Shown: one piece after another, positions 1-64,000 of the stretch
How positions within the stretch are numbered: the first letter of the stretch is position 1
Layout of the letters: each line of letters starts with the position of its first letter
Assembly: GCF_048418815.1 (NCBI RefSeq)
Contig: NC_133154.1
Coordinates: 260,043-324,042 of the forward strand
DNA: 64,000 bases
Direction of reading: 5' to 3'
From: Hemitrygon akajei
Taxonomy: Eukaryota
Program-made: the position numbers and the translations under genes
Notes under the pieces: model-generated
The model's database searches: none
Told to the model about the DNA's origin: nothing
The model's input: only the letters and a program-made list of their open reading frames with translations

Positions 1-860
1 CCTCAAAAGAGGTCCCAATGATCCAGAAATCTGAATCCCTGCCCCCTGCTCCAATCCCTCAGCAATACATTTATCCTCCACCTCACTCTATTCCTATACT
101 CAATGTCATGTGGCACAGGCAGTAATCCTGAGATTACTACCTTTGTGGTCCTGCTTCTCAACTTCCTCCCTAATCTCCTGTAGTCTGTTTTCAGGACCTC
201 CTCCATTTCCTACCTATGTCGTTGGTACCAATATGTACCACAACCTCTGGCTGTTCTCCTTCCCACTTCAGGATATCATGGATGCAATCAGAAATATCCC
301 AGACCCTGGCACCTGGGAGGCAAACTACCATCCGTGTTTCTTTCCTGCATCTACAGAATCGCCTGTCTGACCCCCTAATTATAGAGTCTCCTGTACCTGC
401 TGCCATTCTTTTCCTTTCCCTACCCTTCTGAGCCACAGGGACAGACTCTGTGCCAGAGACGCAGCCACTGTTGCTTCCCTCTGGTAGGCCATCCCCCCCC
501 CCCCCCCAACAGTACTTGTTAAGGGGGAAGCTACAGGGGTACTCTCTAGCATCTGACTCTTGTCCTTCCCTCTCCAATTGTTACCCACTTATCTGTCTCC
601 TGAGGCCCCAGTGTGACTACCTGCCTGTAGCTCCTATCACCACTTTGCTCTCCCTGGCCAGACAAAGGTCATCGAACTGCATCTCCAGTTCCCTAACCAA
701 GTCCATAAGGAGGTGCAGCTCCTCATACCTGGTGCATATGTGGCCGTTGGGAGGCTGGGAGTCTCCAGGACTTCCCACATTAGATACCAAGTACAGAACA
801 CTGGCATCACACACATTCTTCTTGTCTGTATTCTGCACAGGCAACCTACCTTACCTCAAC
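1..860 (-). mobile_element. CR1-clade LINE, 5' portion (ORF1 N-terminal region plus SGNH/GDSL-type esterase domain); element continues beyond window start
   Basis: Minus ORFs 3-206, 191-577, 617-844 give ...VVCLPGARVWDISDCIHDILKWEGEQPEVVVHIGTNDIGR... and ...VVISGLLPV...FLDHWDLF (SGNH blocks GDS / GxND / DxxH). About 85% nucleotide identity to the second copy at 57975-58690 in the same orientation. Confidence 0.65.
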
Positions 861-994
861 CCGTTATCGCCAAAGCCCCATTGAACCAAAGCCCTCCTAC
901 TCTGTCTCCCTTTACTCTGTCTCCCTCTACTCTGATGCCCACTCTATAAAGCTGTCTCCTTTTAAACTGTTCTCACTGTTCTAACTGGCTGAAG

Positions 995-1850
995 ATGTTG
1001 GTGAAGATGTTTGACACACTGGCCTTTATCAGTCAGGAACCTGAATACAGGAGTTGGGACGTTACGTTGCAGTCATCTATGATGTTAGTAAGGTCGTCTA
1101 ACTCCATCATGGACAGTACAAAGCCCAGTAGTGAAAGGAGAAGGTTTGGGCATGGGGCTAGCAACCACATCCCGTAAAAACCCAGAGCTACAGAGGCACC
1201 AAAGACCTCATGCCTGGGAGAGGAAGGACCTTAAAATGGTCTACAACTGGGGGAAATGTGAAATACTGGCCCGAACAGAGGACCCTAGTGAGCAGCTGTC
1301 AATGGCCTGTGCCCCAGCATGAGTGATGGGCTGAAGAGACGTGAGGCCTCACTTGGAGTATTGTGTTCAGTTCTGGTCACCCTGCTGTAGGAAAGATGCC
1401 ATTAACCTGTTAAAGGTGCAGAGGAGATCAGTGGGAATCAAAGGACTGGAGAGAGGGTGGGCAGGTTGGGATTTTATTCTTTGGAGTGTAGGGGTGACCT
1501 TACAGAGGTGTATAAAACCACGAGGGGCACAAATAGGGTGAATGTGCCAGTCTTTTCCCCCAAGACTGGGCAATCAAGAACCAGAGGGAACAGGTTTAAG
1601 GTGAGAGGGAAGAGATTTAACAGGGACTCGATGATCAATGTTTTCACCCAGAGGGTGATCTGTATATGGAACAAGCTGCCAGAGGAAGTGGTTGAGGCAG
1701 GTACAATAACTGCATTGAAAAGACATTTGGACAGTTCATGGATAGGAAAGGTTGAAAGGGATACAGACCAAATGCAGACTGGTGGGGATCTCATCAGGCA
1801 AGGATCTGTTTCAATGCTGTGTCCCTCCCTCAACTCCCCAACCCTTTGAG
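995..1850 (+). mobile_element. CR1-like LINE ORF2 C-terminal / 3' tail fragments (pseudogene)
   Basis: Plus ORFs contain [13 protein letters not shown]..., [12 protein letters not shown]..., FTQRVICIWNKLPEEVVEAGT..FK..LD, the conserved tail of CR1 ORF2. Order is partly scrambled, so more than one piece. Confidence 0.55.
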
Positions 1851-2049
1851 CTCTCACCGGAAGCAGCACATCAGTCCTAGCATCACCGCAAAGGCAGCAC
1901 AGAAAGATCCCAGCAGAACTTTCTTCATCACCCCATCCAAAGTGTCTGCAGTGGAGGGAGGGGCGGTCAGCATTCTCAGAGACCATGCACATTGACCCTC
2001 CCTCTGTGCTGAACCCACTGCCCACACCTTGTTCCTCTGCAATGCATGG

Positions 2050-2300
2050 ACATTCAATTGAATATAGAACATTACAGCACAGTCCAGGCCCTTTGACCCA
2101 TGATATTTTGCTGACCCAAGATCAATCTAACCCTCCCTCCTGCATAGTCCTCCATGTTTCTGTCTACACCACCCCAGCAATGCATCCATCTGTGTAAAAA
2201 AAACCTTCCTCTGACATCCCCCCAATACTTTCCTCCAATCACCTTATCCTCTTGTATGAACCCTCTCATATTAGTCATTTCCACCCTCCGGCAGTCCACT
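2050..2300 (-). mobile_element. CR1-like LINE 3'-terminal fragment (antisense on plus strand)
   Basis: Nucleotide similarity to the 3' terminus of the minus-oriented copies (for example 41325-41640: cat agaata ctacagcacag..ccctttg.cccatgat...). Confidence 0.45.
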
Positions 2301-2439
2301 CTATCTACAGAGACCTGGAAAAGTATTATCCCCCCACAACTATTTTCACATTTTACTGTCCTATTTTCTAATTCTAAAATATATTGAAGTAGAACTTTTT
2401 GAGCTTATCTACAAAACATTGTACAAATGTCAAATCAAA

Positions 2440-3450
2440 AATGGAAAAAATATGAAGCCAACACCACACTGCCTAGGTAGGCCACCCCTCTAAACTTAGT
2501 CGCTGGAGAAAAAGGGCTCTTGTAAGAGAGGCTACTGTGATGCCAACAGTCACTCTGAGTGAGATGCAGAAGTCAGTGGCTGTAACTGGAGATGAAATTC
2601 ATGCTCCACAATCTCTAAGGCCTTGCACAAAAAGGGTATTTATGGAAGAGTGGCAAGGAAAAAGCCTTAGCTAAAAAAAAAGCATATTCTTGCCAATAAA
2701 GACTTTGCAAAGCATCAGAGTAAAGATTTGGAAGAAGGTCTTGTGGTCGGATGAGACTAAATTGGAACATTTTGGCTTCATCACTTCAGTGGTACATGAG
2801 GTGTAAATCTAACACTGCACATCAGCCAGATAACACCATCCCTACTGTAAAGCAGGGACTGAAAATCTGGTCAGGATTGATGGAAAGATGAATGCTGCTA
2901 AATACACAGAGATCCTGGATACAAATCTGCTAATGCCTCTGCCAGAAAGCTTAAACTGTGGAAGAAACTAATCTTTCTCCTGGATAACAACCCAAAGCAC
3001 ACTGTCAGAGCATCTATGGAGTGGTTTCAAATGAAGAAAATTAATGTCCTTGAGTGGCCCAGTCAAAGTCCTGACCTTGACCTGATCAAATATCTCTTGC
3101 AAGAACTCAACGTTGCTATCCGCAGCCACTCCCCAACTAACCAGGCACGATTTTACAAGGAGGATTGGGCAAACCTTGATCCATTACATGGTGCAAAGCT
3201 AATGTCCAAAAAGACTACTGGTTGAAATAGCTACGAGAGGTTGTTCAACTAAGTACTGAGCAAAGGGGGATGAATACTTTTGAATTGCTGACATTTCAAT
3301 TTTTAACTTTTTAGTTTTTTATGCTTTACAATTTTTTGGGCACTACTGTGAAAATAAAAATTCTCAGTTAATACTCAGAAAATCACTGGTTATAATACTC
3401 ATTTATGTGAACAAAGGATTGGGGGCTGAATACTTTTCCCAAGGCCTCAT
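2440..3450 (+). mobile_element. Tc1/mariner-like DNA transposon remnant (transposase pseudogene plus 3' TIR), 5' truncated
   Basis: Frame-shifted translation: ...LLDNNPKHTVRASMEWFQMKKINVLEWPSQSPDLDLIKYLLQELNVAIRSHSPTNQARFYKEDWANLDPLHGAKLMSKKTTG. This is the Tc1 transposase C-terminus (DDE third D in NNPKHT; LEWPSQSPDLNPIE motif). The 3' end ...ggattgggggctgaatacttttcccaaggc resembles fish Tc1 terminal repeats. Confidence 0.75.
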
Positions 3451-3479
3451 CATCTTGTACAACTCTTATTAAGTCACCT

Positions 3480-3960
3480 CATCCTTCACTCAAACGAGAA
3501 ATGCTCTAGCTTGCCCAAGTTTCCCTCATCAGACTCGTTCTCTAATCCAGGCAGCATCCTGGTAAATCTCCCCTGCACCCTCTCTAAAGCTTCCACGTCC
3601 TTCCTATAATGAAATGACCAAAAATGAACAAAATATTCCAAGTGCAGTCTGACCAGAGATTTACAGAGCTACAACACTCCCTCGCTGTTATTGAGCTCAG
3701 TCTCCCAAGTAGTGAAGGCCAACACACCCTACATCTTCTTAACCACCCTATCAATTTTGAGGGATCGATGGACATTGAAACCCACAATCCCTCTGTTCTT
3801 CTACACTGCTAGGAATCCTGCCAATAACCCTGTATTCTGCCTTCAAGTTCAATATTTCAAAGTGAATCACTTCACAATTTTCAGAACTGAACTCTGCCTG
3901 CTATTTCTCAGCCCAACTCTGTGTTCTATCAATGCCCCTTGCACCACACCCACAACTCCT
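3480..3960 (-). mobile_element. CR1-like LINE fragment (ORF2 C-terminal region, degenerate)
   Basis: Same antisense sequence family as 12590-12900 and 31070-31380 (tccaggca.catcct.gtaaatctcc...ccttcctgtagtgagg...). Confidence 0.5.
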
Positions 3961-4159
3961 GTATGACATGCAGACCCCATTACATAGTCCCCGCTGCCCA
4001 CATGCCTCACATACGGTTCCAGTTATTGGCGTTTTGCTCACTCACTTTCAGGAAGGTTGGGGCTCTCGTGGATCCAGCCATACGTCTGCTCGATGAGGCG
4101 TCGGTCGTTGTCGCCATAATCCCACCAGTGACGGCGGGACCCTGCACAGACCCAGAGAG

Positions 4160-4660
4160 ATGGGAAGGGGTCACCCTGGGTCAGGAGGTCACACACTGAG
4201 CCCTGGTGGAGCTCAGGTGGTCATAGATTGGCCACTGGTGGGACGCCAGGAGGTCACAATTGACCACACCCCGTACCCTGTTGACAGGTCAGGAGGTCAC
4301 AGATTTACCCCAGTGAGAGGTCAGGAAGTCACAGTCTCAGTGCAATTGAGGTACATAAAGACGCCAGCAGAACTTTTTCATCATCCCATCCAAAGTGTCA
4401 GCAGCAGAGGAGGGAGGAAGGAGGGGCAGTCAGTGTGGCCTCTCCATCCCACACCTCACACACCATGCACACAGATCAGATTGATCTCCTGGTGGCAGAT
4501 CAGGAGGTCACAGATTGACCCCTGGGGAAAGGTCACTAGGTCAAGACTGTACCCTCGGTGGAAGATCAGGAAGTCACTCGTTGATCCCAGATCAAGGGAA
4601 AGAGGTCACAAAAGAATGAGAGGTCACGAAGAGGGGTTCACTCACAGACCCCACCTGTGA
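4160..4660. repeat. Degenerate ~40-bp tandem repeat rich in AGGTCA hexamers (several DR2-type pairs AGGTCAnnAGGTCA)
   Basis: Repeated gtcaggaggtcacagattgacc-like units; AGGTCA or close variants occur at least 10 times. DR2-like pairs occur near 4297-4312 (aggtcaggaggtca) and 4533-4548 (aggtcactaggtca). Confidence 0.5.
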
Positions 4661-5019
4661 GCCCAGGGCACCAGAGGTCAGGGGTGGTGGAAGGACCTAC
4701 CGTCAGGAGCAGCTACCACGACTGTGCAGAGAAAGATCCCACAGACAGTAGCCTGACCCCACATCCCTAGGGTGGACTGAAGAGAGTGGGTTGGGTGGAC
4801 GTGGATGGAATTCCCACCACTCCTGATGACCTGACAAAGGTATCCAGGGTGAGGTCACAGTGACCCATGACCTTTCACCCACCCTCACACAGTGACATCA
4901 TAACTAACACCCACCCACTTCTTCTCAGCAAATGGCTGTGCAGCATTTGATGGTGGAGTTACAGAGGAAGATCCCAGGTGTGGGAGGGACATAGAGAGCC
5001 CCCAGAACAGGTACCACAC

Positions 5020-5460
5020 ACACATGCTCCCTCTACCTCACCCCCCCACCCCAGTCTGTACCCAGTGTGGACATCGAGAGCCCCGGTACAGGTATCAGAC
5101 ACATTTACTCCCTCTACCTCACCCCCAAGTCTGTACCCAGTGTGGGTATATAGAGCTCCCAGGACAGCTACCACTGAAACACACATGGCTCCCTCTACCT
5201 CAGCAATGCCCCCCCCCCCCCCGCAGTCTGTACCCAGTGTGGGTATCGACAGCTCCCGAGGGCAGGTACCACACACACACAGCTCCCTCTACCTCAGCAA
5301 CAACCCCCCCCCCCCCCCCCAGTCTGTACCCAGTGTGGGTATCGACAGCTCCCGAGGGCAGGTACCACACACACACAGCTCCCTCTACCTGAGCAATGCC
5401 CCCCCCCCCCCCCAAGTCTGTACCCAGTGTGGGTATCGAGAAACAACTCTAAGAAAGGAA
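5020..5460. repeat. ~95-bp tandem repeat (about 5 units) carrying poly-C(10-16) tracts and CA-rich cores
   Basis: Unit ...agtctgtacccagtgtgggtatcgacagctcccgagggcaggtaccacacacacacagctccctctacctcagcaa+poly-C recurs at ~5055, 5128, 5226, 5320, 5416. Confidence 0.6.
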
Positions 5461-5499
5461 TCTCTGACAATTTCTGGGGTTGCAAGTAGTTTATTAGCT

Positions 5500-8400
5500 A
5501 ATTAATATTAATGCGTGTCAACAGGAACATCGGTGTACAAAAGGGTAGGACACACACTATCAGTGGTGGGGAGAGTTGAGGGACAGATGGACCTCCGTGT
5601 ACAAAAGAAGGACACCCACTGTGAAAGTTGGGGAGTGTCGAGGGACAGGGGGACCTCCATGTATCCATGTACAGGGTAGGAAATACACCAAGACTGGTTG
5701 GGAGACTCGAGGGACAGAGACACCTCGAAGTACCAGGGTATGACACACACTATGAATGGTGGAGAGTTTCAAGCGAGAGACACAGAGCACAGGGGTAGGA
5801 CACACACATTGAATGGTGGGGAGTGTCGAGGGACAGAAGAACCTAAGTGTACAAGGGTAGGGCACACACTATCAATGGTGGGGACTGTCAAGGGACAGAG
5901 GGACCTCAGAGTACCAGGGTAAGACACACACTGTGAATGGTGGAGAGTTTCAAGGGACAGAGAGAACTCGGTGAACAAGGGTAGAACACACACATTGAAT
6001 GGTGTGGAGTGTCAAGGGACAGGGAGATATTGGTGTGCAAGGGTAGGACACTCACTGTGAATGATGGAAAGTGATGAGGGACAGAGTGACCTCAGTGTAC
6101 AAGGGTAGGACATACACATTGACTGGTGGTGAGTCAATGGACAGAGGGATCTTGGTGTACAAGAGTATGTCACACACCATGAAAGGTGAGGAGGTTCAGG
6201 GAATGTGAGAGCTCAGTGTACAAGTGTAGGGCACACACTGAATGGTGGAGAGTTCTGAGCGTCAGAAAGACATCGGTGAACAAGGTTAGGACACACACAT
6301 TGAATGGTGGGGAGTGTCGAGGGACATAGGGAGCTCGGTGTACAAGGATATGATACACACTAGGAATGATGGAGGGTGTTAGAGAACAGGGGGACCACAG
6401 TGTACAAGGGTAAGGCATACACCATGAATGGTGGACTGCGTTGAGGGACAGAGGGACCTCGATGTACAAGGGCAGGACACATGCCATGACTGCTGGTGAG
6501 TATGAAGAGACAGGGAGACCTTGGTGTCCAAGGGTAGGACACAAATTGTGAATGGTGGAGTGTGTTGGAGAATACAGGGAGCTCAGTGTACAAGGGTAGG
6601 ACACCATGAATGATGGGGAGAGTCGAGGGACAGAAAGACCTTGGTGTACAAGGTTAGTATACACATTGTGAATGGTGCAGAATGTCAAGGACAGAAGGAC
6701 CAACGGTAAGACCCTCACTCTGAATAGTGGGAGCATCAAAGGACAGTGAGAGCTGGTGTACTCTCTGTGAATGGTGGAGACAGCCGTCAGTGTACAGGGG
6801 TCAGACAGACACAGTGAATAGTGGAAAGTGTCGAGGGATAGAGGGTCCTTCGTGTACAAGGTATGACACATACTGTGGATGGTGGTTAGTGTCGAGAGAC
6901 AGAGAGACTTTGGTGTACATGTGTAGGACACTCACTGTGAATGGTGGGGAGTGCTGAGGAACAGAAGGATCTCGATGTACACACGGTAGAACACAGACAG
7001 TGAATTGTGGGTAATGTCGATGGACAGAGGGACCTTGGTGGACAAGGGTCGAACACACACACTGTGAATGGTGGGTAGTGTAAGGAAAAGAGGGACCTCT
7101 GTGTATAAGGGTAGGACACATACCTTCACTGGTTGGGACAGTTGAGGGAAAGAGGGACCTCAGAGTACAAGGGTAGGACACATACCGTGATTGGAGAGGA
7201 GTGTCAGAGAACAGGGGGACCTCGGTGTACAAGGGTAGGATACACACTGTCAATGTTACGGAGTGTTAAGGGTCATAGGGAGCTTGGTGTAGAAGGTAGG
7301 ACACATACCGTAACTTGACAGGCTTGGATAGTTGAGGGACAGATGGACCTTGGAGGACCAGGGCAGAACACACACTGTAAATGGTGGAGAGTGTCGAGGG
7401 ACATAGGGAGCACGGTGTACAAGAGTACAACAAACAACATGAATGATGGGGAGGGCTGGGGAACAGGGAAACATTGGTGTGCAAGGGTAGGACACTCACT
7501 GTGATAGATGGAGAGAGTCGAGGGACAGAAGGACCTCGGTGTACAAGGGTAGGACACTTACTCTGAATAGTGGGGAGTATCAAGGGACAGAGAGACCTCG
7601 GTGTACAAGGGTTAGACAGACACAGTGATTGGTGGGCAGTGTCAAGAGACAGAGAGACCTCCATGTTTATAGATAGGACACACTCTGTGAATGGTTGAAT
7701 GTCAAGGGACAGAGGGTACAACTGTGGGTCACACTCTGTATGGTGGAAAGTGTCGTGGAACAGAGGGTCCTCAGTGTAAAAGGTACGACACATACTGTGG
7801 ATGGTGGTTGGTGTCGAGGGACAGAGAGACTTCGGTATACAAGTGTAAGACGCTCACTGTGAATGGTTGGGATGTCGAGGGACAGAGGGACCTCAGAGTA
7901 TATGGGTAGGACACTCATTACGAATGATCGAGAACATCGACAGAAGGAGGGAACTCAGCATACAAGGGTAGTACACACACCATCAATAGTGGGGAGTGTC
8001 AAGGGGCAGAAGATCTTGGTGTACAGGGTAGGACACTCACTGTGAATGGTTGGGATAAAGAAGGACAGAGAGACCTCGGACTACAAGGGTAGGAAGCACA
8101 CTGAATGTAGGGTGTCTAGAGGATTAGGGTGACCTTGGTGTACAGGGTAGGACACTCACTGTGAATGGTTGGGATAAAGAAGGACAGAGAGACCTCGGAC
8201 TACAAGGGTAGGAAGCACACTGAATGTAGGGTGTCTAGAGGATTAGGGTGACCTTGGTGTACAGGGTAGGACACTCACTGTGAATGGTTGGGATAAAGAA
8301 GGACAGAGAGACCTCGGACTACAAGGGTAGGAAGCACACTGAATGTAGGGAGTCTAGAGGATTAGGGTGACCTTGGTGTACAGGGTAGGACACTCACTGT

Positions 8401-8995
8401 GAATGGTTGGGATAAAGAAGGACAGAGAGACCTCGGACTACAAGGGTAGGAAGCACACTGAATGTAGGGAGTCTAGAGGATTAGGGTGACCTTGGTGTAC
8501 AGGGTAGGACACTCACTGTGAATGGTTGGGATAAAGAAGGACAGAGAGACCTCGGACTACAAGGGTAGGAAGCACACTGAATGTAGGGTGTCTAGAGGAT
8601 TAGGGTGACCTTGGTGTACAGGGTAGGACACTCACTGTGAATGGTTGGGATAAAGAAGGACAGAGAGACCTCGGACTACAAGGGTAGGAAGCACACTGAA
8701 TGTAGGGTGTCTAGAGGATTAGGGTGACCTTGGTGTACAGGGTAGGACACTCACTGTGAATGGTTGGGATAAAGAAGGACAGAGAGACCTCGGACTACAA
8801 GGGTAGGAAGCACACTGAATGTAGGGAGTCTAGAGGATTAGGGTGACCTTGGTGTACAGGGTAGGACACTCACTGTGAATGGTTGGGATAAAGAAGGACA
8901 GAGAGACCTCGGACTACAAGGGTAGGAAGCACACTGAATGTAGGGTGTCTAGAGGATTAGGGTGACCTTGGCGTATAAGGGTTGGACACACACTG
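5500..8995 (+). repeat. 61-bp satellite array (~57 units), consensus about gtacaagggtaggacacacactgtgaatggtggggagtgtcgagggacagagggacctcggt
   Basis: Visible periodicity across 3.5 kb. The same family, inverted, is at 22385-23220 and as a short array at 25190-25335. Confidence 0.85.
8041..8994 (+). repeat. Homogenised higher-order block: 8 near-identical copies of a 119-120-bp dimer of the 61-bp satellite
   Basis: gtgaatggttgggataaagaaggacagagagacctcggactacaagggtaggaagcacactgaatgtagggtgtctagaggattagggtgaccttggtgtacagggtaggacactcact repeats at 8041, 8161, 8280, 8399 and onward with only 1-2 differences, in contrast to the divergent monomers upstream. Confidence 0.8.
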
Positions 8996-9029
8996 TGTAT
9001 GCTAGTTCTCTAGATTTTTCATCCCCAGG

Positions 9030-10490
9030 GTTGAGAAATGAAGAAACAGAGGGATAGGTTTAAGACCTGATGCCATAAGATATAGGAGCAGAATTAAGCC
9101 AAATTGGCCCATTGAGTCTGTTCGGCATTTCATTACACTGATCCACTTTTCCTCTCAGCCCCAATCTCCTGCCTTCCACCCCGTATCCCTTCCTGCGCTG
9201 AGCAACCAAGAATCTATCAACCTCTGTCTCAACTATACATAAAGACTTGGCCTCCACAGCTACCTGTGGCAACAAATTCCACAGATTCACCACGCTCTGG
9301 GTTAAGAAATTGCTCCCCATCTCTGTTCTAAAAGGTCACCCCTCTATTCTGAGGCTGTGTCCTCTGATCTTAGATTCTCCCACCACAGGAAGCATCCTCT
9401 CCACATCCAGTCTATCAAAGTCTTTCACCATTCAATAGGCTTCAATTAGGTCACCCCTCATTCTTCTGAATTCCAGTGAATACAGGCCCAGAGCCATCAA
9501 ACACTCTTCTTATCACAAGCCATTTAATCAAGGAATCACTTTAGTGAACTTCCTTTAAATGCTCTCCATTTTCAGCACATCGTTTGGAATATTGTAAGCA
9601 GTTTTGGGCCTCACCAGTGCCTTACAAAATCTCAACATTAGATCCTTGCTTGTATATTCTAGTCCTCTTGAAATAAATGCCAACATTGTATTTGCCTTCC
9701 TCACCACAGACTCAATCTGCAAATCAATCTTTAGGGAATCCTGCATAAGGACTCCCAAATCCCTTTGCACCTCAAATTTTTGTATTTTCTTTTGTTTTAA
9801 CAAATAGTCAATACTTTATTTCTTCTACCAAAGTGTATGTCCATACACTTCACGACACTGTATTCCATCTACCACTTCTTTGCCTATTCTCCTAATCTAA
9901 GTCCTTCTGTATCCCCTCCGCTTCCTCAAAACTACCTTCCCCTCCACCTATCTTCATATCATCTGCAAACTTTACAACAAAGCCATCAATTCCATCACCA
10001 AAATCATTGACATATAACATAAAAGGAAAGAGTACCAACACAGACCCCTGTAGAGCACCAGTCACTGGCAGCCAACCAGAAAAGGTTCTCTTTATCTCTT
10101 TCTTTTATTTAAGTACACACCATCAATAAATTCTCCTTTGTCTATCCTGCTTGTTATTTCTTCAAAGAATTCTAACAGATTTGCCAGGCAAGATTTTCTC
10201 TTGAGGAAGCCATGCTGACTACGCCTTATTTTATCATGTGCCTCCAAATACCCTTAAACCATATCCTAAACAATCAACTCCAATATCCTAACTGGCCTAT
10301 AATTTCCTTAATGTCAGCAATTTTCCAGTCTTCGGAACCATTCTAGAATCTAATGATTCTTTACTGATGCTTTCACAATCTCTTCAGTCACCTCTTTCAG
10401 AACCCTGGTATGTACGCCATCTGGTCCAGGTGACTTATCTACCTTCAGACCTATCAGTTTCCCAAGAACCTTCTCCCTAGTAAGGGTAAC
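9030..10490 (-). mobile_element. CR1-like LINE, reverse transcriptase domain to 3' end (pseudogene)
   Basis: Minus ORFs 9060-9320 (tail: SVVNLWNLLPQVAVEAKSL), 9555-9803 (RDLGVLMQDSLK...AFISRGLEY) and 10350-10658 (GLKVDKSPGPDGVHTRVLKE). Antisense KFADD motif near 9995. Confidence 0.65.
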
Positions 10491-10770
10491 TTCATGCAAG
10501 TGAGAGGTTTTAAGATGAGAGTGGAGAGATTTAATATGGACACAAGGGCCATCTTGTTCACCCAGAGGATGGTTCCTGTATGGATCAAGCTGCCAGAGGA
10601 AGTGGTTGAGGGCCACTTTTAAAACAACATTTAAGAGACACTCAGAAAGATATGGCATAGGAAGGGTTTAGAGGGATATTGACCAAACGCAGACAGATGG
10701 AATTTGCTGAGATGGGGATTTGGGTTGGCATGATCCAGTTGGGCTGAAGGGCCTATTCCCCTGCTGTGTG
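10480..10770 (+). mobile_element. CR1-like LINE extreme 3' tail fragment
   Basis: Plus translation FKMRVERFNMDTRAIFFTQRMVPVWNKLPEEVVEG...FK..F matches the CR1 ORF2 C-terminal tail. Confidence 0.5.
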
Positions 10771-11124
10771 ACTCGGTGGATCACTTTCAACCTGTTGATC
10801 ACGCTCTCTGATTCTGGCCCTGGTGTTTTGGAGAAGTCCTTGAAAATCTTCCTGCTGTTGACCTCTTGCAATGGCCAAGATGATTGGCTCTCCACCACTG
10901 AGAGTCTCTTGTGAAACATCTTCCTTTTCTATTCTCCTGGATGAACCATGCCACTCACCCCAACTCTGCACTTTCAACTGCAACTCCCTTCATCCCACCA
11001 GTTACATATAAAGCTGTTCCTGGCGAAATTCTTGTGCAGTGCATTCAGAATTGTCTTAACTTTGGGAAGTAGAGCATGATGTCAAGGGCTGTGTCTAGTG
11101 GTGTTTCTCAGAGCTACTTGTCAT

Positions 11125-11420
11125 TTATTTAACTCCTATCCAGAGAAGTGTGAAGTGATTCACTTTGGAAGGTCGAATTTGAAGGAAGAATATAGTGTTA
11201 CTGGTGGGATTCTGTAGTGTGGAGGAACAAGAGGATCTTTGGATCCACATCCTTTGATCCCTCAAAGCTGGTGCCCAAGTTGATAGTGTGGTTGAGAAGG
11301 CATATAGTGTGTAGTTCTTCATTAGTCAAGGGATTAAGTCCAAGAACCGCTAGGTAATGTTGCAGCCTTTTAAAACCCTGGTTAGCTGATACTTGGAATA
11401 TTGTGTTCAGAACAGTCCAT
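11125..11420 (+). mobile_element. CR1-like LINE ORF2 C-terminal fragment
   Basis: Plus translation PEKCEVIHFGRSNLKEEYSVTG... then ...VQEPLGNV... then LILGILCSEQS (KCEV.HFG / LEYC-region relics). Confidence 0.5.
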
Positions 11421-11589
11421 AGGATGGGAAAGGGGACAGGACCTGTGGGCGAGAGGGGCTCGTGGCTTCCAGCAAAGGGTGGCAGAGGGCAGCAGCAACC
11501 CAATACCTCCTGTGGAGTGAGAGGTTCCCTGGATGGATCAGTGCTTCAGCTCAATCCAATCACTGGGAGTACAGTATGCATTCTTCACT

Positions 11590-12180
11590 GACATGGTCTC
11601 CTCATGGCACTTCAATATCACTACCTCTCATCACCCCTATCTTCAAATCCCCCTCCACCCCTCCCTCTCCCTCTATCCTCACCACATCTTCCTCTCCCCT
11701 TTCCCAACCCTCTCCTTCAATCCTCACCACCCCACCCTCTCACTCCTCACCACCCCTCCATCCTCCTCCCTCTCCCTCTTTAGGGAGTAGGGTGAGTGAG
11801 GAAGGAAAGTAGGGTGAGCGGGGCAGAGGGAAGGGTGAGTGAGGAGACAGAGAGCAAGAGGAGGAAGGAGGGATAGAGCATGAGAGGAGCAGCGGGCTAG
11901 GGAAATCAGAATGCAAGAAGGATGGAGAGTACAATAAGGGGAAAGACAGAGAGAAGAAATGTCAAGGGGAAAAGGGAGAGAGGGAAGGAAGAGAGGATGA
12001 GGGAGGGGGAGAGGGGGAAGATTGCAAGGTGAGGGGGAGAGCAACTGATGGAAGGAAGGAGAAGAGGAAGATGGGAGAGGGAGGAAAGGAAGAAAGAGGG
12101 GGAAGTGAGAAGAATGAAAGAAAGAGAGAATGGAGGGGAAGAGGGGACAAGGGGCAAAGCATAGAGAAACATAGAAAACC
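11590..12180. repeat. Low-complexity tract: CT-rich (11590-11790) switching to GA-rich (11790-12180)
   Basis: Direct inspection. Produces stop-free spurious ORFs on both strands. Confidence 0.6.
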
Positions 12181-12189
12181 AACAGCATA

Positions 12190-12940
12190 ATACAGGTCCT
12201 TTGGCCCACAATGCTGTGCCAAAGATGTACTTTAGAAATTATCTAGGGTTACCCATATCCCTCTGTTTTTCTAAGCTCCATGTACCTATCCAAAAGCCTC
12301 TTAAAAGACCCTATTGCATCCACCATCGCTGGCAGCCCATTCCACGCACTCACCGCTCTCTGCGTAAAAATCTCACCCGACATCTCCTCTGTACCTACTT
12401 CCAAACACCTTAAAACTATGCCCTCTTGTGCTAGCCATTACAGCCCTGGGGAAAAGCCTCTGATTCTCCACACAATCAATGCCTCTCATCATCTTATACA
12501 CCTCTATCAGGTCACCTCTCATCCTCCACCACTTCAAGGAGAAAAGGCCGAGTTCACTCAACTTATTCTCATAAGGCATGCTCCCCAATCCAGGCAACAT
12601 CCTTGTAAATCTCCTCTGAACCCTTTCTATGGCTTCAACATCCTTCCTGTAGTGAGGCGACCAAAACTGAGCACAGTACTCCAAATGGGGTCTGACCAGG
12701 GTCCTATTTAGCTGTAACATTACCTCTCGACTCCTAAACTCAATCCCACGGTTGATGAAGGCCAATGCATCGTATGCCTTCTTAACCATACAGTCAACCT
12801 GCACAGCAGCTTTGGGTGTCCTACGGACTTGGACCCCAAGATCGCTCTTATCATCCACACTGCCAAAAGTCTTACCATTAACACTATATTCTGCCATCAT
12901 ATTTGACCTACCAAAATGTACCACCTCACACTTATCTGGG
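12190..12940 (-). mobile_element. CR1-like LINE 3' portion (~750 bp)
   Basis: Minus ORF 12373-13317 contains WQMEF-like ...CEVVHFGRSNMMAEYSVNGKTFGSVDDKSDLGVQVRRT...[56 protein letters not shown]...RGDLIEVYKMMRGID. Confidence 0.7.
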
Positions 12941-15140
12941 TTAATAGGGCAAGGAGAGGAAATAAGGGGGAGAAGGAAAGGCAGAGAAGGGGAGATGGAG
13001 AGAGAGTGAGGGAGAGGAAAGGAATGGGAGGAAAGGGTGAGGGAGATATGTACTAGGGAGAGAGGGCAAAGGGAAAGGGAAGCTGGAGAGAAGGGGTAGG
13101 GGAGGGACAGAGGAAGGGGAAGGAAAGGGGAGTAGGAGAGAGGAGTAAAGGAAGTGGGAGAGGGAGAGATGGGGAAAGGAAAGGGAGGGGGGAAGGGAAG
13201 AGCGAGGGGGAATAGAAGTGGAGGGGGAGAGATGGGCCGGTAAAGGCAAGAGGGGAAGAGAAAGGGAGAGGGGAAGGGAGAGAGGGGGTGAAAGGGGAGA
13301 GTTATGCAAGGACACATGGAAAAAGATGGGGAGCTTGGGATAGAAAGCTAAAAAGGCACTGGAAGATGTCACAAAGAATCAGAAAGAGTCAAATGAATCG
13401 GGGATGGATAGAGGGAGAGATGAGGGAGATGGATGGAGGGAGAGATGGGGAGATGGATGGACAGGTGGGGAGGTGGATGGATGGAGGGAGAGGTGGAGAT
13501 GGATGGAGGGAGAGGTGAGGGATATGGATGGAGGGAGAGATGGGGAGCTGGACGGAGTGAAAGGTGGGAGGATGGATGGAGGGAGGGAGAGGTGGGGGGA
13601 TGGATGGATGGATGGTGGGTGAGGTGAGGAGATGGAATGAGGGAGAGGTGGGAGATGGATGGAGGGAGAGGTGGGAGATGGATGGAGGGAGAGGTGGGGG
13701 AATGGATGGAGGGAGAGGTGGGGGAATGGATGGAGGGAGAGGTGGGGGAATGGATGGAGGGAGGTTGAGGTGTGGAGATGGATGGAGGGAAAGTTGGATG
13801 AAGGGAGAGATGGCATAAACAGATGGGTAGAGAAAGGGGTGGGAGAATGGAGGAGACAATGGTGAGACAACATCTTGGCAGCCAGTCGGACAGAGAACAA
13901 GGAAATCGGTGGGAGATTTGAAGGTTTTTATAGATACAAGAACTTTACAGCAGTTTTTAAACAACCTGTGTACAGTATTTCACACAGTCTCACACCATTC
14001 CACCTCCCAGGACACTCCCCTTTCCCTCTCCCCTCACCAGGGCATTCTCCTCTCCACTCACTGGGACCTTCCCCTCATCCTCTCCCACCATGGAAGAGGC
14101 TGTGGGAGGGGAGGGTGGCAACCTAGGGATCTGGCTCACTCTGTGGAGGAGGGTGAATTGTTTTCAAGACCCTCTCCACTCCCCTACCCACCTATATGAG
14201 CCCATTCCTCCACAGTGGTCCAGTTTAGTATAGAGTTAGGGAGAGAGGGAGAGGGAAGTGGTATAAGAGAAGGAAATATCCAATATTCTGAATCCAACTC
14301 TTACTCCCTCCCACTACCCCAGCACTCTGTGAGGGACCGTGGGGGTGTGAAGGTACGCTGGCAAGAGTCTGAGGTCCCAGCATCCGACCTACGCCCAACC
14401 CCACAGGTAATAAATAATCAATAAATAGGATAAAATATTTACAGCAACATTGGCCCCAAAAGTGCAGAGAAATGGGGCAGAAAATAAATAAATATGGTGT
14501 GGGGTGGTGGAGGCAACAAGACCAGTGACAAACCCCAACACTCACCCTCCCGCTCCATCTGGTGTGTGTGTGTGCGTGCGCGCATGCGTGTGTGAGTGTG
14601 TGTGTGTGTATATGCACGCATAAGTGTGGTGTATCTGACCTGTGCACGGGAGGGGGGGGGGTTATATCTTTTCTACCTGTCATCCAGTTCTCTATCCCTT
14701 CTTCCTACTCTCTCCTCCCCTTTCCTCCCCATCTCTCTGTCTCTCTTCCCACTTTTCTCCTTGTTCTTCCTCCTTCCTCTTACTTCCCTTTCCACCCTGC
14801 TCTCCCCTCTCCCCTTTACCCTCTGTCCTGAATCCTGCAACCCTACCTATAAACACCTCCAATCTCCAGTGTCAGCTACCCTTCGATTTCCCCACATCTT
14901 CCTCCTCTCTCCCAATCAGCCTCTCTATACAAACTTCCCTAAAACCCTCAGGAGGAAGCAGGAATTCTGAGACAGCCCCTCCTGCTGTCCTTAAACCTCT
15001 GCGAAGGGAGGGGTTAAGAGGGAGGGGAGGGGGAAGGAGAGAGAGGGGGAATGGAGTGAGGGTAGTTGGGGGAGAGGAAGACAGAGATAGGAGAGAGGGG
15101 AGGGAGAGAGAGAAGAGGATGGAGAGGAAAAGGGAGGGTG
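12940..15140. repeat. GA/CT-rich low-complexity region including a ~24-bp minisatellite (13380-13830, ggatggagggagaggtggggga-like) and an imperfect (GT/GC)n microsatellite (14551-14640)
   Basis: Direct inspection of periodicity. Many long Pro/Ser/Gly/Glu-rich artefactual ORFs. Confidence 0.6.
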
Positions 15141-15378
15141 AAAGCCCACCCCTCTGCCCTCATGCCTCAGGAGATCTCACCCCTCCTTGTTCGTTCAGGC
15201 TGACCCCTACTTCTCGATGCTGGAGGGGGAAGGTCAGGAGAAGGAGAAGGAGGGGAAAGGGGGCTGAAGGACAAGGAGTTTGACAATTACAGGAAGAGGT
15301 GAGGGGCAGGAGAGTGGGTAAGGAGGATTAGGATGGGTTGAGGATTGGGAGCGGGGGAAGGAGGAGCGAGGGTGATGA

Positions 15379-15714
15379 TTAGGAGGGGGGTGGGGTGGTG
15401 GGGGGAGGTGGCTGGAGTAGGGGGGGTCCAGGGGCCCAGCCATTGAGCTGCGGGCGCCCAGAGCGACCCCGGCGGAACAGGCGCAGTGCTCCCCGGCAGA
15501 TGAGAGCAAACCAGTAGAGCTGGGGGGCCATCAGGGTGAGGGCAGCCAGATTGACGTGGAACGGAAGTTCTAGGGGCACGCGGTGGAGAGGCAGCCCCGT
15601 GTGCTGCCCATATGCCCAGTACAGGTACGGGAAGAGGGCTACTCGGCAGGCGAAGAACGTCAGCAGCATCAGGATGCCATTCAGCTTGTGCAGGAGGGTG
15701 TGCTGCTGTCTGTA
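15379..15714 (-). CDS. TLCD3B: TLCD3B-like last coding exon (includes stop 15379-15381)
   Basis: Acceptor ccccactacag|TAC. Encodes [89 protein letters not shown], then a Pro-rich tail and stop. Human: [86 protein letters not shown]. Confidence 0.85.
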   Translation of the reverse strand, partial: [111 protein letters not shown]

Positions 15715-16439
15715 CTGTAGTGGGGTGGGGCAGGAGAGAGAGAGAGAGAGAGAGGGGTCAGTGTGCTCATACAGAGACAATCTTGCTTAAACATGAATAA
15801 ATGTGCACAACTAACTGCGCTCAGACGTATGCCACTAACCAAATGAGCAACAATGCTCAAGTTAGTTGTACTCATATACAAGTGACTGCACTCAATCACA
15901 AGTCACTCACCAACGCAGAAAACTAGCCTCTTGGTAAATGTATGACCTCCAACAAGTGCACACTAGTGCACTCACACATACACAATCACTCTTAAACACA
16001 TGCGGCCACTCTCAAATTCACAGCACCATTTTGTAAATGTAAGCAACTACACTCAAACATGGACAGCTGCTCTCAGACACACACAAGACCAATGGCTCCT
16101 AAACACCAGTCACTGACCTCAGACGTAAGCAACGATTTTGAACTGCAGGATTCCCTATCAAAGACCACTCACATGGGCAAAGATACCCCTAAATGCCTCA
16201 GATTGGGGAGGGGGTTGCAGGAGGAAGTCAAATATCTCATATCCAAGTATTTTTGGGTGTGGGTGGTGAGGGGAAACAGGGAGGGATCAGTTGGGCCATG
16301 GTGGGGGAATGGGGAGTGTGCACAGGATGACAGAGTAGACAGAGAGGCTTGGTCCAACCATATAGACATCATGCCCAGAAAGCTCACCAGCACTTCTAAT
16401 TCCCCAGGAGGCTAAACACACTTTACATATCCCCATTGA

Positions 16440-16570
16440 ACCTCACCAATTCCACAGAGAGCATCCTGTCCAGATGCATCACAGCTTGGTCTGGGAACCC
16501 GTGACCACAAGAAACAGCAGAATTGTGGACACAGTCAGCACATCACAGGAACCAGCCTCCCCTCTATGGA
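16440..16570 (+). mobile_element. L2-type LINE 3' fragment
   Basis: Plus translation ESILSRCITAWSGNP...TAELWTQSAHHRNQPPLY resembles the L2 ORF2 C-terminal conserved block (ESILT.CITVWYGN....R..LQRVV..A..I). Confidence 0.4.
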
Positions 16571-19240
16571 CCCTATCTACACTTCCCACTGCCACTTAAA
16601 CTGACAACTCCTATTGATTTGTACTTGGAACATAGCCCTCCACACCGCTATCTATCCAAAACTCTTAAATGTTGAAATCAATTGTCCATGCACTACTTGC
16701 ATTGGCAGCTCATTCCACTCTCATGACCCTCTGAGTGAAGGGGTTTCCCCTCATGTTCTCCTTAAGCTTTTTACCTTTCACACTTAACCCATGACCTCTG
16801 ATTGTAGTCCCACCCGACCCCAGTTGAAAAAGCCTATATTCCTCATAATTTTGTATATCTCTATCAAATCTCCTCTCAATCTTCTACTTTCGAAGGAATA
16901 AAGTCCTAACCTATTCGATCTTTACTTATAACTCAGGTCCTCCAGTCACAGCAATATCTATAAGACCATAAAATATAGGAACAGAAGTAGGCCATTCACC
17001 CCATAGTGTCTGCTCCGCCGTTCAATTATCAGCTGATCCAATTCTTCCAGTCATCCCCACTCCCCCGCCTTCTCCCCATACCCTTTGATATCCCGGCTAA
17101 TTAAGAACCAATCTATCCCTTCCTTAAATACTGTACACCCAATGACTTGGCCTCCACAGCTGTTTGTGGGAACAAATTCCACAGATTTACCACCCTCTGA
17201 CTAAAGTTATTTCTCTGCATCTCTGTTCTAAATGGACGCCCTTCAATCCTGAATTTGCGCCCTCTTGTTCTTGACTCCTCTAACATGGGGAATAACTTTG
17301 CCATATCTAATCTGTTCAGGCCTTTTAACATTCGGAATGTTTCTATGAGATTCCCCCCTCATTCTCCTGAACTCCTGGGAATACAGTCCAAGAGCTGCCA
17401 GACGTTCATCATACAGTAACCCTTTCATTCCTGGAATCATTCTCATGAATTTTCTCTGTACCTTCTCCAATGTCAGTGTATCCTTTCTAAAATAAGGAAC
17501 CCAAAACTGCACGCTATACTCCAAGTGTGGTCTCACGAATGCCTCATAGAGCCTCAACATCACATCCCTGCTCTTACAGTCTATACCTCTAGAGATGAAC
17601 GCCAACATTGCATTCGCCTTCTTCACCACTGACTCATCCTGGATGTTAACCTTTAGGGTATCCTGCACAAGGACTCCCAAGTCCCTTTGCATCTCTGCAT
17701 TTTGAATTCTCTCCCCATCTAAATAATAGTCTGCCCGTTTATTTATTCCATGAAAGTGCATGACCATAACTTTCCAACATTGTATTTCATTTGCCATTTT
17801 TTTGCCCATTCCCCTAAGCTATCTAAATCTCTCTGCAGGCTCTCTGTTTCCTCAACACTATCTGCTCCTCCACCTATCTTTGTATCATCGGCAAATTTAA
17901 CCACAATTCTATTAATCCCATAGTCCAAATCAGTGACATACATCGTAAAAAGCAGCGGTCCCAACTCCGACCTCTGTGGAACTCCACTGGTAACAGGCAG
18001 CCATCAGAATAGGATCCCTTTCTTCCCACTCTTGTTTTCTGCCGATCAGTCAATACTCTACCCATGCTAGTAACTTCCCTGTAATTCCATGGGCTCTTAT
18101 TTTGCTAAGCAGCCTCATGTGTGGCACCTTGTCAAAGGCTTTCTGAAAATCCAAGTACACCACTTCTACTGCATCTCCTTTGTCTACTCTGCTTGTAATT
18201 TCCTCAAAAAATTGCAGAAAGTTAGTCAGGCAGAATTTTCCTTTCAGAAAATCATGCTGGCCAAATTTGGCCTATCTAGTCATGTGCCTCCAGGTACTCC
18301 GTAACCTCATCCCTAACAATCGATTCCGACAACTTCCCAACCACTGATGTCAGGGTAACAGGTCTATAGTTTCCTTTCTGCTGCCTCCCACCCTTCTTAA
18401 ATAGCAGAGTAACATTTGCAATTTTTCAGTCATCCGGTACAATGCCAGAATCTGTCAATTCTTGAAAGATCATTATTAATTCCTCCGCAATCTCTCCAGC
18501 TACTTCCTTCAGAACCCAAGGGTGCATTCCATCAGGTCCAGGAGATTTATCCGCCCTCAGACCATTAAGCTTCCTGAGCACCTTCTTAGTCGTAATTTTC
18601 ACTGCAAAATTTCACTTCCCTGACACTCTTGAATGTCTGGTATACTGCAGATGTCTTTCACTGTGAAGACTGATACAAAATACGCAGTCAGTTCCTCTGC
18701 CATCTCTGTATCTCTCATTAACATCTCCACTGTCATTTTCTATTAGTCCTATATCTACCCTCAATTCTTTTACCCCTTATACAGTATACTTAAAAAAGCT
18801 TTTAGTATCTTTTTGATATTAGTCACCAGCTTCTTTTCATAACTCATCTTTTCCTTCCTATTGACCTTCTTAGTTTCCTTCTGCAAGTTTTTAAAAGCTT
18901 CCCAATCCTCTATCTTCCGACTAGCTTTGGTTTCCTTGCATGCCCTCTCTTTTGCTTTTACTTTGGCTCTGACTTCACTTGTCAGCTACAGTAGTGTCCT
19001 TTTTCTATTTGAAAATTTCTTCTTATTTGGAATATATCTGTCTTGCACTTCCCTCATTTTTTGCCAAAACTCCAGCCATTGCTGCTTTGCTGTCGTTCCT
19101 ACAAGCGTCCCTTTCCAGTCAACCTTGGCCAGTTCCCCTCTCATGCCATTGTCACTTCCTTTATTCCACTGAAATACTGACATATTGGAATTTAGTTTCT
19201 CCTTCTCAAATTTCAAAGTGAACTCAATCAAATTATGATT
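16570..19240 (-). mobile_element. CR1-like LINE, about 2.7 kb (endonuclease domain C-terminus, linker, RT, 3' end); pseudogene
   Basis: Minus ORFs 17243-17809 (188 aa: ...RDLGVLVQDTLK..AFISRGIDCKSRDVMLRLYEAFVRPHLEYSVQFWVPYFRKD...) and 17743-17964 (VVKFADDTKIGG...LQRDLDSLGEWAKKWQMKYNVGK). Antisense RT N-terminus at 18100-18560 and linker at 18986-19231 (FEKEKLNSN...). Confidence 0.7.
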
Positions 19241-19269
19241 ACTATACGTAAATTTCTCTGCACTCTTTT

Positions 19270-19800
19270 AAACCTAATTTACAGTTTTCTGGTAGGTAGG
19301 TGGCCAAACCTGCACACAATAACAAAGAAGAGAAAATATGCAGATGCTGGAAATCTTTCCAACCAACATCCCATGCAGGACCTTGTCAAGGGCCTTGCTA
19401 AAGTCCAAATAACACCTACTTCCTTCCTTCATCCAGTTTCCTGGTAACGTTTTTCAAAAACTCTCTAAGACTGGTTAGACACAACCTACCACGCACAAAG
19501 CCATGCTGACTATCTCTAATTAGTCCATATTTATCAAAATACTTATATATCTGGTCCCTTAATTACCTTCCAACAACTTTCCCATTATTGGTGTCAGGCT
19601 CAGCAGCCTATAATTTCCTGGTTTATTTATAGAGCTTTTCTTAAACAGTGGAACAACATTAGCTATCCTCCAATTCTCCAGTACCTCATTTGACACTAAG
19701 GATGATTTAAATATTTCTGCTAGGGCCCAGCAAATTCTGCACTTTCCTACCACAGGGTCCAAGGGAACACCTCGGACCCTGTGGGTTGTCAGGAATCTTT
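19270..19800 (-). mobile_element. CR1-like LINE RT N-terminal fragment
   Basis: Minus ORF 19559-19762: ...AEIFKSSLVSNEVLENWRIANVVPLFKKSSINKPGNYRLLSLTPIMGKLLE. Confidence 0.55.
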
Positions 19801-20039
19801 TAATCCGTAAATACGTTCTTGTGTGTGACTGTTGGTAATAGGTTTTAGCACCTTGACCCCTGAAGAATGCTGTCTCACTTGGCTGTATTCATGGGTTAGG
19901 GTTGAATGACAATTAAACTTTAATTGAATTGAATTGAACCTTGTCTAAAAGATAGGGAAGGGGGAGAAGAGGGGTTGGCAGAGAAGGGGACCAAACACAA
20001 AAAGAGACAAATTTAGCAGCAATGTATTTGGCCGAAGGA

Positions 20040-21165
20040 TGCTGTTTATTAGACCATAAGACTTAGCAGAAGAATTAGGCCATTCCATCATGGCTGATCC
20101 CAGATCCCTCTCAACCCCATAAACCTTATCCTTTTAAGCTCTTTGAAGATCAGGAAACTATTAACTTCTGCCTTAAATATACCCACAGACTTGGCCTCCA
20201 CTGCAGTCTGTGGCAGAGCATTCCACAGATTCACTAATCTCTGGCTAAAAAAATTCCTCATTTCCTCTGTCCATGCCCCTTTCCTGTGACACCATAGGAT
20301 TTCATCTTGTTAAATGAACTCAAGTGTGGCACCTTATCAAATACCTTCTGAAAATCCAAGTAAATGACATCCACTGTCTCTCCTTTGTCCACCCTACTTG
20401 TGTGTTCCTCAAAGAGCTCTGACAGTTTTGTCAGACAAGATTTCCCTTTACAGAAACCATGCTGACTTTGACTTTTTTATCATTAGTTTCCAAGTAGCCT
20501 GAAACCTCATTCTCAATAACAGACACCAACACTTTCCCAACCATTGAGGTTAGGCTACTGGCCTGTAACTTCCTTTCTTTTGCCTTCCACCCTTCTTAAA
20601 GAGTGGAGTGGAAGTGACATTTGCAAACTTCCAGTTCTCCGGGACCATGCCAGAATCAAGTGATTCTTGAAAGATCATGACCAATGCATTCGTTATCTCT
20701 TCAACAACCTCTCAGGCCTCTGGGATGTCATCCAACTGGCCCAGGTGACTTATCCACCTTAAGACCTTTCAGTTTGCCTAGCACTTTTTCCTTTTTCCTG
20801 GCACTCACAGACCTCTGGCACATTGCTAGTGTCTTCCACAATGAAGACAGCAAGTACTCATCAAGTTCACCTGCCATTTCTTTGTCCCCCATTACTACCT
20901 CAGCAGCATCATTTTCCAGTGGTCCAATATCAACTCTCACCTCCTTTCTATTCTTGATATAACTGAAAAATCTTTTGGTATTATTGGCTAGTTTGCCAAT
21001 TATTTCATCTTTTCCCTTCTTATAGCTTTTTAGTTGCCTTTTGTTGGATTTTAAAAGCTTCTCAATCATCCAATTTCCCACTCTATTTTGTTACCTTATA
21101 TGCCCTTTCCTTGGCTTTTATGCAGTCCTTAACTTCCCTTGTTAGCCATGGTTGCCTACCGCTGA
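20040..21165 (-). mobile_element. CR1-like LINE with internal deletions (tail, RT N-terminus, linker); 5' truncation point about 27 bp from the TLCD3B exon-4 splice donor
   Basis: Minus ORF 20728-21081 (...IGPLENDAAEVVMGDKEMAGELDEY...GLKVDKSPGPVG). Nucleotide identity to 29090-29400 runs up to ~21162. Confidence 0.6.
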
Positions 21166-21192
21166 ACACAGAGTTCAGACACCGTGACTCAC

Positions 21193-21288
21193 CTGAATCA
21201 ACACTTTCCCTAGACAGACGAAGGGTGTGCTGACCTCGGCCAGAAAGAGGCAGCCAACAAAGTAGTCTCCACGTCCATCCCGTAGAAA
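21193..21288 (-). CDS. TLCD3B: TLCD3B-like coding exon 4
   Basis: 96 nt, phase 0. Acceptor ctattctcttccag|T and donor CAG|gtgagt. Encodes [32 protein letters not shown] versus human [32 protein letters not shown]. Confidence 0.85.
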
Positions 21289-21539
21289 CTGGAAGAGAAT
21301 AGGAGCAATGGTGAGACCAGCCATCTCAGGGGAATGCAAGGTCAATCCCAATCTCTCCCACCGCTATCTGCATGGAGCTTGCATGCTCTTCCTGTCACTG
21401 GGTGGGTTCCTGTTCCCTCTCACTTCCCAATGATCAGACCACCACCCCCTGCCCCAGGAGGCCTCAATGGGACAAATGGCCTCTGTCTGATAATGTCCAA
21501 TGAAACACAAGATAAATGGATGGGCTGAATGTTGTTTGG

Positions 21540-21960
21540 GATGAGAGACAGGAAGTAGAGAGGGAGGCAAAGAGAAGGGTGAGAGTTGGAAGAGGGGGAG
21601 AGGAGAGAGGGAATAGAGAGGGAGGCAGAAAGATGGGAAGGAAGAGAAGGGAAAAGTGGGAGAGAAGGGATAGAGGGGAGAAGGAGGAAGGGAAAGAGGT
21701 AAGTGAGAAAAGGGAGAAAAGATGTGGCAAAGAGGGAGGCAGAGAGATGGACAGAGAGAAGAGGGAGGGGAAAGGGGAAGAGGAGGGTAAACAGGAGGAA
21801 GTGGAGAAAAGTGGGGAGGGAAGGAGATGGGGAGCGTGGGGAGAGGGCAGAGAGAGGGGGATGATGGTAAAGTAAAAGAGTGAGGGGGAGGGACAAAGCA
21901 GAGAGAAGGAGGAGAGTGGTGGGGGGGAAGAATGTGATTGGGTGGGAGTGTGATTAGTGT
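21540..21960. repeat. GA-rich low-complexity tract inside intron 3 (pyrimidine-rich on the gene's sense strand)
   Basis: Direct inspection (gagagggaggcaaagagaagggtgagag...). Confidence 0.6.
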
Positions 21961-22103
21961 GGAGTCGATGAGACTGGGTTCACTGTTCAGCCACGTGTGT
22001 GATGTACGCTGTGTTAATGTGTTATACATTACTGTGTATGCTGTACACTGTACAATATTGTGTACGCTGTGTCTCTGTGTGGCGCTGACCTGGTAGAACT
22101 CAC

Positions 22104-22320
22104 CACAGAGACGGGGAAGCAGACGGTGAACATTACACTGTGATGAATGACCATAAGGAGGTCCTTCCTCAGGTAGGAGCGCAGAACATTGACGCAGGCT
22201 TCCTGCTCCACCCCATGCCCTTTCACGCGGGTCCTGTGCCAGTGGCAGAGGTACATGGCATAGATATCATAGGCAAAGTAGGGAACCGCAAACAGCACAT
22301 AGGTGTTGGTCAGCCAGTGC
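22104..22320 (-). CDS. TLCD3B: TLCD3B-like coding exon 3 (TLC-domain core)
   Basis: Acceptor tttctatgtttccag|G and donor GTG|gtgagt. Encodes (R)HWLTNTYVLFAVPYFAYDIYAMYLCHWHRTRVKGHGVEQEACVNVLRSYLRKDLLMVIHHSVMFTVCFPVSV, matching human QHWLSSAYTQFAVPYFIYDIYAMFLCHWHKHQVKGHG...FLMVLHHAAMVLVCFPLSV (conserved D and HH of the TLC domain). Confidence 0.85.
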
Positions 22321-22384
22321 CTGGAAACATAGAAATGGGTCAGTTCTGCATACAGAGATGTCAGGTACCATACACAGTGTACCT

Positions 22385-23220
22385 TTGTCCACCGAGGTCC
22401 TTCTGTCCCTCTACATTCCCTACCATTCACATTGTGTGTCCTACCCTTGAACACCAAGTTCCCTCTATCCCTCGACACTCTCCACTATTCACAGCGTGTG
22501 TCCTACCCTTTTATACCAAGGTCCTTTTGTCCTCATCACTCCCCAACATTCACTATGGTGTCCTATCCTTCTACGCTGGTGTCTGTCCCTCAACATTCCC
22601 AACCATTCATGGTGTTTGTCCTACACTTGTGCATTGAGGTTCCTCTGTTCCTCAACACTCCCCATCATTCATGGTGTGTGTCCTACCCTTGTACACCAAG
22701 GTCCCTCTGTCCCTTGACGTTCTCCACAATTCACACTGTTTCCTACCCTTGTACACCAAGGTACCCCCCCCCGTCCCTCGACACTCACCACCATTCATGG
22801 GGTGTGTCCCACCCTGTACACCAAGATCCCTCTGTCCCTCAGCACTCCCCACTATTCACAGCATGTGTCCTACCCTTTTATACCAAAGTCCTTTTGTCCC
22901 TCGTCATGCCCCAACATTCACAGTGTGTGTCCTACCCTTCTACACTGGTGTCTGTTTGTCACTCAACACTCAACAACCATTCACAATGTTTGTCCTACAC
23001 TGTTCCTCAACACTCCCCATCATTCACGGTGTGTGCCTTAGCCTTGTAGACCAAAGTCCCGCTATCCATTGACACTACCCACTATTCATGGTGTGTATCC
23101 TACCCTTGCACACCAAGGTCCCTCTGACCTTCTGCACTCCCTACCATTCATGGTGCATGTCCTACCTTGTACACTGAGGTCTCTTTGTTCCCCAACACTC
23201 CTTAGGATCCCACTATTCAC
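22385..23220 (-). repeat. 61-bp satellite array, inverted relative to the 5500-8995 array (~14 units); starts about 65 bp upstream of the TLCD3B exon-3 acceptor
   Basis: Plus-strand units (...tccctctgtccctcgacactctccactattcacagcgtgtgtcctacccttgtacaccaag) are the reverse complement of the 5.5-9.0 kb consensus. Confidence 0.8.
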
Positions 23221-23512
23221 ATAGGCAGGAGGGATTTACAGTGGGAACTGGTGTGGGAGATTATCACTGAGGTATAAAACCATTTGCAGTCAGTTCAGAT
23301 AGTGGCAGGATCACATAGTGATCCCAGTCACTAAGGTTTAATCCCACGGGACAGGGGTAGCTGAGCTGAATTCCTAACAGGTCTGCTATTCCTGTAACTT
23401 AACCAGCCCGACATCCTACACCCTGAGCAGTCCCTAATTACAGACTAGGGTAACCTCGCAACACAGGCTGGAGTGAAACACAACCCTCAGTGTGGAAACA
23501 CTAGCACAAGAA

Positions 23513-23670
23513 TCTAGGCCAGCCTGCCAGCTGCAAGGGAGAAAGGGGTGTTCTGGCTGCCAGCAAAACCCAGGCTCCTTGGGGAGAGAGGAGGGGATTT
23601 AGGCCAGCTTGCCAGCTGTGAGGGACAGAGGGGTGTTCTGGCTGCCAGCAAAACCCAGGCTCCTTGGGGA
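23513..23670. repeat. ~72-bp tandem duplication in otherwise unique intronic sequence
   Basis: ccagc.tgccagctg.aagggagaaaggggtgttctggctgccagcaaaacccaggctccttggggagagaggaggg occurs twice in tandem. Confidence 0.5.
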
Positions 23671-23879
23671 GAGAGGAGGGAATGGGGACACATTTAATAG
23701 ATGATATGTGGATCAGAGTTATTGATGGAGCAGGAGCAGTGTAGACTGGATCCAGATTAGAGGGAGTTAGTGAAAAGGGTTGTGAGATGGCAGAGGGAGT
23801 CACATCCCAAGAGAAGAGATGCGTGTTGGGAGTGTTAATGAGGCTGGGACACATCATGAATGATGCTGAGTATCAACCA

Positions 23880-25190
23880 GAAGACCAGAAGACACTGAAG
23901 TACAATTAAGCCATTTGGCCCATCAAGTCTGTCTGCTATTCCATCATGGCTGATTCATTATCGCTCTTTAACCCCATTCTCCTGCCTTCTCCCGATGATG
24001 CCCTGATTAACCAAGAGCATACAAACTTTCACTTTAAATATACCCAATGACCTGGCCTCCATAGCTGTCTGTGGCAATGAATTCAACAGATTCACCACCC
24101 TCTAACTAAAGAAATTCGTCTAAATCTATGTTCTAAAAAGATTCTGAAGCTGTGCCCTCTGGCCCTGGACTCCCCACTATAGGAAACTTTCTCATCACAT
24201 GTACTCTATCTAGGCCCTTTATATATCCGATAGGTTTCAGTGACATTCCGCTTCCCCTTCATTCTCCTAAACAAGCGCAGACCAGATTAATGTATGCTCC
24301 TCATACATTAATCCTTTCATTCCTGGAATCATTCTCAAGAACTTGCTCTGGGCCCTCTCCAATGTCAGCATATCCTTTCTTAGATTAGGGGCTCAATCTG
24401 CTCACAGTACTCCAAGTGCGGCAGTACACCACTGCCTTATAAAGCCTCAGCGTTACATCCTTGCTAGTCAACCTTTAGGATTCTTAACCTTCAGGATTTT
24501 AGGAAATCCTGCATGAGGACTCCCAAGTCCCTTTGCACCTCAGATTTTTGAATTTCTCCCCATTTAGAAAACAGTCTATGTTTTATTCCTTCTACCAAAG
24601 TGCATGACCATACACTTGCCTTCACTCTATTCCATCTGCCACTTTTTTGCCCATTTCCTAACTTGCCCAAGTTCTCCTGTTGACTCTGCTTCCTCAACAC
24701 TACCTGCCCCTTTCTGTATCTCTGTTTCAACAGCACACTTAGCCATAAAGCAATCAATTGTTATTGAAATCATTGACATTTAATGTGCCAGTGTTTCCAA
24801 CACCGATCCCTGCAGTACACCATTAGTCCGCCAGCATTCAACCAGAAAAGACCCCTTTATTCCCACAGCTTGCCTCCTGCCAGTCAGCCAAACTTCTGTC
24901 CATGCTAGTAACTTTTCTGTAATACCATGGGCTCTTATCTTGGTTAACAACCACATGTACGGCACCCCTGACTCTCCTTTGTCTATCTTACCTGGTATTT
25001 CCTCAAAGAATTCCAACAGATTTGTCAGGCAAGATTTCCCCTCGAGGAAATCATGCTTACTTCGCCTTATTTAATTATGTGCCTCTAAGTACCTCAAAAC
25101 CTTTTTCTTAATAATGGTCTCCAACATTTTACCAACCACTGCAGTCAGGCTAACCAGCCTATAATTTCCTGTCTTTTTCCTCTCTACACC
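23880..25190 (-). mobile_element. CR1-like LINE, internally deleted (3' tail to RT N-terminus)
   Basis: Antisense CR1 sequence (tail ...acctggcctccatagctgtctgtggcaatgaattcaacagattcacc...). Minus ORFs 24491-24757 and 24780-25016 (GKIDKGESGVPYMWLLTKIRAHGITEKLLAWTEVWLTGRRQAVGIKGSF). Confidence 0.55.
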
Positions 25191-25335
25191 ATGAATGGTG
25201 GGGAGTGTCAAGTAACAGAGTGACCTGAGTGTACAAGGGTAGAACACACACACTGTGATGGTGGAAAGTACTGAGGAACAGAAGGACAGAGGGACCTAGG
25301 TGTACAAGGGTCAGAGACATGTTGTAATGGTGGGG
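25190..25335 (+). repeat. Short array (~2.5 units) of the 61-bp satellite
   Basis: ...gtacaagggtagaacacacacactgtgatggtggaaagtactgaggaacagaaggacagagggacctaggtgtacaagggtc... Confidence 0.6.
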
Positions 25336-25389
25336 AGACTTTTTAACCAACGGACCTCAGATATCAGGATGCACAACTCTTTCCTCCCA

Positions 25390-26000
25390 TCATCCTCAAA
25401 ACAGGTACCCCCCCCCCCCCCCCATGGCCGTGTGCGGAGCCCATTGCTCACACAAACCTGCATAGCCAAACACACAAGTGATCACATTGTCAAGTTCACT
25501 AATGATACAACAATGGTGGGGCTCATCGCCAACAATGATTAGATGGCCTACAGAGAGGTGGTGAAATAGCTTGTGGCCTGATGCCAGGCAAGTAACCTCT
25601 TCCTCAGTGTCAACGAGACAAAGGAGATGGTTATTGACTTCAGGAGAACTCACACTCTTCTTTACATCAGCAGCACAGTGGTGGAAACTGCAAGCAGGAT
25701 CAAACATTCAAAGACAGTCAAAGACAGTTCACCGATCCCTCTACTTTCTGAGGAGGCTGAAGAGCTGGACTGTGCATATCAATATTCATGACCTTCTGCA
25801 GATGCACAGTAGAGAGCATCCTAACAAGCTGCATCACTGCTTTGAAAGGAAACTGCACTGCAGCAGACAGGAAGGCTCTACAATGGTAGCCACTAAGCAT
25901 CACTGGCACCAGCCTACCCACCATCAATTGCATATATACAGAAAGGTGCCAGAAGAAAGGCCCAGGATACATATTTATAAGTCCAGACCCTTAACTTTCT
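25390..26000 (+). mobile_element. L2-type LINE RT C-terminal fragment
   Basis: Plus translation ...KFTNDTTMVGLIANND...LSVNETKEMVIDFRR...RLYFLRRL-like segments (compare the 284-aa ORF at 53314-54168). Confidence 0.55.
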
Positions 26001-26019
26001 CTACAGGATTTCAAACACT

Positions 26020-26440
26020 GTGTGTGCAATACATCCGGAAGATGTACTGATAACTGGATGTTTGTTCAACAGTCCTATTACCTGGAGTATTGTACACAGT
26101 TGTGGTCACCAAACTATAGGAAAGGCCTGCTGGTAATACAGAGGGTTCTGAAGAAATTCATCAGAATGTTACCTGGATTGGAGGGGTGTTGTAATAAGGA
26201 GAGGTTAATTCTGTTCTCACTGGAGTGTAGGAGACTGAGGGATGATCTTACAGAGGTCTTTAAAACCATGCATTAGAGTTAGGGTTAATGTGCACAGTCT
26301 TTTCCCCTGGGCTGTGGAATCAAGAACCAGAAGGCACATGTCTCAGGGCAAAGAGGGGGGGATTTAATAGGGACCTGAGGGGAAACATTTTCACCCAGTG
26401 GATGGATGACACCAAGAGTGGGGGTGTCGTGGACAATAAG
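26020..26440 (+). mobile_element. CR1-like LINE ORF2 C-terminal fragment
   Basis: ORF 26022-26276: YYLEYCTQLWSPNYRKGLLVIQRVLKKFIRMLPGLEGCCNKERLILFSLECRRLRDDLTEVFK, followed by ...RGNIFTQ.... Confidence 0.55.
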
Positions 26441-27420
26441 GTCCTAGAGAAGTACAGCACAGAAACAGGCCTTTTGGCCCATCTAGTCCATGCAAAACCA
26501 TTTAAACTGCCTATTCGCTCGACCTGCATCAGGACCATATCCCTCATATCCCTACCATCCATGTACCTATCCAAACGTCTCTTAAATGTTGAAATTGAGT
26601 TTTCATGCACCACTTGTGATGACAGCTCGTTCCACACTCGCATGACCCTCTGTGTGAAGAAGTTTCCCTTCATCTTCCCCTTAAACTTTTCACCTTTCAC
26701 CTTTAACCCATGACCTCAGGTTGTAGTCCCACCCAACCTTAGCATTTACCCTATCTATACCCCTCATAATTTTGTATACCCCTATCAAATCATCTCTCAG
26801 TCTTCTACATTCAAAGGAATATTGTCCTAAGCTATTCAAAATTTCTTTATAACTCCAGACCAGACAATATCCTTGTAAATTTTTTCTGCACTCTTTCAAA
26901 CTTGCTTACATCTTTTCTGTAGGCAGGTGACCAAATCTTCACACGACACTCCAAATTAAGCCTCACCAATGTCTTATACAACTTCAACATAACATACCAT
27001 CTCCTGTATTCAATACATGATTTATGAAGGCCAATGGGCCAAAAGCTTCCTTTACTACACTATCTACCTGTACAGCCACTTTCTATAAATTATGGACCTG
27101 TATTCCTAGATTCCCTAGTTCTCCTCTCATTCACTGTGTAGGGCCTACCCTACACAGTGCAACACCTTGCACTTGTCTGCATTAAATTCCATCTGCCATT
27201 TTTCAGACCATTTTTTCCAGCTAGTCCAGATTCTGTTGCAAGCTCTGATAATCTTCCTCATTGTCAACAAATTTGGTGTCATCCACAAATTTGCTGATCC
27301 AGTTATCCACATTATCATCCAGATCATTCATATAGATGACAAACAACAAAGGGCCCAGCATCGATCCTTGTGGTCACAGTCCCAGTCATAGTCACAGGCC
27401 TCCAACCAGAGAGGCAACAT
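26440..27420 (-). mobile_element. CR1-like LINE 3' portion (~1 kb)
   Basis: Minus ORFs 26320-26700 (FFTQRVMRVWNELSSQVV), 26690-26899 (SFECRRLRDDLIGVYKIMRGIDRV) and 27145-27327 (KWQMEFNADKCKVLH). Antisense KFVDDT near 27260. Confidence 0.6.
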
Positions 27421-30340
27421 AAGACCATAAAATATAGGAGCAGAAGGAGGCCATTCAGCCCAATGAGTCCACTCCGCCATTCAATCATGGGCTGATCCAA
27501 TCCTTCCAGTCATCCCCACTCCCCTGCCTTCACCCCATACCCTTTGAAGCCCTAGCTGATCAAGAACCTATCTATCTCTGCCTTAAATTCACCCAATGAC
27601 TTGGCCTCCACAGCTGTTCCACAGAGTTACCACTCTCTGACTAAAGTAATTTCTCTGCATCTCTGTTCTACATGGACGTCCTTCAATCCTGAAGTTGTAC
27701 CCTCTTTTGTCCTTGACTCGCCTACCATGGGAAATAACTTTGCCATATCTATTCTGTTCAGGCCTTTTAATTTTCAGAACGTTTCTATGAGATTCCCCCC
27801 TCATTCTCCTGAACTCCTGGGAATACAGTCCATGAGCTGCCAGACATTCCTCATACGGTAACCCTTTCATTCCTGGAATCATTCTCATCAATTTTCTCTG
27901 TACCTTCTCCAATGTTAGTATATACTTTCTAAAATAAGGAGCCCAAAGCTATACACAATACTTCGTGCAGTCTCATGAGTGCCTTATAGAGCCCCAACAT
28001 CACATCCCTGCTCTTATATTCTATACCTCCAAAAATGAATGCCAACGTTGCATTTTCCTTCTTCACAACATGGAAGTTAATCTTTAGGGTATCTTGCACA
28101 AGGACTCCCAAGTCCCTTTGCATCTCTGCATTTTGAATTCTCTCCCCATCTAAATAATAGTCTGCCTGTTTATTTCTTCCATCAAAGTGCATGACCATAC
28201 ACTTTACAAAATTTTATTTCATTTGCCACTTCTTTGCCCATTCCGCTAAACCACTGAAGTCTCTCTGCAGGCTCTCTGTTTCCTCAACACTACCTGCTAA
28301 ATTAGCCACAAATCCATTAATACTGTAGCCCAAATCATTGACATACATCGTAAAAAGCAGTGGTCCCAACACCGATCCCTGTGGAACTCCACTTGTTACC
28401 GGCAGCCAACCAGAATAGGATCCCTTTATTCCTACTCTCTGTTTTCTGCCAACCATCCAATGCTCTACCCATGCCAGTAAATTCTCTGTAATTCCATGGG
28501 CTCTTGTCTTGCTAAGCAGCCTCATGTGCGGCACCTCATCAAAGGCCTTCAGGAAATCCAAGTACACCACTTCTACCACATCTCCTTTGTCTACCGTGCT
28601 TGTAATTTCCTCAAAGAATTGCAGTAGGTTTGTCAGGCAGAATTTTCCTTTCAAGAAACCATGCTGGCTTTGGCCTATCTAGTCATGTGCCTCCAGGTAT
28701 TCTGTAACCTCATCCTTAACAATCAATTCCAACAACTTCCCAGCCACTGATGTCAGGCTAACAGGCCTATAGTTTCCTTTCTGCTGCCTCCCACCAGTAA
28801 AATACCAGTCATCCAGTACAATGCCAAAATCTATCAACTCTTGAAAGATCATTATTAATGCCTCCACAATCTCTCCAGCTACTTCCTTCAGAACCCAAGG
28901 GTGCATTGGATCAGGTCCTGAGCACCTTCTCAGTCGTAATTTTCACTGCACAAACTTCACTTCCCTGACACTCTTGAATGTCTGGTATACTGCAGATGTC
29001 TTCCACTGTGAAGACTGATGCAAAATAAGCATTCAGTTCTTCTGCCATCTCTGCATTTCTCTTTACAATATCTCCACCGTCATTTTGTATTGGTTCTCTA
29101 TCTACCCTCAACTTAGCTTTTACATACTTAAGAAAGCTTTTAGTATCTTCTTTGATATTAGTCACCAGCTTTCTTTCATAATTCATCTTAGTTTCTTAGT
29201 TTCCTTCTGCAAGTTTTTAAAAGCTTCCCAATCCTCTATCTTCCCACTAGCTCTGACTTCCTTGCATGCCCTCTCTTTTGCTTTTACTTTGGCTCTGACT
29301 TCACTTGTCAGTCATGGTAGTGTCCTTCTTCCATCTGAAAATTTCTTCTTATTTGGAATATATCTGTCTTGCACTTCCCTCATTTTTTGCAGAAACTCCA
29401 GTCATTGCTGCTCTGCAGGCTTCCTGCAAGTGTCCCTTTCCAGTCAACTTTGGCCAGTTCCCCTCTCATGCTATTGTAATTTCCTTTATTCCACTGAAAT
29501 ACCGACAATTTGGATTTTATTTTTTTCTCTCTCAAATTTCAATGCGAACTCAGTCATATTAAGTTCAAGCAACCTAGGGATTCCTTAACCTTAAGCTCTC
29601 TTATCACCTCCAGATCATTACACAACACCCAACCCAACAAGCTGTTCTAAAAAGCCATCCCTAAGACATTCTACAAATTATCTTTCTTGAGGTCCAGTAC
29701 TGACCTGGATTTCCCAATCCACTTTCATGTTAAAATCCCCAACAATTATCATGACATTGCCTTTCTGACATGCCTTTTCTATCTCCTGCTGCAATTTGTA
29801 ATCCACATCTTAGCTGCTGTTTGGAGGCCTGTATATAACTGCCATTAGGGTCCTTTTACACTTGCCATTTCTTAACTCAACCGATAGAGACTCTACACTT
29901 TCCAATCCTATGTCAACTCTTTCTAATGATTTAATTTTATTTGTTATACACAGAACAACACCACCCCCACTGCCTACTAACCTATCTTTCCAATACACCA
30001 TATATCCTTGGACATTCAGCTCCCAATGGCAGCCATCCTTCAGCCAAGTTTCAGAGATGGTCACAATGTCATATTTGCCACTCTGTATCTGCATTTCAAG
30101 ATTGTCCATTTTATTTCTTATGCAGCGTGCATTCAAAAATAACACTTTCAGTCCAGTATTTGTTGCTTTCTGTTTTAACTGCCCCACACCTCTATTGTAA
30201 CCCATGCCACTGGCTGTGTTTAAGCTTCGTCTCCTGCTGTTCTTTCTATCATATCTGTTGCGTGCTATCTTTGATTTATTTCTGTTTTCCCCTTCCTCAA
30301 TCCTATCACTCTGGTTCTTACCCCCTGCCAAATTAGTTTA
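27420..30340 (-). mobile_element. CR1-like LINE, nearly complete ORF2 (endonuclease N-terminus through 3' tail, ~2.9 kb; interrupted by frameshifts)
   Basis: Minus ORFs 29810-30331 (endonuclease: VLFLNARCIRNKMDNLEMQIQSGKYDIVTISETWLKDG...GGGVVLCI...YRPPNSS), 28911-29186 linker, 28679-28906 and 28214-28654 (RT: FDEVPHMRLLSKTRAHGI..., [19 protein letters not shown]), 27929-28198 and 27589-27912 (tail). Confidence 0.75.
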
Positions 30341-30620
30341 AACCCTCCCTAACAGCTCTATTAGATGTGCCTGCCAGTATATTGGACCCCTTTGTGTTCA
30401 GGTCTATAATCACTCTCTGGTTTCTTCCACAAAGCCAATGTCTAATCCAATTTAGTACCTCATCTTGAACACAGAGTGACTGAACCTTCATAACCAACCT
30501 CCCATGCGGAACCTTGTCAAATGCCTTACTAAAGTCCATGCAGACAATAGCCACTGCCTTGCCTTCATCCACTTTCCTGGTAATGCTTTTCAAAATCTCT
30601 ATAAGATTGATTAGACTTGA
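30340..30620 (-). mobile_element. CR1-like LINE RT fragment (separate copy)
   Basis: Minus ORF 30333-30698: ...KVDEGKAVAIVCMDFSKAFDKVPHGRLVMKVQSLCVQDEVLNWIRHWLCGRNQRVI. Confidence 0.5.
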
Positions 30621-30629
30621 CCTACCATA

Positions 30630-31700
30630 GAAAAATAAAAACATAGAAAACCTACAGCACCATACAGGCCCTTTGGCCCACAAAGCTGTGCCGAACATGT
30701 TCTTACCTTAGAAATTACCTAGGGTTACCCATAGCCCTCTATTTTTCTGAGCTCCATGTACCTGTCCAGGAGTCTCTTAAAAGACCCTATCATATCTGCC
30801 TCCACCACTGTCGCTGGCAGCCCATTCCACACACTCACCAATCTCTGCATAAAAGACCTACCTCCGACAGCTCCCCTGTACATACTTCCAAGCACTTTAA
30901 AACTGTGCCCTCTCGTGCTAGCCATTCCAGCCCTGGGAAAAAGCCTTTGACTATCCACACGATCAATGCTTCTCATCATCTTATACACTTCCATCAGGTC
31001 ACCTCTCATCCTCCGTCACTCCAAGGGAAAAAGGCCGAGTTCACTCAACCTATTCTCATAAGGCATGCTCCCCAATCCAGGCAATGTCCTTGTAAACCTC
31101 CTCCACACCCTTTCTATGGTTTCCACATCCTTCCTGTAGTGAGGCAACCAGAACTGAGCACAGTACTCCAAGTGGGGTCTGACCAGAGTCCTATATAGCT
31201 GTAATATTACCTTTTGGCTCCTAAACTCAATCCCACGATTGATGAAGGACAATGCACCATATGCCTTCTTAACCACAGAGCCAACCTGCACAACAGCTTT
31301 GAGTGTCCTATGGATTTGGACCCCAAGATCCCGCTGATCCTCCACACTGCCAAGAGTCTTACCATTAATACTACAAATGTTTGTACATTCTGCACGCACA
31401 AAGCCATGCTGACTATCCTTAATCAGTCTATAGCTATCCAAATACTTATATATCCAGCCCCTTAGAATACCTTCCAATAACTTTCCCATTACTGATGTCA
31501 GATTGTGACATTGGCCTACAGTGTACTGCTTTATGTTTACATCCGTTCTTTAACAGTGGAACAACAATGTCTATCCTGCAATCTGCTGGTACTTCTCCTG
31601 TCACTAAGGATGATTTAAATATCTCTGTTAGGGCCCTGGGAATTTCTGCACTTGCCTCCGTAGGGTCCAAGGGAACACATTGTCATGCCCTGGGGATTTA
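30630..31700 (-). mobile_element. CR1-like LINE, internally deleted (3' terminus with (CATAGAAA)-type repeats to RT start)
   Basis: Minus ORFs 30725-31009, 31016-31489 (…[27 protein letters not shown]…) and 31446-31670 (…TEIFKSSLVTGEVPADCRIDIVVPLLKNG…). Terminus aaaacatagaaaacctacagcac at 30636-30660. Confidence 0.6.
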
Positions 31701-31734
31701 TCCACACTGATTTGCCTCAGGATAGCAAACAACA

Positions 31735-34700
31735 GTTGTCATGGGAGATTTTAACTTCTACATAGATTGGGTGAATCAGGCAACACACACAAAATGCTGG
31801 TGGAACGCAGCAGACCCGGCAGCATCTATAGGAAGAAGTACAGTCATCATTTCAGGCCGAGACCCTTCGTCAGGACTAACTGAAAGAAAAGATAGTAAGA
31901 GATTTGAAAGTGGGAGGGGGAGGGGAAGATCCAAAATGATGGGAGAAGACAGGAGGGGGAGGGATGAAGCTAAGAGCTGGAAAGTTGATTGGCAAAAGGG
32001 ATACAGAGCTGGAGAAGGCAAAGGATCATGGGATGGGAGGCCTAGGGAGAAAGAAAGGGGGAGGGGAGCACCAGAAGGAGATGGAGAGCAGGCAAGGAGT
32101 GATGGTGAGAGGGACAGAGAGAGAAAAAAAGAGGGGGGAGTAAATAAATAAATAAATAAATAAGGGATGGGGTAAGAAGGGGAGGAGGGGCATTAATGGA
32201 AATTAGAGAAACCATCAGGTTGGAGGCTACCCAGCCGGTATATAAGGTGTTGCTCATCTAACCTGAGTGTGGCTTCATCTCGACAATAGAGGAGGCCATG
32301 GATGGACATATCAGAATGGAAATGGGACATGGAATTAAAATGTGAGACCACTGGGAGATCCGGCTTTCTCTGCCAGACAGAGTGCAGGTGTTCAGCGAAA
32401 CGGTCTCCTAGTCTGCCTCAGGTCTCACCAATATATAGAAGGCCACACCGGGGGCACCGGACACAGTATATCACACCAGGACTCACAGGTGAAGTGTTAC
32501 CACACCTGGAAGGACTGTCTGGGGCCCTGAATGGTGGTGAATGAGGAAGTGTAAGGGCAGGTGTAGCACTTGCTCCGCTTACAAGGATAAGTGCCGGGAG
32601 GGAGATTGGTGGGAAGGGATGGGGGGGACGAATGGACAAGGGAGTCACGCAGGGAGTGATCCCTGCGGAAAGCAGAAAGAGGGGGGAGGAGAAAGATGTG
32701 CTTGGTGGTGGGATCCCGTTGGAGGTGGCGGAAGTTACAGAGAATTATATATTGGACCTGGAGGAAGGTGGGGTGGTAGGTGAGGACAAGGGGAACCCTA
32801 TCCCTAGTGGGGTGGCTGGAGGATGGGGTGTGCAGATGTGTGTGAAATGAGACAGATGTGTTTGAGAGCAGAGTTGATGGTGGAGGAAGGGAAGCCCCTT
32901 TCTTTAAAAAAGGAAGACATCTCCTTCGTCCTGGAATAAAAAGCCTCATCCTGAGAGCAGATGCGGCAGAGACGGAGGAATTGCGAGAAGGGGGTGGCAT
33001 TTTTGCAAGAGACAGGGTGGGAAGAGGAATAGTCCAGGTAGCTGTGAGTCTGTAGTAGACATCAGTAGATAAGCTGTCTCCAGAGATAGAGACAGAAAGA
33101 TCAAGAAAGGGGAGGGAGGTGTCAGATGTGGACCAGATAAATTTGAGGGCAGGGTGAAAGTTGGAGCCAAATTTAATGAAGTCAACGAGCTCAGCATGCG
33201 TGCAGGAAGCAGCGCTAATGCAGTCATTAATGTAGCAAGGGAAAAGTGGGGGACAGATACCAGTATAGGCTTGGAACATGGACTGTTCCACAAAGCCAAC
33301 ACAAAGGCAGGCATAGCTGGGACCCATACTGGTGCCCATGGCTACACCTTTAGTTTGGAGAAAGTTGGGAGGAGCCAAAGGAGAAATTATTAAGCGTGAG
33401 GACTAATTCCGCTAGACGGAGGACAGTGGTGGTACAGGTTAGGTCTGGTACAACTGGTCTGGTACAACTGGTTAGGTCTGGTTAGGTTAGGTACAACTGG
33501 TTAGGTCTGGAATCCAAAAAGAAGCGGAGAGCTTTGAGACCTTCCTGGTGGGGGATGGAGGTATATAGAGACTAGACATCCATGGTGAAAATAAGGCATT
33601 GGGGGCCGGGGAACTTAAAATCATTGAAAAAATTCAGTGCGTGAGAAGTGTCACCAAGATAGGTGGGAAGGGATTGAACGGGGGGAGGGGAATAAAACAG
33701 TGTTGAGGTATGCAGAAGTGAGTTTGGTGGGGCAGGAGCAAGCTGAGACAATGGGTCCACTTGGAGAGGCAGGTTTGTGGATCTTGGGTAGGAGGTAGAA
33801 ATGGAAAGTGCGGGGTGTGGGAACTATGAGGTTGGTGGCAGTGGAGGGGAGATCCCCAGAGCTGATAAGGTTGGTGATGGTGTGGGAGACAATGGCTTGG
33901 TGCCACACATTTTAATTCCATGTCCCATTCCCATTCTGATATGTCAATCCAGGGCCTCCTCTACTGTCAAGTGTGGCCTTCTATATATCGGTGAGACCCA
34001 ATGCAGACTGGGAGACCATTTCGCTGAAAACCTACGCTCGGACTGCCAGAGAAAGCAGGATCTCCCAGAGGCCACACATTTTAATTCCATGTCCCAATCC
34101 TATTCTGATATGTCAATCCATGGCCTACTGTAAAAATGAAACCACATTCAGGTTAGAGGAACAACACCTTATATTCCGTCTGGGTAGCCTCCAACCTGAT
34201 GGCATGAATATTGATTTCTCTAACTTCCGTTAATGCCCCTCCTCCCCTTCTTACCCCATCCCTTACTTATTTATTTGTTTATTTTTATTTTATTCGCTCT
34301 CTGTCCCTCTCACAATCACTCCTTACCTGCTCTCCATCTTCCTCTGGTGGTCCCCTCCCCCTTTCTTTCTCCCTGGGCCTCCCATCCCATGATTCTCCCA
34401 CTTCTCCAGCTCTGTATCCCTTTTGCCAATCAACTTTCCAGCTCTTAGCTTCATCCCTCCCCCTCCTGTCTTCTCCCATCATTTTGGATCTTCCCCTCCC
34501 CCTCCCACTTTCAAATCTCTTACTATCTCTTCTTTCAGTTAGTCCTGACAAAGGGTCTCGGCCTGAAACATTGACTGTACTTCTTCCTAAAAGTGCTGCC
34601 TGGCCAGTTGTGTTCCACCAGCATTTTGTGTCAGTTTCTTGAATTTCCAGCATCTGCAGATCTCTTCGTGTTTGGGTGAATCAGGTTGGTCAAGGAAGTC

Positions 34701-37000
34701 TTGAGGAGGACTTCATAGAATGCATCTGTGATGGCTTTCTTGAGCAGCATGTTAGTGAACCTACAAGGGAAAATGCTATCTTAGATTTAGTCCTGTGCAA
34801 TGAGACAGGTAAGATTAACGATCTTATAGTCAGGGATCCTCTTGGAAAGAGTGATCATAATATGATTGAATTTTGCTTACAGATGTTGGATGAAATAGTT
34901 AGATCTAAAACTAGTATATTGAATAAGGGAGACTACAACAGGATACAGGAGGAGTTGGCTAATGTGGATTGGGAGCACAGGCTATTTGGTAGGACAGTTG
35001 AGGAACAGTGGAATACTTCCAAAGAGATTTTTCACAGTGCTCAACAAAAGTATATTCCAGTCAAAATTAAGGAAAGTAAGTGTGAGGAGAGGCAGCCTTG
35101 GATAACTAAGGAAATAAAAGATAGTATCAAATTAAAAGCTCATGTGTACAAAGTCACAAAGAGTAGTGGGAAACTGGGGGATTTGGAAAACTTTAAAAAG
35201 CAACAGAGAACAACTAAACAAGAAATAATGAAAGGGAAGATAGAGTATGAAAATAAATTAGCACAAAATATAAAAACAGATAACAAAAGTTTTTATAAAT
35301 ATATAAAGCAGAAGAGGGTGGCTAAAATCAACATAGGTCCCTTGGAAGATGAGAAGGGAAAATTAATATTGGGTGATAAGGAAATGGCTGAGGCACTGAA
35401 TGACTATATTGTGTCGGTCTTCATGGAGGAGGACACATCTAATATTCCAAAGAAGGATGTTATGGATGAAATGGGAGGTGAGGACCTCAATAAAATCACT
35501 GTCACTAAAGAGACAGTGATGAGCAAACTAGAGGGCCTGAAGGTAGATAAGTATCCTGGTCCTGATGGGGTGCATCCCAGGGTGCTGAAGGAATTGGCGG
35601 AGGTTATAGTAGATGTGTTGGTAACCATTTACCAAAATTCTCTAGACTCTGGGCAGGACCCGGCGGATTGGAAGACAACAAATGCCACACTACTTTTAGA
35701 AAAAGGATGGAGGCAAAAGACGGGCAACTATAGGCCAGTTAGCTAACATCTGTAGTCAGGAAAATGCTTGAAGCTGTCATTAAGGAAGAAATAGTGAAAC
35801 ATTTAGAAAGGAGTGGTTCCATTAGACAGATGCAGCATGGATTCAGAAAGGGCAGGTCCTGCTTGACAAACTTATTGGAGTTCTTTGAGGACATAATGAG
35901 TGCAGTGGATAGAAGGGAACAGGTGGATGTTGTATACTTGGATTTCCAGAAGGCATTCGATAAGGTGCCGCTCAAGAGACTTATAAATAAGATACGGATG
36001 CATGGAGTCGGAGGAAGTGCATTAGCGGATTGTGGATCGGAGGATAGTGGATTGGTTAACCAATAGAAGGCAGAGAGTTGGTATAAATGGGTGTTTCTCC
36101 AGTTGACAGTCAGTTGTGAGTGGGGTGCCTCAGGGGTTGATGCTGGACCTGCTTTACATTGATGATTTGGAAGAGGGGGCTGAGTGTAGCGTAACAAAAT
36201 TTGCTGATGACACTAAACTGAGTGGAAAAGAAAATTGTACAGAGGATGTGGAGAGTCTGCAGAGAGATATAGATAGGTTAAATGAGTGGGCCAAGGTCTG
36301 GCAGATGTAATACAACTTTGGTAAATGGGAGATCATCCACTTTGGAACGAATAATAGAAGAACGGAATATTATTTAAATGGTGAAAGAATGCAGCATGCT
36401 GTTGTGCAGAGGGACTTGGGTGTGCTTGTTCATGAATCACAAAAAGTTGGCTTGCAGGTACAACAGGTTATTAAGAAAGCAAACGGAATGTTGGCCTTCA
36501 TTGCTAGAGGGATTGAATTCAAGAGCAGGGAGGTTATGCTGCAACTATACAGGGTTCTGGTGAGGCCGCACCTGGAGTACTGCGTGCAGTTCTGGTCTCC
36601 ATACTTGAGGAAGGATATACTGGCTTTGGAGGCAGTGCAGAGGAGGTTAACCAGGTTGATTCCAGAGATGAAGGGGTTAACCTATGAGAAGAGATCAAGT
36701 CACCTGGTACTATACTCTCTGGAGTTCAGAAGAATGACAGGGGATCTCATAGAAACATACAAAATTTTGAAAGGGATAGATAAGACAGAAGTAGGAAAGT
36801 TGTTTCCATTGGTAGGTGAGACTAGAACTAGAGGACATTGCCTCAAGATTCAGGGGAGAAGATTTAGGACGGAGATGAAGAGAAACTGTTTTTCTCACAG
36901 AGTGGTGAATCTGTGGAATTCTCTGCCCAGGGAAGCAGTTGAGGCTTCCTCACCAAATATATTTAAGATACAGTAAGATATGTTTTTACATAGTAAGGGA
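31735..37000 (+). mobile_element. CR1-like LINE (endonuclease GDFN motif through 3' end) split by a PLE insertion; CR1 parts are 31735-31787 and 34664-37000
   Basis: Joining 31741-31787 to 34664 onward restores MGDFNFYIDWVNQ|VGQGSLEEDFIECICDGFLEQHVSEPTRENAILDLVLCNE...SDHNMIEF. Downstream ORFs 34676-35746 (356 aa, linker into RT: GLKVDKYPGPDGVHPRVLKE...NYRPVS), 35764-36066 (QHGFRKGRSCLTNLLEFFED...FQKAFDKVP), 36116-36310 (KFADDTK) and 36389-36976 (195 aa tail: [20 protein letters not shown]...RFRTEMKRNCFSHRVVNLWNSLP). Confidence 0.75.
31775..34663 (-). mobile_element. Penelope-like element (PLE; Neptune/Poseidon-type) with inverted pseudo-LTRs of about 650 bp, decayed RT and GIY-YIG endonuclease; flanked by 13-bp target site duplication TTGGGTGAATCAG
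   Basis: Minus ORF 33651-33908 (YLLPKIHKPASPSGPIVSACSCPTKLTSAYLNTVL) and 32497-33378 (FLQTKGVAMGTSMGPSYACLCVGFVEQ...CYINDCISAASCTHAELVDFIKFGSNFHPALKFIWSTSDTSLPFLDLSV) give RT motifs. 32418-32648 continuing to ~32270 reads ...VIYCVRCPRCGLLYIGETxGRLGDRFAEHLHSV...HFNSMSH..DMSIHGL, a GIY-YIG domain. 31785-32420 is the reverse complement of 33900-34650, and a second inverted partial GIY-YIG copy lies at 33950-34140 (plus). The 13-mer ttgggtgaatcag is present at both borders. Confidence 0.75.
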
Positions 37001-37009
37001 ATTAGGGGT

Positions 37010-38400
37010 TATGGGGAAAAGGCAGGTAGATGGAGATGTGCTCGTGGACAGATCAGCCATGATCTTATTGAATGGCGGGGCAGGCTCAATGGGCCAGATG
37101 GCCTACTCCTGCTCCTATTTCTTATGTCCTTATCTATGTACTCCTGCTCTGTAATCTGTACAGGGTCCATGAAATTGATGCTGCTTTGCCTCACTTCTAT
37201 AGACTCTGTATCCATCTCCTGAGTAAATACAAATGCAAAAAAAATATCTAAGATCTTTCCCATCTCTTTTGGCTCCACATATGTATTACCATTCTGATCT
37301 TCCAGGGAACCAATTTTGTCCCTTGTATTCCATTTGTCCTTAACATATCTGTAGAACCCCTGAGGTTCTCCTTCACCTTGTCTGCTTGAACAACTTCATG
37401 CCTTCTTTTAGCCCTCCTGATTTCTTTCTTAAGTGTTCTCTTGCATTTCCTGTACTCCATAAGCAACTCATTTGCTCCCACCTGCCTATACCTGCTATGC
37501 ACCTTTTTAATCTTAACCAGGGCCTCAATATCTCTTGAAAACCAAGGCTGCCCACACTAGTTATCTTTATTCTGACAGCCACATCCAAGCTTTGTATTCT
37601 CAAAATTTCACTTTTTAAGGCCTCCCACTTACCAAGTACAACTTTGTCAGAAAACAGCCTGTCCCAATACACACACTGCCAGATCCTTTCTGAGACCATC
37701 AAAATTGGCCTTTCTCCAATTTAGAATCTCAGTCCACGGAACAGACCTATCTTTACCCATATTTACTTTAAAACTAAGGCACTATGGTCACTAGATGCAA
37801 AGTGTTGCCCTACACAAATTTCTGTCACCTCCCTGTCTCATTCCCCAATAGCAGATCAAGTATCACACACTCTCTCATTGCAACTTCTATGTACTGAAGG
37901 AGGAAATTTTCCTGAACATATTTGTCACACTATCCCAGCTAGTCCTTTTACAGTATGGGATTCCCAGTCAGTGTGTGGAAAGTTAAAATCACCTACTTTA
38001 ACAACCATATGTTTCTGACAACAAGTCTTCAAATTTGCTCCTCTAAATCCTTAGGACTGCTGGGTGGTCTGCAATATGGCCCCACTAACATTGTCATACC
38101 TTTCTTATTTCTCAGTTCCACCCATAACACCTCACGAGAAGAGATCTCCCATCTGTCCTGACAGAGCACTGCTGTGACATTTTCCCTGACTAGTAATGCC
38201 AGCCCTCTTCCTTTAACCCCTCCTGCCATGTCGCATCTAAAACCCTGGAATACTGAGCTGCCAGTTCTGTTCCTCCTACAACCAAGTCTCACTAATGGCC
38301 ACAATGTCATAATTCCAGGTCTTCATCCAGGCCCTAAGCTCATCCACCTTTCCTACGATACTTCTTGCGTTGAAATATGGAAGAAGGAGCTGGTGGGGTG
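37010..38400 (-). mobile_element. CR1-like LINE 5' part of ORF2 (endonuclease domain plus linker), 3' truncated
   Basis: Minus ORFs 38029-38310 (GRGLALLVRENVTAVLCQDRWEISSREVLWVELRNKKGMTMLVGPYCRPPSS), 37373-37702, 37248-37502 (KKEIRRAKRRHEV...KENLRG) and 37009-37278. Confidence 0.6.
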
Positions 38401-40440
38401 GGGGGGTAAAACTACAATGTTTAAAAGACAGATGACTGCATTGGAAAGAATCATGGGGTTATGAAGCAGTGGCAGGGGATGGTGTCATAGGCAGCAGTGT
38501 AAGGGGATAGAGAGACAGAGAGTGCATAGAGATTCAAGAAGGTCACAGAGATGAGGCGGAGAGTAGGGAGTGAGAGTTTCAGAGAAATGGGCAGGGGTGA
38601 TGAGTTGGGAAGAATAGGGGGTTAGACAGGGCTTCACTGAGAAAGGGAGAAGAGTAGAGGGTCAGAGAGAAGGAGAGTGGTGTAGATGCCAGACAAGGTC
38701 ACACAGATGAGGAGGGGAGTGGGAAGAGAGGGGTTTAGAGAAATGGCCAGGAGTATAGAGTAGGGAGGGAGTGATAGAGACATGGAGGGATATAGAGAAA
38801 GAAGCAAATCATACACATGAAGGAGTGTAGGGAAGACAGGGAGGGTCATAGAGATGGGAAAGGAGGGTCGGTGTTGGACCTCGGGGAAGAGTGTAGTAGA
38901 GGGAAGGGTGATGGAGATGGAGAGAAAGGGTTTGACAGAGTCAGGGTGGGATGTAGGGGAGGGAGGGGTGACGGAGATGGGGAGGAGAGTAGGGGATGGA
39001 GGGGATAATGCTGAAGGGAAGAGGAGTAGAGGAGGAAGGGGGTGATAGAGACAGGGAGGGTTGTAGGGGATGGAAGGGATGATGGAGACTGGTAGGGAGG
39101 GTTGATGGAGATATGGAGGGAGGGGTAGAAGATAAGGAAGGGTATAGGAGAGGGAGGGGTGGCAGAAACAGAGGGGAGTAGGTGATGGAAGTGAGTACAG
39201 AGACGAGGAGTGGTGTAGAGGAGGGTGGCACTGATGGAGACAAGGAAGGGGGTGACAGAGATGGGGGGTGATGGAGATGAGGAGGGAAGGGGTGATGGAG
39301 ATGGGGAGGGCTGTATGCAAGTGAGGGGATGATGGAGACGGGGAGAGGGGATGGAGGGGCTGAAGGGAAAGGATGTTTGGGGGGGAGGCGGGGATGGGTG
39401 TGGAATGGGAGGGACAACAGACACAGGGAGGGGAGGAAGTGGGTGACAGAGACAGAAATGGTGTAGGGGAGGGAGGAGGTGACAGAGACATGAGGGGTGT
39501 AGGGAAGGGAGGGGGTGACAGATGGTGAGGGGTCCAGGCATGGGAGGGGATAATGGAGACAGGGAGGGGATTAAGGGAGGGAGGGAGTAACAGAGATGAG
39601 AAGTGGTGTAGTGGAGGGAGAGGGTGATGGAAACAGGGAAGGGTGTAGGGGAACAAGGGGGTAAGGGAGGTGTATAGGGAGGAAGTGACAGAGGTGTGTA
39701 GGAGAGCGTGAGTACGACAGGGAGGTGTGTAGGGGAGGGAGGGATGTTGGCGAAGATGGGGAGAGGTGTAGAGTAGGAAGGGGTGACAGAGACGGATGAG
39801 GAGGAGTGACGGGATAGGGAGGGAGGGTTGGGAGACGAAAGGCTATGGGGAGGAAGTGGGTGGTGGAGACAGGTAGAGGAGTAGGTGATGGAGGTGATTA
39901 CGGAATCAGGAAGGGGTGTAGGGGAGGGAAGGGGTGAGAGGAAGTTACATAGGGGAGGGAGGGGGTGGTGGAGATGGAGAGGGGTGTATTGGAGGGATGG
40001 GATGACGGAGACGAGGAGGGAGCGGGTAATGATGGGGAGGCCTGTAGGGGAATGAGGGGCTGATGGAGACAAGGAGGGGAGAGCCAGAAATGACAGAGTT
40101 GGGGAGGGGTGTTGGGGAGAGAGTGGTGAAGGAGACAGGGGGGAGTGAAGGGAATGGAGGAGGTGATGGGGAAGGGTGTACTGGAGAGGGGTTAGATGGG
40201 AAGGGGTGCAGCGAGGGATGGTGTGAGTCACAGGAAGGGAGGGGGTGACAGAGATAGGAGGGTGAAGGGGTGGGAGGGGGTGACTGAGACTAGGAATGGT
40301 GTAGAGGAACGAGTGGATGACAGAGATGGAAGAGGTGATGGAGACGGGGAGGGTTGTAGGGGAGGGAGGAGGTGACAGAGATGTGGTGCAAGGGAAGGGG
40401 TGATGGAGACAGAGAGTGATTGCATAAGCAGATCATTTGA
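38400..40440. repeat. 2-kb GA-rich low-complexity tract (ggtgatggagatggggagggag-like degenerate units)
   Basis: Direct inspection. Source of 340- and 461-aa artefactual minus-strand ORFs (Pro/Ser/Leu-rich). Confidence 0.7.
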
Positions 40441-40799
40441 AAAGGACTGAGATTAAAGCCTTTACGTTACACGAGGTCATGTGATTCTCTGACAATAATC
40501 TGAGTGGCAGTGTGTGGTGTGACTGTCTGCATGTGTGGCAAATCCCCTTGACATTTCCTTAACTGAAACAAAGAAACTGGTTAAACCCTGCTAGGGCTTT
40601 CTGAGAACTACCTTCATCTCTCCCATCTTTCTCTGTTGTGTGAATCACTCTCCAGACTCTCCTCTGCCAGCATCTGCTCCCTCCCTCCCTTGAGGGGCCT
40701 CATCAAGTTCCAGTCCTTCTTGTGTCACCCCCAGCGGATCTCTCACACTCTACTCCAGGGATCTCAGTGTTATCAGCACACATCCACCCCATCAGATAG

Positions 40800-41160
40800 A
40801 CTGTGAGAATTTGTCTCAGCCTCCTCACCCTCCACTGGCACCCCTCTCTCTGTTACAGCCCCCATGCTCTCTCCCTCTAGATTTCTATCTCTGCCTTCTC
40901 TCCACCTCTCTCTCCCATCATTTTCTCATCTCCATCACCTCTCTCCATCTCTCCCTTTCTCTTGGTCCATCTCACGTCCCCATGTCTCTCTTTCCATCTC
41001 TCCCTTTCGCAATCTATCTCTCCATCCCTACCTTTCTCTCTCCATCTCTCTCTCTCTTTCCATCTCTCCCTGCCTCCCTCTCCCCCCTCTCTCTCCATTG
41101 CTCTCTCTCCCCTCACTCTCCATCCTCCTAGCTCACTTTCATAGCTCCATCCCACCCTAT
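40800..41160. repeat. CT-rich low-complexity tract downstream (3') of TLCD3B exon 2 in intron 2, 51-411 nt from the exon-2 donor (41209-41210); purine-rich on the gene's sense strand
   Basis: Direct inspection (ctctccatctctccctttc...). Confidence 0.6.
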
Positions 41161-41210
41161 GTCCCCCTATCCGCCGTTCCCCATCCCAGTCCCTCTGGTG
41201 AACGTCTCAC

Positions 41211-41297
41211 CTGGTTTCCAGGATGTTATTTCGACAGGACCGGACGATGATAAGACCTGCACTTGATGCCATCATTGCCTGTACTGAGGATACCAGC
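41211..41297 (-). CDS. TLCD3B: TLCD3B-like coding exon 2
   Basis: Acceptor ttctccccctctctacag|G and donor CCAG|gtgaga on the minus strand. Encodes (R)LVSSVQAMMASSAGLIIVRSCRNNILET, matching human (A)RLVSSVQAIMASTAGYIVSTSC. The exon (87 nt, phases 2 in / 2 out) joins exons 1 and 3 in frame. Confidence 0.8.
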
Positions 41298-41324
41298 CTG
41301 TAGAGAGGGGGAGAACCATCGAAC

Positions 41325-42340
41325 ATAGAATACTACAGCACAGTACAGTCCCTTTGGCCCATGATGTTGTGCCAATTTTTAATCTACTCTAAGATCAATC
41401 TAACCTTTCCTCCCACATAGCCCCCCATTTTTGCTTCATCCATGTGCTTATCTTAAATGTCCCTGATGTATCTGCCTTCAACACCACCCCTAGCAGCGTG
41501 TTCCACACACCCACCACTCTCTGTGTAAAATCCCTACCTCTGACATCCTCTCTGCATTTTCCTCCAATTACCTTAAAATTATGCCCTCTTGTATTAGCCA
41601 TATTCATCCTGGGAAAATATCTCCGGCTCTCCACTTGATTTATGCTTTTCATCATCTTATATACCTCTATCTTCACCTCTCATCTTCCTTTGCTCCAAAA
41701 AGCCCTAGCTCACTCAACCTTTCTGCAATAGACATGCTCTCTAATCCAGGCAGAATCCTGGTAAAACTCCTCTGCACTCTATCTAAATCTTCCATATCCT
41801 TCCTCTAATGACAAACCACAACTGAACACAATGCTCCAAATGTGCTCTCAGCAGGGTTTTATAGAATGGCAACATTACTTTGCGGTTCTTGAACTCAGTC
41901 CCCTGGCCAAGCACCATAAACTTTCTAAACAACCCAATCAAGTTGCGTGGCAACTTTAAGAAATCGACGGACATAGGCCTCAAGATCTCTCTGTTCTTGC
42001 AAATTGCTAAGAAACCTACCTTTAACCCTGTACTCTGCCTTTGTTTGACCTTCCAAAGTGTATCACTTCACACTTTTCCAGATTGAACTCCATCTGCCAC
42101 TCCTCAGCCCATCTCAGCATCATGTCAATATCCTGTTGTAACCTACAACAATGTTCTACATTATGTTCTGCACAACTCCAGTAACCTTTGTGTCAACTGC
42201 AAACTTACTAACCTTTCCCCTTCCTGATCCATCATGTATAAAAATCATAAAGAGTTGGAGTCCAAGCACAGATCCCAATCATCACCAACACTTGGGCAAA
42301 ATACTCTCCATCTATAACAATGTTCCCTCTAAGGTGCTCA
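41325..42340 (-). mobile_element. CR1-like LINE 3' portion (~1 kb); its terminus lies ~25 bp from the TLCD3B exon-2 acceptor
   Basis: Minus ORFs 41395-41676 (…DVRGRDFTQRVVGVWNTLLGVVLKADTSGTFK…) and 41783-41983 (…LLRAHLEHCVQLW…). Terminus catagaatactacagcacag at 41325. Confidence 0.65.
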
Positions 42341-42639
42341 CATGTATATGAGCACACATCTTTTGCTACCAGCACACAAGGGAATTTAAATTGCTCATGT
42401 TAAGTATATTTCATGATCACATTTCTTTTTCTGGTTTCTAATGTGGAGTTTGTGATTATTTGTCTGCGGATTTTAGAACTGGCATATTTATACTGTTTTT
42501 ATTGAAGATATTATTCAGTGCACACATGTTGTTGGCACTGGGCAAAAAATTGCACAGCACAAGATTTTCATGCACACTGGTCATTACAAATTAAAGGGAA
42601 CATTGCCTTCTATGGGAAAGTCAATTCTATATCCACACA

Positions 42640-43700
42640 GCCAAGTTTCCCTGGATCCCATACCTCCTGGCTTTCTGAATGAGCCCACCATGCGGAACCT
42701 AATCAGATTTTGAACTTAAATTCATATTCACCACATTCATTGCTCCATTTTATCAATGTGCTTTGTCACATCCTCAAAGAATTCAATCAGACTCATGGGG
42801 CACGACCTGCCCCTCACAAAGCCAAGTTGACTATCCCTAATCAGACTATGCTTCATAGAAACATAGAAAACCTACAGCACAATACAGGTCCTTCAGCCCA
42901 CAAAGTTGTGCAGAACATCTCCCTACCTTAAAAATCACTAGGCTTACCCATAGCCTTCTATTTTACTAAGCTCCATGTACCTATCTAAAAGTTTCTTAAA
43001 AGACCCTATCGTATCAGCCTCTACCACCGTTACCGGCACTATTTCATGCACTCACCACTCTCTGAGTAAAAAACTTACCCCTGACATCTCCTCTGTACCT
43101 ACTCCCCAGCACCTTAAACCTGTGTCCTCTTGTGGCAAACATTTCAGCCCTGGGAAAAAGCCTCTGACTATCCACACGATCAATGCCTCTCATCATCTTA
43201 TACACCTCTATCACTGCCTGTGTTGGCACATGGCCAAGTGGTTAAGGCATTCATCTAGTGATCTGAAGGTCGCTAGTTTGAGCCTTGGCTGAGGCTGTGT
43301 GTGTGTCCTTGAGCAAGGCACTTAACCACACACAGCTCTGTGACAACACCGGTGCCAAGCTGTATGGGTCCTAATGCCCTTCCCTTGGACAACATTAGAG
43401 GCGTGGAGAGGGGAGACTTGCAGCTTGTGCAACTGCTGGTCTTCCATTAAAAAACCCTGCCCAGACTTGCGCCATGGAAACTTTCCAGGGCACAAATCCA
43501 TGGTCTATCGAGACTAACGGAGGCCTACACACACACCTCTATCAGGTCACCTCTCATCCTCTGTCGCTCCAAGGAGAAAAGCCCGAGTTCACTCAACCTA
43601 TTCTCATAAGGCATCCTCCCCAATCCAGCCAACATCCTTATAAATCTCTTCTGCACCCACCCATGGCTTCCACATCCTTCCTGTAATGAGGCGACCAGAA
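42640..43700 (-). mobile_element. CR1-like LINE pieces: RT N-terminal fragment (42640-42850) and a 3'-terminal piece (42850-43700) interrupted by a SINE
   Basis: Antisense similarity to 51480-51670. 3' terminus tagaaacatagaaaacctacagcac at 42855. Minus ORFs 43044-43229 and 43525-43728 (…SELGLFSLERQRMRGDLIEV…). Confidence 0.6.
43216..43540 (+). mobile_element. tRNA-derived SINE (~320 bp) inserted in a CR1 tail, with TSD ACACCTCTATCA
   Basis: tRNA-like head tggccaagtggttaaggc (box A-like) ... ggtcgctagtttgagcc (box B-like). Central motif ccttgagcaaggcacttaacc, common to many fish SINE cores. Ends in (AC)n. The CR1 sequence is continuous across the insertion once one copy of acacctctatca is removed. 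Confidence 0.55.
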
Positions 43701-44480
43701 TGAGCTTCTCCAAATGTTCGTAAATCATGTCTCTAACATTAATTGCCCACCACTGAAGATTCAGTTAGTTGGTTAAACTCATCACCCCTACAAGATTGCC
43801 AGATTTCTCTAATCTGGGCCAGACTGGTGTTGGTCCTGGATGATAGAAGGGTGATCGACCAGTGGCTTCCACGGACCAGCAGCTTTTGCTGCACAACTTC
43901 ATACGTCTTCTATCCTTTCTCCCAGGAATGAGGGCTTCAGTGTTTCTGTAGCTCTGGGTTTTTATGGGATGGGGTTCATAGTTCAACTGTCCTTCTTTCT
44001 CAGCCGGGCTTGGGACTGTCCATAGCAAAGTTGCAGTTAAGCTCACTGGTCTATAATTCCCAGGGTTTTCCCTACTCCCTCTCTTGAACAAAGGAATTTC
44101 ATGTGGCACTGCTCCTTTAGGCAGCGATAATGTAAAGATCATTGCCAAAGGTACAGCAGTCTCTTCCCTCACTTCTCATTATAACCTGGGGTATAATCCT
44201 TCCATTCCTGTGGATTTATCTATCCTAACGTTTTTCAAAAGTTCTTGCACACCCACTTTATTAATGTCCAGCACATCGGTCTGTTTCATGCTGTCCTCAC
44301 AAACATCAAAACCCGCCCAGTGAAACAAAGTATTCATTAAGGACCTCCCATACCTCCTCCGACTCCAAGCACATTTTCTCTCAGGCTCTGATCGGTCTTA
44401 CCCTCACTCTGGCCATCCACCTGCTCTTCACCTGTAGAATGCTCTGGAGTTTTCCATAATCCCACTTGCCAATGCCTTAG
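43700..44480 (-). mobile_element. CR1-like LINE RT N-terminus / linker fragment
   Basis: Minus ORF 43765-44172 (…PLAMIFTLSLPKGAVPHE…NPGNYRPVSLTA…). Antisense similarity to 51700-52250. Confidence 0.55.
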
Positions 44481-45600
44481 AATTTCCCCTTTTAGATTTC
44501 AGGTGGGAGTGAGAAGTGGTGAGAGGGAAAGCAGAGAGGCAGTGCAGTGAGGGGGAGGGGGGAAAGGGGAGAGGGGGATAGAACAGAGGGGGAAGGGTGA
44601 AGGGTGAGGGTGATGAGGGAAAGGGGAAGCGTGATGAAAGAAAGGGAAAGGGGAAGAGGAGATGGGTGGAGAAGGGAATAAATGAGATGAGAGGGTGGGA
44701 AGAGAGGTAAGACATGGGGAAGAGGAGAAGTAGGAAAGGAGAGGGGAGAGTGGGAGGAGAGGGGAAGGGAGAGAGGGAGGGGGAAGGGAGAGGAAAGGGG
44801 AGGGGGAGGGGAGAGGGAGAAGGGAGGAGTGGAAGAAATGGGGAGAGAGGTGGAAGGGAGAGAGAGAGAAGATTGGAAGGGAGAGGTGGAGTGAGAGGGG
44901 GAGAGGAGAGAGCAGAAGAGAGGGAAGTGGGAAGGGGAGGAGTGGAAGGGGAGATGGGAAAGGGAAGTGGTGGAGAGGAGAGAGGGGAAGGGAGAGGGGG
45001 AAGGGAGAGGGAAGGGGAGGGGGAAGCAGGAGGAGGAAGGGGAGAGGGCAAAGGAGGAGGCAGGGGAGAGGGAGAAAGGAAGACAGTAGGGGATGAGGAA
45101 AGGAGAGGGAGAGGGTGAAGGGGAGGGAAGAGAGAAGAAGGGAAAGGGGAAAAGGAAGGAGTGGTGTGGGGGAAGGGAGAGTTGGCAGAGAGAGGGGTAA
45201 GGGGGAGAGAGGAAAGGGAGACGGAGAGGGAAAAGGGAGAAGGGGAGAGAGGAGGGGAAGGCAAGTGGTGTGGGGAATGGGAGAGGGAAAAGAGATAGCT
45301 GGATGTGAGAGGGGGAGGAGGGGAAAGGGGTGGGGTGGGGAGGGGAAGGGAGGGGAAGGGAAAAAGGAAGGAGAGAGGGAAGGAGGAGGAAGAAGATGAT
45401 TGGGGAAGGAGAGAAGGGAAGGGTAGGAAGAGGAGGATGGGGAGAAGGGAGGGAGAGGGGAGTGGAGGGAAAAAGAGGAGAGGGGTAAGGCAGAGAGGGC
45501 AAAGGGGAGGGGGGAGTGGGAGATGGGTGGTGAGTGAGGAAGGGAATATGTGAAATGAGAGGATGGGGGAAGGGGAAGGAAGAGAAGGGAGCCTGAATAA
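44480..45600. repeat. GA-rich low-complexity tract (~1.1 kb) in intron 1, about 100 bp downstream of the exon-1 splice donor
   Basis: Direct inspection. Source of 386-, 415- and 463-aa artefactual minus ORFs. Confidence 0.7.
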
Positions 45601-45700
45601 GGGGCGAAGGGAGATAGGAGTGACAGAGACAGGGGAGACACAGTCCATTTGAGGTGCACAGGCTAGGGTTGACAATCACCACACCCTGGCCCACACTCAC

Positions 45701-45825
45701 CTGGAGGAGAGAATGACAGCATCGGTCTCCCCCCATCCCGGTACTGGCAGCTGCTTCAGGCACCTCCGGCACAGACTGAACAGAGCGGGGAAGAACAGGG
45801 AGCCCAAAGCCAACTCGGTCAGCAT
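45701..45825 (-). CDS. TLCD3B: TLC-domain protein TLCD3B/FAM57B-like, coding exon 1 (start codon)
   Basis: ATG at 45825-45823 (minus), preceded by an in-frame TGA. Encodes MLTELALGSLFFPALFSLCRRCLKQLPVPGWGETDAVILSS and ends in phase 2 (...CAG|gtgagt, donor from complement of 45695-45700). Aligns to the vertebrate TLCD3B N-terminus (MLTP..GG..FPGLF....L..LP...W.E.DAVI.S). Confidence 0.8.
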
Positions 45826-46400
45826 GTCTGGAGAGTGGAAAGAGGAGGAGTGAGGCAGCTAAACCATTCACTGTCTCCGTCAACCCTCCCTGTCTCCCTC
45901 ATCTCTGACACCCTCTCTCCATCTCCATCAATCCCCTCCGTCTCCATCACCCCCATCCATCTCCATCAACCCCTCTCCATCACCCCAACCCCATCTCTAT
46001 CACCCTCTCTCTGTCTCCATCACCCCCTCCTTGTCTCTGTCACCCCTTCCCTGTCTCTATCATCACCTCCCCATCTTTGTCAACCCCTCCCCATCTCTGT
46101 CAACTCACCATCTCCATCACCTTCTCCCCATCTTCATCACCATTCCATCGTCACCTCCCTATCTCCATCACCCCCTCTGTCTTGGATGCTGCCCTCCCAA
46201 CTCCATTACCCCTCACCGTCTCAATCAACCCCTCTCTGTCTCTGTCAACCCCTTCCTCCACTACACACTCCCCATCTCCATCATCCCTTCCCTCCCCGTG
46301 CCTCTCCCTGTCTTTGTGACCCCTCTAGCCCTGATGGTTAATGTGGGAGGTTTGACTATCTGTGCAGACCCTCGGCCACAATAGACAATCCCAGTGAATC
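45826..46400 (-). promoter_or_regulatory. Putative 5'UTR / proximal promoter region of the TLCD3B-like gene (purine-rich on the sense strand)
   Basis: Immediately upstream of the ATG on the minus strand. An acceptor-like ctctttccactctccag lies 2 nt before the ATG, so an upstream non-coding exon is possible. No TATA box recognised. Positional inference only. Confidence 0.25.
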
Positions 46401-46499
46401 TGGGAAGAGATGAGAAATGGAGCTCATGTGGAGACCTCTTCCCCCCAACTTTGGCTCAGAACCCTTGAGTCATCTGTTTAACATCTGCATCTTGGTGAA

Positions 46500-48240
46500 A
46501 GTGAGTAGAGCTCTCTCTCTCTCTCTCTCCCTCGCTCTCTCTCATTGTCTCCTTCACTCTCTCTGGGTTTCACTCTCACCTCTCTGTTTCTCCCTCTCGC
46601 TTTCTGACTCTCTCTGTCTCTCTTTCCATTTCTATCGCTCCCTGTTTCTTTCTCCCCATCTCACTGTATGTCTCTTCCTGTCTCTTTCTCACTCCATCTC
46701 TCTATTGCCCTCTCTATTCATCTCCATCTCTCTCTCTCTCTCCCCAAATGCAGTTCATAGTCTGACCACAGCCGCACTCCTCAACAACTTCTCGCAGAAT
46801 CTGATGTAACTCCCTTGCACTTTCACCCTGCCAGGTACAGAAGCTGCTCTAGAGAGTGGCACAGACAGTGACGTAATGACGGATAGGGAGAGGTGGGAAT
46901 GAGGAGGAGAGGGAGGAGGGAGTGGAGAGAGGGAGAGAGAAAGGGAAGAACAGAGGGAGGGGGACAATGGGGTATGAGAGAGGAGGAATAAGAGGGAAGG
47001 TGGGGAGAGAGGGCAGAGAGATGAGGAAGAGGAGACAGTGGTAAAGGAAGGAGGGGGGAAGAGAGGTGAGGAGAGAGGAGGAGGGGAAAAGCAGAATGAG
47101 GGAGAGGAAGCTGAGAGAAATGGGATGGGGCAATGAGGGTATGGAGGGCAAAAAGATAAGGTAAAGAGTGGTTAGAGTGAGGGAGAGAGAAAGGGGAGCG
47201 GGGTGAGAAAATGGGGAGGAAAAAGAGAATGGTGAGAATGAGAAGAGGCAGAAGGAAATGTAGAGGGGGTAGAGATGGGGAGAGAATGCAGAAAAAGGAT
47301 GGAGAGGGTGGGAGAAGGGTTAGAGACAGGGACAGAGTAGTGGAGAGAGGTGTGGGGAGGCAGAACAATGGAGGGGAAGAAAGAAGGATGGGGAGAGTGT
47401 GGGTGAAGAGTACACATGGGGAGAGTGGGGGAGAGAGGGGGAAGAGAAGAGAGAGTCAGAAGAAAGGGGGTAGAGTAGGAAGAAAGAGGAAGAGAGGGAG
47501 GAAGGGTGGGATTGGGGTTACAGATGGGGAATAGAGGAGAAAGGGAGGGTCGAGTGGCGAGAAGGAAGGGGTGAGAGGGTGGGAGAGACAGGTCGGGAGA
47601 GACAAAGGGGTGGGGAGAGTGGTTGAGAAAGTGGAAGGAAGGTGGAGAATGTGGGATAAGAGAGTGTGGAGGAGGAGAGACAGAAGAGAGAGAGTGTGAG
47701 AAAAAGAATAGAGAAAGAGGAGGGAGAGAGAGGGGAGAGAGAATGAGGAAAAGGGGAGAGAGGGAAGGGGAGGGGGAGAGAGGGAAGGGAAGGGGAGGAG
47801 AGAGGGGGAAGAGAGGGAGGAGGAGAGAGAATGACAAAAAGAGGAGAGAGGGGTGGAGGGGGGAGAGAAAGGGGAGAGGGGGAGGAGAGAGAAGGGGAGA
47901 TGGATGAAGAGAGAGAGAGTTGAAGATTAGGCCCAGTTATTTTCAGTGGGAAAGGAAAGGGGATGGAGGCAGACAAAAGAAATTAACAAGATGGAAGATG
48001 AGAAGAGAGAGAGAGTCAAAGAGACAGAGACAGAAAGACAGTCAGAGAGAGAAGGAAGGATGCAGTGAATAAATAGATGAAGAGAAATGGGAGGGAGCAG
48101 GAGAGACTGGAGGGGGAAGGGTCAAAATGAGATGGGGAGGGAGGGAGGCAGAGGGGTGATGGACAGACAGCATGATGTGGGAGGGAGAGACAGTGAGAGA
48201 GATATGGACAGCGACAGAGATGGAGAACGAGACAGAGAGA
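46500..48240. repeat. Low-complexity tract: CT-rich (46500-46760) then GA-rich (46860-48240)
   Basis: Direct inspection. Confidence 0.65.
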
Positions 48241-48269
48241 GTCTCTCTCTCTTCCTGGCCCTCTCACTC

Positions 48270-48274
<5 letters not shown>

Positions 48275-48353
<79 letters not shown>
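48275..48353. repeat. (CT)~39 microsatellite
   Basis: Pure ct dinucleotide run. Confidence 0.9.
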
Positions 48354-48356
<3 letters not shown>

Positions 48357-48510
48357 CCACTGACTCACTGTCAAGATATACATGATATTGTGTGCGATCT
48401 TACCCACTCGAAGCTGAATTCCCCCCCCGGCTCAGTGCATACCGAGTGCCTGTGTGCGAGAGCAGCGAGATCAGTGACTGGTGGGCGATGGGAGTGGATC
48501 GAGGTAGAGG

Positions 48511-48514
<4 letters not shown>

Positions 48515-48565
<51 letters not shown>
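48515..48565. repeat. (GA)~25 microsatellite, complementary to the (CT)n 160 bp upstream (inverted pair)
   Basis: Pure ga dinucleotide run. Confidence 0.9.
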
Positions 48566-48566
<1 letters not shown>

Positions 48567-48799
48567 CAGAGGGAGAGAGAGAGAGTGTGCTTAAGAGGCT
48601 GTACCGGTGTTTGGCTCTGCAGCTGATTACCCGAGATTAAAATGCTGCCACTCAGCTGTTTATGCGAACAGAGCCAGGATATGGATCAGGGTGACATTGC
48701 TTCAAGGGTGACGTGGTTCCAAATCCCTGGGATTACTTCCCATGGTCTGCCCCCACCCCCCTCCCTCAGGGACTGGGAGCATCGGTTGACTTGTCCTAG

Positions 48800-49324
48800 A
48801 GGTGGCTGGAAAGAGGGGATGGGAAATCAGCTGTGTGTCTGTCTCGCTCTGTTTTGTTGTGTGTGTTTACGTGTGTACATGTCTGTGTTTATATGTATTG
48901 TATAACTGTTTGTCTCTGTATTTTGTCATATGTGTGTGTCTGTCTGTCTGTGTCTGTGTTTATGTGTGTACATGTGGGAGAGATGTCCTCCCTCTCTTCC
49001 CCCCTCTCTGTGTGCATGTGCATATCTGTGTTTGCCTCTGTGTTTTCTTGTGTGTCTGTGTTTCTGTGTGTACATGCCTGTGTTTATATGTATATCCCTA
49101 TATGTCTGTTTTGTTGTGTTTGTGTGTTTATATGTATGTCTGTGTGTGTTGTGTATGTGTCAGTGTTTATGTGTGCATTTGCCTGTTTTTCTGTTTTTGT
49201 TGTATCTGTATTGTTATGTGAATCTATATGTATGTTGTGCCTGCGTATCAGTGTTCATGTGTACATTTATATTGTATCTGTGTGTCAGTTTTGGTGTTTT
49301 TGTTGCGTCTGTGTGTCATTGATA

Positions 49325-49421
<97 letters not shown>

Positions 49422-49600
49422 TGAGTGTCTATGTTATGTTTATGTGTCTGTATATGTCTCATGTTTTGTGTCTGTCTGTCAGTATTTATGTGTGTGTATA
49501 TGTTGCTGTGTGTAAGTCTGGATATAAGTCTGTGTCATCTGTTTTTCTGTATCTGTGTTGGTGTTTCTGTGTGTGTATGTGTGTGACGAGGGTGACTATA
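48800..49600. repeat. Degenerate TG-rich region containing a pure (GT)~44 at 49327-49414
   Basis: Direct inspection. Explains the 314-aa Cys/Val-rich artefactual ORF 48833-49777. Confidence 0.7.
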
Positions 49601-49949
49601 GTCACAGCAATGAGTGGCTACATGTGTGAAAAAATAGGTACTTGTGAATTTCAGAATGTGTGTGCACAGCTGGTAAATATATATGAATATGCAAATATAT
49701 GTTCTGAGTGTGTAAAACCACATATATGTACACATTTTATACATGCAACTCAAGTCAAGTCGTTTATTGTCATTTAACTATATACTATATAGTATTTAGA
49801 ATACTATATACTATACTATATGTATATAGAAATGAGACAATGTTTCCCTGAACCAGGGTGTAAAGCGCAGTGGTACACATAACACACAAAACACTTAATA
49901 ACTTATGATGGTAAGGATAAAATCTACAGATGAATCACACGTAAATAAC

Positions 49950-50360
49950 AAACTAAAGTGCAATAATGTTAAATATTGTAAGGTACAGAACAGATTAACC
50001 TGTGACAGTTCTAATATGATGTGGCAGGGAGTTCAGAAGCCTGTTAGCCTGGGGGAAGAAACTGGTTCTCATCCTGATCATTCTTTATTTTTTGTCTCTT
50101 GCCTGATGGCAGAAAGTCAAAGAGGATGCTGGATGGGTGGGTGGGATCCTTAATAATACTAAGGGCTCTGTGTATGCATACTCCTGATAAATGTCCCCGA
50201 TGGGTGGTAACCTATGATCCTCTCAGCTGTTATCACAGTCCTTTGTAGGGACTTCTGGTCCGATTCTCTGATGATCCCATACCAGATGGAGATGCAACTT
50301 GTCAGGACGCTCTCAACGGTGCTCTTGTACACGTATAGTGGGGGGGGGGGGGGAGCCTCA
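49950..50360 (-). mobile_element. L2-type LINE 3' fragment ending at a poly-G/C run
   Basis: Reverse-complement translation …VESVLTSCISIWYG…QRTVITAERIIG…IIKDPTHP…LPSGKR… matches the L2 ORF2 C-terminal block. Confidence 0.5.
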
Positions 50361-50384
50361 CTGCCTCAAACTTAGAAACATAGA

Positions 50385-52900
50385 TAGAAACATAGAAAAC
50401 CTACAGCACAATATAGTCCCTTCAGCCCACAAAGCTGTGCCAAACATGTCCCTACTTTAGAACTACCTAAGATTACCCATAGGCTCTATTCTTCTAACCT
50501 CCATGTATCCATCCAGGAGTCTCTTAAAATACCCTATCGTTTCCACCGCCAGCAGCCCAATCCATGGACTCACCACTCTCTGCATGAAAAACTTACCCCT
50601 AACATCTCCTCTGTACCTACTCCCCAACACTTTAAACCTGTGTCCTCTTGTGCTAGCGATTTCAGCCCTGGAAAAAAGCCTCTGACTATCCACATGATCA
50701 ATGCCTCTCATCATCTTATTCACCTCTATCAGGTCACCTCTCATCCTCCTTCACTCCAAGGAGAAAAGGCCGAGTTCACTCAACCTATTCTCATAAGGCA
50801 TGCTTCCCAATCCAAGCAACATCCTGAAAAAAATCGACTCTGCACCCTTTCTATGGTTTCCACGTCCTTCCTGTAGTGAGGTGAGCAGAATTGAGCACAG
50901 TACTCCAAGTGGGGTCTGACCAGGATCCTATATAGCTGCAACATTACCTCTTGGCTCTTAAACTTAATCCCACAGTTGATGAAGACCAATGCACCATATG
51001 CCTCTTAACCACAGAGTCAACCTGAGTAGCAACTTTGAGTGTCCTATGGACTCGGACCCCAAGATCCTTCTGATCCTCCACACTGTCAAGAGCCTTGCCA
51101 TTAATGCTATATTCTGCTGTCATATCTGACCTACCAAAATGAACCACCTCACACTTATCTGGGTTGAACTCCATCTGCCACTTCTCAGGCCAGTTTTGCA
51201 TCCTATCAATGTCCCGTTGTAACCTCTGACAGCCGTCCCAACTAACACAATACCTCCAACCTTTGTGTCATCAGAAAATTTACTAACTCATCCCTCCACT
51301 TCTTCATCCAGGTCATTTATCAAAATCACGAAGAGTTGGAATCCCATAACAGACCCTGAGGCACACCACTGGTGACCGACCTCCTTGCAGAATATGACCC
51401 ATCTACAACCACTCTTTGCCTTCTGTGGGCAAGCCAGTTCTGGATCCACAAAGTAATGTCCCCTTGGATCATATGCCTCCTTACTTTCTCAATAAGTCTT
51501 GCATAGGGTACCTTGTCAAATGCCTTGCTGAAATCCATATACACTACATCTACTGCACTACTCTCATCAATGTGTTTAGTCACATCCTCAAAAAATTCGA
51601 TCATGCTCATAAGGCACAACCTGCCTTTGACAAAGCCATGCTGACTATTCCTAATCATATTATACCTCTCCAAATGTTCATAAATCCTGCCTCTCAGGAT
51701 CTTCTCCATCAACTTACCAACCAGTGAAGTAAGACTGACTGGTCTATAGTTTCCTGAGCTATCCCTACTCCCTTTCTTGAATAAGGGAACAACCGCAACC
51801 CTCCAATCCTTTGGAACCTCTCCATGCCTTATTGATGATGCAAAGATCATCGCCAGAGGCTCAGTAATCTCCTCTCTCGCTTCCCACAGTAGCCTGGGGT
51901 ACATCCCGTCCAGTCCCGGTGACTTATTCGACTTAATGCTTTTCCAAAGCTCCAGCACATCCTCTTCTTTAATATCTACTTGCTCAAGCTTTTCAGTCCA
52001 CTGCAAGTCATCCCAACAGTCGCCAAGATCCTTTTCTGTAGTGAATAATGAAGCAAAGTATTCATTAAGTACCTCTGCCATCTCCTCCAGTTCCATACAC
52101 ACTTTTCCACTGTCACACTTGATTGGTCTTGTTTTCTCACATCTTATCCTCTTGCCCTTCACATACTTATAGAATGCCTTGGGGTTTTCCTTAATTCTGT
52201 TTGCCAAGGCCTTCTCATGGCCGCTTCTGGCTCTCCTAATTTCATTCTTAAGCTCCTTCCTCCTAGCCTTATAATCTTCTAGATCTCTATCGTTACCTAG
52301 TTTTTTTGAACATTTTATAAGCTCTTCTTTTCTTCTTTACTAGATTTACAACAGCCTTTGTACACCACGGTTCCTGTACCCTACCATTCTTTCCCTGTCT
52401 CATTAGAACATATCTATGCAGAACCCCACAAAAATATCCCCGAACATTTGCCACATTTCTTCCATAAGTTTCCCTGAGAACATCTCTTTCCAATTTATGC
52501 TTCCAAGTTCCTGCCTGATAGCTTCATATTTCCCCTTTACTCCAATTAAACATTTCCCTAACTTGTCTATTTCTATCCCTCTCCAATGCTATGGTAAAGG
52601 AGATAGAATTGTGATCACTACCTCCAAAATGCTCTCCCACTGAGAGCCGACACCTGACCAGGTTAATTTCCCAATACCACTTCTTGGGAAGCGGAAACGC
52701 TGCTGTGTCTTCATGCTCAGGGAAGTGATATTTAGGGACCAGGTGAGATCATCTATGATGTGAACTCTCAGGAACTTGGTGCATTTAACTCTCTCTATGG
52801 AAGTCATGTATTCACAGAGGGGGATGGTTCACCTACACCTTCTTAAGTCCTGAACTCACAGCAGGTAGGTCATTGTAATGGCATATTAGTTTGTGTATAT
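50385..52900 (-). mobile_element. CR1-like LINE, ~2.5 kb (linker, RT, 3' end); pseudogene
   Basis: Minus ORF 51326-52207 (293 aa: …SPGLDGMYPRLLWEAREEITEPLAMIF…KDWRVAVVPLFKKGSRDSSGNYRPVSLTSLVGK…QHGFVKGRLCL…YMDFSKAFDKVPYARL…VPQG). ORFs 50944-51201 (KWQMEFNPDKCEVVHFGRS), 50780-50989 ([12 protein letters not shown]) and 50463-50744 (RGDLIEVNKMMRGID…). Terminus …catagatagaaacatagaaaacctacagcac at 50385. Confidence 0.75.
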
Positions 52901-52914
52901 CTGTGAGGTTAAGT

Positions 52915-53051
<137 letters not shown>

Positions 53052-53312
53052 ACCCTCCTAGTACATGAGTGAAGTGTGTGGAAATGTTTGATTGCATAGG
53101 GGTATATGTACTGTGTGCGTGTGTGTCAGAAAGAGTGAGAGAGAGAAAGACCATTGTGTCTGTTGTGACAGAGATACCTGCACATGTGTGTGAGAGAAAA
53201 TTGCACTATGTGCATGCATATGTGAGATACCAACACTGTGTTGGTGAGGTCACACTTGGACTATTGCTAAAAGAAAGATACCATGAAAAAATATAGAAAC
53301 ATAGAAAACCTA

Positions 53313-54348
53313 CTTGACAGATAGACCTCAGTATGTGCGGTTGGGAGACTGTAGGTCTGACACGGTGGTCAGCAGCACAGGAGCGCCGCAGGGAACCGTA
53401 CTCTCTCCGGTCCTGTTCACCCTGTACACATCAGACTTCCAATATAACTCGGAGTCCTGCCATGTGCAGAAGTTCGCTGATGACACGGCCATAGTGGGGT
53501 GTGTTAGGAATGGACAGGAGGAGGAGTATAGGAAACTGATACAGGACTTTGTGATATGGTGCAACTCAAACTACCTGCGTCTCAATATCACCAAGACCAA
53601 GGAGATGGTGGTGGACTTTAGGAGATCTAGGCCTCATATGGAGCCAGTGATCATTAATGGAGAATGTGTGGAGCAGGTTAAGACCTACAAGTATCTGGGA
53701 GTACAGTTAGACGAGAAACTAGACTGGACTGCCAACACAGATGCCTTGTGCAGGAAGGCACAGAGTCGACTGTACTTCCTTAGAAGGTTGGCGTCATTCA
53801 ATGTCTGTAGTGAGATGCTGAAGATGTTCTATAGGTCAGTTGTGGAGAGCGCCCTCTTCTTTGTGGTTGCGTGTTGGGGAGGAAGCATTAAGAAGAGGGA
53901 CGCCTCATGTCTTAATAAGCTGGTAAGGAAGGCGGGCTCTGTCGTGGGCAAGGCACTGGAGAGTTTAACATTGGTAGCTGAGCGAAGGGCGCTGAGTAGG
54001 CTACGGTCAATTATGGATAACTCTGAACATCCTCTACATAGCACCATCCAGAGACAGAGAAGCAGTTTCAGTGACAGGTTACTATCGATGCAATGCTCCT
54101 CAGACAGGATGAAGAGGTCAATACTCCCCAATGCCATTAGGCTTTACAATTCTACCGCCAGGACTTAAGAACTTTTTAAAAGCTATTATTAATGCTTTTT
54201 GAGATAGTGATTTAGATGCATATCATATTTTTTTTACTGAGTTAAGTATTGTATGTAATTAGTTTTGCTACAACAAGTGTATGGGACATTGGAAAAAAGT
54301 TGAATTTCCCCATGGGGATGAATAAAGTATCTATTTATCTATCTATCT
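53313..54348 (+). mobile_element. L2-type LINE 3' half: intact 284-aa RT C-terminal ORF (53314-54168), 3'UTR and (ATCT)n tail; inserted exactly into the 3' terminus of a minus-oriented CR1
   Basis: ORF: …GAPQGTVLSPVLFTLYTSDF…QKFADDTAIVG…RLYFLRRLASFNVCSEMLKMFYRSVVESALFF…ILPNAIRLYN. Tail gaatttccccatggggatgaataaagtatctatttatctatctatctac. Flanks are aaacatagaaaacctac | L2 | agcacaatacagg, both parts of the CR1 terminus. Confidence 0.75.
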
Positions 54349-54870
54349 ACAGCACAATACAGGTTCTTTAGCCCAGAAAGCTGTACCGAACATGTTCTTA
54401 CCTTAGAAATTACATAGGGTTACCCATAGCCCTCTATTTTTCTGAGCTCCATGTACCTATCCAGGAGTCTCTAAAAGACCCTATTGTATCTGCCTCCACC
54501 ACCGTCACCAGCAGCCCATTCCATGCACTTACCACTCTCTGTGTAAAAAACTTACCCCTGACATCTCCTCTGTACCTACTTCCAAGCACCTTAAAACTGT
54601 GCCCTTTCATGTTAGCCATCTCAGCCCTTGGAAAAATCCTCTGACTATCCACACGATCAATGCCTCTCATCATCTTATACACCTCTATCAGGTCACCTCT
54701 CATCCTCCTTCGCTCCAAGGAGAAAAGGCCGAGTTCACTCAACCTGTTCTCATAAGGCATGCTCTCCAATCCAGGCAACATCCTTGTAAATCTCCTCTGC
54801 ACTCTTTTTATAATTTCCACATCTCCTTTCCACACTACCTCACTATTCCCTTTTTTCTGCATTATTCAAT
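54349..54870 (-). mobile_element. CR1-like LINE 3' fragment (host of the L2 insertion)
   Basis: Minus ORF 54434-54862 (…IIKRVQRRFTRMLPGLESMPYENRLSELGLFSLERRRMRGDLIEVYKMMRGIDRV…FFTQRVVSAWNGL…). Confidence 0.65.
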
Positions 54871-55059
54871 AATTTTTGCAATTTATAGTAACTTTATATC
54901 GGAATTTTCTCCTTGGATATGTTTCTATCTTTGCGCTGTACTGCTGCCACTGAATAACAGATTTCACACCACAGAAGTCATTGATAATAATCTGATCCCC
55001 ATGTTTAAAATGGGCTGGGACACATACAGAAAAATATAGAATGGTAATGAGGCAGAAAT

Positions 55060-56400
55060 ATTTGATGGCTCTGGGCCTGTATTTGCTGGAGTTTAGAAGA
55101 ATGGGGTTGGGGTGGATCTTATTGAAGTCTATCTAATATTGAAAGGCCTAGATTAGAGTGAAGGTATAGAGAATGTTTTTATCAGTGGGGGAGTCCAGGA
55201 CCAGATGACATAGCCTCAAATAGTAAAACATCCCTTTAGAACAGAGATGAGGAGGAATTTCTTTAGCCAGATAATGGTGAATCTGTGGAATTTATTACCA
55301 CAGACTGCTGTAGAGGCCAAGTGATTGATCATATTTAAAACAGAGGTAGGTAAGTTCTTGATTAGTAAGGGTGTCAAAGGTTATTGGGAGAAGGCAGGAG
55401 AATGGTGTTGAGAAGGATAATAGATGATTCTTGGTTGAATGGCGGCTGACTCAGTGGGTCAAATGACCTCATTCTACTCCTCTGTCTTATGGTCTGAAGC
55501 AGGGGTTCCCAATCTGGGGTCCACAGACTCCTTGTTTAAGGATATCGTTCCATGGCATAAAAAATGTTCGGGAACCCCTGGACTAAAGAATAGCAATGAA
55601 CAGAAAGACACTGGGATCCAAGTCCACAGCTCCCTGAAAGTGGGAACACAGGATAATTGGGTGGTAAAGAAGCCGTATGGCATAGTTGCCATACGGCAGA
55701 CTGGAAGGCATAGGTGGTGGTGTGGTTCTGTTGGTAAGAAATGGAATTACGTCTTTAGAGAGAGGTGACATAGGGTGAAAGAATGTTGAATATTTGTGGG
55801 TGGAGTTAACAAACTGCAAGGGTAAAAAAACTATTATGGGAATCATATATATAGACCTCCAAACATTAGCCAAAATGTGGGGTTGAGATTGCAAAGAAAA
55901 GGCATGTAATAAGGGTAATGTCACAATTATAATGGGAGGACTTCAATATGCAAGGGGATTGGGAAAATCAGGTAGGTGTCAGATTGCAACAGAGGGAATT
56001 TGTTGAATCCCTATGAGATGGCTTTTTAGAGCAACTTGTGCTTGAGACTACTGGGAGAAAGGCTATCTTAGATAGGGTGTTGTGTTATAATCCAGATCCT
56101 ATTAACATATACAAAATGTTGGAGGAACTCAGCAGGCCAGGCAGCATCTATGAAAAAAAGTACAGACAATGTTTCAAGCCGATCTTATTAGGGAGCTTAA
56201 AGGAACCCTTAGGAGACAGTGATCATAATATGATTGAATTCATACTGCAGTTTGAAAGGGAGAAGCTCACATGTATCTGTATCGCAATGGAATAACAGGA
56301 ATTACATAGGCAAGAGAGAAGAGCTTGCCAAGGTGGATTGGAGGAGGATACAGGCAGAGATGACGGCAGAGCAGAGATGGCGAAGTTTCTTGGAATAGTT
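55060..56400 (+). mobile_element. CR1-like LINE fragments: 3' tail piece (55060-55500) and endonuclease-domain piece (55500-56400) carrying an 88-bp PLE-terminus-derived insert
   Basis: Tail: …GLYLLEFRRMG…FFSQIMVNLWNLLPQTAVEAK. Endonuclease: …YRPPN…GDFN-region…LEQLVLETTGRKAILDRVLCYNPDP[insert]GSLKEPLGDSDHNMIEF. Confidence 0.55.
56098..56185. mobile_element. 88-bp PLE-terminus-derived mini-element (half-hairpin) inserted in a CR1 endonuclease domain
   Basis: acatatacaaaatgttggaggaactcagcaggccaggcagcatctatgaaaaaaagtacagacaatgtttcaagccgatcttattagg matches the PLE terminal sequence at 31785-31890 and interrupts the reading frame of the host LINE. Confidence 0.55.
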
Positions 56401-59094
56401 CACAGGGCCTGGGGTACATCCGTCCGGTCAGGGTGATTTATCCAACTTGATGCTTTACATAAGCTCCAGCACATCCTCTTCTTTAATATCTACATGCTCA
56501 AGCTTTTCAGTCTGCTGCAAGTCATCACTACAATCACTAAGATCCTTAAGTATTTATTAAGTACCTCTGCTATTTCCTCCGGTTCCATACACACTTTCCC
56601 ATTGTCACACTTGATAGGTTCTATTCTTTCATGTCTTATCCTCTTGCTCTTCACATACTTGTAGAATGCCTTGAGGTTTTCCTTAATTCTGCCCGCCAAG
56701 GCCTTCTCATGGTCCCTTCTGGCTCTCCTAATTTATTTCTTAAGCTCCTTCCTAGTAGCCTTATAATCTTCTAGATCTCTAACATTACCTAGTTCTCTGA
56801 ACCTTTTGTAAGCTTTTCTTCTCTTCTTGACTAGATTTATTACAGCCTTTGTACACCACGGTTCCTGTACCCTACCATAACTTCCCTGTTTCATTGGAAC
56901 GTACCTATACAGAACTCTACACAAATATCCTCTGACTATTTGCCATATTTCTTCTGTACTTTTCCCTGAGAACATCTGTTTCCAATTTAAGCCTCTAATT
57001 TCCTGCCTGATAGCCTCAGAATTCCCCTTACTCCAATCAAATGCTCTTCTAACTTGTCTGTTCCAATTTCTCTCCAATGCTATTGTAAAGGAGATAGAAT
57101 TATGATCACTATGTACAAAATGCTCTCCCACTGAGAGATCTGGCACCTGACCAGGTTCATTTCCCAATACCAAATGAAGTACAGTCTCTCTTCTTGTAGG
57201 CTTATCTACATACCGTACTGTGTCAAGAAACCTTCCTGAACACACCTAACAAACTCCACCCCATCTAAACCCCTCGCTCTAGGAAGATGCCAATTGATAT
57301 TTGGGAAATTAAAATCTCCCATCACGACAACTCTTATTATTACATCTTTCCAGGATCTGTTTCCCTATCTGCTCCTTGATATCCCTGTTACTATTGGGTG
57401 GCCTATAAAAAACACCCAGTAATGTTATTGACGCCTTTCTGTTCCTAATCTCCACCCACAGAGACTCCGTAGACAATCCCTCCATGGCGTCCACCTTTTC
57501 TGCAGCCGTGACACTATCTCTGATCAACAGTGCCACGCCCTCACCTCTTTTGCCTCCCTTCCTGTCCTTTCTGAAACATCTAAAACCCAGCACTTGAAGT
57601 AACCAATCCTGTCCCTGAGCCATCCAAGTCTCTGTAATGGCCACCACATCATAGCTCCAAGTACTGATCCACGCTCTAAGTTCATCCACTTTGTTCACAA
57701 CACTACTTGCATTAAGATAGACACATCTCAAGCCTTCGGTCTGAGTGCATCCCTTCTCTATCACCTGCCTATCCTCCCTCTCACACTGTCTACAAGCTTT
57801 CTTTATTTGTGAGCTAACCTCCTCTTCCCCAGTCTCTTCAGTTCAGTTCCCACACCCCCCCCCAACAATTCTAGTTTAAACTCTCCCCAGTAGCCTTAGC
57901 AAACCTCACCGCCAGGATATTGGTTCCCCTGGGATTCAAGTGCAACCAATCCTTTTTGTACAGGTCACTCCTGACCCAAAATAGGTCCCAATGATCCAGA
58001 AATATGAAATCCCTGCCCTCTGCTCCAAACCCTCTGCCATGCATTTATCCTCCACCTCATTCTGTTCCTATTCTCACTGTCGCGTGCACAGGCAGTAATC
58101 CCGATATTACTACATTTGCGGTCCTGCTACTCAACTTCCTTCCTAACTCCCTGTAGTCTTTTTTCAGGAAGTCTTCCCTTTTCCTGTCATTGGTACCAAT
58201 ATGTACTACGTCCTCTGGCTGTTCTCCCTCCCACTGCAGGATATCTTGGACGCAATCTGAAACATCCTGGACCCTGGCACCTGGGAGGCAAACTACTGCG
58301 TCCACAGAATTGCCTGTCTGATCCCCTAACTATAGATTCCTTTATCACTACAGCCTTTCTCTTCCCTTCCCTACCCCTCTGAGCCACAGGGCCAGACCCT
58401 GTGCCAGAGGCACAGCCACTGCCGCTTCCCCCAGGTAGGCTGTCACCCCCCAACAGTACTCAAAAAGTACTTATTGTCAAGGGGTACAGCCACAGGGGTA
58501 CTTTCTAGTACCTGACTCTTCCCCTTCCCTCTCCTGACTGTGACCCACTTGTCTGTCTCCCATGGCCCCAGTGTGACCACCTGTCTATAACTCCTCTCTG
58601 TCACCTCCTTGCTCTCCCTGACTAGGTGAAGGTCATCGAGCTGCATCTCCAGGCCCCCCACATCTGACACCGAACAAAGAAAACTGGCCTCACATGCATA
58701 CTTCCTACCTCACCTCGTCCCGTTACTGCCTGAGCCTGTTGAGCCAAAGCCCTACCACTCTGCTGCCTCTCACTCTGCTGCCCGCTGGATACGGCGGTCT
58801 TCTTTTTAAACCTTTCATGCTCTACTGGCTGACGTCACATGCCTGCGCAGTCTCGCCTCTCTTTAAACTGAGTAGTAAAATAAAAACTCACTTTGCTCTG
58901 AAAAATCAGCCGTTCACTCGCAGCCTTCTTGCTCCGAATTAAAAACCATTGAAGATTACTTGCCTTTTAAAACTTACGTGCTCTACTAGCTGATGTCATG
59001 CGCCTGCGCAGTCTCATCTCTCTTTAACCCGAGTACTAAAAAAACTCCCTTTGCTCTGAAAAATCAACAGTTCATTCACAGCCTTCTTGCTCCG
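56400..59094 (-). mobile_element. CR1-clade LINE 5' part with preserved 5' end: 5'UTR tandem monomers, ORF1 (coiled-coil-like N-terminus plus SGNH esterase), ORF2 endonuclease and linker; 3' truncated at ~56400
   Basis: Minus ORFs 58443-58670 (ORF1 start MSDVGGLEMQLDDLHLVRESKE…), 58187-58453 and 58057-58305 (…VVCLPGARVQDVSDCVQDILQWEGEQPEDVVHIGTNDRKREDFLKKDYRELGRKLSSRTANVVISGLLPV), 57309-57764 (endonuclease: VYLNASSVVNKVDELRAWISTWSYDVVAITETWMAQG…YRPPNSNRD), 56733-57245 and 56490-56699 (linker). Confidence 0.75.
58780..59094 (-). promoter_or_regulatory. LINE 5'UTR: two tandem ~160-bp monomers, each with a CRE-like palindrome (TGACGTCA at 58830-58837; TGATGTCA at 58991-58998) and a GCGCCTGCGCA / GCCTGCGCA (NRF1-like) motif
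   Basis: Self-similarity of 58780-58940 and 58940-59100 (…ctctact.gctga.gtca..gcctgcgcagtctc…tttgctctgaaaaatca…cagccttcttgctccgaatt). Position directly upstream of the ORF1 ATG. Confidence 0.45.
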
Positions 59095-59103
59095 AATTAT
59101 TGA

Positions 59104-59179
59104 ATGGTAGAGCAGATCGATGGGCTAGATGACCTTCTCCTGCTCCTAATTCTTAATTTCCCCATGGGGATGAATAAAG

Positions 59180-59230
<51 letters not shown>

Positions 59231-59232
59231 GT
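59104..59232 (+). mobile_element. Composite tail fragment: CR1 3' piece fused to an L2-type 3'UTR end with (ATCT)~12
   Basis: …tggtagagcagatcgatgggctagatgaccttctcctgctcc (CR1 tail-like), then aatttccccatggggatgaataaagtatc(tatc)n, identical to the L2 end at 54295-54348. Confidence 0.5.
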
Positions 59233-59684
59233 TCTTATCTGTTTTCACTGTGGAAGACACTAGCGGTGTGCCAGAGGTCTGTGAGTGTCAGGGAGCAGGG
59301 GTGAGTGCCATTGCTATTACAAAGGAAAAAGTGCTAGGCAAACCGAAAGGTCTTATGGTGGATAAGTCACCTGGACCAGAAGGACTACATCCTAGAGTCC
59401 TGAAAAAAGTTGAAGAGATAATGGCTGCATTGGTCATGATCTTTCAAGAATCATTTTATTCTGATATGGTCCTGGAGGACTGGAAAATTACAAATGTCCC
59501 TCCACTCTTTAAAAAGAAAAGAAGGTAAAAGAAAGGAAACTATAAGCCAGTTAGCCTAACCTCAGCGGTTAGAAAAGTGTTGAAGTATATTATTAAGGAT
59601 GAGGTTTTGGGGTACTTGGAGATTAATAATAAAATAAGTCAAAGTCAGCATGGTTTTTGTAAAAAGAAATCTTGCCTGATAAAC

Positions 59685-59820
59685 TCAGCAGATCGGGCAG
59701 CATCTGTGGAAACGAACGCGGATGACTGTTCGTTTCCACAGATGCTGCCTGACCTGCTGAGTTCCTCCAGCTTGTTGTATGTGTTGCTTTGACCCCAGCA
59801 TCTTCAGCGTACTTTGTGTT
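59685..59820. mobile_element. PLE-terminus-derived hairpin element (short perfect stem gcagcatctgtggaaacgaacg / cgttcgtttccacagatgctgc) inserted in the CR1 RT domain
   Basis: gcagatcgggcagcatctgtggaaacgaacgcggatgactgttcgtttccacagatgctgcctgacctgctgagttcctccagcttgttgtatgtgttgc, followed by the PLE tail-like tttgaccccagcatcttcagcg. Confidence 0.55.
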
Positions 59821-60516
59821 GCCTGATAAATCTGTTGGGGGTTCTTCGAGGAAGTAACAAGCAGGGTGGACAAAGGAGAGACAGTGAATGTCACTTACTT
59901 GGACTTCCAGAAGGCATTTGATAAGGTGCTACACATGAGGTAGCTTAAGAAGATAAAATCCTATAGTGTTACAGGAAAAATACTGGCATGGATGGAGGAA
60001 TGGCTGACAAGCAGGAGGTAGCAAGTGGGAATAAAAGAGGCCTTTTATGGTTGGCTGCTCCTGTCTACTGGTGTTACTCAGGGGTCAGTATAGGAACTGC
60101 TACTTTTCACATTGTTTGTCAATTATTTAGATAGTGGAATTGATGGCTTTGTGGCAAAGCTTGATGATGATACAAAGATAGCTTGAGTGGTAGATAGTGC
60201 AGAGAAAGCAATGCAATTGCAGCAGGACTTAGACAAATTGGAAGAATGGGCAAAAAAGTGGCAGATAGAATATAGTGTTGGGAAATGTATGATAATACAT
60301 TCTGGTAAAAGTAATCATAGTGTGAATTATTATTTAAATGGGGAAAAGGTCAAACATCAGAGGTTCAGAGGGACTTAGGAGTCCTCGTGTAAAACACCCT
60401 GAAGGTTAATTTACAGGTTGAGTCTGTGGTAAAGAAGGCAAATGCAATGTTGGCACTTATTTCAAGGGGAATAGAATACAAAAGCAAGGAGATAATGCTG
60501 AGCAACACACACAAAT

Positions 60517-60840
60517 TGCTGGAGGAACTCAGCAAACCAGACAGCATCTATGGAAAAGAGTACAGTCAACATTTTGGGCTGAGACCCTTTAACAGGTCCA
60601 GAACTACAGGGCACAGCCTCAAAATTGAAGGACAACCTTTTAGAACAAAAGTAAGGAGAATTTTTTTTTTACCCAGAGAGTAGTGAATCTGTGGAATGTT
60701 TTGCCGCAGGTCCTGCTGAAGGGTCTCAGCCCGAAATGCCAACTGTACTCTTTTCCATAGATGCTGCCTAGCCTACTGAGTTCGTCCAGCGTTTTGTGTG
60801 TGTTGCTTGTATTTCCAGCATCTGCAGATTTTCTCTTGTT
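60517..60840. mobile_element. PLE-terminus-derived inverted-repeat element: ~90-bp arms (60517-60605 and 60708-60800) around a ~100-bp CR1-tail-like spacer, plus PLE tail (60800-60840)
   Basis: Right arm is the reverse complement of the left arm (acacacaaattgctggaggaactcagcaaaccagacagcatctatggaaaagagtacagtcaacattttgggctgagaccctttaacaggtcc). The spacer encodes GHSLKIEGQPFRTKVRRIFF..RVVNLWNVLPQ. Confidence 0.55.
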
Positions 60841-61189
60841 TGAGATAATGCTGAGCCTTTGTAAGACACTAGTCAGGCTGCACATGGAGTATTGTCAACA
60901 TTTTTGGGCCCCATATCTCAGGAAGGATGTGTTGTCATTGGAGAAAATCCAGAGTAGATCCACAAGATTCTGGGACATATGAACAGTGCATATATTTAAG
61001 GCGGAAGTTGACGTTTTCCTGATCAGTCAGAGCTTCAAAGGATATGGCAAGAAGGCAGGTGTATGGGATCAGCCATGATGGGATAGCAGAGCAGACTCAA
61101 TGGGCTGAATGGCCTAATTCTGCTTTCATTGGACAGCTAATTGAGTCTAAGGGTTGGCCTTGACTATATTTCAAAAATATGAAACATCC

Positions 61190-61620
61190 CTACATTCGTA
61201 TTGTATGAAGTTCTGGGTCACCCGACTACAGGAATGATATGGAGGCTTTGGAAAGAGTGCAGAAGAGCTTCACCAGGATGCTTTCTACATTAGAGGGCAC
61301 GAGATATATGGTGAAGGTGGAAAATCATAGTATATGGTGAAATACAGTAAATGGACTTTAATAATAAATTTACTTTGAATTTTGAAGACTTGAGTTGTTT
61401 TCTCTGGAGCAGCGGAGGCGAACAGGAGACTTAATAGAGATTTGTAAGTTTGGGTAGTCTCTGCATAGAGGTATCACCAAGAGGGTACAGTCTCAGGGAC
61501 GAAATGGGGAAGGTTTCCCCACACAGAGAGTTGGTGATAACCAGAAAGTGCTGCCAGCAGAGATGTTGGCATCAAAGCTAGTCACTGATTATAACAGTGG
61601 TTAAGTAGGCAAGATATGCA
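61190..61620 (+). mobile_element. CR1-like LINE tail fragment
   Basis: Translation relics …LHHRNDMEALERVQKSFTRML…LFSLEQRRRTGDLIEICK…FPTQRVGDNQK. Confidence 0.5.
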
Positions 61621-61759
61621 CCAAGGTAGGCAACAAGGAGGTCTTACTGCAGACAAGTGGGATTGATGTAGAAGGGGAAAAGGTTTGGTGTAGATATTAC
61701 AGGCAAAAGTACAACTGTACAACTACCATCTGTACCCCCATATCTCTCTCACACATATC

Positions 61760-62800
61760 AAAACCATCTAAAATCACTCCATCCAACCAATTCTACCCAA
61801 TTAAACAACATGGTCACCAGTGGAGTGCCTCAGGGATCTGTTCTGGGACCCTTACTCTTCGTGATTTTTATAAATGACCTGGATGAGGAAATGGAGGGAT
61901 GGGTTAGTAAGTTTGCTGATGACACAAAGGTTGGAGGTGTTGTGGACAGTCTGGAAAGCTGTCAGAGGTTACAGCGGGACATTGATGGGATGCAAAACTG
62001 AGCTGAGAAGTTGCAGATGGAGTTCAACCCAGATAAGTGTGAAGTGGTTCATTTTGGTAGGTCAAATATGATGGTAGAATATAGTATTAACGGTAAGACT
62101 CTTGGCAGTGTGGAGGATCAGAGGGATCTTGGGGTCCGAGTCCATTGGACACTCAAAGCGGCTGCGCAAGTTGACTCTGTGGTTAAGAAGGCATACGGTG
62201 TATTGGCCTTCATCAACTGTGGATCTGAATTTAGGAGCCGAGAGGTAATGTTGCAGCTATATAGGATTCTGGTCAGACCCCACTTGGAGTACTGTGCTCA
62301 GTTCTGATCGCCTCACTACAGGAAGGATGTGGAAGCCAAAGAAAGGGTGCAGAGGAGATTTACAAAGATGTTGCCTGGATTGGGGCACATGCCTTATGAG
62401 GATAGGTTGAGTGAACTCGGGCTTTTCTCTTGGAGTGAAGGAGGATGAGAGGTGACCCGATAGAGGTGTATAAGATGATGAGAGGCATTGATTGTGTGGA
62501 TAGTCAGAGGCTTTTTCCCAGGGCTGAAATGGTTGCCACAAGAGGACACAGGTTTAAGGTGCTGGGAAGTAGATACGGAGGAAATGTCAGGGGTAAATTT
62601 TTTACTCAGAGAGTGGTGAGTGCATGGAATGGGCTGCCGACAACGGTGGTGGAGGCAGATACAATAGGATCTTTTAAGAGACTTTTGGATAGGTACATGG
62701 AGCTTAGAAAAATATAGGGCTATAGGTAAACCTAGTAATTTCTAAGGTAGGGAAATGTTCGGCACAACTTTGTGGGCCATAGAGCCTGTATTGTGCTGTA
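61760..62800 (+). mobile_element. CR1-like LINE 3' portion (~1 kb) with canonical terminus
   Basis: ORFs 61810-62001 ([46 protein letters not shown]…[10 protein letters not shown]), 62011-62307 (MQMEFNPDKCEVVHFGRSNMMVEYSINGKTLGSVEDQRDLGV…[12 protein letters not shown]) and 62445-62717 (RGDPIEVYKMMRGIDCVDSQRLFPRAEMVATRGHRFKVLGSRYGGNVRGKFFTQRVVSAWNGLPTTVVEADTIGSFKRLLDRYMELRKI). Terminus …gcctgtattgtgctgtaggttttctatgtatctatc. Confidence 0.65.
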
Positions 62801-64000
62801 GGTTTTCTATGTATCTATCAATAATTAGCAAAGTCACACAATCAGCACTGCCCGATGTCACATCATCAGCATTACCTGATCTTACACCTTCAACATGATC
62901 TGATTTCACAACATCGATACTGTCAGATCTCACACCATCGACACTACCCGATCTCACACCATCAAAACTATCCAATCTCACATTATCAATGCTACCTGAT
63001 CACACACCATTAACACTACTCAATCTCACACCATCAACACTACGCGATCTCACACCATCAATACTCCCCGATTTCACACCATCAATGAAGTTCAATCTTA
63101 CACAATCGACAGTGTCTGCTCTCACTCCGTCAACATTCTCTAATTTCACACCATCAATACTCTCTGATCTCACACCACAAACACTGCTAGATCACACACC
63201 ATCAACACTGCCCAAATTCACATCATCAGCCCTGCCCAATCTCACACCATCAACACCGTCCGATCTCACATCATCAACAATATCCACTCTCACACCATCA
63301 ACACATTTCAATCTCACACCATCATCACTATCCAATCTCATTCCATCAACACTGACCAATTTCACACTATCGACATTGTCCAATCTCACACCATCAACAC
63401 TGCCAATCTCACACCATTAACACTGTCAAATCTCACATTATTAACACAATCCATTCACACACAATTGACACTACCTGACCACACAACATCAACACTGTCC
63501 AATCACACACCATCAATGCTGTCTGATCTTACTCCATCAAAACTAGCTGATCACACACCATCAACACTGCCTGATCTCCCACCGTAAGCACTATCCAATC
63601 TCACACCATCAACGGTGTCCACTCTCACACCATCAACACTATCCGATCTCACACCATCAACACGGTCTGATACCACACTATCAAACTGTCCGATCGCACA
63701 CCATCAAACTGTCCGATCGCACACCATCAACACTGTCCGATCTCACATCATCAACAAAATCCACTTTCACACCATCAACACTGTCCGATCAAAACTACCT
63801 GATCACACACCATCAACAATGTCCACTCCCAGTCCATCAACAGTGTCCGATCTCACACTATCAACACTTTCCGATCTTAATCCATCAACGCTGTCCAATC
63901 TCCCACCATCAATACTGTCTAATCTCACACCAGCAACACTGTTCACTCTCACACCACCGACACTGTCTGATCTCACATCATCAACAAAGTCCACTCTCAC
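62800..64000. repeat. 24-bp minisatellite (consensus about ctcacaccatcaacactgtccgat), at least 50 divergent units, continuing past window end
   Basis: Direct periodicity. Generates octapeptide-repeat artefactual ORFs (62989-63420: …LTPSTLSDLTP…). Confidence 0.8.

What the first reader, a model, noticed from the sequence alone, without database searches (positions are those of the whole stretch)
31735..37000. Penelope-like element with inverted pseudo-LTRs and GIY-YIG domain nested in a CR1 endonuclease domain, with a clean 13-bp TSD
Removing 31788-34663 and one copy of TTGGGTGAATCAG restores an uninterrupted CR1 endonuclease reading frame (GDFNFYIDWVNQVGQGSLEED…), which defines the insertion precisely. 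The insert has the PLE hallmarks: RT motifs, a YINDC catalytic-site variant, a C-terminal GIY-YIG (CGLLYIGET…RLGDRFAEHL…HFNS), about 650-bp inverted terminal repeats that include a second partial GIY-YIG copy, and a short tandem repeat (ggttaggtctggtacaact) inside the RT region. It gives a well-resolved example of PLE integration and its TSD length.
Basis: partly seen in the sequence, partly recalled or inferred. Interest (0 to 1): 0.6.

Follow-up and report, generated by a model that had tools for sequence, protein, structure and literature searches.

The report
Dead Penelope-like retrotransposon inside a CR1-like LINE
This is an ordinary, long-dead copy of a Penelope-like jumping gene that landed inside another jumping gene (a CR1-like LINE) in a ray or shark genome; its anatomy is clean but matches what is already published for this class.

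Summary
A 2,892-bp insert (31780-34671) is flanked by an exact 13-bp duplication, TTGGGTGAATCAG. Removing it restores a LINE endonuclease reading frame that is continuous in three paralogous copies in the window and in homologous proteins.

The insert is an endonuclease-bearing Penelope-like element (PLE), with its sense strand on the minus strand. It comprises:
- a 5'-truncated RT / Cys-linker / GIY-YIG / 3'UTR copy (33901 to 31780);
- a second, inverted, 5'-truncated copy (33902-34671) joined head-to-head to it.

These give the ~670-bp inverted arms (87-90% identical). I also found a decayed minimal hammerhead ribozyme in each arm and the PLE "tail" (33 nt), present at one end only.

- its coordinates are 8 bp off on each side;
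- YINDC is a decayed RYIDDC, not a variant;
- the tandem repeat is a private ~51-bp expansion;
- Pfam does not reach threshold on this copy, although intact homologues do.

The linker motif points to the Neptune/Nematis type, not Poseidon. Inverted truncated copies, one-sided tails, variable TSDs and pLTR hammerheads are all described in the literature. Nothing here is new, so interest is low.

The parts
31735..31779 (+). Host CR1-like LINE ORF2, endonuclease GDFN motif (VVMGDFNFYIDWVNQ). The host copy is 5'-truncated about here.
31767..31779 (.). Target-site duplication, copy 1 (TTGGGTGAATCAG)
31780..33901 (-). Sense PLE copy, 5'-truncated. It corresponds to residues ~251-800 of an 806-aa full-length homologue and runs RT, linker, GIY-YIG, 3'UTR, hammerhead, terminus without tail. 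It is dead: 3 in-frame stops, at least 5 frameshifts, and deletions of 10 and 12 bp.
31780..31840 (-). PLE 3' terminal region ending ...GTGTGTGTTGC (proximal terminus, no tail)
31841..31879 (-). Minimal hammerhead ribozyme motif, decayed: UUAGUC-CUGACGA-A-GGGUCUCGGCCU-GAAAUGAU-GACUG (family consensus GAAACGUC)
31880..32192 (-). 3'UTR / pLTR-equivalent region, C-rich and of low complexity
32193..32474 (-). GIY-YIG endonuclease domain with Cys residues between GIY and YIG (VIYCVRCPRCGLLYIGET...RFAEHL...HFNS...E...N). The stop codon is at 32193-32195.
32557..32583 (-). CX4CxxC Zn-finger-like linker (CKRSKCYTC), a Neptune/Nematis-type trait
32584..33901 (-). Reverse transcriptase core and thumb region. 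LPKIHK at 33774-33791, FTMDV at 33575-33589, and decayed catalytic CYINDC at 33220-33234 (family RYIDDC).
33442..33510 (.). Private tandem expansion (14-nt period) inside the RT, an insertion of ~51 bp relative to Mobula copies
33902..33970 (+). Short extra copy of the EN segment (HFNSMSH..LLYC). It is a direct duplicate of 34071-34132, consistent with a 169-nt backward template jump. It meets the sense copy head-to-head with a 2-nt GC overlap.
33971..34638 (+). Second, inverted, 5'-truncated PLE copy (EN C-terminal part, 3'UTR, hammerhead at 34539-34577, terminus). This is the right inverted arm.
34639..34671 (+). 33-nt PLE 'tail' (TTGAATTTCCAGCATCTGCAGATCTCTTCGTGT), present at this end only
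   Evidence: literature
34672..34684 (.). Target-site duplication, copy 2
34672..37133 (+). Rest of the host CR1-like LINE: EN SDH motif, RT (RVT_1 hit), C-terminal region, and a 3' end carrying two octamer-like TCTTATG(G) units. It is itself degenerate.

Best explanation
One retrotransposition event placed an endonuclease-bearing, Neptune-like Penelope-like element into the endonuclease-coding part of an already 5'-truncated CR1-like LINE copy, in an elasmobranch genome that is probably a ray.

Shown:
- the insert boundaries;
- the 13-bp TSD;
- the restored host frame;
- two inverted 5'-truncated copies whose 3' termini both point outward;
- a 33-nt tail on one end only;
- a conserved minimal hammerhead motif;
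- heavy decay of the copy.

Inferred mechanism:
1. The GIY-YIG nuclease nicked both target strands about 13 bp apart.
2. Each exposed 3'-OH primed reverse transcription near the 3' end of PLE RNA. One priming used the distal start site, which includes the tail. The other used the proximal start site, which does not.
3. One cDNA stopped after ~2.1 kb. The other stopped after ~0.7 kb, following a 169-nt backward template jump.
4. The two cDNAs were joined head-to-head at a 2-nt microhomology.
5. Fill-in of the staggered nicks produced the TSD.

After insertion the copy decayed through CpG transitions, stops, frameshifts, YIDD to YIND, and a 51-bp slippage expansion. It has no function now.
For: Boundaries, TSD and frame restoration.

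Empty site. Paralogues at 55939(+), 29749(-) and 57328(-) are continuous across the site. So are homologous ORF2 proteins that carry Exo_endo_phos domains, for example P0128 with VVMGDFNL-HIDWSNQIARGSLEE.

PLE identity.
- There are 623 homologues; the closest are from Mobula hypostoma (84%) and Hypanus sabinus, and full-length 800-900-aa ORFs are ~50% identical.
- Of the 31 aligned sequences, 27 match RVT_1 and 25 match GIY-YIG.
- Identity to the curated, biochemically characterised Poseidon_Ac is 26% over 325 aa across the RT (E=1e-23), and the GIY-YIG core also aligns.

Order RT, linker, EN on the minus strand.

Inverted arms.

Tail. Family termini occur in two forms, with and without the ~33-nt extension, in this window and in Mobula loci.

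Hammerhead. CUGAYGA-A-GGG....CYC-GAAACGUC is conserved from rays to sharks to an unrelated ENA assembly, where it sits at both ends of a full-length element in inverted orientation. Helix II pairs in 100% of cells, helix I shows CG<->UA and UA<->CG double changes, and 85% of cells pair against 21-46% for the slid controls.

Literature.
- Inverted 5'-truncated copy and one-sided 30-40-bp tail: PMC8557442 and PMC3846280.
- Purified PLE protein cleaves and extends both strands and initiates at two adjacent internal sites that define the tail: PMC11167929.
- Minimal hammerheads in PLE repeats: PMC4209133.
Against: Pfam does not reach its gathering scores on this copy, either as raw ORFs or stitched.

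Rfam finds no hammerhead. Both window hammerhead copies have mutated cores or cleavage sites, so the motif rests on family comparison. With 9 sequences the shuffle control is not significant (90/500).

The arms differ by 10-13%. This is compatible with one event followed by decay, but does not prove a single template.

Priming on both strands is inferred from anatomy and an in vitro study of a different PLE clade. It was not observed here.

No orthologous empty site could be examined.
Confidence: 0.85

Rival explanations
1. Two separate insertions. A 5'-truncated PLE inserted first. A second 5'-truncated copy of the same family later inserted in opposite orientation exactly at its 5' junction, since PLEs tend to home into their own sequences.
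For: PLE protein in vitro targets its own ORF-pLTR junction. The arms differ by 10-13%. This PLE family has hit the window repeatedly.
Against: A single perfect 13-bp TSD brackets the whole composite, and no second TSD flanks either part. The arms are closer to each other (87-90%) than to the Mobula copies (80-84%). The same inverted, one-tail architecture recurs at 60503-60841 and 59684-59820 within single TSDs and is described as typical.
Confidence: 0.08
2. Snap-back (self-primed) cDNA. A single first-strand cDNA folded back on itself and copied itself, creating the inverted repeat.
For: Self-priming was proposed for PLE inverted repeats with palindromic junctions. The small insertion at 59684-59820 looks exactly like this, with arms separated by a 10-nt loop.
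Against: Here the two arms are separated by about 1.5 kb of unique RT sequence (32449-33970), and the junction is not palindromic. A fold-back would copy the sequence adjacent to the turn, not the distal 3' end. Both outer ends are bona fide PLE 3' termini, one with and one without the tail.
Confidence: 0.04
3. Assembly or recombination artefact. The inverted junction was created by mis-assembly of PLE repeats or by later ectopic recombination between inverted copies.
For: Complex PLE tandem and inverted structures are known to cause assembly problems.
Against: Both outer junctions are clean and share a TSD that restores the host frame. The inner junction includes a structured 66-nt duplication with microhomology, which is typical of reverse-transcriptase template jumps.
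Confidence: 0.03

Closest known systems
Neptune-clade endonuclease-containing Penelope-like elements (Arkhipova 2006; Craig et al. 2021, PMC8557442)
   Same: [quoted passage not shown] Also shared: the conserved R/H/E/N positions, an inverted 5'-truncated copy, a one-sided 30-40-bp tail, a hammerhead in the terminal repeat, and a vertebrate (fish) host.
   Different: Clade placement rests on the linker motif only. No phylogeny against named Neptune or Nematis references was possible. This copy is truncated and dead.
Poseidon_Ac (PAc) of Anolis carolinensis, Penelope/Poseidon clade (Frangieh et al. 2024, PMC11167929)
   Same: Homologous RT (26% identity over 325 aa, E=1e-23) and GIY-YIG core. 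The hammerhead ends in GAAACGUC. Two alternative 3' termini differ by a ~30-40-nt tail. Both-strand cleavage and extension explains the inverted arms.
   Different: PAc lacks the CX4CxxC linker. It is found mostly as direct tandems and is active. The window element is a distant relative and inactive.
Pen2a_Av / Pen2 of Adineta vaga (Arkhipova et al. 2013, PMC3846280)
   Same: The insert is bounded by inverted pLTRs, carries a 31-bp tail on one of them, has a short TSD (9-10 bp) and is nested inside a non-LTR retrotransposon. Capture of unrelated sequence between solo pLTRs also occurs, as at 60597-60709 here.
   Different: Different clade and host. The A. vaga elements also keep a direct pLTR and a full ORF.
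L1 twin priming (5'-inverted L1 insertions)
   Same: It works similarly: both target DNA ends prime cDNA synthesis and the two cDNAs are joined head-to-head by microhomology.
   Different: In L1 the second primer anneals internally on the same RNA, so the two segments are non-overlapping. Here both arms start at the element's 3' terminus and duplicate the same ~670 bp.

Membership tests
Penelope-like elements (canonical EN+) | RT homologous to PLE reverse transcriptases (motifs 1-7 plus thumb) | tested here: met
   BLASTP to curated Poseidon_Ac gives E=1e-23 and 26% identity over 325 aa. There are 623 homologues. Of 31 aligned sequences, 27 hit RVT_1. This copy alone is below the Pfam cut-off (20-21 bits against 29.6).
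Penelope-like elements (canonical EN+) | C-terminal GIY-YIG endonuclease in the same ORF, with the CCHH motif (two Cys between GIY and YIG) | tested here: met
   VIYCVRCPRCGLLYIGET..RFAEHL..HFNS lies downstream of the RT on the same strand. C470, C473, Y466, Y477, G479, R488, H492, H508, E537 and N553 are invariant or near-invariant in the family. Of 31 aligned sequences, 25 hit GIY-YIG. This copy gives E=0.003, below the cut-off.
Penelope-like elements (canonical EN+) | Pseudo-LTRs from partial tandem copies, and/or an adjacent inverted 5'-truncated copy | tested here: met
   The inverted 5'-truncated copy is present, with arms at 31776-32448 and 33971-34642. No direct pLTR is present, because the sense copy is itself 5'-truncated.
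Penelope-like elements (canonical EN+) | Optional 30-40-bp 'tail' extension at one end | tested here: met
   A 33-nt extension at 34639-34671 is absent from the left arm. The same two terminus forms occur in other window copies and in Mobula loci.
Penelope-like elements (canonical EN+) | Hammerhead ribozyme motif in the terminal repeat | tested here: inconclusive
   The family consensus fits the published min-HHR descriptor: CUGANGA, an extra nucleotide after A9, G10.1-C/U11.1, GAAA, palindromic ACGU, and a GUC cleavage site. It is conserved across rays, sharks and an ENA assembly. Rfam models do not detect it.
Penelope-like elements (canonical EN+) | Short TSD of variable length | tested here: met
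   The TSD is 13 bp here. Other insertions of the same family in the window have TSDs of 14, 10-12 and 10 bp.
Neptune clade of PLEs | CX2-5CxxC Zn-finger-like linker between RT and EN | tested here: met
   CKRSKCYTC lies at 32557-32583(-). C427, C432 and C435 are invariant in 31 aligned sequences. The criterion comes from PMC8557442.
Neptune clade of PLEs | Phylogenetic grouping of the RT with named Neptune references, as opposed to Nematis | not testable with these tools
   No named Neptune or Nematis reference sequences were available.
Penelope/Poseidon clade of PLEs | No Zn-finger linker upstream of GIY-YIG; close RT similarity to Penelope/Poseidon references | tested here: not met
   The linker is present here and absent in Poseidon_Ac. 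RT identity is only 26%.
CR1 clade LINE (host element) | APE-type (Exo_endo_phos) endonuclease followed by RT in ORF2 | tested here: met
   The GDFN and SDH motifs flank the insertion site. Homologues carry PF03372/PF14529 and PF00078. RVT_1 is found at 35764-36066 with 35.2 bits.
CR1 clade LINE (host element) | 3' end without poly(A), with a hairpin and an octamer microsatellite | tested here: inconclusive
   Copies in the window end in two 8-mer-like units..TCTTATGGTCTTATG, with no poly(A). The criterion is described for amniote CR1. The hairpin was not analysed.
CR1 clade LINE (host element) | Phylogenetic placement within CR1 rather than L2, Rex1 or another related clade | not tested
   No named reference sequences were available. 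CR1 is reported as the dominant LINE in elasmobranch genomes.

The most novel reading that the evidence does not exclude
Four or five independent insertions of this PLE family's last 30-140 nt occur in the 64-kb window. They are hairpin-like, tail-only, single-arm, or carry a captured CR1 fragment between inverted termini, and most have their own TSDs. This could mean that in this ray genome the terminal module (hammerhead plus terminal stem plus tail) is mobilised in trans as a very abundant non-autonomous, retrozyme- or SINE-like element. If so, the consistent 'tail on one end only' pattern would be in vivo evidence for the dual-strand, dual-start-site priming so far shown only in vitro for an Anolis Poseidon element.
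Probability: 0.25. Interest if true: 0.35.

Novelty: already known. Interest (0 to 1): 0.13.

Why it matters
It matters little beyond annotation. It is a clean natural example of the known PLE insertion architecture in a cartilaginous fish: head-to-head truncated copies, a tail at one end, and a 13-bp TSD. That anatomy agrees with the recent in vitro model in which a PLE protein nicks and extends both target strands from two adjacent start sites. It also shows that Rfam hammerhead models and Pfam thresholds miss decayed PLEs, so such copies have to be recognised through homologues.

Tried and rejected
- Rfam cmscan at E<=1 on 31000-35500 and at E<=10 on 34400-34700 found no hammerhead, only chance hits such as mir-103 and Rothia-sucC. 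PLE min-HHRs have no helix III of their own, which would explain the miss. I therefore identified the motif by comparison with the published descriptor and across loci.
- Pfam on the raw ORF fragments of the insert gave nothing relevant. The stitched protein gave only sub-threshold hits.
- A PDB sequence search with a full-length homologue returned no hit.
- An MFE fold of the hammerhead region recovers helices I and II but adds a non-native pairing, so it is not informative for a dimer-type ribozyme.
- The look-up of P0001's locus failed.
- I considered whether YINDC could be a real catalytic variant and rejected it. R205, I207, D208 and D209 are at least 90% conserved in the family, and the nucleotide changes from the Mobula sequence (CGC to TGC, ATCGAC to ATTAAT) are all transitions, mostly at CpG sites.
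- I considered whether the tandem repeat is a family feature and rejected it, because it is absent from the Mobula copy that covers this region (L001).
- No other PLE coding copy exists in the window.


Full report
**Observation**

The window is eukaryotic DNA rich in LINE fragments, with 46.5% GC. TTGGGTGAATCAG occurs exactly twice, at 31767-31779 and 34672-34684 (family D11). The 2,892 bp between the two copies (31780-34671) form the insert. Deleting the insert and one repeat copy gives an uninterrupted frame, MGDFNFYIDWVNQVGQGSLEEDFIECICDGFLEQ.... Both insert boundaries are fixed independently by family termini, so the chance that the two flanking 13-mers match is about 4^-13. The TSD edge is uncertain by 1-2 nt.

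**Empty site**

The source genome could not be searched, so I used paralogues and homologues.
- Three other LINE copies in the window read straight through the site. They are 55939(+) with DFNMQGDWENQVG..FVESL.DGFLEQ, 29749(-) with IIVGDFNMKVDWEIQVSTGPQER.FVECLRDGFLEQ, and 57328(-).
- Homologous ORF2 proteins from sharks, rays and reptiles align across the junction without a gap. They carry Pfam Exo_endo_phos domains plus RVT_1. An example is Pristiophorus P0128, VVMGDFNL-HIDWSNQIARGSLEEKFIECIRD.

The site lies between the GDFN and SDH motifs of an APE-type endonuclease. The host copy is itself 5'-truncated at about 31730, roughly 40 bp upstream of the insertion. It runs to about 37133, where several window copies end in two octamer-like TCTTATG(G) units with no poly(A). 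That resembles the CR1 3' signature, and CR1 is the dominant repeat in elasmobranch genomes. CR1 against sister clades was not tested phylogenetically.

**What the insert is**

The PLE sense strand is the minus strand. Raw ORF fragments gave no Pfam RT or GIY-YIG hit. Stitching the three frames gives a 556-aa protein, which scores below threshold:
- RVT_1 at E=3e-4 to 6e-4 (20-21 bits, cut-off 29.6);
- GIY-YIG at E=0.003-0.04 (cut-off 22.6).

Homology is decisive:
- There are 623 proteins at E<1e-5, the best at 3.5e-204.
- The closest are from Mobula hypostoma (84%), Hypanus sabinus, Rhincodon and Chiloscyllium.
- Full-length 800-950-aa ORFs are about 50% identical.
- Intact homologues pass the Pfam cut-offs: P0011 scores 32.9 bits on RVT_1 and P0016 scores 25.0 bits on GIY-YIG.
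- Of the 31 aligned sequences, 27 match RVT_1 and 25 match GIY-YIG.
- Against the curated, biochemically studied Poseidon_Ac ORF, the stitched protein aligns over 325 aa spanning the RT (26% identity, E=1e-23). The GIY-YIG core aligns as well.

An RT followed in the same ORF by a GIY-YIG nuclease is the PLE signature.

**Anatomy, read in the sense direction**

The sense copy starts at 33901. This corresponds to residue ~251 of the 806-aa homologue P0016, so roughly 250 N-terminal residues and the 5' region are missing. It then contains:
- RT: LPKIHK at 33774-33791, FTMDV at 33575-33589, and CYINDC at 33220-33234.
- Linker: CX4CxxC (CKRSKCYTC) at 32557-32583.
- GIY-YIG: 32474 down to the stop codon at 32193.
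- 3'UTR: about 310 bp.
- Hammerhead motif: 31879-31841.
- Terminus...GTGTGTGTTGC at 31780.

The right part (33902-34671, sense on the plus strand) is a second copy. It comprises only the last ~700 bp (EN C-terminus, UTR, hammerhead at 34539-34577, terminus) plus a 33-nt extension at 34639-34671 that the left arm lacks. Both outer ends of the insert are therefore PLE 3' termini, and the two truncated 5' ends meet head-to-head at 33901/33902 with a 2-nt GC overlap.

At the inner end of the short copy, 33902-33970 repeats a segment already present at 34071-34132.

- 'YINDC'. The family has near-invariant RYIDDC. Mobula copies read CGC TAC ATC GAC GAC TGC where the window reads TGC TAC ATT AAT GAC TGC. 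All the changes are transitions, mostly at CpG sites. It is decay, not a variant.
- Tandem repeat. The array at 33442-33510 is an insertion of about 51 bp relative to the Mobula copy that covers this region (L001), so it is private to this copy.
- State of the copy. It has three in-frame stops, at least five frameshifts, and deletions of 10 and 12 bp. It is dead.

1. The 33-nt 'tail'. Family termini occur in two forms.
   - With the extension: window 34671, 60841 and 59820; L002 twice.
   - Without the extension: window 31780, 60503 and 56106; L001.

   [quoted passage not shown] Frangieh et al. explain the tail as the stretch between two adjacent internal RT start sites.
2. A minimal hammerhead. 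The consensus from better-preserved Mobula copies is UUAGUC-CUGACGA-A-GGGUCUCGGCCY-GAAACGUC-GACUG. Nearly the same motif is present downstream of homologous ORFs in Rhincodon and Stegostoma. In an unrelated ENA assembly it sits at both ends of a full-length element, in inverted orientation.
   - It fits the published min-HHR descriptor: an extra nucleotide after A9, a G10.1-C/U11.1 pair, palindromic ACGU and a GUC cleavage site.
   - On 9 sequences helix II pairs in 100% of cells. Helix I shows CG<->UA and UA<->CG double changes. Overall 85% of cells pair, against 21-46% for the slid controls. The shuffle control is not significant with so few sequences.
   - Rfam finds nothing. PLE min-HHRs lack their own helix III, which would explain the miss.
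   - In both window copies the ACGUCG stretch has suffered CpG decay (AUGAUG and ACAUUG), so neither is likely to be functional.

**Clade**

The CX2-5CxxC linker is reported for Neptune and Nematis (and Naiad) and is absent from Penelope/Poseidon. It is present here, invariant in the family and absent from Poseidon_Ac. I therefore call the element Neptune-like. No phylogeny was run.

**Mechanism**

The architecture is the one drawn as typical for PLEs. The best-supported mechanism is target-primed reverse transcription on both nicked strands, with the nicks about 13 bp apart. One strand initiated at the distal start site and so carries the tail. The other initiated at the proximal start site. 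Both cDNAs aborted and were joined by microhomology. Purified PAc protein does nick and extend both strands and uses two start sites. This step is inferred here, not shown.

The rivals are less likely:
- A simple snap-back cDNA is unlikely because about 1.5 kb of unique sequence separates the arms and the junction is not palindromic.
- Two independent insertions are unlikely because a single TSD brackets the composite, and the arms are more similar to each other (87-90%) than to the Mobula copies (80-84%).

**Context**

The same family left several other short insertions in the window; they are itemised with coordinates under Noticed in passing. These show the family was prolific. LINE copies fill much of this window and CR1 covers about a fifth of other elasmobranch genomes, so landing in a CR1-like copy is unremarkable.

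**Verdict**

Every feature is already described for PLEs. This is a well-resolved but ordinary, dead, nested transposon, so novelty is 'already known' and interest is low.

Noticed in passing
window 60489-60855: Another insertion of the same PLE family within a different CR1-like copy. Inverted terminal arms lie at 60503-60596 (no tail, truncated inside the hammerhead) and 60710-60841 (with tail), within a 14-bp TSD (GAGATAATGCTGAG). Between them is a 113-bp CR1 ORF2 fragment (RTTGHSLKIEGQPFRTKVRRIFFTQRVVNLWNVLPQ). The host copy downstream appears to lack this region: its frame jumps from ..IQSRSTRF to ..IFKAEVDVFL at about 60975-61000. The fragment could be a captured CR1 RNA from template switching or a local rearrangement.
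   Followed up: partly
window 59674-59830: A ~137-bp hairpin-like insertion of the PLE terminus. A short inverted arm and a sense arm are separated by a 10-nt loop, the tail is on the right end only, and the TSD is GCCTGATAAA (10-12 bp). It looks like a snap-back cDNA.
   Followed up: partly
window 56104-56182: A single ~70-80-bp antisense fragment of the PLE terminus, from the hammerhead 3' half to the terminus, without tail. It lies inside yet another CR1-like endonuclease region, flanked by GATCCTATTA / GATCTTATTA (a 10-bp TSD with one mismatch).
   Followed up: partly
window 19323-19354 (minus strand): A 30-nt match to the PLE tail alone (ATTTCCAGCATCTGCATATTTTCTCTTCTT), at the point where a CR1-like RT reading frame (..FSKALDKVLHGMLVGK) breaks off. 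No TSD was identified.
   Followed up: partly
window 38634-40416: A G/A-rich degenerate tandem array with ~36-37-nt units (for example 39429-39652, 6 copies, 67% matches). On the minus strand it produces long spurious Pro/Ser/Leu-rich 'ORFs' of 340-461 aa.
   Followed up: no
window 30333-31670 (minus strand): Fragments of another CR1-like LINE in the opposite orientation (RT C-terminal region) abut the 5'-truncated start of the host copy at about 31730. This shows dense nesting of LINEs around the finding.
   Followed up: no
window 36003-36052: A short 15-nt tandem repeat (3.3 copies) inside the host LINE's RT region, coinciding with frame disruption.
   Followed up: no
L005 1972(-) and 5056(+): In an unrelated ENA assembly, a full-length 806-aa PLE ORF (50% identical to the window copy) is flanked by identical hammerhead motifs in inverted orientation. 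The inverted-repeat architecture and this hammerhead type are therefore shared across very distant hosts.
   Followed up: partly

What the first reader, a model, noticed from the sequence alone, without database searches (positions are those of the whole stretch)
31790..31880. Candidate minimal hammerhead ribozyme motif in the PLE pseudo-LTR (sense strand = minus): CUGACGA–AGG/loop/CCU–GAAA
The reverse complement of 31815-31855 reads …gtcCUGACGAagggucucggccuGAAAugaugacuguac…. This is the CUGANGA box, a short helix II (AGG/CCU, 7-nt loop), then GAAA. PLEs are known to carry minimal hammerhead ribozymes in their terminal repeats, and these act as dimers through a palindromic helix-III loop; a GUAC palindrome follows here. 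The same segment, with mutations CUGACAA or CUGCUGA, is kept in the other pLTR copy (34545-34590 plus) and in the solo hairpin elements. I could not construct a convincing helix I/III by eye, so this is a hypothesis.
Basis: partly seen in the sequence, partly recalled or inferred. Interest (0 to 1): 0.65.

Follow-up and report, generated by a model that had tools for sequence, protein, structure and literature searches.

The report
Decayed hammerhead ribozyme relic in retrotransposon
The flagged sequence is a mutated, almost certainly dead copy of the small self-cleaving "minimal hammerhead" RNA that Penelope-like retrotransposons are already known to carry, so it is a correctly spotted but ordinary feature.

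Summary
The CUGACGA…GAAA motif is real. It lies on the minus strand at 31873-31850; the whole relic spans 31881-31838. By itself the motif is at chance level (2 matches against 4.1 expected). It sits in the 3' UTR of a 5'-truncated, head-to-head Penelope-like element (PLE, 31781-34671, 14-bp target-site duplication).

I collected 36 homologous copies from five other elasmobranch genomes (Hypanus, Mobula, Rhincodon, Chiloscyllium, Stegostoma). Their consensus is GUC-CUGANGA-A-GGGU(loop)GCCC-GAA-ACGU-C|GAC. This is the published PLE "minimal hammerhead": an extra unpaired A after A9, a G10.1-C11.1 pair, no loop 3, and a palindromic ACGU that forms helix III only in a dimer.

- Nine of the 40 copies pass every core rule.
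- N7 and the helix II loop vary, and pairs 2.1-1.1 and 10.4-11.4 covary.
- All four window copies fail. The flagged one has U16.1→A plus three CpG-decay changes. The others have lost G8, A6 or G12.
- Rfam misses even the intact copies, so "no Rfam hit" does not refute the idea.

The helix II register and the helix III assignment (the GUAC palindrome) were wrong.

Verdict: a relic of a known kind of ribozyme, of low interest.

The parts
31838..31881 (-). Flagged copy A of the PLE minimal hammerhead (relic): AGUUAGUC CUGACGA A GGGUCUCGGCCU GAA AUGAU GACUGUAC
   Evidence: Sequence read. The covariance model R1, built from other species only, scores 63.3 bits, E 3.5e-15, at 31833-31881.
31874..31878 (-). 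Helix I, 5' strand (UAGUC, positions 2.5-2.1)
   Evidence: Pairs with 31845-31841 (GACUG): C-G, U-A, G-C, A-U, U.G. Pair 2.1-1.1 covaries across copies as CG 21, UA 8, UG 4.
31867..31873 (-). Catalytic box C3-A9 (CUGACGA), intact in this copy
   Evidence: C3 and A9 are invariant and U4 and G5 are at least 90% conserved across 40 copies.
31866..31866 (-). Unpaired A between A9 and G10.1, a hallmark of metazoan PLE min-HHRs
   Evidence: Invariant in 40 of 40 copies. The feature is listed in PMC4209133.
31854..31865 (-). Helix II hairpin GGGU-CUCG-GCCU (10.1-10.4, tetraloop, 11.4-11.1); C11.1 has decayed to U, giving a G.U pair
   Evidence: Helix II cells are 90% paired. Pair 10.4-11.4 is UG 22, CG 9, UA 6.
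31851..31853 (-). G12 A13 A14 of the catalytic core, intact
   Evidence: A13 and A14 are invariant across 40 copies.
31846..31850 (-). Decayed helix III and cleavage site: AUGA-U here, ancestral A15.1 C15.2 G16.2 U16.1 C17 (ACGU-C). The cut would fall between 31846 and 31845. U16.1>A at 31847 is the disabling change.
   Evidence: Intact copies read GAAACGUC|GAC (L019:3712, L010:11569, L011:1728).
31841..31845 (-).
34537..34585 (+). Copy B in the opposite arm: CUGACAA (G8>A at 34550), GAAACAUU (15.2-16.2 is a C.A mismatch)
   Evidence: R1 scores 65.2 bits; defects listed.
60705..60753 (+). Copy C: CUGCUGA (A6>C), GAAAUGCC (U16.1>C)
   Evidence: R1 scores 42.4 bits.
60555..60603 (-). Copy D: CUGUUAA (A6>U, G8>A), AAAA (G12>A)
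   Evidence: R1 scores 39.9 bits.
31781..34671 (.). Penelope-like element insertion. Two 5'-truncated copies are joined head-to-head: a minus-strand RT-EN fragment plus 3' UTR on the left, and a plus-strand EN C-terminus plus 3' UTR on the right. It is inserted in a LINE.
   Evidence: Inverted arms 31776-32448 and 33971-34642 are 86-93% complementary. The RT fragment hits ray and shark RT/GIY-YIG proteins. The EN C-terminus is 82% identical to a Mobula PLE ORF.
31767..31780 (+). Left target-site duplication TTGGGTGAATCAGG
   Evidence: Direct repeat D5, 100% identical.
34672..34685 (+). Right target-site duplication TTGGGTGAATCAGG
34643..34671 (+). Optional PLE 'tail' (about 29 nt), present on arm B and absent from arm A
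   Evidence: Of 12 ray-family copies, 6 have the tail and 6 lack it. The tail concept is described in PMC11167929.
59684..59818 (+). Short snap-back insertion of the same 3' module without the ribozyme core. The sense arm starts at 59724, which corresponds to G1.1. TSD TTGCCTGATAAA at 59672-59683 and 59819-59830.
56104..56182 (-). 5'-truncated copy that starts inside the helix II 3' strand (ggcuuGAAACAUUGUC…)

Best explanation
Positions 31881-31838 (minus strand) are a mutationally inactivated copy of the minimal type-I hammerhead ribozyme (min-HHR) that Penelope-like retrotransposons carry in their terminal repeat, here the 3' UTR.

**The intact form.** In the elasmobranch family the motif reads 5'-(UA)GUC | CUGANGA | A | GGGU-loop-GCCC | GAA | A-C-G-U | C^GAC(UG)-3'. 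Helix I has 3-5 bp and helix II has 4 bp closing a tetraloop. There is no loop 3. The self-complementary ACGU can form helix III only between two copies, giving a double hammerhead. In that fold helix I also forms in trans. Cleavage falls after GUC.

**Likely function (inferred from published work on other PLEs, not shown here).** The two ribozymes of a tandem pLTR-ORF-pLTR transcript pair up. Probably helped by the element's own protein, they cut the multimeric or read-through transcript. In vitro the ribozyme is not needed for target-primed reverse transcription.

**State of the window copies.** The element probably carried a working or nearly working motif when it inserted. Where the two arms differ, one of them keeps the consensus base. 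Four CpGs lie inside the ribozyme (C7-G8, C11.1-G12, C15.2-G16.2, C17-G1.1), so methylation-driven decay erodes it quickly.
- Copy A now has C11.1>U, C15.2>U, U16.1>A and C17>U.
- Copy B has G8>A and G16.2>A.
- The two arms are inverted, so one transcript could not hold two sense copies.

The window copies are therefore fossils without ribozyme activity.
For: **Context**
- The motif lies 65 nt (arm A) or 99 nt (arm B) upstream of the 3' end of a TSD-flanked insertion.
- The insertion's ORF fragments match ray and shark proteins with RVT_1 plus GIY-YIG domains.
- Across ray-family copies the 3' ends show the optional PLE 'tail' in 6 of 12 (PMC11167929).

**Homologues**
- Forty copies were aligned: 4 from the window and 36 from Hypanus, Mobula, Rhincodon, Chiloscyllium and Stegostoma loci.
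- C3, A9, the extra A, A13 and A14 are invariant. U4, G5, G10.1 and A15.1 are at least 90% conserved.
- The upstream flank differs completely between ray and shark families.
- Nine of 40 copies satisfy every core rule, with N7 = C, A or U among them.

**Structure**
- 77.8% of cells pair in the proposed helices, against 17-49% when partners are slid by 1-3 columns.
- The covariation score is 0.277 against at most 0.097 for slid partners.
- Pair 2.1-1.1 is CG 21, UA 8, UG 4. Pair 10.4-11.4 is UG 22, CG 9, UA 6.

**Match to the published definition**
- The motif has the unpaired nucleotide between A9 and 10.1, the G10.1-C11.1 pair, and palindromic 15.2-16.2 (PMC4209133).

**Model from other species**
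- A covariance model built without any window sequence hits exactly the four window sites at 40-65 bits.

**Decay**
- Defects fall mainly at CpG positions: 15.2-16.2 in 12 copies, G8 in 10, G12 in 10.
- The double-hammerhead design energy is -17.9 kcal/mol for the consensus, -2.2 for copy A and -5.2 for copy B.
Against: - No Rfam hammerhead model scores here. The same is true of intact relatives, so this test says little.
- Nearest-neighbour folding prefers other structures: a monomer hairpin in which GACG of the core pairs with CGUC, and a fully extended duplex for the dimer.
- Helix I is weak in the shark families, with only 2-3 clear pairs.
- The shuffle control is only moderately exceeded (10 of 500 shuffles for percent paired, 21 of 500 for covariation score). 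The copies are related by descent, and I derived the structure from these same sequences.
- No cleavage data exist for this family.
- Published metazoan min-HHRs cleave poorly in vitro. PAc ribozyme mutants still insert in vitro, so the biological role remains inferred.
Confidence: 0.88

Rival explanations
1. Chance resemblance: CUGACGA and GAAA occur 13 nt apart by accident, and the segment has nothing to do with hammerheads.
For: The bare pattern is no more frequent than chance (2 observed against 4.09 expected). There is no Rfam hit.
Against: The orthologous position in PLE 3' UTRs of five other species holds a complete min-HHR, and 9 of 40 copies are defect-free. The invariant bases are exactly the core bases, N7 varies freely, and the helices covary. 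The location in a PLE terminal region is where such ribozymes are expected.
Confidence: 0.03
2. The flagged copy is still an active or weakly active ribozyme. It would act in trans with another copy or tolerate a non-U base at 16.1.
For: Copy A keeps C3-A9, G12-A14, helix I and helix II. Only one core rule is broken. From my own recollection, not checked here, some hammerhead constructs cleave GAC-type triplets at a few percent of the GUC rate.
Against: A15.1 faces A16.1, and AUGA is not self-complementary, so the 4-bp trans helix III is lost (design energy -2.2 against -17.9 kcal/mol). The partner copy in the same element is inverted and has G8>A. Even intact metazoan min-HHRs cleave poorly.
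Confidence: 0.05
3. The conserved module is mainly a protein-binding or structural stem-loop of the PLE RNA, or a promoter element of the pLTR. On this view the hammerhead-like core is conserved for that reason and not for catalysis.
For: The monomer minimum-free-energy fold is one continuous hairpin: helix I, then GACG/CGUC, then helix II. In the Anolis PLE the ribozyme cleaved only when protein was present, ribozyme mutants did not affect insertion in vitro, and no RNA-seq ends were found at the cut site. The downstream AGAUGCUGCCUGGCCUGCUG is conserved as strongly as the core.
Against: The GACG/CGUC pairing is not maintained when N7 = A (GAAG against CGUC), yet such copies are otherwise intact. 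Bases that would be unpaired in the hairpin (C3, U4, A9, A13, A14) are the most invariant. C3/G8 mutants and their compensatory double mutant behave as expected for a true hammerhead in the Anolis element.
Confidence: 0.07
4. A C/D-box snoRNA-like element, suggested by a weak SNORD111 match at 31817-31859 with an AUGAUGA C-box.
For: Rfam gives SNORD111 at 21.1 bits, E = 2.8.
Against: The score is far below the gathering score of 46. The AUGAUGA arose in this copy alone, by CpG decay of ACGUCGA. The other 39 copies lack it.
Confidence: 0.01

Closest known systems
Minimal hammerhead ribozymes (min-HHR) of metazoan Penelope-like elements (Cervera & De la Peña 2014, PMC4209133; Lünse, Weinberg & Breaker, RNA Biol., PMC5785218, cited in PMC6765202 but not readable here)
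   Same: Both are type-I hammerheads located in the PLE terminal repeat. Both have the CUGANGA and GAA boxes, an unpaired nucleotide between A9 and 10.1, a G10.1-C11.1 pair, no loop 3, and palindromic 15.2-16.2, so helix III forms only in a dimer. In both, many degenerate and solo copies are scattered through the genome, some as nearby pairs on opposite strands.
   Different: Helix II here has 4 bp plus a tetraloop, whereas several invertebrate families have 6-8 bp. This family comes from elasmobranch PLEs, which I did not find described in the held literature. It holds four CpGs inside the motif. The window copies themselves are mutated and inverted relative to each other.
Hammerhead of the Anolis carolinensis Poseidon element PAc (Frangieh et al. 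2024, PMC11167929)
   Same: Both are vertebrate PLEs with the ribozyme in the pLTR a short distance upstream of the reverse-transcription start sites. Both have two alternative 3' ends separated by an optional tail of about 30 nt. In the window the ends lie at +65 and +99 from the cut. In PAc the start sites lie about 85-92 nt downstream of the cut.
   Different: In PAc the ORF start codon lies upstream of the cut site. Here the only conserved AUG is about 22 nt downstream of the cut, and its role is untested. PAc activity was measured experimentally. Nothing here was.
Canonical type-I hammerheads of animal satellite, SINE-like and non-LTR retrozyme repeats (Rfam Hammerhead_1)
   Same: They share the catalytic core and the open helix I, and they depend on dimers because helix III is short.
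   Different: Canonical forms have a 1-2 bp helix III with a 2-4 nt loop and loop I/loop II tertiary contacts. This motif has neither, and Rfam models do not detect it.

Membership tests
Hammerhead ribozyme (catalytic core rules) | C3 U4 G5 A6 N7 G8 A9 box | tested here: met
   Copy A has CUGACGA at 31873-31867. Copies B, C and D fail this feature (G8>A; A6>C; A6>U with G8>A).
Hammerhead ribozyme (catalytic core rules) | G12 A13 A14 followed by A15.1 | tested here: met
   Copy A has GAAA at 31853-31850.
Hammerhead ribozyme (catalytic core rules) | A15.1-U16.1 pair and an N-U-H cleavage triplet | tested here: not met
   Copy A reads G-A-U (A at 16.1, position 31847). The ancestral state, still present in intact relatives, is G-U-C.
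Hammerhead ribozyme (catalytic core rules) | Helices I and II flanking the core, supported by covariation | tested here: met
   Helix I is UAGUC/GACUG. Helix II is GGGU/GCCU. 77.8% of cells pair against 17-49% when slid, and pairs 2.1-1.1 and 10.4-11.4 covary. Caveat: I derived the structure from these same sequences.
Hammerhead ribozyme (catalytic core rules) | Match to a curated Rfam hammerhead covariance model | tested here: not met
   No hit at the gathering threshold or at E<=10. Intact relatives are also missed, so this test cannot discriminate for min-HHRs.
Hammerhead ribozyme (catalytic core rules) | Site-specific self-cleavage | not testable with these tools
   This needs in vitro transcription and cleavage assays.
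PLE minimal hammerhead (min-HHR, Cervera & De la Peña 2014) | Located in the terminal repeat (pLTR or 3' UTR) of a Penelope-like element | tested here: met
   The motif lies downstream of the GIY-YIG ORF end, 65-99 nt from the 3' end of a TSD-flanked insertion.
PLE minimal hammerhead (min-HHR, Cervera & De la Peña 2014) | Unpaired nucleotide between A9 and G10.1, and a G10.1-C11.1 closing pair | tested here: met
   The extra A is invariant (40 of 40 copies). Pair 10.1-11.1 is GC in 21 copies and GU in 14. Copy A has G.U after a CpG C>U change.
PLE minimal hammerhead (min-HHR, Cervera & De la Peña 2014) | No or minimal helix III, with palindromic 15.2-16.2 (works as a dimer) | tested here: not met
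   The family consensus is ACGU (CG in 16 copies, UG in 11). Copy A reads AUGA, which is not self-complementary. The feature is met by the family but not by this copy.
PLE minimal hammerhead (min-HHR, Cervera & De la Peña 2014) | A second copy in the same orientation nearby, allowing a double hammerhead in one transcript | tested here: not met
   The two copies of this element are inverted, as are the pair at 60555-60753.
Penelope-like retrotransposon | [quoted passage not shown] | tested here: met
   The window ORF fragments themselves give no Pfam hit. They are 60-63% identical (RT fragment) and 82% identical (EN C-terminus) to ray proteins. Relatives P0043 and P0029 carry RVT_1 plus GIY-YIG.
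Penelope-like retrotransposon | Target-site duplication, 5' truncation or inverted 5' repeat, and an optional 30-40 bp 3' tail | tested here: met
   The TSD is 14 bp and the arms lie head-to-head. The tail is present in 6 of 12 ray-family copies.
C/D-box snoRNA (SNORD111) | Score at or above the Rfam gathering threshold | tested here: not met
   21.1 bits against 46, E = 2.8.

The most novel reading that the evidence does not exclude
The intact elasmobranch version of this motif is an active, protein-assisted dimeric hammerhead whose cut defines the 5' end of RNAs that are then reverse-transcribed. Genomic copies would then preserve a footprint of cleavage in vivo. One short snap-back insertion in this window (59684-59818) has its sense arm starting exactly at G1.1, the first base after the predicted cut. 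About 3 of 11 truncated copies in the sampled loci start within 0-4 nt of the cut. A genome-wide pile-up of 5' ends at that base would be the first in vivo evidence for PLE hammerhead cleavage, which RNA-seq failed to show for the Anolis element.
Probability: 0.12. Interest if true: 0.5.

Novelty: new member of a known kind. Interest (0 to 1): 0.18.

Why it matters
In itself it matters little. Hammerhead motifs are reported in every PLE examined so far, and these copies are dead.

Three minor points are useful:
1. The work documents a min-HHR family in ray and shark PLEs and gives a clean consensus, with intact examples in Mobula, Hypanus, Rhincodon, Chiloscyllium and Stegostoma that could be tested at the bench.
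2. Rfam hammerhead models miss this class completely, so a scan pipeline that relies on Rfam will under-call them. The small covariance model built here finds them.
3. Four CpGs sit inside the ribozyme, so in a methylated vertebrate genome it is destroyed soon after insertion. This explains why most genomic copies look 'almost hammerhead'.

Tried and rejected
- **Rfam, gathering threshold, whole window:** nothing.
- **Rfam, E<=10:** run on 31500-35000, on 59600-60900, on three related loci and on a 111-nt stretch around an intact copy. No hammerhead family appeared. The hits were chance matches only: SNORD111, mir-103 and PrrB. The 59684-59760 hairpin hit many unrelated miRNA-precursor families on both strands, which marks it as a generic long hairpin.
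- **Public collection scans:** I searched metagenome and viral contigs with the downstream anchor GATGCTGCCTGNCCTGCTGAG. Only chance bacterial matches came back (L001-L009), with no elasmobranch DNA.
- **Protein search with the EN C-terminus:** this gave mostly proteins without contigs. The one NCBI hit (P0021) could not be located on a contig.
- **Pfam on the window's own ORF fragments:** no hit, because they are too decayed.
- **First dimer design:** my first dot-bracket was wrongly nested, with helix I drawn in cis. I corrected it to the double-hammerhead topology with helices I and III in trans.
- **Full-length tandem element:** I looked in L011 and L019 to see whether the ribozyme also precedes the ORF start. 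None is present in the fetched loci.
- **5' ends at the cut site:** I tested whether 5' ends of truncated copies cluster at the cut. There are too few copies (11), BLAST alignment ends are fuzzy, and the result is only suggestive.
- **GUAC as the dimerisation palindrome:** rejected, because it is not conserved outside one subfamily.
- **Weak covariance-model hits at 58890 and 59048 (16 bits):** these belong to an unrelated direct repeat.
Full report
**1. The observation**

On the minus strand the window reads …cagUUAGUC CUGACGA A GGGUCUCGGCCU GAAA UGAU GACUGUAC…. The CUGACGA…GAAA span is 31873-31850. The sub-coordinates in the finding's text (31815-31855) are about 21 nt too low, but the string lies inside the stated range of 31790-31880.

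- 34537-34585 (+), with CUGACAA.
- 60705-60753 (+), with CUGCUGA.
- 60603-60555 (-), with CUGUUAA.

As a bare pattern, CTGANGA-N8-20-GAAA is not above chance: 2 matches against 4.09 expected. The argument therefore has to rest on context and comparison.

**2. Context**

The motif lies in an insertion at 31781-34671, flanked by a perfect 14-bp target-site duplication TTGGGTGAATCAGG (31767-31780 and 34672-34685). The insertion sits inside a LINE.

It consists of two 5'-truncated copies of one retroelement joined head-to-head, with arms 31776-32448 and 33971-34642 that are 86-93% complementary. Each arm ends with the C-terminus of an ORF followed by about 310 nt of 3' UTR holding the motif.

Evidence that the element is a Penelope-like element (PLE):
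- The window ORF fragments are too decayed for Pfam.
- The RT fragment finds ray and shark proteins at 52-63% identity (Mobula hypostoma, Hypanus sabinus, Rhincodon typus and others).
- The conceptual C-terminus is 82% identical to the GIY-YIG region of a Mobula ORF.
- Relatives carry RVT_1 plus GIY-YIG, which is the PLE architecture.
- Arm B extends about 29 nt further (34643-34671) than arm A. Among 12 ray-family copies, 6 have this extension and 6 lack it. This matches the optional 'tail' between two reverse-transcription start sites described for PLEs (PMC11167929).

**3. Relatives**

Metagenome and viral scans gave only chance hits. Looking up ten of the homologous proteins returned about 21 kb each from five elasmobranch genomes (L010-L019). 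A profile search of these loci recovered 36 further copies that cover the motif.

Intact copies read cagUUAGUC-CUGACGA-A-GGGUCUCGGCCC-GAA-ACGUC-GACUGUAC. Examples are L019:3712, L010:11569 and L011:1728.

All four window copies are explained by CpG decay of GAAACGUCGAC. They read UGAUGAC, CAUUGAC, UGCCAAC and UGUUGAC.

**4. What the consensus is**

It fits the published minimal hammerhead of metazoan PLEs point by point (PMC4209133):
- the CUGANGA and GAA boxes;
- an unpaired nucleotide between A9 and 10.1 (the A, invariant in 40 of 40 copies);
- a G10.1-C11.1 pair;
- no loop 3;
- a palindromic 15.2-16.2 step, so that A15.1-C-G-U16.1 can form helix III only between two molecules;
- a GUC cleavage triplet.

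In the 40-copy alignment, C3, A9, the extra A, A13 and A14 are invariant. U4, G5, G10.1 and A15.1 are at least 90% conserved. N7 is C, U, A or G. The helix II loop varies, and the upstream flank is unrelated between ray and shark families.

For the proposed pairs:
- 77.8% of cells pair, against 17-49% when partners are slid.
- The covariation score is 0.277 against at most 0.097 for slid partners.
- Pair 2.1-1.1 is CG 21, UA 8, UG 4.
- Pair 10.4-11.4 is UG 22, CG 9, UA 6.

The shuffle control is exceeded only moderately (10-33 of 500 shuffles). The copies share descent, and the structure was read from the same data, so I treat covariation as supportive and not decisive.

Nine of 40 copies, from all five other species, satisfy every core rule.

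**5. State of the window copies**

- Copy A, the flagged one, keeps C3-A9, G12-A14, helix I and helix II. It has C11.1>U, C15.2>U, U16.1>A (31847) and C17>U. The cleavage triplet is therefore GAU, and AUGA is not self-complementary.
- Copy B has G8>A and a C.A mismatch at 15.2-16.2.
- Copy C has A6>C and U16.1>C.
- Copy D has A6>U, G8>A and G12>A.

Where arms A and B differ, one of them retains the consensus base. The motif was therefore probably intact or nearly intact at insertion. This is an inference.

Four CpGs lie inside the ribozyme (C7G8, C11.1G12, C15.2G16.2, C17G1.1). The most frequent defects across all copies fall at these positions.

**6. Folding**

In the double-hammerhead topology, helices I and III form in trans. 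The design energy is -17.9 kcal/mol for the consensus, against -2.2 for copy A and -5.2 for copy B.

Unconstrained folding prefers other structures: a monomer hairpin using GACG/CGUC, and an extended duplex for the dimer. That is common for hammerheads and is not informative about the catalytic fold. It does keep open a rival reading, namely a structural or protein-binding hairpin.

**7. Covariance models**

Rfam finds no hammerhead in the window. It also finds none in loci with intact copies, even in a 111-nt stretch at E<=10.

Model R1, built from the 29 best external copies with helices I and II, hits the four window sites at 65.2, 63.3, 42.4 and 39.9 bits. The next best hit scores 15.9 bits. 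This shows homology to the module. It does not show activity.

**8. Mechanism**

Shown here:
- sequence conservation of the hammerhead core;
- the position of the motif in a PLE 3' region;
- decay of the window copies.

Taken from the literature:
- PLE hammerheads act as dimers and cleave poorly alone.
- In the Anolis element, cleavage needed the element's protein, followed C3/G8 genetics, and was dispensable for insertion in vitro. No RNA-seq ends were seen at the cut.

Inferred: in active ray and shark elements the two ribozymes of a tandem transcript pair and cut it after GUC. The window copies are inverted and mutated, and do nothing.

**9. Comparison and novelty**

This is a member of a known kind, the PLE min-HHR. 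I did not find the host group described in the held literature. A 2026 preprint reports hammerhead-bearing retrozymes in one chondrichthyan.

It differs from some invertebrate families in having a short, 4-bp helix II. It differs from the Anolis element in the position of the nearest conserved AUG.

Interest is low.

**10. The most novel reading not excluded**

Genomic 5' ends may record cleavage in vivo. The snap-back element at 59684-59818 has its sense arm starting exactly at G1.1, and about 3 of 11 truncated copies start within 0-4 nt of the cut. The sample is far too small to conclude anything.

Noticed in passing
window 34643-34671 versus 31781; L010-L019 copies: The 3' ends fall into two classes. 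Six of 12 ray-family copies stop right after GUGUGUUGC(U). The other six carry a further ~30-nt tail, UGAAUUUCCAGCAUCUGCAGAUUUCCUCGUGUUUG. This matches the optional PLE 'tail' between two reverse-transcription start sites (PMC11167929).
   Followed up: partly
window 59684-59818 (TSD TTGCCTGATAAA at 59672-59683 and 59819-59830): This is a short snap-back (hairpin) insertion of the PLE 3' module without the ribozyme core. Its sense arm begins at 59724, exactly the base after the predicted hammerhead cut (G1.1). That could be a footprint of a cleaved RNA template, or a coincidence.
   Followed up: partly
window 60504-60841 (TSD GAGATAATGCTGAGC at 60489-60503 and 60842-60856): This is a composite insertion. 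An antisense copy of the module (60504-60603) is followed by about 100 nt of a CR1-like LINE 3' coding fragment (60604-60704) and then a sense copy (60705-60841). Both copies start about 3 nt before C3. The layout suggests template switching during reverse transcription.
   Followed up: no
window 31823-31814 and 34594-34603; all loci: The stretch AGAUGCUGCCUGGCCUGCUG, about 20 nt after the cut, is conserved as strongly as the ribozyme core in rays and sharks. It contains an AUG whose frame stays open to the 3' end. It may be the ORF start or a protein-binding or RT-initiation hairpin (AUGCUG…CAGCAU). I did not test this.
   Followed up: no
window 59684-59760: The long perfect hairpin gives sub-threshold Rfam hits to many unrelated miRNA-precursor families on both strands (best 48 bits against a gathering score of 100). 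This is the generic behaviour of a long hairpin and does not indicate a specific miRNA.
   Followed up: yes
window 31817-31859 (-): There is a weak SNORD111-like match (21 bits, E = 2.8). The C-box-like AUGAUGA was created in this copy alone, by CpG decay of ACGUCGA.
   Followed up: yes
window 33423-33510; 33902-33963 versus 34071-34132: The centre of the PLE insertion holds four loosely tandem ~26-nt repeats. There is also a 62-nt internal duplication of the endonuclease-coding segment next to the head-to-head junction. Both are probably by-products of template jumps.
   Followed up: no
window 58890-58934 and 59048-59092: Two direct copies of a ~45-nt sequence (…ctttgctctgaaaaatca.c.gttca.tc.cagccttcttgctccgaatta) lie 158 nt apart. 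They gave the only other weak hits to my covariance model (16 bits) and look unrelated to the PLE module.
   Followed up: no
window 29800-31760 and 34676-37000: The PLE is inserted in a CR1/L2-like LINE, with ORF2-type RT fragments on both sides. The window is dense in nested retroelements typical of elasmobranch genomes. The closest relatives of the PLE are in rays (Mobula, Hypanus).
   Followed up: partly

What the first reader, a model, noticed from the sequence alone, without database searches (positions are those of the whole stretch)
56098..60840. Family of short hairpin or half-hairpin elements derived from the PLE terminus, repeatedly inserted inside LINE coding sequence
Copies at 56098-56185 (in a CR1 endonuclease domain), 59685-59820 (in a CR1 RT) and 60517-60840 (in a CR1 tail) share the motif gcaacacacacaaaatgctggaggaactcagcaggccaggcagcatctatgg… with the PLE ends at 31785 and 34640. 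Two of them form inverted repeats (one with a 22-bp perfect stem, one with ~90-bp arms around a spacer that is itself a CR1-tail piece). They look like non-autonomous derivatives (MITE- or SINE-like, or solo pseudo-LTRs) that were mobilised independently. Each insertion splits a LINE ORF precisely, so boundaries can be defined.
Basis: seen in the sequence. Interest (0 to 1): 0.55.

Follow-up and report, generated by a model that had tools for sequence, protein, structure and literature searches.

The report
Truncated two-armed Penelope retroelement insertions
The short hairpin-like repeats are stubs of Penelope-like retrotransposon insertions in a ray or shark genome, and their inverted arms with a one-sided 35-base tail are the already described signature of how these elements integrate, so the finding is real but ordinary.

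Summary
Four insertions carrying the 3' end of a Penelope-like element (PLE) sit in CR1 LINE coding sequence. Each has its own target-site duplication (TSD) of 10-15 bp, and removing each restores the CR1 reading frame at the junction.

They are not a MITE-, SINE- or solo-pLTR-like family.
- Arm lengths and junctions differ in every two-armed copy.
- There is no tRNA head.
- Each two-armed copy carries a ~35-nt "tail" on one arm only; the other arm usually stops at a fixed inner site.

This is the published PLE insertion architecture: strong 5' truncation, an adjacent inverted 5'-truncated copy, and a 30-40-bp tail at one end. It fits the biochemistry of the Anolis element PAc, which cleaves and extends both DNA strands and starts reverse transcription at two internal sites.

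The 2.9-kb element at 31781-34671 is the same architecture at larger scale. The pattern recurs in Mobula and Hypanus loci: 46 copies in 276 kb, and 10 of 10 two-armed units have exactly one tail.

The short window copies belong to a sister subfamily of the PLE at 31781. That subfamily's end is linked to a PLE endonuclease ORF in Hypanus.

A hammerhead-like core is present but decayed or absent in the short copies, and Rfam does not score it.

Unexplained: the one-tail rule, and a pile-up of 5' ends at the edge of the hammerhead-like motif.

The parts
31767..31780 (.). TSD of insertion A, left copy (TTGGGTGAATCAGG)
   Evidence: identical 14-mer at 34672-34685.
31781..33905 (-). Insertion A, left arm. 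A 5'-truncated PLE copy (RT, GIY-YIG endonuclease, 3' UTR) on the minus strand. It ends at the inner site (…TTTTGTGTGTGTTG) and has no tail.
   Evidence: 40% identity, E 5e-102, to P0022, which carries RVT_1 and GIY-YIG.
33906..33971 (+). 66-nt out-of-order piece of the endonuclease coding region at the junction of the two arms of A
   Evidence: I5: 32279-32344 pairs with 33906-33971 as well as with the region near 34074-34140.
33972..34671 (+). Insertion A, right arm. A 5'-truncated PLE copy (endonuclease C-terminus plus 3' UTR) on the plus strand. It includes a decayed hammerhead-like motif at 34539-34577 and the tail at 34639-34671.
34672..34685 (.). TSD of insertion A, right copy
56095..56104 (.). 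TSD of insertion D, left copy (GATCCTATTA)
   Evidence: It matches GATCTTATTA at 56181-56190 in 9 of 10 positions.
56105..56180 (-). Insertion D. A single-armed, tail-less 76-nt PLE 3' end. Its 5' truncation lies inside helix II of the hammerhead-like motif, and it ends at the inner site.
56181..56190 (.). TSD of insertion D, right copy
59672..59683 (.). TSD of insertion C, left copy (TTGCCTGATAAA)
59684..59717 (-). Insertion C, left arm. 34 nt, tail-less. It stops about 15 nt short of the usual inner site and has no hammerhead-like core.
59718..59818 (+). Insertion C, right arm. About 100 nt, starting near the predicted hammerhead cut site. Tail at 59788-59818.
59819..59830 (.). TSD of insertion C, right copy
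60489..60503 (.). TSD of insertion B, left copy (GAGATAATGCTGAGC)
60504..60599 (-). Insertion B, left arm. 96 nt, tail-less, ending at the inner site. It carries a mutated hammerhead-like core (CUGUUAA … AAA) at 60563-60599.
60600..60708 (+). Filler between the arms of B: a piece of CR1 ORF2 3' region (…RGHSLKIEGQPFRTKVRRNFFTQRVVNLWNVLPQ)
   Evidence: 67-80% identity to about 10 CR1 copies in the window.
60709..60841 (+). Insertion B, right arm. 133 nt, with a mutated hammerhead-like core (CUGCUGA) at 60709-60745 and the tail at 60807-60841.
60842..60856 (.). TSD of insertion B, right copy
19324..19380 (-). Tail-only PLE fragment inside a CR1 RT. Its boundaries are not resolved.

Best explanation
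These are dead-on-arrival products of Penelope-like element (PLE) retrotransposition, not a separate mobile family.

Proposed mechanism:
1. A PLE ribonucleoprotein makes a staggered cut in the target. This is shown here by the 10-15-bp TSDs.
2. The 3'-OH of both DNA strands primes reverse transcription of PLE RNA. This is inferred from the PAc biochemistry.
3. One strand starts at an outer site, so that arm ends with the ~35-nt tail. The other starts about 35 nt further in, at …UUUUGUGUGUGUUGC, so that arm has no tail.
4. Both cDNAs stop early, which gives the 5' truncation.
5. Their ends are joined head to head. The join is sometimes direct (C), sometimes through captured filler (the 109 nt of CR1 sequence in B), and sometimes through an out-of-order PLE piece (A).

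The result is an antisense arm and a sense arm with their 3' ends facing outward, flanked by one TSD. When both cDNAs are very short the product looks like a small hairpin. When only one strand is extended the product is a half-hairpin (D).

The short window copies come from a sister PLE subfamily of the element at 31781-34671.
For: PLE identity:
- The left arm of A encodes an RT followed by a C-terminal GIY-YIG endonuclease.
- The best homologues are from Mobula hypostoma and Hypanus sabinus.

One event per unit:
- A single TSD flanks each whole unit, and the CR1 frame is restored on excision.

Architecture:
- In window A, B and C the antisense arm lacks the tail and the sense arm has it.
- In 275.6 kb (window plus 10 ray and shark loci) there are 46 copies.
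- The 3' ends are bimodal: 15 lie at q104-115 and 18 at q136-142 (positions q on a 142-nt consensus of the 3' module).
- All 10 adjacent (-,+) pairs have exactly one tailed arm. An eleventh case was seen by eye.

De novo formation:
- Every two-armed unit has different truncation points and a different junction.

Two separate reverse transcriptions:
- In A, L001 282-453, L003 20723-20910 and L007 7445-11561, each arm holds PLE sequence that the other lacks.

Autonomous parent for the short copies:
- The subfamily-2 end (GAGTTCCTCCAGC) is contiguous with a PLE endonuclease ORF fragment at L003 17327-18352.

Literature:
- PMC8557442 describes high 5' truncation, an adjacent inverted 5'-truncated copy, and a 30-40-bp tail at one end only.
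- PMC4209133 reports dual min-hammerheads 100-700 bp apart on opposite strands, attributed to truncated PLEs.
Against: - No full-length or tandem (pLTR-bearing) copy was sampled. Sequences downstream of 18 tails share nothing. The source element and its RNA ends are therefore unknown.
- The 5' ends of short copies cluster at the 5' edge of the hammerhead-like motif (16 of 29). Both arms of B end within 2 nt of each other there. Random truncation does not predict this; it hints at a defined short template.
- The left arm of C stops about 15 nt before the usual inner site.
- All evidence is from sequence. Nothing about priming was observed directly.
Confidence: 0.85

Rival explanations
1. A discrete non-autonomous element. 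A short RNA of about 100-135 nt, running from the hammerhead-like motif to the tail, is transcribed on its own and mobilised in trans by PLE proteins. It would be SINE-like or a "mini-PLE". The hairpins would be its two-strand-primed insertion products.
For: - The 5' ends pile up at q7-21, the 5' edge of the hammerhead-like motif: 16 of 29 copies truncated within the module.
- This includes copies bounded by a TSD or by filler: L003 344-479, L010 6370-6498, and both arms of window B.
- Both arms of B end within 2 nt of each other and are joined through foreign CR1 filler, as expected if both cDNAs ran off the end of one short RNA.
- In vitro, PAc needs only an RNA segment of about 150 nt around this region (PMC11167929).
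- PLE-derived non-autonomous elements do exist: Chlamys MRC1 (PMC8557442) and retrozymes (bioRxiv 10.64898/2026.07.22.740005).
Against: - There is no Pol III head.
- Many copies have other 5' ends, from q22 to q60 and up to 2.9 kb, forming a continuum with ORF-bearing copies.
- Both subfamilies have ends linked to PLE ORFs.
- The pile-up could equally be an RT stop, or the 5' end of the normal PLE transcript.
Confidence: 0.12
2. Snap-back synthesis. A single target-primed cDNA folds back on itself and self-primes, copying itself to form the second arm. Only one strand of the target is ever used as primer.
For: In window C and in L005 11738-11951 the tailed arm is longer at both ends, so the other arm could be a partial copy of it. 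Hairpin self-priming is a classical RT behaviour (own knowledge).
Against: - In A, L001 282-453, L003 20723-20910, L005 1639-3414 and L007 7445-11561 the tail-less arm contains PLE sequence absent from the tailed arm, or the reverse. Neither arm can be a copy of the other.
- Snap-back does not explain why the second arm stops at one fixed inner site in most units.
Confidence: 0.05
3. A MITE-like DNA element or a solo pLTR. On this reading, terminal inverted repeats are recognised by a transposase, or the copies are remnants left by recombination between the two pLTRs of a full element.
For: Inverted arms and flanking TSDs give a superficial resemblance to a MITE.
Against: - The arms are unequal and asymmetric, with the tail on one side only.
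- TSD length varies from 10 to 15 bp.
- Copy length is not uniform and no junction is shared.
- The arms are the 3' end of a retroelement.
- Copies cover 36-135 nt of a 3' UTR of about 450 nt, not a whole pLTR.
Confidence: 0.02

Closest known systems
Canonical EN+ Penelope-like element insertions with an inverted 5'-truncated partner and a one-sided tail (Evgen'ev and Arkhipova 2005; Craig et al. 2021, PMC8557442; PAc biochemistry, Frangieh et al. 2024, PMC11167929)
   Same: - RT plus C-terminal GIY-YIG ORF.
- Strong 5' truncation.
- Inverted 5'-truncated copy joined head to head.
- 30-40-bp tail at one end only.
- Two alternative 3' ends about 35 nt apart.
- Hammerhead-like motif about 65-100 nt upstream of the 3' ends, similar to the PAc geometry.
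   Different: - Both arms here are truncated to tens of bases, so the product looks like a small hairpin.
- No partial tandem or pLTR was seen in the sample.
- The host is an elasmobranch, and the family is not named in the papers read.
Dual min-hammerhead motifs on opposite strands, 100-700 bp apart, in Schistosoma and other metazoan genomes (Cervera and De la Pena 2014, PMC4209133)
   Same: Paired, oppositely oriented PLE terminal motifs attributed to truncated PLEs. The core has CUGAYGA, an extra base before helix II, a G10.1-C11.1 pair, GAA, and a palindromic ACGU.
   Different: In the window only B holds two cores, and both are mutated. Rfam hammerhead models do not score any copy, intact ones included.
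L1 twin priming (Ostertag and Kazazian 2001; own knowledge)
   Same: Both strands of a staggered target cut prime reverse transcription. The two cDNAs are joined, giving an inverted segment inside one TSD.
   Different: L1 twin priming copies two different, adjacent parts of one RNA and produces an inversion, not a palindrome. Here both arms copy the same 3' region, from two fixed start sites.
Animal non-LTR retrozymes (Cervera and de la Pena 2020, PMC7229834; Li et al. 2026, bioRxiv 10.64898/2026.07.22.740005)
   Same: Short non-coding repeats that are related to PLE pLTRs and carry a type I hammerhead.
   Different: Retrozymes are head-to-tail tandem arrays whose units are bounded by ribozyme cut sites. 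These copies are single or inverted, never tandem, and are bounded by RT start sites and truncation points.
MITEs
   Same: Short, with inverted ends, flanked by TSDs.
   Different: These have asymmetric arms, variable TSD length, non-uniform size, and a retroelement origin.

Membership tests
Penelope-like element (canonical EN+ PLE) | Single ORF with a PLE-type RT followed by a C-terminal GIY-YIG endonuclease | tested here: met
   The conceptual protein of 31781-33905(-) aligns at 40% identity (E 5e-102) over RT and endonuclease to P0022. P0022 scores RVT_1 and GIY-YIG (27.6 bits against a cut-off of 22.6). The window copy itself is too decayed for Pfam.
Penelope-like element (canonical EN+ PLE) | Insertions strongly 5'-truncated, often with an adjacent inverted 5'-truncated copy | tested here: met
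   There are ten (-,+) pairs with 3' ends outward. TSDs flanking the whole unit were found for window A, B, C, L001 282-453 and L005 1639-3414, and more weakly (8 bp) for L003 20723-20910 and L007 7445-11561.
Penelope-like element (canonical EN+ PLE) | [quoted passage not shown] | tested here: met
   The tail is 31-35 nt. 3' ends are bimodal (q104-115 against q136-142). Exactly one tail in 10 of 10 two-armed units.
Penelope-like element (canonical EN+ PLE) | Partial tandem copies forming pseudo-LTRs | tested here: not met
   The 300 nt downstream of 18 tailed ends share no sequence. No tandem copy occurs in 276 kb. This feature belongs to full-length source copies, not to every insertion.
Penelope-like element (canonical EN+ PLE) | Hammerhead ribozyme motif in the terminal repeat | tested here: inconclusive
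   Rfam gives no hammerhead hit at the gathering threshold, at E up to 10 on window copies, or on an intact Hypanus copy. By inspection the features listed for PLE min-hammerheads in PMC4209133 are present (UAGUC-CUGAYGA-A-GGGUCUCGGCCC-GAA-ACGU-C|GACUG), and the core columns are invariant in 19 copies. 84% of cells pair, against 19-48% for slid controls, but covariation does not exceed the shuffles. Cleavage was not tested.
MITE | Symmetric terminal inverted repeats, fixed TSD length, uniform copies | tested here: not met
   Arms are asymmetric, with a tail on one side only. TSDs are 10, 12, 14 and 15 bp. Every junction differs.
SINE | Pol III promoter head derived from tRNA, 7SL or 5S | tested here: not met
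   ARAGORN finds no tRNA in 55800-61200. No Rfam family matches in the window.
Animal non-LTR retrozyme | Head-to-tail tandem repeats, each unit carrying a type I hammerhead | tested here: not met
   Same-strand neighbours are at least 976 nt apart. No tandem continuation follows the tails.
Solo pLTR | A complete terminal repeat left by recombination, flanked by the original TSD | tested here: not met
   Copies cover only the last 36-135 nt of a 3' UTR of about 450 nt, and their 5' ends vary.

The most novel reading that the evidence does not exclude
The in vivo products record two rules of PLE integration that the in vitro work does not explain.

1. The two strands of one integration event never use the same RT start site. 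There is exactly one tail in 10 of 10 two-armed units, or 11 of 11 counting one seen by eye. Unpaired copies are about half tailed. This implies a coordinated, asymmetric two-strand priming complex.
2. Template 5' ends concentrate at the 5' edge of the hammerhead-like motif. This would mean that a module of about 100-135 nt, from the hammerhead to the tail, is a physically discrete and preferentially used template. It would in effect be a minimal non-autonomous PLE, possibly the 5'-proximal module of the PLE mRNA.
Probability: 0.3. Interest if true: 0.45.

Novelty: already known. Interest (0 to 1): 0.2.

Why it matters
For annotation, these small palindromes should be masked as LINE/Penelope fragments. 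They should not be called as MITEs, SINEs or hairpin RNA genes. Their exact TSDs make them clean markers of PLE target sites in an elasmobranch genome.

For mechanism, they give in vivo support, in a distant vertebrate lineage, for two features seen in vitro with the Anolis element: priming from both target strands, and two fixed internal RT start sites.

Two modest quantitative observations go beyond that and could guide experiments on how PLEs resolve their integration intermediate. One is the strict presence of one tail per two-armed insertion. The other is the hot spot of 5' ends at the ribozyme edge.

Tried and rejected
- **Rfam hammerhead.** I ran four scans: the whole window at gathering threshold, then 31700-32100, 34100-34700 and an intact Hypanus copy at E up to 10. 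None gave a hit. The weak SNORD111 and mir-103 matches are chance C-box or stem similarities.
- **First manual hammerhead.** My first drawing had a 3-bp helix III and a cut after UGUA. It had no helix I. I replaced it with the min-hammerhead register of PMC4209133 (cut after ACGUC, 5-bp helix I).
- **Covariation.** Covariation for that structure was not above the shuffles.
- **One-RNA model.** I tested a model in which the tailed cDNA trails and displaces the tail-less one. It predicts that the tail-less arm is always the longer. The data gave 3 units for, 3 against and 1 equal, so it is not supported.
- **Origin of B's filler.** I asked whether B's CR1 filler was cut out of the host CR1. The host does lack about 400 nt that cover that region, but the boundaries do not coincide with the filler. 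I treat this as probable coincidence.
- **Tandem copies.** A search for tandem or pLTR continuation downstream of the tails found none.
- **Other failures.** One contig look-up (P0006) found nothing. Pfam on the decayed window PLE gave no hit.

Full report
**1. What is in the sequence**

The window is vertebrate-like DNA rich in CR1 LINEs. CR1-related sequence covers at least 39% of it.

A 26-mer from it matches 4 times at up to 3 mismatches, against 0 in 100 shuffles. BLAST with the ends of the large element finds every stated copy. It also finds a tail-only fragment at 19324-19380.

The inverted repeats are as described:
- 36-nt arms at 94%, with a 22-nt perfect run (59682-59717 / 59728-59763).
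- 99-nt arms at 85% around a 109-nt spacer (60501-60599 / 60709-60807).
- 355-nt arms at 92% for the large element.

The spacer is a piece of CR1 ORF2 3' region.

**2. Boundaries**

Each unit is flanked by its own target-site duplication (TSD) (D read).

| Unit | Insert | TSD |
|---|---|---|
| A | 31781-34671 | TTGGGTGAATCAGG |
| B | 60504-60841 | GAGATAATGCTGAGC |
| C | 59684-59818 | TTGCCTGATAAA |
| D | 56105-56180 | GATC[C/T]TATTA |

Removing the insert and one TSD copy joins the CR1 reading frame at each junction. Pfam supports the CR1 endonuclease domain (E 1.4e-4, below cut-off) and the RT domain (72 bits).

**3. What the large element is**

The minus-strand arm of A (31781-33905) encodes an RT followed by a GIY-YIG endonuclease. 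It aligns at 40% identity (E 5e-102) to a database protein that scores RVT_1 and GIY-YIG in Pfam. Its best homologues are from Mobula hypostoma and Hypanus sabinus. The host is therefore an elasmobranch, probably a ray.

A is not one element with two termini. It is two 5'-truncated copies of a Penelope-like element (PLE) joined head to head:
- 2.1 kb on the minus strand.
- 0.7 kb on the plus strand.
- A 66-nt out-of-order endonuclease fragment at the junction.

**4. The small units have the same architecture**

I aligned all arms in the sense orientation.
- The plus-strand arms of A, B and C end with an extra 31-35 nt: TTG.ATTTCCAGCATCTGCAGAT.TTCTC.TGTTT.
- The minus-strand arms of A and B, and the single arm D, stop at …TTTTGTGTGTGTTGC.
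- The left arm of C stops about 15 nt earlier.

The units are therefore asymmetric. One arm carries a tail and the other does not.

**5. Is this general?**

I fetched ten 21-kb loci around PLE homologues from Mobula, Hypanus and Rhincodon. I searched them with a 142-nt consensus of the 3' module and found 46 copies in 275.6 kb.
- The 3' ends are bimodal: 15 at the inner site (q104-115) and 18 at the tail end (q136-142).
- Ten neighbouring pairs have their 3' ends facing outward. In all ten, exactly one arm is tailed. An eleventh case was seen by eye.
- Unpaired copies are about 11 tailed to 9 tail-less. Independent choice would give ten out of ten with a probability of about 0.001.
- TSDs flank whole units in L001 and L005, more weakly (8 bp) in L003 20723-20910 and L007, and flank solo short copies in L003 and L010.

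**6. Tests of the "mobile hairpin family" idea**

- No two two-armed units share truncation points or a junction. The junctions found are a 109-nt CR1 filler, direct joins, overlaps of a few bases, and kilobase arms. A replicating hairpin master would give shared junctions.
- TSD length varies.
- There is no tRNA-like head and no Rfam family.
- Copies cover only the last 36-135 nt of a 3' UTR of about 450 nt, so they are not solo pLTRs.
- Same-strand neighbours are never tandem, so they are not retrozymes.

**7. Mechanism**

Craig et al. (PMC8557442) describe PLE insertions as highly 5'-truncated. They often have an inverted 5'-truncated copy adjacent, which forms inverted repeats, and a 30-40-bp tail at one end only.

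Frangieh et al. (PMC11167929) show that the Anolis element PAc cleaves and extends both target strands. They also show that reverse transcription starts at two adjacent internal sites, and that the tail is the sequence between those sites.

Cervera and De la Pena (PMC4209133) noted paired min-hammerheads on opposite strands 100-700 bp apart.

The window units fit this exactly. A staggered cut gives the TSD. Both strands are primed, one from the outer site and one from the inner site. Both cDNAs are truncated and are joined head to head.

A simple snap-back of one cDNA cannot be the general route. In A, L001 282-453, L003 20723-20910, L005 1639-3414 and L007 7445-11561, each arm holds PLE sequence that the other lacks.

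Priming itself is inferred, not observed.

**8. Parentage**

The module falls into two subfamilies.
- Window A and all ORF-linked copies in the loci carry …GC[G/T]TTCCACCAGC….
- Window B, C and D carry …GAGTTCCTCCAGC….

The loci were chosen with A's protein, so that sample is biased. Even so, a subfamily-2 end is contiguous with a divergent PLE endonuclease ORF fragment at L003 17327-18352. The short copies therefore have a plausible autonomous parent, a sister of the element at 31781.

**9. Hammerhead**

Rfam finds no hammerhead, even in an intact Hypanus copy.

By inspection the ancestral sequence reads UAGUC-CUGAYGA-A-GGGUCUCGGCCC-GAA-ACGU-C|GACUG. It has every feature listed for PLE min-hammerheads in PMC4209133:
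- The extra base before helix II.
- The G10.1-C11.1 pair.
- The palindromic 15.2-16.2 positions.
- A short helix I.

The core columns are invariant in 19 copies. Pairing is 84%, against 19-48% for slid controls, but without covariation beyond the shuffles.

In the window:
- Both arms of B hold a mutated core.
- D holds only the 3' half.
- C holds none.
- Both arms of A hold a decayed core.

**10. What remains unexplained**

- The one-tail rule contrasts with the in vitro report of no strand difference in RT start site.
- The 5' ends of copies truncated inside the module pile up at the 5' edge of the hammerhead-like motif (16 of 29). This includes TSD-bounded copies and both arms of B. It may mark the end of a short template RNA. 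This is the only evidence that favours a discrete non-autonomous unit.
- The host CR1 of B lacks about 400 nt that include the region homologous to B's filler. This is probably coincidence.

**11. Verdict**

The kind of thing is already known. Interest is low, with a modest upside if the two regularities hold genome-wide.

Noticed in passing
window 19324-19380 (-): A fragment of about 40-55 nt consisting almost only of the PLE tail (AAAGATTTCCAGCATCTGCATATTTTCTCTTCTTTG) sits inside a CR1 RT (…FSKALDKVLHGMLVGK…). It may be an insertion aborted between the outer and inner RT start sites. Its TSD was not resolved.
   Followed up: partly
window 33906-33971: At the junction of the two arms of the large PLE unit there is a 66-nt out-of-order copy of the endonuclease coding region, duplicating about 34074-34140. 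It looks like a template jump during joining. L004 9557-9607 shows a similar short inverted internal piece at its 5' junction.
   Followed up: partly
window 60857-61160 (deletion near 60965-60985): The CR1 that hosts insertion B lacks about 400 nt of its 3' ORF2 region. The missing stretch includes the part homologous to the 109-nt CR1 filler inside B. The boundaries do not coincide with the filler, so this is probably chance.
   Followed up: partly
window: 19324, 31781, 56105, 59684, 60504: All five PLE-derived insertions lie in CR1 sequence, which covers about 39% of the window (chance about 0.01). Three of them are in one CR1 remnant (about 55700-61160). A solo copy in L003 (344-479) also sits in a CR1 …HLEYC… motif. 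This may reflect a target preference, or only CR1 density.
   Followed up: partly
window 56400-59230: A 2.8-kb block separates the endonuclease and RT parts of the same CR1 remnant. Its right end holds a tandem duplication of about 185 bp (about 58790-59100), with TGACGTCA-containing units. A (GATA)n microsatellite follows at 59185-59231.
   Followed up: no
window 60762-60841 and all module copies: The most conserved stretch of the motif (ATAGATGCTGCC) contains an ATG preceded by an in-frame TAG. It opens a 27-codon frame that runs to the end of the tail (MLPGLL[S/R]S[S/T]SILCVLL.FPASADFL.F). In PAc the ORF starts inside the hammerhead, so the module may be the 5' end of the PLE ORF. The tail also holds a perfect 10-nt palindrome, ATCTGCAGAT.
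   Followed up: partly
L007 7445-11561: A long two-armed PLE unit in Hypanus. Its plus arm reaches an N-terminal PLE ORF (8679-9428, with a …KPADKGG… motif) and is tail-less. Its minus arm (1.2 kb) is tailed. It is the most complete copy seen and would be useful for reconstructing the family.
   Followed up: partly
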